NCBI GenBank assembly: GCA_036172245.1
Contig: JAYWIR010000031.1
Coordinates: 1,364,001-1,428,000, forward strand
Length of the DNA: 64,000 nt
DNA from: Raillietiella orientalis
Taxonomy: Eukaryota
Direction: 5' to 3'
Part shown: positions 1 to 64,000 of the stretch, one piece after another
How the letters are laid out: each line of letters opens with the position of its first letter
How positions within the stretch are numbered: the first letter of the stretch is position 1
The notes under the pieces: model-generated
Told to the model about the DNA's origin: nothing
Databases searched by the model: none
What the model saw: only the letters and a program-made list of their open reading frames with translations
Translations under genes and position numbers: made by a program

Positions 1-2999
1 GGCTCTGCACCATCATTTCCGCACTGGTGGCCGTGAGGCCAGGTCTCCGTGCCTGGTCTCCGGTCTCCGCCCGCTGCGTGACACTCTTCGGTCTCAACAG
101 AGATTTTTGCAGAGCAACAGCCCTGAATTACTGTGACCAAATGCTCAAGAGTATCTCAAATAGGTGCTTTAGAAGAAGGCTGATTCCTGCTCCCACTCTT
201 TCCTCTCTCTTGCTTGGCACTCTCTTGAGAGCATCCTCCAGTGACCTGAGACGCTAATGTCAGTAGCTTTGCTGTTTTGCTCCCTCATCCTTGGATTTTC
301 CGATCCTCTCTCCGATGTTTGAATCTCGGAAAAGCTCAGCATTGCAGGAGTTTGAACTTGCAGCGCCCGCCTGCCGCGGTTCCCATACAAACGCACCATG
401 ACGGTCGACTCAGATTTCCGTGCTCCCGATGGTTGCCTTTTCAATTGCCTCAGATCTCTCGGTTCCTATGCTTCCTCCCAGACCGTCCGAAAGCTGACAA
501 CTTCGAACGCCTTCCAGAATCCTGCTTTTCGAAACTTTTACCGTCTTTTCATGCCACGTCTGTTCTCTCTTCGATACTTAAAGTCCTTCCATGCAAAGTG
601 GACTTCGCAGAAGTAAGCACTTTGACACGATAGCCCCTTAACAAGTGTCTGGCGCGATCGTCTGAAGGCACCGTCGAGGAACATCAGCGACAATGCCAAA
701 CGGCGAAGATCGGTATCTAACAAACCCTGCAATGGCCGAAACCCAGCGGAGGTGATAGAGGGCAATAACTGCTTTCCAAACTGATTCTTCTGTTGAAAAA
801 TCCATCACCGGGAGCTGCAAACTTGCACCAAAGAGAAAGACGAATGACTTGCACCAAACAAACTGAAGTGGAAACCATAGAAAGTGTAGTCTTGTAGGAC
901 TCTGGTAGAGTACTTAGAGCCAAACTCCAGAACGGCCACTTTGATCTTGGAAATCTAGGTGAGATTCGTGTTTGCGATTTTCGTACACTGAAGAATGTCT
1001 GCACCTGTGTATGTGTAATCCTTTTCTGCAGACAGACTGTTGATCCCTTTTCTCTACTTCTTTTTTGACCACTCAGCCATTGATTATGCATTTATTTTGA
1101 AGGAAAAGAAACCATCCCTACGTGAAGTGTGAAGGTCATCCATTGCACGGGACGATATGTCATTTCGGACGCTTTTCATGATGCCAGGTATGCCGGAAAA
1201 CTCTTTTTCCTGCTCAGATTCCGGAATTATCTTCCTCGTGAACACTATTCGAAGACGAGTCCATAGCATGAAGACCCATCTTATCACGGCGCACGACTTT
1301 CATCAGTCCCAAGTGGGCCAGACCCGTGTCAATCTCACCCCAGCACTCGGGAAAAGCTCAATCCACTCGTTCACGACTTTTCCAAGCTAACAGCGTCGAA
1401 AGGGGCATCTCGAATCCGAACGGAATCCTGGACCACGGATAGCGAAGACCGAACGAAACTTTGAAGCTACTCATCTGACGTCTACGTCGTCTCCTTTCCT
1501 CCCAAACAAATCTTTTTTTTTTTTACACTGGTTACCACTAGAATTTCGTGAAACTTGGCCTCAGAAAGGGATAGTTGCTCGAAGGAAAATGCAAAAAGTT
1601 ACTTCTGTTCTTATCCCTATTGCTCGGTTACGGAGGGAATGAAAACAAAACAATTCCTAAGGACCCGCCTCAACGACTGAAGACGTAGTTGATTTGCCTT
1701 TACACATTCCTCTTACCTAAGCTTGTCCCTTGATTGCTCTGCTTGCTTTCTTCGCCTAGGATATCCCGAATAAAAAAACCTCGAGAAACGGAGTTCATGT
1801 TCGTCTTCGCCCCACAAGCATGGGATCACCCGTGGAACGTATTACTCGTCGAAGAGTCTTGAATAGTGGATTAGACCAAACCACTTGGGAAGAGTATTCT
1901 TTTGTAAGTACCTCATTGGCCGTCCTCCTGGCCATACACTCCCCTAATCAGGGCAAATGCTAGTAAGGGGTTAGCGGAACAAGTACTCGTCCACTGGACT
2001 GGACACTGCTGAAGAGTTTTGCTCCTCCCTCTCTCAATCTTGGAGGCATGCGGGGTTGCATCAGGGATCAATGAGGGAAAGCTATTGCTAATCTTGCATC
2101 CCAGGGCTGGCAAACCGGACAAGTCTTAAGCGTTAAATGAATTCGCAAGCTACAAGAATAGGAAGATGTAACTAAAATACGTGGGCATCGTCCTGGCATG
2201 ATGTAAGGTGATTTTTCGTGCAGTTTTGATTCATAAAAATGCCATCATATAATAAACCAACTTGGGAATACACAAGGGAAACCTCTTTATGGAGTTTTGA
2301 CTAAGTCCGAAAAATTCGGATGAATCATTTCGACGCGCTGTAACAACACTAATGGTGTTTGGTAGATACGAATATTGACATCGGATGCCGACCAAAGTAA
2401 CATTGTGGCTGAATGGCAAACTCATGCAAAGTTGTTCTTTTAATTTTTTTTTAAAGTCAGTGACGAAAGCAAGCTCAGTTCTTTTTAAATGTTGTTCGTG
2501 CCGTGGATGGTCATTGCATTTATTTTCAAGAGGGAACTGTTTAATGATCATTGGACCTTTGCTACGCCTCCCTGGTCCTGGAAAGGTGATTTTCAAAGCT
2601 GGATCTTAAGATGCCCCTGAGCAAACCTCAAGAACTGATCTCGGGAATCCGCCTTGCCATGAGAACGTGAGATCATTTTAAAACGTATCCATGAAGGGGT
2701 GCGTGGGACCGAAGTGTTTCCAACACATATAACGACAGGTACGAGGCCTTTTCGCATAGTAAGGCACATCCTCAAATGCCCAAGAAGACTGCAAGAGAGA
2801 TGGCAGACAACGGTGGGCTATAAGAGGAGAGACTAACATGTTATAAATAAGAGGCATTCATCCCTGTCCGCGTACACATGAGTGTGACGCCACTCACGGC
2901 GAGCTTTCTGAGATCGTGGATACTCGAGGATTCGAATCCGAAAACGAAGATATTAACACTTAGGATCTCAAAAGGAAAGCGAAACCAAAAAGTTGAAAT

Positions 3000-4100
3000 C
3001 GGTTGGTGAATGAAGCTCTCGATGACATCGGGATAAACGTGTCAACTGAAGCAAACGTGACCAAGAGGAAAAACAATCATTTTTAAAGCCTAAAGCCAGA
3101 TTGAGCATTTGGAAGATATCGTCTTAAGGATCGCGAAGATGCCAACATTATTTGAATCGTTAGTTTTTGATTGCAGACGATAACAAACCAAGCAAGCAAT
3201 GAATTAGGTATGTTCACTTGTATTATTTGTTCGCGGGATCCATTTGCAGATTCAGTGAAACCGAAGAGTTTCATGTAAGATTTTGATTGGCATTCCTTAC
3301 ATGCTCCAGCTAATATGAAAACAGCTTAGCATCGGGAAGGATTTTTACGACCGAGCGTCCCCTAGGTGAAAGAGGTTCCCACTTTCTCGAATGAAGGTGG
3401 CTGTTTAATGAATTCCATATGAACGAAGTTTCTTAATAGATGCGACAGCAGGGAGGCAAAAACCTTCTCCACGAAGTCCTGGACACATCAGCTGAATCAC
3501 CTTTTCAGGACTAAAATACGAAATTGCTGAAATCATGGCCACGTTCATACCGAAGCGTAGCCAAAGAACGCTTGTGCAGAAACACCTCCACAAAGTGCTG
3601 ATTCTGAGGAAACAGCTCCATGTACCTTCAGATTCAGTGGGCTCAGGAAAGGTCGGTTACCTCGATAAGAACACTCTCACGCGAGAACCCTTTTTTTGCC
3701 ACAAGATAAGATCCATGCACTCCTTTATACAATCCTCACGAATCATTCGATCATTCTTGGTGTGCAGGGTATCCAGAGAGGAAGAAAGAATCGCTTCTAT
3801 TCTACGAGATTTGAATTTGAACCTTGAAAGCACAAAGATGGCAAGATGCACACAAAAGAAATCTTGCTCACTCACTGCTATAATTATTGAGGAGACTGAA
3901 CCACAGATGTTCCTCTCAACTCTGCTCCGATTCCATTTGAACATATCCATCGGGACAATTCCGCCCCTCAGCAAATGATCACAGTAACGCTCTCCGAACA
4001 ACCTGTGGAAGTCGTTCTTGTGTCGCTCCTGGTCGTTAGCATGGCATTCCACTGTCTCGAGGCAAAAAGGTGCGTGACCCCAATACTTTGTGCAGTTCGC
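3000..4100 (+). mobile_element. Possible decayed BEL/Pao pol fragment (RT end to RNase H)
   Basis: ORF 3535-3978 reads LHVPSDSVGSG (cf. LHGFSDASxxG), then FFCHKIRS (cf. LLCAKSRVAP), with PNNLWKS near 4000 (cf. NSLWWxGP). Matches are weak but colinear; boundaries approximate. Confidence 0.3.
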
Positions 4101-5679
4101 GGACACCAGTGGACACAGGAGTTTTTTCGTTTTGTGGTCTTCTTATATGCCGATTATTACGAGTATGAAGTGTAAGAATACCGTAGGAATCGCCTCCACA
4201 GAGCAAAAGAGAATGACAAAACTTACATGATATCTCAAACCTCTTTCAAACAGAAAGTCAAGGGATAATCCTCTAAGTAACGTGACAATTTTTTTCCACT
4301 TTTACGGCATTTTTTATATGTTCCACACCGAAAGAATGCTTTTAATCTTGAGCTATACACATGTGGATAGATAGAACATCGCATATCTTAAGCTATTCAT
4401 GATAAGGGTAGATTCTGCAAAAGCCTTATGATAGCTATGAGATTAGTGGTTAGTCGTGGAAATGTGGTAGCAGTTACGGTTCGTACATGAGAAAACATGC
4501 TGGTGGATGAAAAGGCGTTCTCTCATGGGTTTGGCACCTGCAAGGTTTTTCCAAAGGATCTTCTGGAAGAATTGTTCACCATTACAATAAAATAGATTCA
4601 AAAATTACTCATAAAATAATTAAATGACCCTATTACCTATGAAGAAGAATTCGATGATTATTGTCCTTCAGGAAGACTTCATTAGCATTTCCTATCACCT
4701 CGTTCTTGAGGAGAATTAAATTACTGAAGTATTGATGTAGATTGCAAGCTAGGAGGAGTCCCTCGTATCTGTCTCTCGTCATCGTCATCGAACGCCATTT
4801 TCAGTTCAATCAGCCAAGTGAAGTGAAGATCTCATTATTATTTGAAAGTAGAACCAACTGAAGTGCTTCGTTTCGTGAACCGGTCTGTTTTCTGCTCCTG
4901 GTGATTTTTATCTTTCCATTGAAAGAATTTCCAGTCATTGAAGATTTTCCTCTCTGTTGGAGCTTCTTCTTGAATCCTGAAAGAGCTTCCTAGAACAGCA
5001 TCGTCTAATTAAGATGTGCTTTGCCGACGGGAACTGTGATTCGAACAATTTGCCATTTTTCTTCCACTCTGTTTGCGCATCAACACCTTTCGCACACATG
5101 TAGAAAGTACTGAAAGGTGTTCAAATACGCAAATACGAAAATTTCATTTTCTCATTTGCAAACTTTCTTTCGTCATTTTGCATACCCCTCCCCCATCCCT
5201 GGATTGCTGAATCCTCCTTTTCCTTATATCCTTTGCTCCTACCACATGGAGCATAAAATAGTTCCTTTTGTCAAGAGGAAACATCAAAACAAACCTAAGG
5301 ATTCGGAAAGTTAGTCTGCTACTGGTCAGCACCAGCAGTTTCATCTGATGCTGTTCGCGAGAGCGGGGCAGAAAGTCCAAACGAACGAGGAACGAATGAA
5401 ACAAAGCAAACCTTGATAAAGGATGGACTCCACAACTTATACCTTGGCATGGGATCAGGAAGATGCCTTCCTAGGGAACATTCTTTTTCGCCGCCCTCTC
5501 CCTTGAATTTTCTGCCAAATTGTGAAATTCCCTGCAAGTGCCTCTCAGAATCATGAAAAGATCGAATGCAAACAGTGATCGTGTCCAATCCAATCACGTT
5601 TCACGAATAACACGATCTACACTTTGCTCAGGTCCTCTCTGAGCGTGGAAGACATTTGGCTCACGGCTCACTCAAAGCT

Positions 5680-8600
5680 CAATGAGCACACGTAACTCAA
5701 CACTACGATCACTGACTCGATGCCAAGAGCCGTTCAGCTTGCGCACATTATGTGTGCCATAAACCAACCGTACCAAAGCATCGTCAGTTCCTGGAAACTG
5801 GATCGGAGTGACCGTTCGCTCAAGCAGTTTTTTGTTTGTTTTTATCCAGAAAAAGAACTTCCAAGTTATCGCGATGACTAAGGGTTTTTCTGAAAGTCGA
5901 CCACCGTTCATTCGTGCTGCCACACGAGCCGTACTAATTATCCTCGAATGTTGTCTTCGGAATTGCACTCTGCGTTGATTTCTCCCTAATACAAAATAGA
6001 TAGCAGCTTGTCCGTCTGCTACTCAACCCTTCATATAGTAACCACATTATCCTGCTTCATAAGTAAATTTACAACGTTGGAATTGCGTGAGCTTTCCCTG
6101 GATGACGAAGCCTTTCCCTATTTCCTTGGAATTATGCACCCTAGGCTAGGCTAAGGCTTTCGAATTACGTTGCCAGAAATGGAAAAATAATGTTATGAAG
6201 CGCTTTTCAAACATAGGAATACCGAAATCATTTCTTGAAAATTCTAAAACCACCTAATGGAAATGCGCTTCCGCCTGAAGCAACGTCAGTTCCCGCTGGC
6301 TGAACTACTCTGTATGTTCCCAGATGATCTCTCCGAATTGATTGGCTTCTGAGATGAAGTGATCTCTCTTCCTCTCCGTCCACAAAAAAATGAAGCTGAA
6401 AAGTGAATATTTTGCATCTAAAATGGAGTTCCACGAAGGAAGGGAAAAATGGAAAAGCGACGCGAAAAATCGTTATTTTTCGTCTACCGCTTTTTATTCA
6501 GTGTGGCTTGCTGAGAATTTTGACGAGGTTTTTCAAACTCTTCCAGAAATGGAAGCCTTCTATTACTCTATTTTTTTTTTATTAACCAAGACTTTTGTAT
6601 GTCAACCTATTACCATACAACTTCATTCCCAATGAAAATAACGTCATTATGCTGTACATCAGTATGTACCCGTTCTTGCTTCACCACTCAGCTACATACT
6701 CATCCTCCTATCAATGTGAAGCTGTGAGTGCGAAACGCATTGTGCAAAAGAAAGACAATCAGCAAAGAATCTCTTCCAAAAATGGAATTCTTTTCCGGAG
6801 GGTTTGCAAATTTTTCTCCTTAAATCCCAGAGCTTCCGAAAGCTTCATTTAAAGACTGGCCATGAAGTGTTCTGCCTGTAATGTACTTGCTCACCAAGGT
6901 GAAAGCGGAAGATTCTTGCTAAAGAGTGCCTGCACGGTACTCAGGGTCGTAAAAAAACATTTTATTAGAGTAGCGAAATGCTGGAGGTCATGCATGGATT
7001 TCAGGTGCATAGGAAAAAGCCCTCGATCAAGGCACTCGATTGCCACCGTCCCGCTTTTTAGGTAATTCCGGGAGCAAAACACAAAGGAACATGAGCGAGA
7101 ACGAAAACTCTTCCCTTTCTGATTCTGGGAATCACCAATTTAAATGAAAAAGAGGAGTGCTCCTGCTTATCTAAAGAGCTGCTTGCTTTTCGCCATGCTT
7201 TCTCATTTAGGTCATCTTGAACAAGCAGCGGTCCTTGGGACAGCTGAAAACTCCACGAACTTCAGAATACTGACAAATCCATGCAGCAGCAAAATTTTTA
7301 GTCTACAGGAAGCGCGGAAAACTGTCAGTTCTAGCAGATGTCTACCTTCGCAGAGGCATATCGAGGCTGGCTGAGGACGCTACCACATATAAACGGCCTT
7401 CCGGTGCTACACCTTGTGCTGTCAGTTGTTCCTGTGTGGCTGTTGGTTGCAAGACCTCATGCAACACAGATGTCACAATGACAGATATGAAGTGATGATG
7501 GTCGTAATGTCTAGATAGGAAATTTGGAGGAACGCTAGAAGTCCCTCTTTGTGTTAGAACTCGAAATCTGAATTGCTAAATAGTCCTCATTGGACGTTTT
7601 CCTAGAGCTGCGTCAAGTGGACCACATGATGCCCAGTGATCAAAACTTACTCTAAATGAGAGAAGCAGCCGGAAAGTCTTCTGGCTCCAAAGTCGTCAAA
7701 TCTGTAATAGGAAGAGTCCTGGATCCAATAGAAACTTTCGTTGATCGACATAGCTCTGAACACCTTTCCGGAGTTTAGATAGGAAAGCTACAGAATTTTT
7801 AAATCTTTGATGCTTACACGAGCTCTCGTCGGGTGCCCTAGCTACCACGGGCACACCAGGTAGAACTAGTCTTAGGTGTCTAAGGAGTGAAAAATACCTT
7901 GGATGACTCTTTAGGTAGACTGCGTCCTCAGTACCAAGTGCATTCGAAGGGAATTTGCCTGTTGCACTCCGTCCCGATAGCCTTGGGCTGAAAGAGTGGC
8001 CAGGAACTATGCTTACAGCAGCATGCTGTAGGCCATTCGCTTCATTGTGGAGAGCACCATGAAACATTAGACAAAGTGCTCAATGCCATTTCTAGGAGGT
8101 AGCATTAGTGAGCATGGTCGTTCTTTCAATTGGATGAGACCGCTCCGATAAGTTGTCGGTTGCCTCATGGCAACCGACAATCATAAGCCTCTCCGAAATC
8201 GGATGTCATCAATCCATACTTGCCAAGAAGGACAGCTTTTTTCAGAGAGTGTGTGCCAGTTTGAGAAAAGATGCTGAGTACCCGAGTGTCGTGACCTTCA
8301 TCAGAATAGCATCAGTGAACAGTGATTGTGCACGGTCGAGCTAGATGACTAGCTATCTACTCTGAAATCAAGTACCATGTTCACACACTTGGACAGCCAA
8401 TGGAACCGAAACGAAATTTCACAGGGATGAAGTTGATCTATGGCACAACTACGAATGTATTCGTCTCCGAATCGTAAATACCGAGGGCAAATAGCGCTCC
8501 ATGCTTGCATCTAAACAGCAAGACCCTTTAAAGAGGAGAAGTTCCATGAGCTGATTTTCAATTCTTCTACTTCTGTGGCCTAGAACAAGCTATGACCACC

Positions 8601-9100
8601 CTCTACAGATCCTCTATGCTGAACCATAGGCTTAACCCTTACAAGGAGTGGTTAAGACCTTTCTTTAGAGAAAACATATTTGTTTTAGCTCCAAGAAACG
8701 TGGAGGTACGTTAGATAAGACACTTCTAGTTCTTCCTTCAGATGTCTCAGCAAGATGTCTCGCGTTGATCTGGTTGAGATCAACTCTTGGGGGTCTCATG
8801 CCTTCAGCTAAGACCCGTTCAAAAACACAGCAGCCTGCTAGAGTACTTCAGATTCAGCACTTGATAACGAAGGCATTTGTCCTGCACCATTCTTGTTCAG
8901 ACGTTTCCAACCAAGTCTACAACAAAATGATTCAATCCGAGCGCTCATTCTCTGTCAGTAGAGAGGTGGACACAATTAAATGCTCATCGTAGCCGGTCAA
9001 CAACCGTGATGCTGCATTTAAAAAGTTATTCAATCCTTCGATGGGGTTTATGAAGATGCATGAAACGTTAGCGGAAAGACATGGCTGTCGTTGCAAGAAA
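5680..9100 (-). mobile_element. Decayed BEL/Pao LTR-retrotransposon pol (RT, RNase H, integrase, DUF5641 order)
   Basis: Minus-strand motifs occur in BEL order: ~8800 VLAEGMRPPRVDLNQINARH..PPRFL (cf. SLNDxLxxGPxLxxDLxxILxRF..RFLW); ~8290 KVTTLG (cf. KTLGLxW); ~7930-7830 PSNALGTEDAVYLK..LVLPGVPVVARAP (cf. DASxxAYGAVVYLR..KSRVAP); ~6260 SAFPLGGF (cf. APHFGG); ~5780 IQFPGTDDALVRLV (cf. VFPGxDGLVRVV). Many stops and frameshifts; no LTRs seen. Confidence 0.55.
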
Positions 9101-11281
9101 GTTTTGTAGGATTCCATTTGCTAAGCACGAGTAATTAGTTTTTTTTTTGAAACGACCAATATGTGAATCTATGACCAATTGCATTGTGCCTGAAGGTTTG
9201 CCATGTTTAGAAAATCAAAGAAAGATTGCAAGACCATAAAACTTATTTGAAGAAAATTACTATATGTTTTGTGAAATCATTAGCCGAATTGGGTCTTTTG
9301 CACAACAGTCACCTGAAGGAAAAAGGGATATCTATACTCGAAGTAGCAGCGAATAGCCACATGTCTTCCAAAACTCTATAATGGGACTTCAAACATTTGT
9401 GTTCATCCAGAATTGATAATATCAGTCCAGAATGAGGCTCGGAAGTTGAGGAAGATGAAAGAGTTCCCGAATCAAAGACTATAGAACAAGTTCCCACGCT
9501 GGGGAACCGAGCAGTCAACACAAAAGGACCTAGCGCGCCAGTGGTGATCATAGAAAGAAATCAAGGAAGCAGCTTTCCCTTCCCGTTTTTTTCATTGCGG
9601 CCTTGGTTCACAAAATCACTATTTAGACCATTTGATTGTGAAGACAGCGCAATGCTAGAAGGCTAGTAATGTTTGTTTTCTTGTTTAATTATATTCTTTT
9701 CATAGAAGAAAATACTGCCAATATACTGCTCTCTCTTCATGGAACCTGGTGCATTTGATTCTCAAATTTTAACGAGTCTTTGGTTGTTTCCGGTGTATTT
9801 TCTATGCTTTTATTTTATTACATTTGATAAAAAAATTTAAACATATATTTGCAATATTTACTATTATTATCTTTTGGCAATAGCATTTCTACGTTTTCAA
9901 TTTCTGCTCACTTTATTCTTGGGCCAAAACATTGGAAATCGGATGAACCCTTTATTAAACGCATTTTGTGATCATAGACAATTTTTTTGTATTTCAAGTT
10001 TTGCTTCTTTGGCATTGTTCATGAAGCTCTATGAAAGAAACTTGCATCAAGAAGGTTAAGAATCAGTTTTCTTTGTTTGAATTCAACTTGTTATCTTTTA
10101 TGTTTCTTTCTATAGAAATAGGATGACGTGAGCTGAAGTATTCAATGACAAGAAAAGTTGCAACAAAGACCAGCATGAGTTACCCAATATGCAATTTGCT
10201 TACAATTTACAATAGTATAGGAAAAAAAATTGAGTAGATGTGAGACTACTGTGTGTGTGCCTTAAATTCAAGTTTAAATCACCCTTGCCAAATTAGTATA
10301 GTTTCAATATTGGTTTTTCGGCTTTAACTTGGAACTACCTACAGAAACTGAGGAACCGTTAATTCATATGATTCCAACAACAATAACAATCTCATTTATA
10401 AATCTCTCAAATTGCGGTTCTTGGAATTCTCATCAAAGGCACTGACCTAACATGACTTGGTTTCCTTGGATTCTCACCTAAGTGTAACTGAAAATATTTT
10501 GTATTGGGGTATAAAATTAGGTACCCATATGTGAGGTTGATGGACAAGGCCGCTAAACAAGGTGTGCTGGTATTTGTTTTGTAAACAATGTTTACTTTTG
10601 CATTACCGAGTAGTAAACGTTTCTACTTCAGTAATGTAGTGCTGTTGTTTTGCATTGTTTTGTATCTGCTTTTACAACGTTGATTATCCTTGCTTCCAGC
10701 CGCGTGCGGTGTTGTTTCTTTTGATATAGACCCTATGCACTGCATGTGGAAACATCGAAATTAGTTTTCCAGGTATTGAAGTAATTTTGTCTAGGAACAG
10801 CAAGCAGCGATAAAACAAAAAATTTAACAGTAACGATGTTTTTTAATTTTATTTTTATTTTATTTTATTTACTTGCTGCCCTGCTGGTTTCCGGCGCCAA
10901 GAAAAATACAAAAAACGTTGCTTCATTTTTGCAATAATCATTGAGCATAAATACTGTGACAAAACGAGAGGTTAGTAAGCAGTTATTTGATGCTAATGCT
11001 CTTTCTGGTGGATCCCAACATCCACGACAGGTTTTTCCACGGAAATTTCAATTTGAACGAGCCACATGGACTGCCGCCTGCGTAGAGCGCAAGTCCCGGT
11101 TGCCGTTGCGACGGTGTGCGTAGCGGCTACGTAAAAAATGCAAGAAAAAAAAAAAACAACATGGAATGAAGGGCACCTTAACGAGAAATGACTTGAAACT
11201 GTTTGTCTGAGACTTTGATTTCGAAATTAAGAAAAAAAGGTATGGGCTGAAAAGTCAACTGCCAAACGGTAACACGTGCCC

Positions 11282-12202
11282 ATGTTTATTTTCGAGTACT
11301 GTTTTCACTTTTTGAAAAAGAGGATCGTATTGGGTATTATTTTCACATTTTCTTTAACGTACTGCATCACCAACTTAATGAAGAGCAAGGTGAGTTCACG
11401 AGAAATAATGTTAAACTTACATTGGTAAGAATTCAAAGATTTAATAATTGAGTATAATTGAAGTGTTCCTGAGAAAGATATTCACACGTTTCGTATGTGT
11501 AGCGATACGATGATAGTAATCACATGGATACAGTTGCAAGAGTAAATAAAATAATTTGGGAAATAGAATCAAATAAAAGTTTGCCATCATCTTGTCGGAA
11601 TTCGAAACAAGGAAAACATTTAATAGCAGATGACAAAGGTACTATTCCCATTAATCTAAGCACTAAAATTCATATTTTCATTGTGAAGTAGATATCTTTA
11701 AGTTCTGTTCGTTGCAAGTAAAAGACAAAAATATTTGGGTTATACGAGTTTTACGACACGATATTTGTATTTAAAGGTATGGTATGTCAAAGGCAAAAAC
11801 TTCAAACTAATGGTTGCTGCAGTAATGAAACGGAAGTTTCTAAGCGTTATTCTTGTGAGACATGCAATAGAAATCATTGCTGTAGCATATATGAATATTG
11901 TGTGTCTTGCTGTTTGCATCCTTCCAGGGTAAGAATTCATAGTAAAAGTTTGTATGAGAATTTGTGCAATTTTTTTTTGTTTTCTTGAAAATTAGAAATC
12001 AATGCTTCAGCTTGTACTAAGTAAAGCTTCAAGGACATTGAAAATGATATTTTCATCAGTAATGGATCATTTTGAATTATGTTTAGCAAAGTGTCGCACA
12101 AGTTCACAAAGTCTACATAATGAGAATTCGTACAGAAACGCAAAAGAAAAACATTGTTATGGCATTGAGGCACCTTCAGTTCAAGAAAAGCCTGTTGAAT
12201 AA
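11282..12202 (+). CDS. SPRING1: SREBP regulating gene protein (SPRING/C12orf49 homologue), 4 exons: 11282-11389, 11503-11638, 11777-11928, 11996-12202
   Basis: The spliced GT-AG model keeps frame. It has an N-terminal signal anchor (LKKRIVLGIIFTFSLTYCI), CRNSKQGKHLIADDKG, the Cys-rich CCSIYEYCVSCCLHP and DHFELCLAKCRTSSQSLHNENSYR, all characteristic of C12orf49. Confidence 0.92.
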
Positions 12203-14735
12203 GTGATAATTTTAAATTTTATCGAATAATTTTAAAGGCAATTAATACTATTTACGATTTAAATAGTAAATACCATTCCATCTTCGACTATTCACAAGTA
12301 ATAGGCAAACTTTTTAATGCTGTGCTATGCCTTATTACTTATAGTGTTGATTTTTGATATTTTAATTCAAATTGAAATATATATTTTTCATTGCTTTCTG
12401 GTCTCTTATTTAAGTAGACATGTCATCCCAAAAAAGACTTCATCACAAAACTTTGTGGGATTATTTGTTCGTTATTTGAATAGTTCATCAGTCAAGAGTG
12501 CATTGAGTCAACAGTTCATTCATTCATATGTACAAACATCGCATCCTGTTAAACATCAGTTCAAACTTCAATAAAACACTCCATACATGATTTTGATATT
12601 ACAGAAAAATCCCATAGTTAACATTCTTTACCCCAGTCTTTCTTGCTGAATATAGTATGTTGCAGAAAAGTTCCATATTTCAAGTCCCATTTCTTTGATA
12701 TTTTCAGCTAATGTTCGAGGCTAACCTTAGTAATTAATCTACTTTTTTCTCCCCAAAATTAAATTTTTATATGTAAGTACAAAAGTGTTTCAACCTGGAC
12801 TTAGAAAACCTAAAGAGGAAAAATTCTGAGATGAGGGTTTGAAGGAGTAAGAACACACAAGCTAGGAAAGTAGTGAAAAGTGAAGGTTATGAAATCAATT
12901 GCAAATGAAAGTGTAAATGGATATACAGAGTGTATTAATATGTGTGCACCATTTATGACTATCCATTTTAAAGAACATTTAGTTTCATAGTTTTTGGTTT
13001 ATGAAAACCTTTTCATGAACCTCCTGAATGTTTTACTGATTGCAAATGGTTTGATTTGTTTGAGCAACAAAGATGAGCAACAAATACGTCACTTTTGTGT
13101 TGTAAATTTGTATACTTTTCAAGTCCAAAATTTGGTGCTCCTGAATGTTGCATGCAGTGTTAGACTGCAAAATTCCAAGATAAAAAAGTTTAATGAAAAC
13201 AAAAGTGCAGCATGTCCGTTTTGTTTTGAGAATACAAAAAATGTCTCACAAAGTCGAACTTGGGGTTTTCAGAAGTAAATATTTAATTGGGGTACAGTTA
13301 AAATAATGTTTTTGCGAGCATAAAATTACTGCACACCCAACTTTAAAGTAAATAAAAAGCAAATCTACTGAAGAATTGTTGTAATAGAAAGTGTTCATGC
13401 AATGGGAGGAAATTTTAGATATCAGTTGATGGGGTAGTAACAAAAATTTTACGTGAATGTGGTACATTGAACCTAAATATTTTTTCTTAAACACCATAAA
13501 CATAACTAGCAGTGGCAATTGGCATGTCCCAAGAACTAAAATTTCAGATTTCCTTGCCTGCAATTTATATGTTGAGTTTCAATTCCAATGAAACAATTTA
13601 ATTACCAGAAAAGCAGTTATTACTTTCACCTACTTACTTATCAAAAATAATTACTGATCAGTGAAGAGCTTAGCAGTTACCCCTGCATAGATTTCCATGA
13701 AATTTGGACTGAAACTTTCTAAAGAGGAATACAACTGAACACAATTAGCATCAGCATTTTTGAAATCTGTCTGCTGAATAATTCACCTCAATGACTGAGA
13801 CTCTTGATAGTACTCTTCAGAAACTACATACAGTTGCTACTATTTGGAAAATGGGCATCACGTGAAGAATTCTGTGAAGTGGATTCTATGGATTCAATTA
13901 TTTTCATCTCCAAGAAGATACAGATCAAAGGGGAAATTTTCTTCCCTTGGGATACATTTGGCACTGCTGTGATAATGCTGCCCAGAAATATTTTATCTAA
14001 AATACTATAGTCTTTATTTTAAAAGAAACTCTTAACTAATTCAAATAAGTATTAGATAGCAAATGTCATCAGATAAGCAAAATGAAACATTTTAGAAACA
14101 TGCAAGACTCGATGCTATTTGCTTTGGGTGCTATTCATTTGATAAAGCCATGGTATTACAACTTCAGTACATCCACATTTAAGATCCTGAAACACAGCTG
14201 TTGCTACATCAGTATTTTTCTATTTGCAAAATTAGATAAAATTGTCCCCATGCTTTACCAGAATATTAGTGCATTCAAAAAAAGCAATTATTTTTTTTTT
14301 CTGTTCAAACAAGTATTAGAATATCTGATGCTAATGTTTAAATAAGGTATTGCAAATTCAAACTCAACATTACCTAAATTATGCATACGTTACATGTATT
14401 ATGCTATTATATTAAATGGGTCATTAGTTTATTTTGGGGTTTAACTTGTGCAATACAATACGTTGATCAAAGTTTAATATCTGAAACAAGTACAGAAAAA
14501 GCGTATTAAAAGGTATCTCACATATATAATGTATAACAGTTCTGTTTATACACCATATATAATAAACTATGTACATGTCCTCCATACCCATACCTACTCA
14601 CATGAATGTCTTTTTCTTGTGTGATATGACAAAAAAATTAGAATTAAAAAACAGCTGTGAAATGTTGTAACAGACTGTTTATTTGGTATGCAAAGTCAAT
14701 TCTTATGCGTATTTTCACTTATGTTGCTCCCAAGG

Positions 14736-16487
<1,752 letters not shown>

Positions 16488-19400
16488 ATGACGAAAGATA
16501 GGTTAGGAGCCTTGAAAGCGGTAATGTACTACTTGCATTCAATTTTCATTTGCTTGTAGCTTCTGACAGTATTCGTATAAACTGTCAAAACTGATTGTGT
16601 AAATAATTTCATGTGAGCAGATAAATACGTAGTGCAAAATTTATACTGAATTGATATCCCGAGTGATTCATAAGGCTATTGGGCTCATTAATTCCTTGTG
16701 TTTTTGCCTAATTTTAATGATTCACCGAGAACTGATATTTAAAATATTTCCACGTACCCAAAAACTTTTCACATCTCGTGAACATCAACGAAAGAGACCT
16801 CAATTTGCATAGGTTTATTCCCCAAGGGAGTTCAAGCAAGTGTTACGTGGGGATTGTATCTATTTTATTCATGTATATGGAATGTAATACATAAGTTGAT
16901 AGCGAAGGAATATATCTGTGATTCAGAGAAGATTACCAATACAGAGGCGATCTAAAAGTGGACTTTGAGTTTAATTAAAAACTGTCAATTGATGGATATT
17001 GTCAACACAAATTCGAGTTAATGATTTAGAGTAGCAAAGCATTTTCTTGTTTGCATTCATTCAGCAGAAAATGCACTATTGTCTCAAATGGCATTGCCCT
17101 ATCATGCATTGAATATCTATTCCTGCCGGCATCTGTAATGCCCTAAACATGAAACAGTACTGGATGGATTCTTATATTTCATGTTAGTGCAGTTTTGAAA
17201 ACCGAAAATCTTTAATATTCACGAGGAATATATTGATAATTAGTAGGAAAGAAAGGAAATTGTTTGTGATCTTGTAGCAGGAGGATGTGAATGTACTTAA
17301 GAATTCATCCAGAATTTTATAATAATGCAGAGGACTGGAGAATTTTCAACTTTTGCAATTCTCTGTATTATTGGAAATAATGGAATAGGATATTTATGAA
17401 TTTCATATAATATGGTTATAACATCAATTGATTATCATATCAGATCATCCACATAGTATGCATTGATTAAACTGTGGTCAAATCAGTTAATTATCACTCA
17501 GTAATTTCGTTCATTATCCAAAAGAATCTGTGTATGGAGTATACATAAATGTACTAGTGCTAACCATAACATTTGCTGAGTTTCCAGTTCTGGGATACCT
17601 GCTTAGATTTATAGTTGTCCAACTGCCTCTTTGAATCTTTTTTCTTATAAGCAAATCCCAAAAACCAGCATTGTTCTTGTTTCATAAGTAATTAATGTGT
17701 GGTTGATTATTCCTTGATAGATTATGATTGCTTGTCAAACCATTTGTTTTTCAAATCAATGGGTGTATATTGTATGAATTTTAGTCATTCATGTTTTTCA
17801 ATCCAGGATGTCTCTAATAGATTCTACTTCTATTTGTAACATTGAGAGCTATGATCAGGAATTTTGAATTCATTAATGAAAATTCATTTTATTCATGGAA
17901 AAAAGGAACTTTCCAATTAAGCATCAGGAAAAATTGTTTCATCTACTGACCATTTTTAAACTAGCTTTAAAATTCTTTCAGTCTTTGGTTTAATTTCTTC
18001 TGCATGATGTGTCTATTTATCCACACTGCACAGCATTTTGTGTAACATAACCTTAGACTGCTGAAAAACTACTACACTATCATAAAGAAAAGACATTCAT
18101 TTCTTTGAAGTTGCCAGTAGTCAAGTTTTCATACAGAGTTTTTGAGACACGTGTTTTTATGTGATGTCAAAAAATTATGAAAGTTGTTTTTCTCATTTTT
18201 TTTTGTTTTTGAAAAGTTTTAATCTGAGTAATTTTTGAATTCTTTATAAAAAATGAATTTTTTTCAAAATGTTATTTGCATAGAGACTACAAAATTATGA
18301 AGCAACACTCATGGAAGATAAAAGGATTGGAACATAAAACCAATAATTATGACAAATTTTGGAGAATGTTAAACAGTAGAAATGAAGGGAAAGGATGTAT
18401 TATTAAAAGTTTAAATTAGTAAGATAATTAATAATGATCCATGAAATTCTCAAATTTTTTTCGATTGACGAAGTTCAAGTTTATCAGGAATTCTGGTGAT
18501 TGTTCTAATGATGGATGTAATTATATGATTGAATTGTACAAGATAAAGTGTTCCAGCAATAATTTGAACAGATTTGGAAGTAACTTTTATACAGTATCGC
18601 ATGTACTTGTGTTTTGCATTAATCGTATGATAGAAAATTAAAGATGCATGTTTACCTTCAAGATGAAGTTATGAGTACAAAATAATGTAAGTCATACAAA
18701 ACTTTGTAATTTACAGATACCATGTAGTATAAGATGAAAATGGTCAATTGCTACCATGAAAATTTAGTCATAATAAGATATGTATAAATGCTTGGTACAA
18801 AAAGTTCACCTGTATACTAGCCCTAGGACTATCAAAAGTAATTTAGAAAATTAGTTAAGGTTTCTCAAATGATGTATAATGCTTCTAATTTCTTCTTTAT
18901 AACCCTAAAGCATTGCAGTAATTAAGAATAAAGCATGAAGCAAAAATGCAGGAAAGAGAAGGATAAAAGGCAGTTTGTTTCATGAAGTTCTTGTCACTCA
19001 GTTGGTGAAACCGTTATATGTGAACATATATTGGCAGGTCTATAATTGAATGCCTTTTATTCGTAGCTGTATTACTCTCGAAAAACTCTTTGTTATCCTA
19101 TAAGTTGTTCTTAAAAATGATAAAATAATTTCATTGCTTTGAAACAGCTAAATTTTGATTTAAATTCCTTTGTTTCTATTCAGGACAAATCAGTTGTAAA
19201 GTTGCAGAATGTGAGGCACAAGATTTGATGTTATCGAATTTTTTCTGTTTTTTTAATACTTGTGTCTGAATAGTGAAAGTGAGTTTGCTGTTTTTTTTTT
19301 TGTTTTTCATTGTTGAACTGGTAATCATTTTATTTTCTTGTTATGCAACATATACAAAACATCTTTAGGGAGAGGCGAGGGGAAAAGCAGTTTTTGTGTT

Positions 19401-21844
19401 GGTTGTATTCAAGAAATATAGTCACTGTAAAGAATTCGTGTCCAATATTTTTGTTCTATGCACTGTTAATTATTTCAAATATGTTTATAGCATTAATATC
19501 TCAATTTCCAAGCATTTGCACTAGTTCTTGAGCTAGATAAATTTGTCTCTTTATTGCATGTGTTGCAGTTTTCCATTTTGAGAATTATATGGTGAACCAG
19601 AGGATTTGACCCAATTCATAGGGCTGAAGTAAGAAAGAATAATTCAAGGTTCTTGCATACAAATAGAATACATTCATAAACTTCGAAAGTTGGGTTCACT
19701 TAAAAATTTGAGAGAGAATAAGGATGGTAAACTCTTTGAAATGAAAAGACAAATCATTGCATGCGCAATTTAGTAAAATACTGCAGCAATTCTGTCACAG
19801 AAGTTGAATTTGCATCCACAGTTTAATGCTTTTTCTTTGCTACTTATAATGATTATTTTGATTTCTTTTCTCAGTTTGCCTGTGTTGCGTGGTCAGGTTT
19901 TTTTCGGTTAATAGTTTGTTTATCTCTTCATTAAAAGATTTCAGTTTAATAGATTGTGTTTTTTTAGGGGTTTTTTTTCCTAATTGTCAGAGAAACTGTT
20001 AACAAGTGTCAAGAAATTCCTAGCAGAGATGTGGAAAGAATGAATCAATGTTTCAATCGGAAGTTAAAATAGAATGTTCTAATCAGTTTTCTTTAACAGC
20101 CAAAATTATATTCTCATTTCTTATAGTGCTCTGTATTTTTCAGCCTGTTATTGATGTACTATTTTGTAAATATATGTATCAAATCGATTATTGCCCTGGT
20201 GCAATTGAATTTACCTTCATTTTTTTGCATAGTTTTTAATGTATACAGTCTTGTATTCTTTATCATTTTTATTCTTTGCCAATTTTTCATTGAAGTTTTT
20301 GTTGTTCCAATTTGGATGCTTCCGAAATAATATTTCAAATTCTATTGTTTTGCTGGTATCTTGTAAACACATACATTGTGCTACTTTTTGTTAATACTCC
20401 TTAATCATTGAACTTGTCTGATCACAAAGATGTGATATACCTATCTATGCATAGAAACACAAGGACTGTTTTCTGTTTATTAGATAGTGGACTTAATGAT
20501 GAATGAACACTGACCAGTTTTATTGAGAGTCCTTTTTTTTTAAAAAAAAAAGGTTCTCATGGAGAAGTTCAGCATTTTTTTAATTGTATATTTCAGATCT
20601 AGGTCATTGGTGTATTTCCTATCATTTACACTGTTTAATCTCTTAGTAATAAACTTATTGATTTTTGTAGGCTTTAAGTGAAGAAGATGATGTTGGTGCT
20701 GGGGAGGTGGCAGTTACAGTTGATGATGGCCAACCTGGATTCATGGATGAATTCTTTTCTGAGGTTTGTGTTTCAATCATCTTGTTTTTCTGTCAAGTGT
20801 TGTAGGTGGAAGAGATTCGAAATAGCATTGATAAGATTCAGGGAAATGTGGATGCTGTGAAAATGAAGCATAGTGCAATTCTTTCAGCTCCACAAACTGA
20901 TGAAAGTGAGTAATTGCTCATGCACATTAACATTACTGTATGGCAGGAATGAAACATGAACTGGAGGATCTCATGGCTGACATCAAAAAGACAGCTAATA
21001 AGGTGCGAGCTAAACTGAAAGGTAAGTTGCAATAAAAAAAATCAATACACAGTTGTTGCAGTTATCGAACAGAACATTGAGCAAGAGGAACACATCAACA
21101 AAGCATCAGCTGATTTGCGTATACGCAAGACACAACATTCCACTTTGTCACGTAAATTTGTGGAAGTCATGACAGAGTATAATCGGATCCAGACTGATTA
21201 CAGGGAGAGGTGCAAAGCACGCATCCAAAGGCAGCTGGAGATCAGTAATTGAGATGTAACTATGGTAGAAGTTTTGTAGAACTTCATTTTTGTAGCTGGT
21301 CGTACAACCACCAATGATGAACTGGAGAGGATGTTGGAGCAGGGCAATCCTGCTGTTTTCACTCAGGGTGTAAGCTCTGCAAGGAAATAGCAGGATGCTG
21401 TGCATGTGCTCCCTCAGATCATTATGGAAACGCAGCAAGCAAAGCAAACGTTGGCAGATATTGAAGCACGTCATGCTGACATCATTAAACTGGAGACGTC
21501 CATCAAGGAGCTGCATGACATGTTCATGGACATGGCTATGCTTGTAGAGAGTCAGGTTAGGAGTAATGCAGGATTTCAGTGTTCCAGCCTTGGATTCTTT
21601 AGGGTGAGATGATCGATCGAATCGAATACCATGTGGAGCATGCAGTGGACTATGTGCAAACTGCAACCCAGGATACCAAGAAAGCACTAAAATACCAAAG
21701 CAAAGCTCGAAGGGTGAGAACTGCTGCTGCTTGTATTTCTTGTTGGCATGCTTTTGCTCTCATCAGAAGAAAATCCTCATCATCATTTGCTTAGCTGTGC
21801 TACTAGCTATCTTAGCACTAGTTTTAGCTGTGACTCTGAAATGA
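16488..21844 (+). CDS. STX1A: Syntaxin-1A, isoform using terminal exon A. Exons 16488-16520, 20671-20763, 20806-20905, 20947-21021, 21062-21244, 21296-21369, 21418-21555, 21603-21713, 21767-21844
   Basis: [11 protein letters not shown] start; Habc region [60 protein letters not shown] motif [62 protein letters not shown]-terminal TM helix. All junctions are GT-AG and in frame. Confidence 0.97.
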
Positions 21845-21900
21845 AGAGGCATGCCTCTTGATTGTTTTCACGCAGTTGGATGCAGCTCTGTCACTTGCAG

Positions 21901-21978
21901 AAAAAGACCTGTCTTGCAATCCTTATCGCTCTGTTCATGGGACTGATCCTGATTTTTCTCGTCATCCTGTTATTCTGA
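21901..21978 (+). CDS. STX1A: Syntaxin-1A alternative terminal TM exon B (KKTCLAILIALFMGLILIFLVILLF*)
   Basis: Acceptor CACTTGCAG immediately upstream, phase 0 like exon A, starts KK followed by 23 mostly hydrophobic residues and a stop. AATAAA at 22064. Confidence 0.8.
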   Translation, partial: KKTCLAILIALFMGLILIFLVILLF

Positions 21979-22198
21979 ATCCCAGTTTACCTCATCTAGT
22001 CAGAGCTCTTAATCCTCAGCTTCCAGCTGGCTATCTATCCTTGCCACCTGTTCCCAAAGATGCAATAAAAGTATATTTTTGATATATTATGTGCATGTTC
22101 TTAGCACGATTTGCATCGAAGACGTATTTCTTGTCGTCATCACTTTGCATGCATGCTCTGTGGTTTGTTGACAGGATATCTTGATGCTTGTGTTCCAG

Positions 22199-22282
22199 AA
22201 AAAGATTTTCATTATTATATGCCTGGCTATTCTGGGAGTGATCTTAGCTACAACTATTGGCAGCTACTTTGGTTTGGGATAG
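22199..22282 (+). CDS. STX1A: Syntaxin-1A alternative terminal TM exon C (KKIFIIICLAILGVILATTIGSYFGLG*)
   Basis: Acceptor TGTTCCAG, phase 0. Closest of the three to the vertebrate syntaxin-1 tail as I recall it (KKIMIIICCVILGIxIASTxGGIF). Confidence 0.88.
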   Translation, partial: KKIFIIICLAILGVILATTIGSYFGLG

Positions 22283-24299
22283 CCATTTCTGCAATCACAT
22301 CAAAATAATGCCATTTGAGAGCAGTGCCTGAGCCAGTCCGTTAATTTTTCTTAACTGCCATTTTGTCAGAGTAACAAGAAATCAAGAAACTCATCATTTG
22401 TATGTACAATCATGTACAGAATCTGTTTTTCCTGGTTGCTGCTTGTTGTATTGTGTATGTGAAAACCTGGTTCAGCAATAATTTCAATGTCCTAAGAACC
22501 AGAGCTGATCCAAATTTGGTGCTATAGCACCACCACCTATGCTATTTTGTTGAACTGTTTTTCATGGTTAACTTGTTTTTGGATTCAGCTGCTGGTCATC
22601 CAGTCTTTCATTTAGTTTCTTAATTTTGTTGATAGTATTTTTTTTTTTTTTTTCTTTTTTGGAGGGAAGAAAAAAAAAAAAACAAACAAACAAACTCGAA
22701 TGAATATTAGCTGCTGGAATTTGTTTTATAGGCATCGATTCTACGTCTCGTATTTTAGTATTTAAATTATGGTATGAAAGCATTCCAAATTCTTTAAAAC
22801 GACTATGGAAAGTTTCGTTTTCTATAAAGTTTCCCATGTTATGTTTGAAAATGGAAGCAATAAATCCATAACAATGATTAAAACTAGAGTACGCGTAAGG
22901 CGTATAAAGCAATAAGAATGTAGTTATCAACTTAATATGAGGTCTTTATTGTTAATAATGTATTTTCTGGTAAAACAAAACTGAGTGGCGTAAAGTGATT
23001 CATCTTTACTGTGTGTTATTGAATTGTTGGAGACCCATTTCAAATGGACTTATCGAGGGAATATTTGAATTTTGACTTTGCTTAATGTATACTTGAATAA
23101 ATGGATATGAAAAACTAATTGGTTTTCTGTTCTCTTATGTAACAAAAACAGGACATTATCTAGAAAGCAAAAGCAAATTTGAATGATTTTGAAGTAAATT
23201 TGCAAGCATCAACAAAAAAGCACGCCTAAAATTGTTTTCTGGTAACCCCTGTTTATCGGAACATGAAAAATCTGAATGCCTGCGGTCATGTTACGCTTTT
23301 GGATGTAATTGAGTGACCAAACATCTAAGTGAAATCTGAAATTTTCTAAGTTCTTGAAAGTGCATCTAAAATTCGAGTTGATTTTGTAGATTAGGGATGA
23401 TAAAGCGTTGGTAAGCCTGTCGCTTCGCACACACTGACAGGCGACACGGTGTGCACGCTAAGAATCGCCAAGAAAGTGTTTTGTTTTGCGATTTTGCTTC
23501 GCAGCATGAATGCTGAAATTTGTCAAAGACTCAAGCATAGGCATATTTTTACATTGTAGAAACCAAAACAGTATTTGTAAGAGACTTTACTGAAGTCAGT
23601 CACTCTGATAATTAATCATGGATTTGTTTGCATTAAGCTTATAGCCATTCCTCCAGGTAGATTGAAATTTCGTTGTCATTTCACTGACCTTGCTCTCGTA
23701 GGGTTACAGAGATGACGATAAAGCTATACCTGACGGCAAAACGAAGGATGTTTCTCTTGGCAAAAGAAGGAACAGTATAAAACTCTGAATGATTCCATCC
23801 AAACAGCTAAGCAAAAAGCAGAGGAAACAAAGTCAAATTTTATTAAAAGTACCGTAACTTAAAGATTTCGGAGATGAGATTGAAAGGTTGTGAAGAGCAA
23901 AAATGTTGCAGGTCATTTTCCCAGAAGTGTCGTAACGCCGACTTTTAGCAAAACCGAATGTTGCAACAAACCAGATATCACATTTAACGAAACGCAGAAA
24001 TGAAAGGACTGTGACGAGAATTCAGAACGAAAGCTTAATTTAAGTGTCACTTATTTTCTGTAGGACATTAAAACATCTCCAGGTACGAGAATAGCATGAA
24101 ACGCTGATTCTCATATGAACGTAACAAATTCTTTGCATAAGCGCCAACGCTTTTTTCTGATTTTGATTATAAAAAATACATACATGTTGAAATATGAGCT
24201 GCTGATCAAGCCAGAATTACTGCGGTCGGAGAATTGAATAATTACCGCAGTGCACCAAACCAATCAAAGCCATGTTTCTTTTACATATTCTCTCAAGTT

Positions 24300-24950
24300 A
24301 TTTGGGGAAGAGGATGAAGATCAGACTTTAAGCCCTCTTGGCCCTTCCACGCTACAAGAGGAGGAATGAGGAAGGCTTGCTAACTTGTCAAACTGGCTAG
24401 TCTACCCTCCAAAAGCATGTTGATAGTTGTAGTGCTATAGTAAACTTCGTGCTTCTCCCATGGCTCCTGAAGTTACAACTGGTCCAGTAGAACAAAATAC
24501 AGCACCAGAGACCTTGCTTCCAAATTATCTGATCTCTCAGTGAATAGTCCGCATCCTTTTTTTCCCAATTGTCAATGAAAGTAAATAATAAAGCTCCAAA
24601 CGAAGTTATGAGAAACCAAATTAAAGTTGTTGGTTTTCTTATTTCTCGTGATGTAAGAAAAATACAATCTAAGCAGCTTTTACGTAGAATCAGTGTTATT
24701 GACTATGGTATAATTCCTTTAAGGGCTTCGCACGGTATACGCAGTCTTGTTTTGGATGACATCCGAGTGGCTTCCAGAGCTAAAATGTGGGGTGGATCCC
24801 TAGCGAAATTCGAATAACATCAGCAAGCTGCCAGATCCAGGACGAAAGATGTCCCGTTTCAGTGCTGGAAAAGCATTTAGAGTAATACAACTGATCGTAT
24901 TGCAATCCGACACAGGATGCGTTGGTTGCTTTCTATTTGGAGAACATTGG
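24300..24950 (+). mobile_element. Decayed Ty3/Gypsy reverse transcriptase fragment
   Basis: ORF 24569-24817 contains NKAPNEVMR (cf. NAPATFQR) and LVLDDIRVAS (cf. YLDDILIAS). SPLGPS near 24330 resembles SPWASP. Confidence 0.4.
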
Positions 24951-25199
24951 TGAATGATCCTTAATTAAGCCAACATATGCAAAAATTTTAGAAAATCGTT
25001 GTTCCAATAACATGTTTTCCTGTATGATTTCGCAACTCAGGAAAACTGGAAACTCCACAGGGTTCATGTGACAAAAAAGTAGCTTCCGGAAACTCCAAGC
25101 ACTATAATCAGCATTTCCGTTCCAATGAATGCAATCTAAGGATATCCTTGTAAGGATGCCGGCAAGTTCCCGTTTCAAGACTCCCAGATGGGGTCATCT

Positions 25200-25750
25200 T
25201 GACGCTGTCCTCATGAAGAGGACAGCAAATTAGATGGCGTCCCTGTCGTTCCGGCCTCCTCTGGCGTTGCTCTATGCAGCCACGGTCCCGCCGCGTAGGC
25301 AATAGAGTGTTGCTATTGATGCGGCCGGCATGAGGACGTCGCGCAGGAAGAGGCACTTTCAAACGTCTCTGGCGTTGCCTCCGGGGGTTCGAAGAGTAGC
25401 GGCAAAGCGTCCCCAAAGGGGCCGGAGGGCAACACAGTACTCTAGGAGGTGCGGGAGGGATTCCCGCTCCCCGCACATTGCACAGTTTGGGTTCAGTGTG
25501 CCGGCGGGCGTTGCACGGGAGACCCCAGTGCAGCAGCATCAACGCCGACTCCTGACACTTTAAGGGGAGGGTGCGGGTGTTCATAAGCTCCGGGGGCCAC
25601 TGCAGGTCTTCCTTCGGAATACCTAGTAGTACGTTCCACATATAGAGAAAACAAATGCGGGTGCGGCACTGGTGGAAGCCGGAAACCCCCGGACGCCCCC
25701 ATTGACTGACCGGGATTTGGATCCGACCTTCCCGGGTCCTTCCGGGAGTC
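25200..25750 (-). mobile_element. 3' part of an L1/Tx1-like LINE ORF2 (zf-RVT zinc finger), frameshifted
   Basis: The minus strand reads WPPELMNTRTLPLKCQESALMLLHWGLPC and, after a frameshift, LNPNCAMCGERESLPHLLEYCVALRPLW. This fits the CxxC-x7-H-x4-C..W finger of LINE ORF2. Confidence 0.7.
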
Positions 25751-28399
25751 GAGGATGCCTTCGGAGCTTCCCTCCGGCTGTGAAAGTGGAGCAATGCTCC
25801 CCTCGGGAGAGATTCTCCATCGCGTACCGTGGAGCTGGTTGATACCCCTTCGATGGTTGTTGCTTCTTCAAAGTGTGAAGACGCACGCTACTCTTTTCGG
25901 GGAGCGCCCTTCAGAGAGAAATCGGGAAGTGTCCCTTCGAGATCCTCTTCAGAGGAGGAAACCAGGAGCGGATCCCTTTCGAGTTCCCTTCGGAGAAGAA
26001 AATGAGGAGCAGTCCCCCCCGGCGTTCCCTTCGGAGGCAAATAAGGTGGAGGGTTCCCTTCAGGATCCCTCACCAAGCGCAAGAGAAGAATGGACCCCTT
26101 CCTTCAGAGCCTTCCTGGATTCATAGGGTGGTCCCCTCCTGGGGTACCCCCTGACTTGAAGAGAGTCACGACATGCACACCTGTGGATCAGCGTTAAAGA
26201 GCTTCCTGAGCTTCTAGGGGAACGATGATTCCTGAGTACTCAGCGCGCTTTTCCGTCGATGCTCCCACCCGCGCTGAATTCGAAAAAATCGTCCGTGCGC
26301 AGTTTTGGGGCGCCTTTTCTTCCAGACTTTCATGAGCTTCTTGAAAATTACCCGAGGGAAAAAGGGATCATGCGACTTAATTGATCGATGGATGGATGAA
26401 AAGATCCCATGCCGCTCGTGCAGAGAGTGAGGGTCGGTTTGCGATTCGAATACTCCGCCCCCATGTGTTTTCCCGCCTCTTCCTTCTATGGACGGCTCTT
26501 GGGGGTGGTGTTCACTGTACAGACAATGCGATCTGACTCGTCCCCGCACCAAACGCAACCTTTCTCAACGCATCGTCCGAAGTCCCGTATCTGTTGTTCG
26601 CATGTGTCGTTCGTGTTGGCGCACTAGGAAACACGTTCGCGTGCATGTGCTTAACGAAAATCACGGAACTGCTTTCTTCCGCGCAAGTCTTTCTGAAGCG
26701 AGACAAACCAGCATGGATGACGTTGGTCGCAGATCACCTTCTGATGACCATCGGCATCGCGATCCAACTCCAAGCTGAGTCACAGTATATTGGAATGGCA
26801 AATTTTATTTTTACTATTATTATTGTCATCATTATCGTTAAGAATTTCGAGCATCCGTTTCTCCCCGGCAGCCCACTCTCTCCTCCACCGTTTCCAAGAT
26901 GAGTGGCCAAAACATTGCATTCGGTTGGACTTTCGGTTCTCCACTTTGCGAGTACGTCTGACGTCGGAGTCCAAGGCGTATGCTGCTGCAGAGTTTCTCA
27001 GGTTGCCGTTTCTGCAAACGTTTCAGCGCTGGAAAAGTGAAAGAACAAAGCGAATTGGGAAGAATCCCTTTGCTTTCGTGTGTTTTTCCTTTTCCTTTTT
27101 TTGAGTGTTTGGGCACTTGCTCGGCAGGAGTCGAAGCGACATGGAATGTGTACAATGTGTAATTCCGTCCAAGCGTATGGATACGCAGCAGCTACGATCG
27201 CACCACAACCGTTCTCGTGATGCTGCTTTGCACGGCCGCACACAGCCATCATGCTCCGCGGTCCACATCCGCCTACAGCAGCTTAGTAGCTTAGCAGCGT
27301 GAGGGAGTTTGTCAAAGCAGCAAACAATAAGCTTGGACTGGATCCCCTTTCAGGAAAGGAGTCCTGCTTTCTTCCTACCTTTCATCTCATCATAAATCAG
27401 GTATCTGGAATGGGCATTTCTGGGCTGCTTTCTCGTGGAGAAACAGGCATCCTGCGCAACTAGATGAATTGAGAGGAGAATGCACAGTATAAAAATAAAA
27501 ATAAGAATGGACAGTAACATTCAAGGTGAAATTAAAAGGCATGGCACAGGAAAGCAAGAGGAAAACACCACTTTCAATAGGGTGAAGTCTGAATCTGAAG
27601 ACTTTCCAAAAGTTATTAAAAGTTTGACTTGTAAGGATCCCAGGAAAACTGTCCGGTGTGTTTAAAAGGAAGTGGGCATCGAAGAGTTTGACTCCAGCAC
27701 GTAGCACTGGCCTGGAACGGAAAACAGCGATCTTAGCGATGAATAAGAAAAAGCACATAACTGGCGGTAAACAGCAGAAATCTACACTGACGTTCAGCTC
27801 CAGAGGAAGACCGACTAAGATCTATTCTGCTGTGTTTCATTATGCTCTAGAACCAGAGAGCCCTTTCCGATGAGCAGGTGATACCTGCATCAGTTGAAAG
27901 GTGACCACTGCAGCATATTTCGGAAGTTGAGCTCGACAGATGAAGGCTGCAGCTAAGTTCTGCGCTTAATTATAATTTAGACAGATAGGAATTCTGCCTT
28001 CAAGGTGGTCACATTGAAATACCGTGGCTCCAACTGTAGAGAGAAGTCATTTCTGATTTCCTTGGTCTGCATTGCTTTTCCAATGGTGTAAACCGAAACT
28101 TGAGGGCATGCTTTCTCCCATGGTAGTCTCGATATCATTGTAGTTATGGTTACTGATTTCCTTTCTTTTCCTATGTCTTTTTCTAATCGGTTCCCTAATT
28201 TCACTTAAAACATGCAAATTAAAGCGAACTTTCAAGGTTTCCATGGAGTTCCAACTCACTTTCCACCCGTTATAGAAGAATATTTTTTTTGTCACCTTTG
28301 AAGCGTCGCTGCTGGTTCGGAAAGAGGAGAGACTTCCTTAGGCTCCTTCTTCCGTGTCTGGAACGACGGGTTCCCTGATTGGGTTCACGAGAATGACGC

Positions 28400-29740
28400 T
28401 TCAGTAAATGAATGGAAAAACGATGAGTGTTTGACCACCTCCAACATCTATGCGTTATTTCTGATGCGTGGAGTCACATAGCTCGCAGCAGGAAAACTCT
28501 GCACTATACTCCACACTTTTGTGTCCACTTGGAGCACTCTTCGTTCTTCTTCAGGGAGCTTCCTTCACGCACTGACTTTCTTATGGTGAGAGAAGATTGT
28601 AGAAGATTGTCTGCATTCGGCTGGCTGTCGGGTTTGTTCACGACTGGACTGAATAGATATGACTGGAGCACCGCGTACACCCAGCTACTATGAATGAGCT
28701 GAGAGGCTGCAACCTGACAACGGACAGAACATGGCGTCCGTGGACGTTCCGTGCATTGATACTTCGAAAAGGATTCCAAAGACAAAATACTTGAGAAGCA
28801 GCGGAAAAGAAGGTAGAGGAGAGGGAAGAAAACACGTTAGTAGCAATAGTGGGCGAGGTGCACCTAATAAAGGAAAGAGAGGAAGACGGATTTTTTGGCA
28901 ATCTGGAAGCAATTATAAACCCTCTGATTGAAGATCAACTAAAGGAAGACACGAAAAATGAGCAACTACAGTCTACTTACATCGACTGCAAAGAGTGGCG
29001 TGATTCCGCGTTTCCTGTGGGTGGTCATCACCCAGACACGGTTGGTGAGGAGAGCGAAAGAGAACAACCACTGGACGCTGCGAGCAAAATCGAAGCAATT
29101 CGAAGCATCGGGGAACCCAGAGGTAGAAAAAGGAAAATGGATATGGAAACGGAACTATTCTTTCAAGTTCAGGAAAGGGGGAATCCATCTCCAGAGGATG
29201 CTGAATGGGGTCACGCCTCGCTAGGAGGACCTGCATGTGGCGAAAGAAAAGAAAAATCAGCGTAGGAAAACGAACATTCAAGAAATACTCAAAGTAAGAA
29301 CAGGAAAAATGAAAGGAAAGAAGCCAAGGATTGATCCAAACGACAAATCCTCAATCCAGAAATTGCACAATATGAACAGAAGAAGAGCAGTTTGAGCAAT
29401 TCGAGGTCAGTAGGACCAAACTTGGAAGTTGGTGGTTGAGATGGTGGAAGAGCAATCTTGGAAAAGAAGTTCGCAGGTGGAACATACATCCGACAGAGAG
29501 CTTTCCTAGAAGATACCTCTGAGAAGAAGGGTGGCAGCATCTCCGATACACCTCTCCAGTTACCCAAGAGGACGAAGGGGCGATACTGTGGAGTGCCGAA
29601 AACCACTCCTCTGAAGAAGATGGATGCTGGAAGAAGTGTAGATCCAGAGGAAGAGCTGCTCATCAAAATGCTTCACATTTTGAAAGAATTTCGTCGAGTT
29701 CCAGAAGCCTGGCGAACAACAGTAAACCAACTCTGAAATG
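28400..29740 (+). mobile_element. Decayed L1/Tx1-like LINE ORF2 (endonuclease end, linker, RT start)
   Basis: ISDAWSHI..HYT..SRTDFLMV (cf. LxDxWR..YT..SRIDYFLV); AIRSIGE..ETELFFQVQER (cf. GAxIRSR..EKxTKYFFxxEK); SRSVGPN (cf. KSPGPDG); LQLPKR..LIKML (cf. LLPKK..KILSKxL). Frame 28849-29736 is interrupted by only three stops. Confidence 0.6.
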
Positions 29741-30439
29741 AGCTAAAATCCTACTTCTTCCTACTACTCCGCTCCGCTTCCAATCGGCAGGCAATGCGGT
29801 CGTGTCTGTCGATGGGACTGGGGCAGGGCAGAGACAGGTCGTGATGATGGGTGCAAGACGTAGGGTGTTTCGTTCCGTGCACGTCAACGCTGCCACCTGC
29901 AGCGCTCCAACTCACCCGCGTTGCTGCAGTCGTCGAAGCTGCCTAACGAATGGAATCTGTCTTTTCAAATTCTTGGAAAACGCATAGAAGGCTGCAAACA
30001 CGTTTACAAACGATGTGGCTTTCGAAACTTTGACGGAAATTTTTGAAATTTGGCAATGGGGGAGGTCAGGAACTCCGGTCAAGACCCAGCGGGTGGACTG
30101 AGAGCAGGTACGCGTTTTGTTCCGTAGAAACCATTTGTTTTTTGCTCAAGGAAGGATTGAACGTTCGCAAATACCAATAGCTGGAGGGATCATAATTTTG
30201 CTCCGAAGGTACAGGCAATTTCCAAAGAATTTACCACAAGGCATGTCGAAGCGCACCCTCGTACCAGTCTGATGCGTTCCAACGATACATCCTGGAAGCT
30301 GTTTCCAAAAGATGAGTTTGTCGGGTGAAAGAGAATGAGGGTTTTCGCGGTGTGACGCACTTGTACGCACGGGCACACGAAACCGTAATTGGTTCGTCCT
30401 CACCTGTGAACCATGTAAACTAAGATTACACATTAACAT

Positions 30440-30980
30440 ATGACCACATGTATATCTTTATCTATATGTGTGTCCATATATACGTGTACATCTGTATGTA
30501 TATCTATATCTGTATGCATACCTATACGTGTATGTACATCTATTTGTATACGTATCTGTATATCTATGTATGGAAGTATTTGTATATCCATACGTATATG
30601 TATTTCTATGTGTACATGTATATGCTTATCTATATCGACATCTTCGTCTACATCCAAATGTATATCTACATCTATATTTCCATCTATCTGTAGACATCTA
30701 TATCCTATTATCTACACGTATCCTTATGTGTGTATATGTTTCGATAGATAGACGGATGGATAGGTACTGTTATATAGATATAGGTGGATACGTATAGACG
30801 GATAGGTATGAATAGATAGATACATAGAAAAACACGTATATGAAAACATACGTACAGAGAGAGACATAGATAGAAAAATAAAGATGGATATAGATATATA
30901 GATGTAGGAATTGATAGATAGATGTAGATTGTTGGATGGATAGAACGATAGACAGATGATATGGGTTCAGAGATAGACGA
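30440..30980. repeat. Degenerate compound microsatellite: (TATC/TATA/TGTA)-rich half followed by a (GATA/TAGA)-rich half
   Basis: Directly visible low-complexity tract with a polarity switch at about 30742. Confidence 0.9.
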
Positions 30981-32509
30981 ATATTGTGGACCTCAAAAAA
31001 ATGAAAACGCATGCTTCTGATCTTCTGATCTACTTTTGAAGAGCGAGCCAGTTTTGCGGTGCTTAGAACTTTTCTGACAAGTCAGCGTGACCTCTCCAGC
31101 TGAAACCACAAGGATTCAGAAGAAACGGAGAAGGGATGCAGAGCTTTATCCTCCGGGTATGACAACTTGCAAGGGTGTAAGGGAATATCAACGTCGCATG
31201 ACTCGATTCTGTTCTAAAGCAATTTCTAGAGTTCAGCAGTGCGCAGAGCATTCGTTCGAGTGACCGAGGCCACGTGTTGACTGAAGAACATAAGCTAAGG
31301 AATCAGTGGGGGGGTTGCATTGACCATAAAGTTCAGACCTCTATGAGAGCATCAATATCGGCATCGCTATTATCAAGCTATTATCAGTTGTCGTCCAGGC
31401 AGGGAAGAACCTGCGGGTAGAGTAAATCCTGGACTCCTGCTTTGGGTTATACCATTGCAAGGAACGAGTTCATCTCAAAGAAATCATCACAGCACAAAGG
31501 AGGGTATGGAAGGTTGGCTCCAGGACTTCTTCGGTTATTTTTAATTATATGCATTGCTGCTGACGTGCACAGACTCTCTTGTGAGGCAGTCTTTTTTTTT
31601 TATGTGGCGCAAGAAACTTATCGACTCCTTCCCTCCCCACCCCATTCGTCGAATTTCGAAAGCAGTCAAAACTCTGCTCCTGAAGTTTCCGATCCTCACT
31701 GAATCTGTCTATGTTTCTGATCTCGTTCGAAACTGCGATTCTTTCGAAGTTCCTCTCTTCGCATTCATCCTGAAGGATCCTGTTGCGTACCAAGGGGTGC
31801 ACCCCCCTCCCCCTATTCGGACGGAATGCAGCAACGCAACTGCGTCCCAAAACTAAGCTCCATAGCTTTCGTGTGATTTACCGTATCCGCAGAGCAATGT
31901 GTGACACTTTCGCTGATTTCGTGCACACTTCGTACATTCGAGACGATAGCTGCTTTGGAACAAAGCTATCATAAGATCATGAAGCTGCTCGACCAGTCCT
32001 TCCGCAGCACTCAATGAAGCTGATGGCATGGGAGTCATCATTTATTCTCAGTCCAACTAAGCAAATGGCAAAGAAAACAAATGAATTTGATGTTTTTTTT
32101 TCCATAACTGAAAAAATAAAATAAAATACAGCAGCAAGTGCAAATCATATAGAAACGGAACTTCTTGCATTACGTATTGAAGAAGAATCGTTCTCGTGAG
32201 CGTACATTCCAAATTCTGTGGCACTCAAAAATGCAGTTATGTTTTTGTTTTTCTATTCATCTGTTCCCCCCCCCCCATTTTCAAGTGATAACTTTTGAAG
32301 GAGGAAAAAGGCGTGCTTTTGCTTTCTTGCAAGTACATTTAGCAAAAGTGCCCTGTCGAGCTCAAACGAATGCTCACCAACAACTTATAGGAAGGTTTGA
32401 ATGTGGATTGAGTGTGGGTGTGTGCAATGAACAATTTCCGCCAATTAATGCTTTACTTCATGAATTTTTCATTTAAATTGCTAATGAATATGAAGCTCGT
32501 GAGGTGAGC

Positions 32510-32580
32510 AATTCGCGTTTGTTGAATTCGAATTTTCGTAATTCCGAATTTTCGAGAATTCGAATATTGGAATTTTCGAG
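32510..32580. repeat. Short tandem GAATT(TT)CG array containing a perfect three-unit heat-shock-element match
   Basis: gaattcgaattttcgtaattccgaattttcgagaattcgaatattggaattttcgag; cGAAt-tTTCg-aGAAt at 32545-32559. Confidence 0.6.
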
Positions 32581-32637
32581 GTGGCCGTTACGAGCCAACG
32601 AAGGTTCTGTTAGCAAGCAGAAGGCAGAAGCAGAACC

Positions 32638-34307
32638 ATGCAGAAGCCGTCCAGGGCGGCGACCGCCTCCAAACAGGTCCAGAAGGATCCGAAACAGGAA
32701 CGCAGCTTCGAAAACCGGTGGTTCCACTTGATGCACAACTTCACGAGGTAGGTAGGGGGAGTGGCGGAGGAGGAGAGGAGGAAGGGAGGAGTCCCTCCCG
32801 CTCCCCGTCTCGCGGGACCGCCTCTTGCTCGAGGGAAAGTCCCGATGCAGGTGGAAGGACCCCGCGGACGGCTTCCGGAAGGAGAGGAACCCGGTCAAGT
32901 CCGACAGCGACTCGGACACCATTCCCGAGATTCTGCCCGTGCGGACGAGGGCAGCCCGCAGGCCAAACACGGGCGGGCACTTCACCGCGGGCTTCTCGGG
33001 CAGCAAGCAGGTCCCCGATCTGAAGCCCGTGGCAGCAACCCAAAAGAAAGGAGACTCGCTGCTGCCCAGGAACCGGAGTTACCGCTCAAGGGACGTGGGC
33101 CGGCTGATGAGCCACCTGAACGAGCTCTCCAAGGGGATGCTGCCGCTGTACTCGTTCTGGAAGAGTGGCCTCTGCGTAGCCAAGGGCTCCGACCCCGTGA
33201 TCGAGGGCGTCCGCCACAAGATCGAGGGGATCTGCAGCAGCATCAGCTGCTGTCTGCAGAAGAAACCCAAATACGGGGACTGCCCGAACAACTACATGGA
33301 AATATTTTACGACCACGGAAGCGTCCTCATGGGGAACATCTCCAACAGCCTCCGCAACCTGCAGCTTTACTGCTCCCAGCCCTCCTCCCACCACAAGGAG
33401 GCGGACCCCAAGGCCATGCTGGAATGCCGCCAGATATGGGGGATGCTCCTCATGTTCTTCGTGCAGTTCTGGAACAAGGATATCAGGAAACCCTGCAGCT
33501 TCTGGGACGCCTGGTCCCTGGCTACCATACCCACGCGGCACCAGACCTACCAGCAGTTCAGTGAGTGTGCTGGGAGGGGCTCGAGCAACGCGCAGGGACG
33601 GGAGCGGCCACCGGAGGCGCTTGCGGCTGCGTGGCCCGATTTCCCTCGTCCTTCTTTGGCTCGCCAGCGCCTCCCGGTGTGGGTCTCCGAAAGGGAAAAG
33701 AGAGAAGTCTCCAGAATTGTCCGAGCCTTTCCTTTAGGAACTATTCCACGAGGAGACCCGGAGGGGAAAGCAGGCTGGCGAGGGTCTGAGCTGATTCTCG
33801 GAAAGGGGTCGTGGCGCCTTGCTTTTCCCGTCCCCTCGGCGTTGAAGGGCGTGCCGGCGAGCGCTCGGATAAGGAGAAGAGGAACTGGGGCCTCCTCGAG
33901 GGGAGAGAGGCTTCCTTCCCCACGCGCGGCCAGGGGAAGGTTCGTTCCCTTCGCGCCCGCTGCTGCCACCCGCCGGCTGGTCCGGAGGTTCCACCCGGAA
34001 GTAAACTCACTTCCGGGTAGAACCTTTCCCTTCCCCCTTTCTCAGAAGGATAGAGGGGGGGTGGAGTCGGAACAGGGAAAGGGTGCGGCAGCCCATGGTG
34101 GTCTCCTCCTCCTCCTCCGCTTCCGGAGCAGCAGCCGGCAAACGTTCTCTGCTTCCAGTGAAGACGTCCTCGGCCATGGTGACGTGGCTCAGCTCCAGCT
34201 CCGATGACCAGGGAAAAATCGCCGCCGCCCTAGAGAGCCTGGCCGAGTACGGCAAGGCCATGATGGGAACGGTGGCCTTGGAAGAAACGGAGACCTTGCC
34301 GGAGTGA
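32638..34307 (+). CDS. Uncharacterised GC-rich gene, about 322 aa; predicted exons 32638-32747, 32851-33560, 34159-34307
   Basis: ACCATG start. The AG|GTAGGT donor joins GCAG|G in frame to the long ORF 32825-34207, and the A|GTGAGT donor joins CTCTGCTTCCAG|TG in frame. Predicted exons have strongly G/C-ending codons. No family recognised; the last exon is less certain. Confidence 0.65.
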
Positions 34308-36641
34308 CCTCCCAGAATGGCTGTCGCTCCCAGAACTGGCAGCTCCAAGGAGCAAGACGCAGTTCACCGGGTCAGAAGCACCACCAAGAGCGGCCTCTGC
34401 GTAGCCAAGGACGCCGAGGGCACCCGACACAAGATCGAGGGGATCAATCGGTCCCTTATTGTGATCTCATTAAATGTTTTCCGTGCACTTCGATTTAACT
34501 TCATTCTGCTAACCCTGTTGCCCCATTAGTGATTTTGCAATCCCATCAGTCTTTATGTTTTACAGGCAGCTAGGAACTGGATATTATGTGTTCCCCCTTT
34601 TCCTGGTTTTGACTTTATCTGTCTTGAATGATCTGTCTGCTCTTTAACCAACTTGGCGACTTCCACGGAAGATTTTCCGTAGATTTTTGATTTTGAAGAC
34701 AGTTCTTAACTGAAAGTGCTCCATCGGCACGCATAATTAATAGCATGCGTCACATAGCATACTGTTGACCGTCTCTGCATCCTTGTTTCATTTGACCAAC
34801 TTTTTCGTGATACTAGGTGCATAAGATGAGTTTCCAAGTATGAGCTTCTTACGTAAAAGGTTACTGCTAAAAGCATCCTTCCGTGATGAGTTTTCCTCAT
34901 CGGTGACAAAGTTCCACAAGACAGAGGAGTCGCTTTCGTCTAATCCATCGCAGCTCATTTGCATTTTTGAATGCAACCATGCATGATCAAAGTAAACGAA
35001 GCCTCCCGATATTTTGCAAGGTCTTTACTGTCATCGTTTGTTCATTCAATCCCACAACTTTTTGCTGTTTGCAAATGTTATCCTGTGCCAAAACTGACTC
35101 CAGATCTGTGTTCTCTAATTACAAACCACTTCGAATGAGCAATTGCTGAGATCCTTAGCTTTTCGTCTGAGATCTCAAGTGCTAGCAATTTCAGTCTTTG
35201 GTTCCACTGCGAGAGCATGTTTGGTGTGATGACCTAATGTTCTTTCTCATATGATGGTTTCTCATCTTGTTTCGACCACAGAACGTTGGGATGTTGTAGA
35301 AGTCGAACTCTTGCAGTGGAATATTCAACGGTGCTTCTTTATGTTCTCTGGTTCTTAATTGGTGTACATGAGGTATTGCTGCTGATTCTTAACTTCTTTT
35401 CTTCTCATCTCTGATCTAATGGCGGAGCTTGATTCGAATATTACTGTACAAACGAACGTTCTCGTTGCTTTCCTCTGTGCGAGTGTGCAAGCGTTTACAA
35501 TACAACTGCTGTATATCCACCGGTTCCAGACACAGAGATGAAATGAGGAACAGACATGGAATGGTACATTTTAATGTGAGCTATTTTTCACTGTTGGAGA
35601 GAACAGGTTGGAATCTTTTCCATAACGTTGTCATCTGAAATTTCCATATGAAACTTTAACTTTTTGACTGAACTCCAGACGTAATGTTTGAAATTTGCTA
35701 TTGAAAGCGAGAGAAGCATGCTTCACCCTTAAGCAGAACGAAAACCACTGTTTGTCCAAGAAAAACAAGAAATCTTGAAAAATCCCCATGTACAGAAATC
35801 AAAGCATGCCTCTGGATATCTGGAGATCTGTTTTTCACACTTTCTAGACCTTGATCAAGAAACTCCCAGTGAAGGAATGCTTTTGTTTCTTTGGAAATCT
35901 TGAAAGGATATTTTTCAATAATTTCAAAGATGAGAATCCCAAATTTTTTGATCTAAGATCATATGGAAATAAGCATTGTGACAAAAATGTTTACCAATAT
36001 GAAGCCAAAGTCCCAATCCTTGGGGCATACAAAGAGATCCCTTTTTTTGGATCATGCAATTATTCTGGGTTTACTAACAGAATTTTATTCAGAATTATGA
36101 AATATTTCTTATAGTTTTAGGTTGGAGTTATCTGTCCATCGAGGATACTATAGGAAAAAGAATTAAATGAATTTCCTTTTACTCGCATCTCTATTCATAT
36201 ATATTGGTAGTGTCAATTAGATAAAGTGAAAATACATTCGAATGAATAATGTTATATTAAAAATGTGAAGAAAAAATGGAGAAAGCAATACATAGTTCTG
36301 CTTTATTGTGAGTTCTAGTATGTGCTTAGGAGTAAGAAAAATATCTCTGGATGGGGAAACATTGTGTTGGTTATTGAATCTACTACCTGGAATTTTGAAA
36401 ACTCACTTCTCATACGATGGTTGGTAATATTTTTATAAAATATTGAATCTTTATTCATGAGGTACCCGCTTCCTTAGTTTGATTAAATAAAGACTTTCGA
36501 TTTTAGAATGTTTCAATCTGGCAATCCTTATGAGAGTTCTGCTCGCCCTCATAGGGTACGGATGCAGGCGAAGTGAATGAATTGTACAGGGTTTCTGTTG
36601 GAGTAAAGCTGCTAAAAGTTTAGTGAAAACAACTGAATCAA

Positions 36642-37919
36642 ATGAAAGACCCCGATGTTCTGAGCTGGTCTCCTTTTCTAAAGAAATATGACCCTTTGAA
36701 AGCAGGAAGTATCGATGGTACTGATAAGGTACCACACGATAATGGAGTATGCAGAGCAATGAATTCATTTTATGAACCCAATAGTGCTATCAAAACTGAC
36801 CCATATTGTACCATTTTTGTGTCAAGACTGAATCGTACTGTGACCGAAAATGATTTGCACGAGGTATAGCATATTCTGGCTTTCGCAATTATGCTTGGAA
36901 GCCTTTTCCAATTAATTAAAGTATGCAAGTTGTAATCAGATTTGTAAGTTTCCTGTTTGGTTGTCCGGTCACTTAAAAAAAATTGGCCGAAATATGGAAC
37001 TCGAAAGAACTTGAAAGAGAATCGTGGGCCGACAAATAGTTGGTTAACCCCAGTAAATATTAAATATTTGGAATGTGGGCTTATTTTTTGCTTGCCTAAA
37101 CCACAGGAGCGGAAGACTCAAATAGGTGGTCATTTAGAATATGCTGTGTAACGTTTCAATTAACAAAGAAAATAAATTGTAAATCATAAACTGAAAATCA
37201 CAGGAATTAAAATTTATTTCATCTCAGTTTTTTAGAAAGTATGGCCATATCAAAACATGCACTTTAGTAAGAGATATTGCAACTGGGTTTTCCAAGTGCT
37301 ATGGATTCATCGAGTATGAAACTAAGCATGAAGCTAGAACTGCATATTGTCATGCACACAAGAAGGAAATTCAAGGGAAGACAATTTTTGTTGATTTTGA
37401 ATGTGGAAGAACAATGCCGGGGTGGATACCACGTAGACTAGGTAATACTTTAAGGAATTCTCATATATGATGAGTCTCAGTTATTAATAGTTACTAGCAT
37501 CATTGAATCTTGAAATACATAATGTTTAACAATTTATTGTGTTTCTTGTAGCTCATGTTGGGTGTTAAGTTATAGTTTGTGTATATTATGTTAGTTAATT
37601 ATGTGAGAATCACGAGCTGAAAGTTAGGTGCCTTAATAATGCATTTTCCCTGTACTCAATCACTGAATTGGACTGTGGTAGGTATTTTAATTTTAATGAT
37701 ATATGTATCAAACCATCCATATAACTATAAGTGTTTAATGACAGTATTTTGTGTGTTTACATTGATTTTTAAATAATTATAGGAGGTGGATTCGGTGGAA
37801 AAAAAGAATCAGGACAATTGCGATTTGGAGGAAGAGATAAACCATTCAAAAAACCAATTATATTAGAACGTCACTCGTATACACAGAAAACAAAACACTC
37901 AAAACATGAATATCATTGA
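36642..37919 (+). CDS. SNRNP35: U11/U12 snRNP 35 kDa protein, 190 aa; exons 36642-36863, 37228-37441, 37783-37919
   Basis: [81 protein letters not shown]. Junctions are GT-AG and in frame. Confidence 0.95.
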
Positions 37920-40699
37920 TGTTTTGGTTGTGCCCATTGTTAGAAACCTTGTTCAAGAATATTTGGGCATAATTGTTGAGAGTAATGGCCTAGTCAATGA
38001 TTGAAGTCATATTTAATGGACTGCAGTTATAATGAGGGGAAAGCTGTGTAGTAATTTTTTTTGTTTATGCCATAGTACTTTCCCCATCTGAAGTTTTTAA
38101 AAGACCTGTGAATATGTGTTACTTTATTAAACACTTATCACTTATGTGGCATTTTTTTTTGTTTGTTTGTTTTTTACAGTAGTTAATTTTTACTAACACT
38201 GTTTCTAAAATAATGCATTTTAAAAATCAAGAATGCGTCGTTTTTAATGCGAATTGATATACTTTATTTTCCAGTAATCTTGCTTCAATGCGTTTTCTAC
38301 ATTTTTAGTGTAATTTCATTGACAACTTTAGCAGTTAACGTTTTTAGTTTCCTGAAAATGTGTTTTTATTGAAATCTGTTTGAAAGTGGCAGTAGTATTG
38401 ATGTCCCTTTTTACCAAAGAACAGTTAGACCACCTAATTGTATTCAAAGATTTTCCTTTGCAATGATGAGAGCTAGTCAAAAGTCATGATTTTAAAGTTA
38501 AAAAATTTAACATGATTTCCATGACTTTTGTCCATTTTTGTTGCTAATGGTAATTGAAAATGTTCAGTATTCTTGAAATCAGAATTCTCACAACACGTAC
38601 TGTTTAAGGTGATCTTTTGTTTTGATTTTTAGTTACACAACCTATTTTTGCAAGCTTTTTTTTTTATTAGTAAGCTTTCTGCAAATGAGGCATCACAAGA
38701 CATTTGTCAAAAGGTTATCTGAATAATTGAGTGCTAGAGTATTCTTGCTTGGTGTTGTGTCTATTCAGCCCATCAGAATATGGAACTAGGATATTCTTAG
38801 CGTTTTTTTTTTCTTTTGCATATTCAATGAAAGTCATGTTTTTTGCTTGCATACGAATTCGAAAATAAAGAAAATAAAGCATAGTGCTTGCAGTGGGATG
38901 CCTTATAGTGGCTGATTTCATGTTTTTAACCATCAGGTGACCCTGCAAAATCTAACATTCAGGAATCATTCTAAATATAATTGAGAAACCAAACAAGTAA
39001 ACAAAGTTATACTTATTAAATTTCTTGTACCTACATGATTGTACAATAGGTAGCAAGTTCTGGCTGTTATGAATATAAAAGAAACCCAAATTTTCTATTT
39101 GTGGTAATTTGCACAGTGGAAAATGAAGATGAAAATTTTAATGATAATTAAGGATAACATTCCATGAAATCAGGTGCTGCTTGTATTTCGGAATTTGTAA
39201 GAAAGCATATTTAATGCTGTTGATTGTATTCCTAATGAACTACTATGTGAAGAATGCACAAATTTGCAATGAGTTTTAATTCAACCTTGCAACCATTCCC
39301 TCAAAATAAAATTTGAAACATGAACTAAAACTTGTTTTTTGTATTTTCAAATCTTAATTGATTACATCAAAAGACTCAAATGGAAAGTTCACTTCAAGAA
39401 AAAAAAGTGGTAAGACTGATATAAAGAATGGTTATTAAAATTAATCATGATACTCTTTCCAAATCTCTATGGAAAATTTGTTTTTAAAATTTACTAGTTT
39501 CGGTTGCAAGAAATGCAACAACAGCACAAAGCAACAACAAAATTTGGGAAGGATACATGATGGGGCGTTAATGTCACCATTTGGAAGTCGATATTGGAAT
39601 CATTTATACATCTAAAATTTGAGGAAGAATAGCTGAATTATCAGTTAATACCGAGACTAAATATAATTTGTGGTTCTGGAATTCATCAATCACAGGTGCA
39701 AAGATGCAAATCACAGAATTGATTTTTTAAAAAAAATACTTGGTCTTGCTCTTCAGTTCTCATGGTCTTATAGATTTACCTGATAGACTTAAGTTATGTG
39801 TAATGACTTCCAAGTCCCAGAGCAAGCAGCATTTTTCCTGTATATTAGTCATTCTTGAGTATTTTTGACACCCAAGAATGTCTAACACTGTAATGTTTTT
39901 GGTGTTTTAGCACAATGTTTTCATAACTGATCGTCTACGTCTTTTCCAATTTATTAAATGGTGTGGCTGTTGAAATTCTTTTAAAGTGATCCATGTGGAA
40001 AAGCATCACCCTTTTGGAGGACATGCTGCAACAACTGGGCTGTGAAGTGTTCTCTTTTCTGTTTGTACAGATCACCCATCAAAATTGCAGACCAAAGCAA
40101 CCACGTTTTCTCTATCTGATCTAGTGCTTCAAAATCGCTTATCACATTTTGGGGTTCCATGTGCTTTTCTGTTGAACTTTCTATTTGAATTTTTACATCA
40201 ACGTGGTCCCACCCTTGAACTTTCTTTTCCCATCAGTCAGGTGATTCTCAGCCATTCTGTTCCCTACCTTCTTTCAAGTGCAAACAACGTATTAGTATCA
40301 GCTTCCACACTCAACTGGTTTTTCTGTTTCGCCTTCTTCCATGATATATCAAGTGCATATCATCTGAAGAAACAAGAAGTTATATGTGCACTCTGCCTTC
40401 ATAGTTACCTACGTACAGTACAAAAGACAGTGTCGGTTCATTATCATTAGCCTAGTGTTTGGAATGAAGGTCCTCTGCTTGACCTTCACATCCCTCATTG
40501 CCGGACCACCTATTTAATATATAAAATGAAATTTCTAATAAGCGGGGACGAAGTCTGAAACGAAATGGGGCGAAATCACCCTGGGGGCAGCACTAGGGAA
40601 GAGAGTGGAGCATGAGGAAGGAGATTCAATGAGTAAAGAGGTAAATAGAGGGTTGGATAGACCATCCTCATAGTGGTGCGCATGGTTCTCGAAGACCTG

Positions 40700-42000
40700 C
40701 GTTGAGCAGGATGGGAGAGGAGAACAAGTTGCGTTCACTGGTTTGCAGTTGATCTGAGACTTTCAGCACATCCAGTTTAGGACTCCACACAAGCACGCTG
40801 GCGATTGCGAATCGCTCCCTGGCTTAGCGTTCGCACTTCCTCCGTTTTTTGCGATCACTGCAGCTCACACGTGCAGGAAATCGAAGCAGCAGCTGCTAAG
40901 CTTGGAGAACTTGAGTGCTTTTACGATGCGCGGCCGTTCCTGCTGCAGCCTGACTCCTTCCGAAAGCACTTGCATAAAGGTTTCCACTGTTCCCAAGTAG
41001 AAACATGTCTTGGGAATCCCTTCCGCTGTGGTATGGTGGTGGTGTTTCCTCGTTTCGAAGTGACCTCAGTGCACCACGAAATAGCGGTGGGCTGGTAGGG
41101 AAGAGGCATGCTAATGGCATCGAGAAGAAAGCTCGGATCTCGATGTCTACTCGAGGAATTCCAAGAAATTCGATGCACCTTTGCGAGTCCACAGCTAGAT
41201 CTTTGGGCGGGTCTTCGGTTTCCAGTAGCGTTGTTCTCCATTGTGCTATGGACCTGGTAGTCTCTGCGATCTGGCTAGTTATCTCCCACCGCTTCAGGAT
41301 CATCCTCTTCTTTTTTCACTGGCGTAAGAGGTCCCACGTTGTGTTTTGACTGTTCTCGTAATGTGCTCTAAGAAGCAGACTCGTATCGTCCACGATCTCT
41401 CTGAGGACTCTTGAACGCTGGAGCTGTTCGTTGATGGCGATAGAACGCACTGTCAAGGACAAGCTCGAAACCATAGCGAGAGCGTGCGTAGAAGGAGCCA
41501 CAGCTAATGACCTGCCCCTTCTTGCACGACCTTTTTACTCTAGTCTCCAGCTTCACCTCGTTGTGTGGGTAGCCTATTGGTTACCTTGCTGGTTTCCTGA
41601 TTCTTCTTGCAAGAAGAATCAGGAAACTCCCTCGCCACTGCTGCCTTGTGTACCGTAAAGAGACTTCGAACCGCAGCAGCTGTCCTGTGCTACTTGTGCG
41701 GTCACCTCGGTGGCCCATAAACGGGAAGGTGCGGCAGCACCAAAGAGTTCAGGAAATCCAGCAACTTTCGGTCTCCTTTCAGGAAAGTGTAGTGATGCTA
41801 GCCGCTTCTAAAACCATGGAAACTGGAGGACTTCGAGGGCACTTTGTCTCCAGTAAGGGAGAAGCAGATTTCAAAGAGCGGAGGCAAGATTGGTCCCTAC
41901 AGAGATCCCAATCGGAAGGAAGCGCGTACGAAGGAAAACTCATGTTCTGCTGAATATTTTCTGCATCCAAAAAACTGCAACTCTCGGATCCAAAATGGGG
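40700..42000 (-). mobile_element. Decayed non-LTR retrotransposon RT (CR1/L2-group-like)
   Basis: Minus-strand motifs in order: SIAINE (cf. LFxIxINDL), EIVDDTSL (cf. YxDDTTL), KRMILK (cf. NxMxLN), CIEFLGIPRVD (cf. KFLGVxID), KALKFSKLSSC (cf. YxALIxSxLxYC). Confidence 0.5.
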
Positions 42001-42644
42001 ATCGTGCTGCATGAGTGTTCATTTCTGTGGTATCTCCCCCAGGGGAATTTTCAAAAATGTCGGCAGCAATAGCTCAGTGTAGCTTCTCATTACACCTCGG
42101 GTGCTGTTGTCAGTAAAGTAGATGTTCATCTCTTTTTCGAGGTTACATGCTAACTAGCATTACAGTAGTGGTGGACGGGCCCACCACTTTAAGGTGACTG
42201 TGAGATGGATTAATTTGTCCGTTTGTTCAGAATACACGTGTTTCATGGGCACGAAGATCCAGCTCCTGTATGGTATTGTAAACTCTTCGTCATAAGATTC
42301 CCGGCTACAAAGAGGTTAACTGAATGGCATTGCAAGAGTTCCTTTTATGGTGGTGCCGCACTTCGTTTCAGCATGAATATCAAAGCTCAAGATGATGCAC
42401 TGTGCAGGCCTCTCGTCTTTCTTGAAGGCAGATCCTTCAAGAGATTATGAGAGAAACCTGATCTTCACTAAAGTCATGACTAACAATTATTTCTTCTGTT
42501 TCATATTTGTAGTATTTGATTTGCATGTAGAAAATTTCATCAATATTTAGTTTCATTTCATTAAGATATATTTACTAATTAATCTTATGTAATGTAAATA
42601 TATTAATTCATTAGTTAATATTTAATTAACACACTTATATTATC

Positions 42645-42688
42645 ATATATATATATATATATACCAATATATATATATATATACCAAT
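42645..42688. repeat. (TA)n microsatellite duplicated with a CCAA spacer
   Basis: Two (AT)n-ACCAAT units in tandem within an AT-rich patch. Confidence 0.85.
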
Positions 42689-43099
42689 TGGCATATGATG
42701 TATTTATCACAATATCTTTGAGAGTAGGTAAAGATCTGCTGCATTTATGAAGTGCCAGAGATGTTCAGAATACTAACAAATATATAACATTCTGTAATGC
42801 TGTAGAAATTGATAAGATATACACAAAAACAGCATAATGCACTAGAATTGTGAAAAACTTGGCAAAGAGGGTGTGGCAATTGAGTTCATATTAAATTTAA
42901 TATTCATATGTACATATATAATGCAAAGTACCAAATTTCTTGTTCCGCGATGCGTGGGAGTCTGCAACCGTTGCAGTGCTTCCGCCTGCACTCGTGAGCG
43001 CTTCCGTGAACATAAATTCACTGACGACGGTCATCCCTTCTCTAAAGTTCAGCCTCCACAGTTTCCGATCTCCGCGCAAAGGAAAGCACACCAAAGTGC

Positions 43100-45450
43100 A
43101 TACCAAATGCTCTATCTCTTAATCATTCGTGCTGCCAACACAAAACACCGATAAATAGAAGATACCGCCCTTGACCAGGAGAGACACAGATCTTTGTTGT
43201 TGAGCTGGAAGAGTTTGAACTAGCCCTCCCGAGACTGGGGTTTGCTGCACCAACCACCTTACTCCAACGTAGTAGGCATCAGGGACCCTGCTCAAAGCAA
43301 CTCTGAGGTCTTCTGCAGCAGCTGCGGTTTGGATGGTTATCTGAGCCAGTAAGAACAACGGCAAATGAGGGAACATAGGCAGATCTCGCACTGGAATTCC
43401 AGGAAGGAAACTTTTCGGTTCCTCAAAATAAAGACGAACCTTCTTGTCCTAACGAACCCAATCCCATTCTCGAGCTCAGTTCAACCAGGAGGCGAGGAGA
43501 TCACAGGAAAACAGAAGAAGCAGTTCAGCTTCTGATGAAGTAGCGTATCCTCAACAGTGAGCAGGCAATTGTCCCCCAGGTTAAGAGGATTTTGGATGAA
43601 TACTTCCAAAACATTTTAGAGAGACCATTTGGCCAAGAGATTCGAAAGCTGCTCCAATCAAGCAATCAAATCTAAATTCGCAGGATGCAAGCGGTATTCG
43701 CTGGAAATCTCTCTAGGTAATAGGGAGTTGCGGGCCTAGTCATGTTGACTTGAGCTGAGCCATCCACAACGCTGAGGGCGCAGGGACCAACCAATGGCTG
43801 AACGATAAATAGGCCAATAACAGAAATATTCCAGGGCAATGGTTTGGCTTCCGCAAACGTTTGGGATATGCTCGGAAGATGTTTCGCAAGAACTTTAAGG
43901 TGATCTGATGTTTTTCCCTGAAAGGTCAGTGCTGTGTGTCTTATGGATGCTCGCCTGGTTCCGACACCAACGAGTCTGAAATCTTTGCCTTGTAGAGTTG
44001 CACCCGCGCATAAGACGAGCCGCCCTTACTGAGTCAGAGCAATTTCATCCAAAAGAAATAGTGAATGCATTTAAGTGCCTAAGCTCATGCGTCATGAAGA
44101 TTCATCCTGCTTAGCCTACAAAATTTCATGTCATCGACCTTACAAATGAATATCAGGAGCATATTGAGCAGATTGCGCATCCACGGAACAAGGAGAACGG
44201 AAAGCTTAGCGTGAGAAATTAGGACAGTCAGACTTCGCGAGCGTAACCAGCAGAAGTCCTGGTGGAGCTCAGACAGTCTTAGTGACAATGGATAACATTT
44301 CTCCAGGAGGACCATTCCTTACCAATAAACAGTGACCGACGCTGTGGTTTTTGACGGTGCCCGATGATTGGAAACGCAAGGCACGACTCCTTCAGAACAG
44401 CGGTAATCCCGGTGTGCTTATATTTCTGCCATGTGGCTTCTCATGTGTTTCTATTGCTTTGAAAGAAGAAGGGTGAAGTCTAGTCACTCGGGAATGGGAT
44501 GATCGGAACCCCTGACTTACAAGAACGTGCTAGAGATCCTACTTTGGGTTTCGCTGTTGAGCTGCAGCTCGCGCAGAACCTCCTTTGCTTCGCTAAAGCC
44601 TTCTAATTTGCGGATGCAGAACTTTAACTGCACCAAACAACGCTGCTGCTTACGTTTGACCTTGGCTTCCTATTGAGGAAACAGTTCTTGTCTCTGGCTA
44701 TTTGGAGAAAATAACAAAGAATGTAAACAAGGCTTTCGTCAGTGGTAACACTGCAACCACTCGGAAAACGAGCACGCAGAACCCCCAGAAGGAACTGTTG
44801 GAAGCGTACTGACTAACTAGAGGATTTCCAACCTCATTCCTATGGTCTTAACGTCTTCATCCTGCCTGTTTTTTTTTGTTTAAGTTTGATCTCCCTTCAA
44901 TGAAATCAAAATTCTTGCGCTCGAGGTGAGATGGAATCCAACGACCTGCTGTTGCATAGCTCATGAGAACCTCTTTCTAAGAATCCTTAGGACGATGGGA
45001 GTGCACCTGCAGCAGGAAGTCTTTAAAACAAAAATGCGTGCAATATTTCTAGAAAAGAAATTTCTTTCTTCTTTTTACTTTTCCTGTTGTGTTCGAATTG
45101 TTTCCTCGACTCGATCAAGAAATTTCCTAGCAATGCCACACCGATTGCTTCTCCCTGTCTTCTTGCACCATCTGAAGGATTTTTTATTTCCTGTGCTGAT
45201 CTCAGAAGAGGAGAGTTCGTGAAGAGGAATCTTCGGGACATAGGATCAGGCATTCTAAGTGCACTTCGTATCGCCTCAGCTCACTATCCAGTGAGCACAC
45301 GCAAAAATCCTCACGACCTCCTAGCCATCCTCTCAGTCGCTGCACTTCATGAGCCAGTTTGTCGGAATTGTCTAGAAAGCTTCCCCAAGAGCGGACCCAA
45401 CAAATGCATGTGTTCATATGTACCTCAGATTACAGAACACATGCAAAAGA
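43100..45450 (-). mobile_element. Possible decayed CR1/L2-like LINE RT
   Basis: GVALLGNF..KQFE near 45110 (cf. RPVALL..KxFE); DFCWLRSRSLTV and ICKVDDMKFCR at 44270-44115 (cf. SFLxxRxQxV, FADDTKLYR). Boundaries approximate. Confidence 0.35.
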
Positions 45451-45949
45451 GCAAACGCTTTCTTCTGATCGTTTGAGAGAGCTGGCTGCGCAGAAAACTC
45501 TCCTCAGTGTTCTTCTCGTCGTTCGCTTCAGGACCATTCTCAGTTAAATCCAATTTGCAGGTCTTTCCCTTAGTGTGAGTGGATTTGTCTGAATAAACTC
45601 CACAAAAAGGGGAACGCTCCCTCTGCAGCTGCTTTCAGGACAACTCAACAAAATTCCTGGGCCTACATCTTCTCCTCATCTGCCAAAAATCAGCAAACGC
45701 GGTGTAGTTCGATGCGCATTCTTTTGAAGGCTCCACTCTCCGGTCGTAGTTTCGGAACAGGAACGGGAGAGCAATCTCTGTTTAGACTGACCTCTGACAG
45801 CGAAGTGTGTGTCAAAGAGGCAAAGTCACCGCCGAAGGCTGGAAGAAGGCAGCATTCATAAACGTCAAAAAAGTGATCCAAGGGGATTGCACCGTCGATG
45901 GAAGCACGATTCCAATAGGAGACGGTGAGAAAGAGGGGACCCCAACTCA

Positions 45950-47600
45950 TGATGAGTCAAGCAGCGATCAGCCAGCCGCACTCTCTACACAACACAAGAC
46001 AACGTGCAACGTGCTGGTTACACTGATTCCATCGTAAGTGGGGATGGAATCCCAGGTGTTAATTGATAGCGTCATTGCTGCATCTCAGAACCAAAAAATC
46101 AAACGCATTGGATAATTTAGCAGCCATATTACTCAGAATTCTGTTAACGTTTGTTTCGTAAGAGTCGAAACTAGAACAGAAGGCGAAGAGGAAACTCCTC
46201 AGCTCCTGTTCCAGTTTCAACTGCTGCTAAGCTGCCACCCCGATGTAAGGAAGATGAAAGCGATTTCCATAAGATCTTTTTCATCCGTCTTGTCCCACAA
46301 TGAAAGTCGTCCATAAATGAACTTTCAAGGACGATGACGAGATCGTTAACTTATCAGCACGAGTTCGGCAAGAGCCGAGGGACTTTCGGTAGCACGGCCT
46401 GTTGTTTCCTGGGAATGGAAGGCTGTAGAAACAGGGAGGGGCAATAGTGCTTTATAAATAAGGTACGTTGCCTTGGCAAATCTCCGCTCTCAGACGAGAC
46501 TCTTGTTCCAGAAATGAATACGGCGAGATGCGTCAAGTGATCTCAACCCTCACAAGGATTGTAGAGCTCAACTCAGCTTCCCATCATCTTTAATGAGGCT
46601 GATATCCGTTTGGGAGGACCAGCGGTATTCGCATAAAAATCTCGGAAGCTCGCAGTATAGGCAAACTCATTTCTGAGACTCAGTGAACTCCCTGACTTCA
46701 TTCCCCTTCATTCCACCTAGAAATGTACCACGAAGAGAAATGCAATTTAAAGCCTACCGAGTAGTAATTAATGGAATTTGTGAAAGGTTTTAGAACAGTC
46801 AGGTCATGTGCAAGCTCTCCTACCCATCTGGTGAGATGGAAAGCACTTTGATTTTTAGAGCTCCAAATGGACTGCCGATAAACTGCCTTTGCACGGAGCT
46901 TCATCGGTTTCATCCAGCGACGGATGTCTCCATGACGCGTTGGGTTCTCAGATTCTTAGGTTAGATAGTACACGCACCAGCCCAAGAACACAAGAAATTC
47001 CTGTGTCAGAAACATCGAAACTGTTCCGGAAGAGACATGCTGGGACAGTGTCAGGATATTCATTTGGTTGAGAACCACGCAGTTTCAATGAAAAAGTGCC
47101 GTGCATGCAGATTAGGCGACAGCAGTTGGGGAAAATCCTGACTCTCTATCACTATGCCACCGCTCTCCTTACGAGGCAGAGAAATCGTTGCTTTCTTCGT
47201 GCTCTCTTTTGCATTTGTTTCCTCATGTCTTTTACTTCAGCGTTTGAGAAACGAAAGGTTTGAGTTCCACTCTGCATCTCAAGATTGCTTCGAGGAGCAA
47301 TTGCATTTGTTCTTGACACCTCGACGTGCCTACTGAGAATTGCAGGAGCCCAAAATTGTTCTCCTATTCAGAAAACAGCCGGGTAGGTGAAGAAAACATC
47401 TTTGTCCAAAGAGGGAAAAACTTTCGAAGACAGGAAAACGGAGCGGAAGACATGGTTCTCCAGAAAATTAGCTTGAGAGCAAACATGTTGATCCAATGAT
47501 TCAGCGTAGCATAGCACCTCAAGAAGGCCTTCGGCTGTCCGATTCCTGATAATACGTAGAAAGAACAGCACTGGGATTCTCAGATTGGCAGGAACAGATG
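45950..47600 (+). mobile_element. Possible decayed BEL/Pao protease-RT fragment
   Basis: NVLVTL..SQVLIDS (cf. VLLxTA..RALxDSG), SPTHLVR (cf. YLPHHxV), LIFRAPNGLPINCL (cf. VVFDAS..SLNDCL), WVLRFL and ALGFSDW (cf. LGLxW) occur in the expected order. Confidence 0.4.
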
Positions 47601-47689
47601 AACACTTCTAGGCTTTCATTGGCGTTTTCAAATTGGAATAACCAACAAATTATTCCATTTCCTTTCAAAAAAATGGAAGCGGTTAAAGT

Positions 47690-49400
47690 TCCAGGGGAAA
47701 AAAGTTCCTTTACACGTATCTTTCGTGGACATTACCATGACGATGGCGAATTTCGCCGTGCGGGCGCCGGATAAATGCCCAAAATGTGCACGATGGCATG
47801 AACTCAATAACGCACAGATGCTTGTACACCAAGCATGTGCTCGTACACATGCTCGGTGCAGGTCGCAGCATATCCTGTGAATTTCATTAGAATGATGTTT
47901 CATCGGAGAGGCTTCTCCTTGCTTGATAGACAATTTGCCTTTTCGGAAACGCTCGAAGCCATGCGGAACACAAGCAAACAAACGTTCTGCTAGCGACTCC
48001 ATCCAAGTAGTCATACCACCATGTCGCTTGGGAAACATCGGTAAGGACATCTTCATAACAAGTCAATCGTGAGTAGGATCGCGCTCTGGCCACGATGATT
48101 CTTCAGCTCACCGAAACTCAACCTCCGCATGGCCCAGAAGAAGTCCCAAGAAAACTGAGGGCACTCGCAAATTCTTGGATTGCTTATCAAAGGGACTTGG
48201 TAAAGGGAAACGATCACTAGATGTTGCATTAAGTGCACGCTACGTTCTTAGGCCAAACGACGGAAGTCCACGTGCGCCGATGGACTACCGATTTTTGCAC
48301 TGCTGCTGGAAACAGCAAAGGAAACTTCCACTTCCAGGCGAAAGCGGCTTCATCAGCTTTACGGAAGTCTGTCTCACAAAGGCGGTTTCCATTTTATCAT
48401 CAAGATTATACCTTCCTATAAGCCTAGGATCAGAAAATGCAAGAATCACTCGGGCAGCGTCGACATTAGTTTTGAGGTCTCCCATAGTGTGGTCTTCCTA
48501 TATCGGAAACACTAGCAACTCTTAAAAGAGGAAGAAATGCATCTTGCACCAAACATGGGACCGCCGGACCGGAGAGGCACATAGCGCGAGACCGGAAGAG
48601 TTTCGGAACGCAAAGCTCATCAAGTCTGGGACTTCCGACCCCACAAGATGAACACAGGTTTCGAACTTGCAACCAGCTTTGAACCATTGCATCACATATT
48701 AAAAGGTGCTGCACCACATGGTGGGAACTATCTGCAGATGCGAGACCGGGAACGACATCCATAATTCGTCACCGACTGCAGAAAGAAGATTTGCATTACC
48801 AGTTATCCCAAACACAGTCTCTAACTGAATTCAAGCACTGCCGTTGGAAGGCACAATAAAATGATCAACCGATCGTAAGCCTGTACAAATATGTGAGTTT
48901 GTATTTGGAGTTCCGATAACTTTCCAGATGACTCCTGCATGCTTACTTGAAAATAAGCGACCTTTTTACAAAAGCAAATGCAACGCGTGATTACTAAATC
49001 GTGTTCCCGTCAAAGACCATTTGCTTGCCAGTTTTGGCGCACGGATGTAACAGTCGACGCGGGGCCAGGCGAGAAGAGAGTGTTGCGTGGCAACGGTCAA
49101 GAAGTGTGTCTCGACTATCCCCGGGTGCTCTTGACTGCTTTGCATGCGGCAGATCGGTGCGGAAACAGAACGGACTGTTCTATGCTCCGTGCACCTAGGT
49201 GATCTCGTTTTTTCCCTTTTTCCCTTCTGCAAAGGATCGCCTTGCTCCCGGACGTGCACACTTGGGGTCATCAAAACATTGTGTCCACGAGCATTCCGAT
49301 CGGTGCAGCGAACGAACACGAAAACCTTCTCCATACGACTGAGGATAATCATAAGTACGACTCTCTCATTTTATCGGTTACCATGTCTAAGAAAGGCTCG
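47690..49400 (-). mobile_element. Decayed Ty3/Gypsy pol (RT, RNase H, integrase zinc finger)
   Basis: Minus strand, in order: TPSVHVRE (cf. SPxVxVxK); LKTNVDAARVILAFSDP (cf. LKxxLxxAPVLAFxDP); KPLSPGS (cf. PIAFAS); SDRFPL (cf. TDHKPL); ARSYSRL (cf. ADALSRL); LLSSCHRAHFG (cf. LxxLHxGHxG). RT-RH-INT order is the Gypsy arrangement. Confidence 0.6.
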
Positions 49401-50321
49401 TTGTCCAAAAAACTGTTGCTGCTACAAAAATGGAGTGAAGGCAGCACTACAGACAGACAGTCAGCTACGGAAGGAATGGTGTTGAGTTTGCCAGTTCGGG
49501 TCGATGGGATTTCCCGACACATAGACAACTGTCACCAAGAATTGAGTGCCTTTGCCATTTCTTTTTGATTGCAGACTTTGATGATGATCTTTAAGAGTCA
49601 TGTTTCCTATTATGAGTCTTAGTACGATGCTAAAGGAAACAAATACCTCAATGACCACGATTTCGAAAACATTAAAGATGACAAAATAAGTCGAGCTATG
49701 ATTACGACATTTGAAATACTGTGACGTAGTCCGAATACAGCATATATGGATGCACACTCAAAATTCAGTGCAAATAGTTTTTCGAAATAGCGTATGCTTT
49801 ATCTAATCAAAGATATAGGAAATCATACTGTTTCACTTACCAGAACCTCATTCCGGAAGTACTCCGGATCAGTAATGGGAGCTTTCGAGAAGCTTACAAG
49901 AGGAGCGGAAGCAATAAGCTATTTTGCCCCGGGCTAAAAACCTGAATGGAGGGAAAGTGCCGTTGGATTGCATGCATAACTTTTACAAATTAGCTCCGGA
50001 CGCAAATCTGTGATTGTAGGGAAACATTGTTTTTTTGTTTGCATTGACTCATAAAATGTTCCACGAATTAAATCGGGTACAAAACTTCTTTATGGCTACC
50101 GCTGTAATTATAACTGCAGCATCAGCAATAAAATGAAGCATGCTAGCACAAATGTTTTATTACTATAAATATGAATTGGAATTGGGTAATTATTAACAGA
50201 AAACCCATATTAACATATCAACTTATGGGACAATATGGGCACTTTGCAATAATTAGCAGCTATAAAAAGAATCTTTACAATATATTATATACACTGAACA
50301 ACAATCATAAATAACACTACA

Positions 50322-53300
50322 TTACTGCCAATGCAAAGATTGACGAGGGAGAAGCTAAAACACAAACAATGAGGAAGATGAATCAGCTACACAAACAGCA
50401 TCTTACCCAAGGAAATGCAACCTGCCGCTCATACTGTTGCAAGGTTTGCTCTAACTTCCTATTGAGGCTTTCTTTTTGTTTTTCCTCTTGGAATGCATGA
50501 GCATTTATATGTTCACAGTTTTTCTTTTTTTCCTCTATCTAACATGACTTGTGGAGTTAGCATTTGCAATAAAACTCCTCACCTGTGATTTCAATTCCGC
50601 AGAATAGCTGATTTGTTGGCCTACTTTCACTATTTTCTCTTTCCTCAATTGCTCTTTATAGCTAGCCAACTCATGCAACAAATCCTCTCTGGCTTGGAAT
50701 TTCATCTCTTGCTCTTGGGAGTTTCGTAAAATCTTTTCTTGCAATACTTCTTTCCAAGATGCCACAACCTGACACATGAGTTGTCTTCGAGCTGCTGCTT
50801 CCTCCTCCCATCGCTGCATCATACTTCTCCACAAATGCTGTGCCTCCTCCCTTGAATATGGTAATCTCATATTATTCTCTCCAATTATGCATACTCAAAT
50901 AGCTGTGCCATTTCCTGTTCCTTCTCTCTTTCAACAGCTAACTGCTTGTGTAGGATTAATTGCATATTAAATGAATCTTCCTTAAGTTTTTGAAATTTTT
51001 TAGCATCTTCTTCTTGTTCCTTTAATTCCTCAGCAAGAAGCTGCTCCAACAATTGTTGGTCCCTCTGCATAGACTCCTGTATCTCTCTTGCACGCTTTCT
51101 CAATTGTGCGTGATGCTGTCGATTCCAGAATATTCTGAAATTTTTTTGGTTTTCAATCAAGCCATTTCGCCTTATCTACCTTAGCTCCTCCTGATTCTGC
51201 TTCTCCTTTTCTCTTCTCTGTTTTTCTTCTGCTTCTAAAACTAATTGATGTAAAAACAGAAATCGCATCTCTTCATTCTTAAGTTCATCTGAATGGAGCT
51301 CATGCTTCCTTTATGACAAAACACAACACAAGCATGACGAAGTATCAATATTGTGACAATACTTACCTTAGTTGCTCAATTTGCTGCTTTAGGTGTTCTT
51401 TCCACATTAATGTTGCCTGTAGAGTTTTCAGTTTTCTTTCCTCTTCCTTTCTGATTTCCTCCATCATTCTGGCAGCCATCTCTTCTTGATATTTTTTTTC
51501 TTCTTCTTGTTGTCTAAACTCTTCTTTCTTTCTTGTTGTAAGCTGATCACACCATGAATGTGAAAGTTGTTCAGGCCAATGTTGTGACCTTATCTGTATC
51601 AGGAAAATAAAAGTAGACTGCAAACAATGTCTTATCATACCTCCTTGAGCAACACACTGTTCCATTTCCATTTATCAAGCATGAGTTTTTCGCTTTTATG
51701 TTTTTCTTTTAATTCTCGTTGTTGCTTCAGAAACTCAACTCTGTTTCTTAAATCATCTATGTTATCATTTTCCAGTTTCGACATGCCAATACTTAACTAC
51801 AAAAATATGGACTCATTAAAGATGCAAAGTAACTAGATAAATGTGCTGAATAGTGATGCCTCCTATTTTTTTCTCTCGATTATGCATTGCAATACGTAGA
51901 AGTAATGAAGAGCGTCTTATCATGGTTGCTTCTCCCAGTTAGTATGCAGTTTCATGATTCTGGCACAAGATATAGAAGTAGTACAGTAACAAACAGTCAG
52001 TAACCATTGTGAATTGAAACAGCAGCGAATATAGTCACTTATTCATATTTCTTGGTGAATGAACAGTTTACAGTAATAATTCAGTAAATAGAAATATTGT
52101 TCATCAACAGTCAATTTTCTGGAAATAACTTGTTGCATTCGTAGGAGACCAAACATCGCATCTGAATTTCATGATTTTATTGCGAAAGGCAGACAGTCTG
52201 GACTGAGTTTTGTCAGATTTTCATTTCTTCACACTTAAAGCAATGTTATTGGGCGGCACCTTTTTTTCTCTTCTGAAGATATCAAAGGCACAATGATTTG
52301 CTGATTCCATCAACAGGGTGCATAATTTAATCATGACTGCATCATGAAACTGCCTGAATGTGGAAAAAATTTGTGAACTATGTAGAAAATTAAAATGTTG
52401 AAAACTAAATATGTACCATGGTACAATAGCAAATAATGTAATCAGCTATTTTTGTATTATTCATATACCTATATTCATTTTTTTTAATAAAAAAAAAACA
52501 GGAGGAATCACTTTTCAGCATACCCTGGTACATTTCTTGATATTACATAAGTAATTTTGATCATGATGAGTACGGGAATGAAATAATGCTGACTAAATAA
52601 GCAAAAGTGTGTTCAAGATTACATTATCAGTCATTTTGGAAAATTATTGTAAGAAAAAGGAGAAGCAACACAGAAAAGATGAGAGAGAACATGACCAAAG
52701 TGAACACCTACAAATAAAGTCTATAAAAACAATGCATTTATATCTCAATTTATTTATAAATTGATGATTATCCACGTTTTTTCTTTTATACCTACTTCTA
52801 ATTCTAATTTGTACTTGTTTTTTTCTTCATCTAATAGTTTTCTCAATTTTTCTTGTCTATTTTTGAGTTTCTCTTCTTTACTCTTTTTTTCTTCATCAAA
52901 AAGTATTTTTTCTAGGCTAGCAAAAGAATTCATAAATATAAATGAAAACATAATAAAATCATCTTTCAAATGAAATGCAAATACTTCAGATGAAATCTAA
53001 GTTTATGAAAACAAATGAAAAACCCCACGATGCTATCGAACGTTCATATCTGAATCAGAAATACTATCTTTAAAATTGCATTTGAATATTTGTTATTGAA
53101 AAATTAAAGTTCTGGAGCATCAAGTCTTTGGTTCTGAAACATGCAATTTTTTTTTAATTGTGGAATGAACTGTATATAACTGAAGTGCTGAAAAAAAAAT
53201 GCACAATTTCTTCAAGATGCTAAATCTTGGAAAATAAAGTTAAGTATTGAAACAATACATAATAATATAGCCAACTGTAAACATTAATAACATATTAGCA

Positions 53301-53853
53301 GTGCATAAACTGCTATTCTTCAAAAACCTCACAAAAATAAATACATAAGCACCTACAAACAAGTAAGGTGCTACTCTTGGATATATTTCGATATATAAAA
53401 CATTTGAAAGCAGCTATTTTATATATCTTGATAAATGATCACCAAATACACAACACAAAACGTTTATCAAGCACAAAATCATCATCCAGCTTCATATCTC
53501 CTGTAAAAACATTGTAACCATCTCTAGTTTCAAAATGACATCATCCTTGTTTTTCTTGTGAAAGCATATATTTATTAACATGTACAAGTACACACACACA
53601 TATATATCTAAATAAATGCTAATGTTCGATACCTTTTGTTTCTTACAGAGGGGGATGTGAGAGCTTCATATTTATTTAATTTCAAATCGCAGTCACGATA
53701 ATAACTGACAACATCTTTCCACCATTCGGCTTGCCTTGTTTCTCTTTCACGTTTATGAATTAATTGTTTTTCCAACTTATTGTTAAATTGTTTTTTGTAT
53801 GGGTTATTCCAAAAACTTAAATCATGACTTTTGATTATATATGGGTAAGACAT
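50322..53853 (-). CDS. TCHP: Trichoplein-like coiled-coil protein; exons 53853-53633, 52916-52796, 51796-51641, 51593-51367, 51308-51180, 51134-50895, 50850-50583, 50538-~50407/50422, 50354-50322
   Basis: The in-frame GT-AG chain gives an E/K/Q/R-rich coiled coil colinear with TCHP: RQEKLRKLLDEE, RQHHAQLRKRAREIQE, EREKEQEMAQLFEEEAQHLW..WEEEAAARRQLMCQV, and a C-terminal LHWQ*. The last donor is ambiguous. Confidence 0.85.
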
Positions 53854-54719
53854 CAATATAACATAAAAAACACCAGAACAGTGACTGAAAACAATCATGC
53901 AGTTATTCACATCGTACGTGCTTTACTTCCTTGAAGAACAATTTACATTGCAGTCATTAGGGACTATCCACATGAATCCATCCAAAAAAAATTCAAATAG
54001 ACGGGACTTCAGAGGTACCACAACATATTGATATGACTATTAAAAAATAATTTAATTTAGCCTTTTTCCCCAAAACCACTTCGACACTCTTATTACACCA
54101 AATCATGAAACTTTTGGACTTCCAAATCATCAAAATTTCAAAACATCAAAATTTTGGAATTTGTAGTGAGAACTTAGAACTAAGTATTTTTTGATTAAAG
54201 TAGTATTCTTTTTTTATTCTCCAGCAGGAACTGCATATGTGCTGAAGTAGACCTCAACAAAAAAAATCACGAAATTTTTTTTTCATATATTACATCTTTA
54301 AAACTTTTATTAATTATTAGAAATACATTCATTATAATGTATTCAGAGCAGATTAGATAATTCACAATACGCATTTAATTTTTTCAAATGGAACACTGGA
54401 AACATGTTGATCACACTTTAATTAATTATTTTTTTTTACTTCAAATGGGATATGTCTGTAAGATTTCTTTTTGAAGAAAAATAAGAAATTTCATGTTTAG
54501 AGCAAAAATTCTGATTAAAATTCTTGAACTTAATTTTTTTAAGTTGTGGTGCTCCCGTATTGCATAATTAATACTGTTTAAATTGCTTTAGGAAAACGAC
54601 TCTTAAACAAAAAATGTGCTTTTGTATTTCGAAAATCGAACATTAGTATTTAATGTTGAGTCAATTAAAATAGTGTAGCACTAACAACTTTTTTTAAAGA
54701 AGACTAATGAAAGTTACGA

Positions 54720-55950
54720 ATCAACAGTAATGGAAAATCGACAACCAGGATAATATATGGAACATGTTGTACTTGCGATACTCTGGTTCCTACTAAATAT
54801 AACAGAAGGTAAAGAAAAGCAACAAGTGTTGAGAGAGATTTGATTTGAGAAGGAGTAAAATTTAAAAACTATTATCAAACAAAACAATGGAATCAGAATG
54901 AAGCAAACCGAAGTGGCAGGAGACCAATAATAATGAGATGGTTCTGGATAGTTGGGAATTGGAACTTGAATTCGCCTCGAAAATTTTTTTGGGGTCGCAT
55001 GCTTGGCGCGATGAGGCCTCAAAAGTTGCATCATGTGACAAATGGGAAGCCAAAAAGCAACGACATTTTGATGTAAAGAACAAGCATTAAAACGGAAAAC
55101 AGTAACAAGAATGAGGAAAGAAGAATCACTTAAAAGTGCTAGATAGAACTTGTGAGTGCATGACAAGAAAACTTCAGATCTAAAGATATATTGCCTACAT
55201 GAAACAGAAGATAGGAAGGTACGTTATTCACAAAATACGAGATGAAGGGATGAAAGGCGATGAAGAAATCTATTAAGATAATGGGCAACGATAGAATGGG
55301 GCTAGAATACTAGATGGAAGAAGGTATATAGATACGAAAATAAGAAAAAGAACATGTAAGGAACAAAGGCATCAAGAATACAAATGAATACGAGAAATCC
55401 TCAAGGCAGAGAGAGATGAATGCTATAGGAGCAGTCTTAAAGAAAACAGTTCTTTCACTGAGAATACAAGATAGCTTACTGATGTTTCATCGTTGTGTTA
55501 ATCCATGAGAAAAAATAAGGCAATTGGCTCAAGATCCACGAAAAGAATCATAAACATGGAAAATGTAGGAAACGGAAGCACATTTACATATCAGACTGCC
55601 TCAGAAGGAAGCTTGGCTAGACCGGTCATCGGAATGAAAGATTCAACGACGACAGAAATACTAAGCCTATTCCAAGGAATCAGTCAAGTTCCGAAAGGCA
55701 GCCCTTTATCCAGCCCACACTTCAAATCTTCATAAATGAAGATAATAATTAGAAGAACATAATGCTAAGAAGGAAACGCAACAGCAAGGATTCCATAATA
55801 GTAACAGAATCATTCCTGATGCGGAAAGCATACATCAACTAGAGAACAAACTTATTAGTGATACATTGAAGCAGGTTTAAAGAAATTAAATTCGTATACA
55901 AAAGTGTTAGTAAAACACGGAAAAATGCAGGACACATGAAACAAATAAGG
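54720..55950 (+). mobile_element. Decayed LINE reverse transcriptase
   Basis: QVPKGSPLSSPHF at ~55685-55725 (cf. GVPQGSPLSPxLF) and AGLKKLN at ~55875 (cf. GLxIN), in purine-rich sequence with many stops. Confidence 0.55.
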
Positions 55951-56477
55951 ACTTTTCTCGAGGAAGCATGAGAAAAATCTTACATTTCTAAATGAGACTG
56001 GTGCTCAGTGTATGTGATCCGCGGGACACTACAGAGTTCATTAGGTTTTCCAGACCTGGGTAAATGGAATCTCTGCTAAGTGATCACAAAGTTCTCACCA
56101 TCCCAGTGTCAACGTTACATGAAAAAGGTATCAGCATAGCATGGTCCCCAGACTAGAGTTTCCTTTGAACTGGAAAAATAATCTAGAGCATACATCGTTC
56201 CGCAATAGGTAATGCGATCAACCAGTGGTCTTTCGGAATCTTTGAAGTAGATTGCAACAAGCTTGCGTCTGCGGATTCTTTTTTTTCCGCTAAAGAGTCC
56301 TTGAGTACCCAGTGGCAATCGAATTGAAAAAGTCCTCTAATATGAAAACAGAAAATAAGCGATAAGGGAAAGCTACTCAAAATAATCGACGGCTAAAAAA
56401 ATTGACAACGATGAAGCTTAACAGCCTCCTCGTCGCTTTGGATAAAAAGGGAGGGTGCATAATTGCAATCCTCCACG

Positions 56478-56593
56478 CATCCCTCTGCATGAGTGTACTC
56501 TTTAGAAAAGATTAAATTCATCGCATGCCTTGAAGAGTGGAATTTTCACTTCTCCCGCAAAATGACGTCCACAAAATATCTTTCCATTATGGT
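56478..56593 (-). pseudogene. Detached copy of part of the testin LIM1-LIM2 exon (source 60600-60714)
   Basis: Near-identical ~115-nt direct copy with three substitutions and one extra A that shifts the frame. Confidence 0.92.
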
Positions 56594-57869
56594 AAAGGGT
56601 CATATCACATCTCTTGACCAGTCATGTTGACGATTTAGGTTATCGCTTTCGTTTTTCCCCAGAGATTTGACAATATCTTTTTTAATTGCGATTCTTTTTC
56701 ATTAATTTGAATTGCAAGGATTTAAATTACTAAAGGAGATGGAAGAATTTCTATGATGTGATGTGTGTTCTTGCAGAAGCATTGAAAATTAATGATAGTT
56801 GAAAAAGATACCGCATTTACAGGAATTTAACCTGAATCATTGGTTTTAAACTTCCACTTTTGAACCTCGATGATAATACTAAATTTGAGGGTAATATGCT
56901 TTCATAAAAATACTTGTCCTCTGGTATTTTACTTATTTTATTCACAAAGTAAGAGCGAATCCGATTATAGACCTCTGATTGAAAACAGACTTGCCATTTA
57001 ATAAAAGTGTATTTCCAGGATTTCCTAAGTTTTTGTGAGTTCTTAGCATTATCCTATTTTCTTTCTTTTCTTCCATATTACATAGACCAGTCATAAGTTT
57101 GTTTATTTGAATCACTGGTTTGCATCCCAGCATTGAATATGAACTGTCAGCAATCAGTTTCTTGTTTCCACATAAGGTAAAGGGGGGGAGGACTAAGAGG
57201 AAAGGGGAAGGGGAGGGAAGATAAAGTGGGAGGATGCACTTTTTTGTACATCTTTGTAAAATACTATAACAGTTACCCAGTTCTTGTGACGAATGCCTCA
57301 GTCATTTTTTGCTATAAAGTAGACATATTTATAAGTTAACAAAAGAACTTGACTTCCAGGAGCTAAAGCTGAAATTTTTTTTGCTACTTTTGCAAATGCT
57401 GGTGTGATAATAAGATGAATGTCTATACAGAGGTCACAAATTTCTTAAAGGAGCAGACAATAACTTTAAAATATGCTAATTAAATCACAGTTTTCAGCAT
57501 GCATCATTGAGTTTTGTCACCTCTCAGCATTAAAGTGGTACTCTTGGACAGGAGTACATGATTTTTGGGAATGAGAGGATGCCGCCACGGTGGCATGGTC
57601 TCAAACACCGAGGTGTCATCTGGTTATTGAGAGCAGGCTAACAGCGGAAGGAGGAGGAGGGAGACACACCACACAAGTGGGATTGTTTCGGATAAACAAG
57701 CCGTGATCGACGGGGCATCGGATGAAACGCTCAGAACGAAATCCGAGATGCCCACCCACGCAGAATAGCCGGAGGATGGCAGGAGGAGGAACAGAGGAGT
57801 AAGAGGAAAGGCGGAGGAGGAAGGGAAGAAGAGGAGCTGCTAATAGCTGCAGAGGACCGACGGAATCTT

Positions 57870-59950
57870 TCAGACCGGGGAACATTCCATGTAGGGAACT
57901 TTCGACTCTCCCTGCATGGATCCGCAAGGGGAAAAGACAAACTCGGCCAACGAGCTATGCCTGGGAACACTGCAGATCACGAGTATCCGGATAAGCAGCA
58001 TCAGACGCTGATCGAGATAACATAAGAATGCATGTTCAGATGAGATTGGTGCGTCGCCATATTTCAGATACTTTTCCTCGATGGTAACCTGTTTCGACAG
58101 CCCTCGAGGGTCCGAAACGTCCCAGAGACCACGTGTTGTCACGAAAGTCCGCGATTCATGCGAATTATCTGCTCTGTTTCGAAAGTTCAAGATTCCATCG
58201 AGGTTTGGGAATGGTGCTTCGAGTCAGCTGCTCGGAATGCCGCAATGCCTATTGGACGTGAGAAATTACGTAGGAGCGAATTCATGTTCGAAAGTATCGC
58301 TGACAATCCTTTCAGATTTTCAGGCACGCAGAGGACCCGAGAATCTGAGAAAGAATTCGAATGCTTCAGAGGCCGAAAAGCATGAAGCAACCGTCCTTTC
58401 TGAGGAGCTGTGGTAGATGGCAAAGAGTTGCCCTAAGATTCATGATGGGGTGACTAAGGAGAGGTACGCGAAGAGGTTTGAAAATGATTGGAATAATAAT
58501 ACATGGAGCGAGTCTCGATAGGTTGATGAGGATGGAAACTAAGGCAATGGAAATCTTGACTGAGGGTGTGCTTTGTGCGTGGAGGCTGCTGTTAGTAAGT
58601 TTTTGATAGCAATTCGACTGGGTGAAGATAGGTTTGCATATTGATTGTGAGAGTCATCTAGGATGTGAAATCATAAATAAAGTGATTCTGCTTCAAAGTT
58701 CTTGCTAACGTCATGGAGGAATTCCTCCTTATGGATGGGAGTTTCGAAAATCATCGTCGCAAGTAATCGCGCGGAACCCTCGAGAAGTCATCCCAAAGCA
58801 TGAGCTGCTCTTTTGCTTTGGCCAACAGATGCTGGTAGAGGAGAAAGCACAGAAATGAATGCACATTCATGTGCAAGGTTCTAGCCTGCTCTTGACTCTT
58901 CCACGTTCTCTGAAGCAGATTTCTCCAACACAATCACCAGGTTTCATAGGATGCAGATCAGGGGAACTGAAGATTTACTGTCTTTTCTCAACCTGGCTTC
59001 CAGTACTATTCGAATGCTGTGACCATCGGACTCACGTTGTAGTCCTCCTGTCTGCTTCTGTTTGCTGCTGGTCTTCCTTCATGCCACATCTCATACCAAG
59101 CTTCCAGTCTTTCCCCACTCAGTCCTGCAGTTTCTATGGTGGTTCCTGTTCCTATAAACGAACCTGCGGATCTCCCTGTTTTTCTCTTAGAAGGCATGTG
59201 CTTCTTAACCACTGAAGAGTAACCACCTGTGTGCAAGACAGTTGGATGCCATCAGGTTTGCGAGATGGGAAGGGATGCACTGATGTGCCTCTCCATCAAT
59301 GTCCTCTAGTGTCAGGTTGGGTCTGGCATCTGGTCAGGTCCCGGAGAAGAAGAAAACTGACCCTGAAAATCGTTCTCATGGTACCAGCAGTTTGCCTAAA
59401 GGTCACTCGCCTGGTAAGGGTGGGAGATTTGGTTCGGAGCAGGTGATTCGCCACCCTGCCTGCCTCCACACCACCTCTGAGCAGTGACCTCCATGATCTG
59501 ACAAGAAGTGGCATCTCTGCCAAGGGGATACAGGAGATCCTCGTTCCCCCAGCTGGAGCACCACCTACAGCCTTCTGGGGGACTGGGGAAGGAGACAGCT
59601 CTCTGTGAGGAGAGAGCAGCAGCAGCAAGGCATCCCCCAGGAAGCAGAAGGTGGTGGGAAAGGGAGGGGGGGCTTGGATGGTGGCAGGAAGAGCTTCTGG
59701 GAGGACTCATTCCGCCTGCCCACCCTCCTCCACCCTTTGAGAGTAAAGGGACTGCCATGCAGCAAGGAAAATGCAGCCTTCAAAGAGGACGGACAGACAG
59801 AAGAAGTTGGTCCTTCTCCGACCTCCAGTGCATTCATGCAGCCAGGGTCATCTGGAAGATCCTTGACAGGCACCTTCCCAACTTGAATCTCTGGCCCGGA
59901 CGCACCACCCCCTTTCAACTGGAGAGAACGCCCCACGAGGTGCCTTGACC
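57870..59950 (-). mobile_element. Decayed Ty3/Gypsy gag-RT remnant
   Basis: WYEMWHEGRPAAN at ~59100-59060 (degenerate CCHC knuckle), LLRKDG, NFSRPIGIAAF (cf. FSxLDLxxAF), RMNRGLS (cf. RMPFGL) and FLCYLDQRL (cf. YLDDIL), in order on the minus strand. Confidence 0.5.
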
Positions 59951-60230
59951 CTTATTTTCTTTAGCCCAGGAGCAGCAGCCGTTCTGGGAGGTCACTCAGT
60001 AGTCTGTAACCTCGAAGGCCACTGTTCTACTATGTGATGCGGAATACAGTTCATACCCCAAAATGCGTGGTTTCCAGTGCTCTTTAGCATGAGAACTGCT
60101 CGGGAATAATGATGAATTCCGGTCAGTAGCGACTTGGGCTAAAGAATGGTATATTTAGCAAAAAAAAAAGTGCAAAAGTACCACTATAAAAATATTTGGT
60201 TTTCTGCTTCTTCAGAATCTTCGGCTATTT

Positions 60231-62968
60231 TCATTGCTGGAATGTATCTCTGCATTCTTTGGAGCAAAACACACTCCCATTCTTGCACAGAACTTTGCTT
60301 TTTAAAAGACCTTTACGACAAAACTGACAACAAAAGCACTCTGATCTGGCATGCCAATTGCAATCATTCAGACTAACTCGCTGCTCCTCAGGGTTAATAG
60401 CTAACTTGCATGTGCAACACAGCTACAAAAAATCATTGTGGTTATCAGCCAAATGCACCTGCATTTTAATATACTAACTTTGCCAAACTTTTGCTGGTAA
60501 CAGCTCAAACAGTAGGGTAATTCATCTTTGGTTATGTAACACTGACCAGCAAGAGGGCAATCACAAGCCCAACAACAAAAATGATTCAGATGCCAATCCC
60601 ATCCCTCTGCATGAGTGTACTCTTTGGAAAAGATTAATTCATCGCATGCCTTGCAGCGTGGAATTTTCACTTCTCCCGCAAAATGACGTCCACAAAATAT
60701 CTTTCCATTATGGTGAAAGTAAATGAGATCCACCAAAAGTTCCTAAGTAAAAAGAGAAAATGAAATGCGAGAATATTTTACTTTTCTTGGTTAATAAATC
60801 ATAGCAGTCAAAAAAAATGTTTCTAGAAAAAAAATATTGCTCATAAATAAAATCTCGCATGAAACTAAAAAACAACATAAAACAAAAGGAGAAACGAAAT
60901 TTACTACTGTTTTACCTTGCATAAGAACATATTTCCACGAGAATCTTAGAAAAACGTATAGTTTCAAGCAATGTGTCCATGAAAATGCTGGAACAGTAAT
61001 TTAATGACTTCAACCAGTCAGTTTCATTGAATACAACGTCTCTTAATATGTACAAGGAGAAAACGCACTCTATACATGCAGACATCAAATTTAGTACCTG
61101 TTCTTCATACATGGATAAATAAACTTGTGTAACAAGACCAACAGAAAAACACTCTACGGTGCAATAACTTGGAGGCATTTTTTTGAAAGCTTTTGAGATA
61201 TTTCCTTAAAACGATACACTTCACTTCATAAGCCGTGCTAAAACTTATTATTCAATTCATTAGCAATCATTGAGAACGGAAATATGATCTACGATGGTAA
61301 TCAACTCAATAGCTTAAGAACGGAATGACCTATTGCAAATAGATGAACTGGGGCCTTTATCTGAAAGAATATGTTCCCGAAATAATTGCAATACACAAAT
61401 AAACATGAAGACCCAGTTTCTATTCAAAATACGAAAATTCTGAAAGGAAGAACAATCCTGCAGCCACCCAGAGATGGCTGAAATCATTGCAAAACAGCTC
61501 TCAGTTTCTTCTGGTATGTGAAGGTTTGTTCTTACAAGGATGAAGGCGTTTCAAAATCATTCAATGAGCACAGGAATATTGCTCAATTCTGGACGAATAT
61601 AACCTGGCTTTTGAAGCCATAAATCTTCAAAGTTTCATGGCAAAAGCAATTTGAATTTAGTTTTCCAAAACTCTCATACTTTCAAAATTTGCAAGTTTGA
61701 TATCGATTCGATACTTTAAACGACGCTAAAAGTGCAAGTAGTAAGCAACTGTAGTACCTTCTATTTAAATGAAAAATGTATTACAGACAATGGGCTATAG
61801 AAGTGAATTTCAACACCGTCATAAACCAGTGTCTTATGCATTATTGTGCTAATTACTGTAAAGGAAACTAATGAAATCATATTAAACGTTTTAATAGGAT
61901 ATGCTAAATAGCTTTTAATTAAGAATGGAATAAAGTCGTTAGCACCAGAATATTAGAAGTAATAACAAACTAGAGACAAATACCAAGACGTGTTTTGTTC
62001 ACACTTTGATCTGAGAATCGCTTCTCGGCCTTTTGGCTGGCGTTCACACCAAAACATACGTAACTATTGATCCTCAAGATGACAGGAGGAACTGATTGCT
62101 GATTACAAATCTCCTGGCTTTCCAAGATTGTGATAACATTTTAAAACACACTTCGAAAACAACAGTATCAAAAAACCCCTTGTGATGATTGATTAGAAGT
62201 TAATTCCAGTTTTACTCAAGATCTATTAGAGGAGACAAAAAATCATTGGTAATGATGAAAGTCTACGCAGAATAAAAAAATGAAATAAGTCAAAACTTTT
62301 TCCTGTCAAGAAAACTCATCAAGATGAATTTGAAAAAACAACTCTGCATTACGAATATATATTCATGAACTTATTTAACTCCTTATTCACACACTCTTTT
62401 TGTCAAAGTTGGAAATACATCCTCCAATAACATGAACTTTCAAACACAATCAGTACTGACACATAGGTTTCTGGCAGCTTGTGTAATCAAGTAACACATG
62501 TATGGAAATAAATGCAACACACTGTATGATACAGAAGTATTCCTTTAAAATTTACATAATAACTTACTTTACAAATGCAACATGTAAAACATGAAGGATG
62601 CCAACACTTGTTCTTTCCAACTCGATCAGCAAACACGGCCACTTCTCCCTTTTTAATAGCTTGGGAACATTCACAGCAATTCCAAGTTCTTGTATCCGTG
62701 CATGACAAATTGTCTCCTGTTGTAGGAGATGAATTGCAGATGGAGTTATTTTTTAATGCAAGTGACTCGGAATCGAGTTTGTTTTCTGTAAGTTCAGAAA
62801 GAAGCTCAGCTGATCTTGTGTTTCCTGTTCCTTGCTGACATGGGTAAACAATTAAAAAAACATTCTTGCATCAAGGTACTTACTTCCTTCACAACTGATG
62901 ATGCAAATTCTTTTACCATACCTAAACCTACAACATGCTGTTTGATATTTTCTATGTATTCCTGCAGG
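60231..62968 (-). CDS. TES: Testin (PET + 3 LIM), 3' portion; exons 62968-62884, 62834-62568, 60742-60479, 60422-60231; 5' exons probably beyond the window
   Basis: PET end (EYIENIKQHVVGLGMVK); LIM1 CCEC..[27 protein letters not shown]; LIM2 PRCKACDELIF..WHLNHFCC; LIM3 CCTCKLAINPEEQRV..WHARSECF..FCSKEC. The stop comes right after LIM3, as in testin and unlike prickle. Confidence 0.9.
62001..62038 (+). pseudogene. Truncated, rearranged U2 snRNA 5' fragment
   Basis: 62017-62038 ATCGCTTCTCGGCCTTTTGGCT matches U2 nt 1-22. 62001-62012 is the reverse complement of AGATCAAAGTGT (U2 nt ~24-35). No Sm site or 3' half. Confidence 0.85.
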
Positions 62969-64000
62969 CTAAAAATGTGCATTTAGAACTTTTTTATCCA
63001 AAGAATATCAAAAAACACACTTTTGACTAATTATTCCAAAAATCAAAATCATCTAGGATATTAATGGAACTCCCTCATAACATTAGCCCATATAAAAACA
63101 TCAAATTTCATCAATCAGAATCTTTCTAATCAAAGATAAATATTTAAGGATTAATTGCAATTATTTCTAATCTTTATGAATAGCTAATCTTTATTCTTCC
63201 TAAAACCAAATATGCGATCAGTTACAATTAATGTAATTTTCTATTTCTCATATGATTCACATATCAGGAGGATATGATTTCACATTATGAAACACTCAAC
63301 AAAAGTATAGTAATCTTAAATAGAAGATATCCCTATTTTCACTTCTATAACAGTGCTACCAACTATACATGCAAAAATCCTGATACAAGGGTGGCATTAT
63401 TCTGTAAAACAAGAATATAGCAAATTTCCCTGCTTATCAACCATATATAAACGCAACATAACCAAAGTATCATTCTTAAAGTTGGAAGATTTTGCAAAAA
63501 ATCTCAAGCGTCGAAGTTTAATATCGCATATTGAAAATAATCATTTTTAGTAAAGTATTAGAAGCAATTTCTCTCTGTGCATAAAACTTGATGGCTGCCA
63601 AAAATCACCCAGTGCTAGCCAGTTTCCAGAATTACATAAAGGATGTCCTATTCAAGCTAATTGCTTTACAATCATTACACTCACTTCATATAGCCCTGCT
63701 TTTTTCCTGGAAATCTTTATTTTTTCTTGTGGTGCTCTTCCAACAAGAAAGAAAGAAATCAAAATTATAAATGAAAGATTTGAATACATTTTGATCAGCC
63801 CTACTAAGCAGCAGTAAACTCCAAAGATATATCTTGACATCATTGAATAGTTTTTAGGTTTCAAATTTTTACTTGCCCTTCTTGTGTATAATGTATTTTG
63901 TCTAAGTATGTTCAAGACTATTTCAACAGATAGACTTGCATGTCCTGCAAATTAATTTAGTTACCTGAAGTATAATTTACATACTGCAGAAAAACAAAGC

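Follow-up and report, generated by a model that had tools for sequence, protein, structure and literature searches.

Three competing membrane-anchor acceptors behind one donor in a syntaxin-1 gene of a pancrustacean-like arthropod

Alternative membrane anchors at the C-terminus have been described for several syntaxins. In C. elegans, the exons 8a and 8b of unc-64 encode two anchors whose choice is under the control of UNC-75/CELF, and the neuronal exon is the proximal one (PMC4946901). The human proteins STX3A and STX3B differ in half of the SNARE helix as well as in the anchor (PMC11476516), and the C-terminal swaps of STX2 and STX3 are reported to be tandem exon duplications of Bilateria age with equivalents in Daphnia magna (PMC8373072). 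A syntaxin-2 splice-variant paper of 1999 is cited by title in PMC1156879, and the available text and supplement of PMC9741552 make no mention of STX2 or STX3. Alternative C-termini in unc-64 and in vertebrate syntaxins, which a sequence-only reading of the present DNA had given as established, are in print for unc-64, STX2 and STX3. A literature search with little reach into subscription journals turned up nothing on arthropod arrays of three or more anchors, nor on an Rbfox-type protein that chooses among anchors in arthropods.

The window, that is, the whole 64,000-nt stretch of DNA analysed here, holds on its plus strand a complete gene model of eight GT-AG exons and 269 codons, which runs without a stop from the ATG at 16488 to 21713. 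The core protein is 88.8% identical to syntaxin-1A of Bacillus rossius, 86% to that of Folsomia, and 86-89% to the named Syx1A proteins, and the best matches of the coding exons reach 93-95% identity but never 100%. Both domains of a syntaxin-1 (plasma-membrane Qa-SNARE) were found (Pfam PF00804, E 6.9e-16, and PF05739, E 1.6e-14), and the polybasic juxtamembrane stretch (KARR plus KK) is followed by a C-terminal membrane helix in all three anchor exons, with a hydropathy of 2.8-3.5. Exon 8 is single-copy in the window (one tblastn match), and the 210-Mb genome to which the window belongs has at least one syntaxin-1 locus (one match from one candidate). The gene is best explained as a Syx1A/unc-64-type syntaxin-1 of a pancrustacean-like arthropod, with its last exon in three tandem versions. 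The introns of the coding region measure 40-51 nt apart from intron 1 (4150 nt), and very short introns, of 40-53 nt, are found all along 20764-21766. The features of the gene are as follows.

16488..16520, plus strand: coding exon 1 with the start codon and N-peptide, then a 4150-nt intron (gene model without a stop)
20671..21555, plus strand: coding exons 2-7, with the Habc domain, the linker and the first half of the SNARE helix (gene model)
20671-20763, 20806-20905, 20947-21021, 21062-21244, 21296-21369 and 21418-21555, plus strand: exons 2 to 7 singly
21064-21243, plus strand: Pfam Syntaxin match, E 6.9e-16
21603..21713, plus strand: exon 8, which completes the SNARE helix with its second half and ends in the codons for the juxtamembrane KARR (Pfam SNARE, E 1.6e-14)
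21714..21719, plus strand: shared phase-0 donor AGG/GTGAGA (sequence; GT at the same position in 59/80 related loci)
21746 and 21849, plus strand: GCATG motifs flanking A (sequence)
21767..21844, plus strand: anchor exon A, 25 aa and TGA, Cys8, no Gly, preceded by a 53-nt intron (18/25 to the Bacillus rossius X3 tail)
21901..21978, plus strand: candidate anchor exon B, 25 aa and TGA, Cys4, three Phe (chance rate at most 0.002 per kb)
22064..22069, plus strand: candidate proximal poly(A) signal AATAAA for A and B mRNAs (P about 0.013 in a 220-nt interval)
22092..22155, plus strand: three Rbfox-type TGCATG motifs in the B-C interval, at 22092, 22146 and 22150 (P about 0.001)
22199..22282, plus strand: anchor exon C, 27 aa and TAG, Cys8, four Gly, distal and of the canonical syntaxin-1A type (E 3.7e-4 to PDB 2m8r)
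22859..22864, plus strand: candidate distal poly(A) signal AATAAA (sequence; alternatives ATTAAA at 22877 and AATAAA at 23096)

Three competing phase-0 acceptors stand behind one donor. All are CAG, they lie 3' of the donor at 21714 and end at 21766, 21900 and 22198, and each opens an exon that consists of KK, a hydrophobic helix and a stop. One donor is thus shared by terminal exons of the same phase with acceptors and stops of their own, all inside 520 nt, and the translations are exactly those given in the sequence-only reading. That reading had also held that the anchors differ in the position of the cysteine and in glycine content; the latter was confirmed by counts of 0, 1 and 4 Gly in A, B and C, whereas the former is true of B (position 4) and not of A versus C, in both of which Cys is at tail position 8. 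A and C have 13/26 positions in common, and third codon positions are saturated among A, B and C (5-8/26). Further downstream, at 22624-22694, the putative 3' UTR of isoform C has a long run of T and a long run of A that together make up an inverted repeat.

The layout resembles that of unc-64, where two alternative last exons differ in the 25-aa membrane anchor only; the comparison is one of published layout. One unc-64 form is neuronal and the other non-neuronal, with an RNA-binding protein making the choice, and a similar division may be envisaged here. The differences are that in unc-64 the proximal exon is the neuronal one, the regulator is CELF/UNC-75 and the exons number two (PMC4946901). 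Likewise, human STX2 and STX3 have alternative anchor exons behind the same junction (PMC8373072; PMC11476516). In STX3, however, the second half of the SNARE helix is swapped as well, and there are two anchors, not three (PMC8373072; PMC11476516). A double switch of the STX3A/3B type needs a duplicated exon for this second half, of which the window has one copy. The C-like exon of human STX3 is the last by its supplement coordinates, and the distal STX3B anchor agrees by eye with C in 16/25 positions against 11/25 for the STX3A anchor (PMC8373072). Anchor A, compared in the same manner, is not discriminated by its 11/25 to STX3A and 10/25 to STX3B (PMC8373072), so that any one-to-one orthology of A would be putative.

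Homologous exons conserved in relatives were found for both A and C. In the stick insect Bacillus rossius, a single gene has the isoform models X2 (XP_063226175.1), with a tail matching C in 20/27 positions, and X3 (XP_063226178.1), with a tail matching A in 18/25. Similarly, one gene of Temnothorax nylanderi (XP_071572829.1, XP_071572831.1) combines an X2 tail that matches C in 21/26 positions with an A-like X4 tail. Either tail stands behind an identical exon 8 in both insects, and exon 8 and the junction are as in the window; these NCBI isoform records are automatic models. Other examples include the X6 tail of Zootermopsis, with 19/24 matches to A, and the two different A-like tails of Harpegnathos X3 and X5/X6. 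Unlike the window, Bacillus rossius and Temnothorax nylanderi have a second version of exon 8, and a B-like tail is present in none of these insect models. Anchor C also aligns over 25 residues with the mammalian Syntaxin-1A anchor (PDB 2m8r, E 3.7e-4; 3hd7), its Cys8 coinciding with the first Cys of the mammalian pair. C has one Cys whereas STX1A has two, and the Cys of B is four residues nearer the cytosolic face than in the STX1A-type arrangement. Insects, worms and humans are already known to have the old switch to which A and C belong.

The comparison was extended to 80 related metagenome loci, many of them redundant. A GT follows exon 8 in 59, 19 run straight into an anchor, and two do neither. 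At least two anchor exons were found in 11 of the 59 GT loci, one in 18, and none, within the DNA examined, in 30. The 11 multi-anchor loci comprise seven with two anchors, one with three, two near-identical loci with four, and one with six, and a C-like exon is the last in L012, L015, L025, L027 and L079. In transcript-type contigs, exon 8 is joined to an A-like exon in L027 and to a C-like exon in L028 and L030. The earlier view that these are alternative terminal anchor exons has gained from such spliced contigs and from the orthologous A-type and C-type ends of the insect isoform models.

Several loci are of interest in their own right. A second, diverged exon 8 with 46-73% identity adjoins the first in 9/80 loci (L003, L020-L022, L024, L026, L047, L051, L070), the arrangement of the STX3A/3B-type switch of the SNARE half. 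L070:2015-5150 has two tandem versions of exon 8 (2015-2125 and 2153-2263). Its anchor exons, six in tandem, all possess a YAG acceptor, a basic start and a stop, and they form the largest array among the loci compared. Four anchor exons, the fourth C-like, are found in L079:10352-11470 and in L080; the third anchor of L079, with a pair of Cys at positions 3-4, resembles B more closely than any other tail, at a level that is not significant. The first anchor exon of L004 and L025 has a GT donor a few bases 3' of its stop, and in the transcript-type contig L009, from another species, tail 1 is followed directly by tail 2, so that a second anchor exon can act as 3' UTR. In the transcript-type contig L011:1303-1500 the join leads to one Gly-rich anchor; about 100 nt farther on lies a second frame that looks like a similar anchor but has no AG acceptor in the contig.

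In the proposed mechanism, the donor after KARR would be joined to one of the three competing acceptors, and each exon would add KK, a membrane helix and a stop, giving proteins identical over 269 residues that differ in the anchor alone. The mRNAs of A and B would most likely terminate at the proximal signal (22064), B staying unspliced in the 3' UTR of the A mRNA, and C would require the bypass of both acceptors and of that signal. The AATAAA at 22064 and at 22859, from which splicing coupled to polyadenylation had been suggested, were both verified in the sequence, and a third was found at 23096. The one at 22064 lies between the proximal and distal exons and would occur by chance in its 220-nt interval with P about 0.013; U/GU-rich sequence follows it. 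An AATAAA between anchors is present in 7/8 loci tested, above expectation in only two, and it is placed as in the window in L025 (P 0.04) and L070 (P 0.001).

With respect to the poly(A) step only, it is possible, if somewhat doubtful, that all three exons are used as plain alternative 3' splice sites with one shared 3' end and that the AATAAA at 22064 is incidental. The transcript-type contig L027 keeps this reading alive, as it is joined to the A-like exon and reads past two AATAAA as far as the C-like exon. Strict coupling to poly(A) addition is hard to reconcile with this, unless L027 was assembled from unprocessed RNA. The anchors of L015 have no AATAAA between them, and the unc-64 choice is made by selective intron retention, the word 'polyadenylation' being absent from the main text of that paper (PMC4946901). 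A shared 3' end is opposed by the low chance probability of the signal at 22064 with its U/GU-rich sequence and by the same placing in L025 and L070.

Exon B had rightly been called the most divergent of the three, and it has no homologue among the protein tails and locus tails compared. The protein set comprised 151 tails (132 distinct) from 245 proteins, of which 94 were excluded for having no short anchor tail; the best score of B was 8/25 identities. Among the 94, P0188 (Penaeus) has a longer tail with a Cys at 5 and is unlike B by eye. Against 42 tails from 24/80 loci, the best z was 2.1, which is not significant, and homology of B to the Cys4 tails of L079, L055 and L070 (z 2.1, 1.9 and 1.6 among the 42) was rejected. 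A PDB search with B gave chance matches only, and a profile search aimed at B, a weak one with its alignment two columns out of register, found no homologue. Anchor B thus appears, by the comparisons made, to be a third anchor with no known counterpart.

Two chance scans bear on whether such an exon may arise by accident. In the first, 3341 YAG sites of both strands were searched for a peptide of 19-35 aa with a best-19 hydropathy of at least 2.0. Thirteen sites passed, with A (3.54) and B (3.42) as the top two, and C (2.83) was outscored by one minus-strand peptide (2.97) that has no basic start. The stricter scan required a dibasic start and a hydropathy of at least 2.5, criteria which were set after the exons were known but leave a wide margin. 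It returned exactly A, B and C on the plus strand and nothing on the minus strand of the window, and the design is absent from the minus strands of the 80 related loci (406,791 nt of control DNA). Four Markov models give 0-0.002 such designs per kb, which for the 354-nt interval containing B amounts to an expectation below 0.001.

B is unlikely to be a chance product on these grounds, and the intact design makes it probable that it is functional. The opposing reading, that only A and C are real, B being either a duplicate in decay or T-rich 3' UTR or intron that reads as an anchor by accident, is rather improbable. It could draw on the lack of a homologue in any set compared, on the nucleotide identity of B of only 30/78 to A and 31/78 to C, and on a polypyrimidine fraction before its acceptor of 0.6 against 0.7 for A and C. 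Yet B has T at codon position 2 in 18/26 codons against 6 and 6 at the other positions, the pattern of a hydrophobic helix under selection and not that of a U-rich intron. Its third positions are saturated relative to A and C while the acceptor, KK, length and frame are intact, which argues against chance or decay. The full design occurs at no more than 0.002 per kb by chance and not at all in 407 kb of control DNA, and extra, unrelated-looking anchors are also present in L025, L070 and L079. An origin of B from a repeat was rejected, as B has a single match in its own genome (by a search that skips common words) and no tandem repeats overlapping the anchor region were found. Also rejected was a 3' UTR spliced from A to B in the manner of tails 1 and 2 of L004, L025 and L009, since there is no consensus-like donor from the stop of A to B.

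Regarding function, C, distal and with the canonical syntaxin-1A-type anchor, would most likely be the neuronal form, and broad expression is most likely for A, the other conserved anchor, by analogy with the tissues of STX3A/3B and unc-64. B would be an old, lineage-restricted extra copy under selection, as its intact design suggests. The expected effect of the choice is to alter membrane-domain sorting and palmitoylation geometry and not SNARE pairing, because the SNARE helix is common to all forms. Analogy with the known systems suggests that the anchors may tune targeting or fusion, as the sequence-only reading had it. The share of the syntaxin anchor in fusion is itself under debate (PMC9183232; PMC4946901), and two studies disagree on which UNC-64 isoform rescues (PMC4946901).

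It could be argued that the exons are used with functionally interchangeable anchors and that the accompanying 3' UTR matters instead, through mRNA level or localisation. For example, either UNC-64 isoform rescued regrowth when overexpressed (PMC4946901), the Cys position is the same in A and C, and mRNA localisation by distal alternative last exons is indicated by a cited title. This is nevertheless an unlikely account, as A-type and C-type sequences are distinct and conserved across insects and C is close to the mammalian anchor. Moreover, UNC-64A and UNC-64B were unequal in locomotor rescue (PMC4946901), and the anchor cysteines of STX1A and their palmitoylation affect spontaneous release (PMC9183232).

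As to what might choose between the anchors, the best candidate is a protein of the Rbfox type that would bind the (T)GCATG cluster and could act in either direction. The 331 nt of tail introns have five GCATG against 0.46 expected. Across 46 loci (redundant ones included), the 88,387 nt downstream of exon 8 contain 68 copies of TGCATG and 26 of its reverse complement, and upstream of exon 8 the counts are 50 versus 38. In the matching inter-anchor interval only 2/8 loci have TGCATG, and one TGCATG also lies within the six short constitutive introns. (U)GCAUG is the Rbfox motif; an exon tends to be repressed when the bound site lies upstream of it and promoted when the site lies downstream (PMC10551640). 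By this positional rule, the triple TGCATG would favour B or repress C rather than promote C (PMC10551640). An RNA stem switch was rejected, as the 11-bp stem of about 21743-21753 with 21843-21853 that brackets A in the predicted fold is not stronger than shuffles, and no docking/selector or loop-out duplex stronger than shuffles was found (region fold z +0.32; six interval pairs z -1.2 to +1.0).

The array adds one more case to a switch that is ancient and already known, and it reveals no new mechanism. It supports the published view that the two-anchor switch is older than vertebrates. A tentative generalisation, more doubtful than not, is that the anchor exon of invertebrate syntaxin-1 has expanded again and again as a cassette, to three copies both here and in L025, to four in L079 and to six in L070, and that each extra copy would provide the one SNARE engine with another membrane address or palmitoylation geometry. 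B would then be a functional third class with Cys at the membrane face, a position also seen in L079 (tail 3), L055 (tail 1) and L070 (tail 1), and the choice among the copies would fall to a protein of the Rbfox type at the (T)GCATG cluster. Because the cytosolic protein is identical in all forms and the three anchors are natural ones, the compact gene offers a clean anchor-swap or minigene system, and one-isoform models of arthropod syntaxin-1 will miss anchors in annotation.

The remainder of the window contains other genes. In a GC-rich stretch at 32470-34360, both strands have long open frames that overlap (483 and 270 codons), for which a Pfam search gave no convincing match. A small GTPase gene at 14736-15501 on the minus strand, Ran-like in type (Pfam gave Ras), stands head to head with the syntaxin gene, with about 1 kb between the start codons. 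One exon of a homologue of SPRING1 (SREBP regulating gene) lies at 11722-11988 on the plus strand (Pfam E 1e-18), and LIM-domain exons of a testin/prickle-family gene, with best named matches of 63-66%, occupy 60401-62870 on the minus strand.
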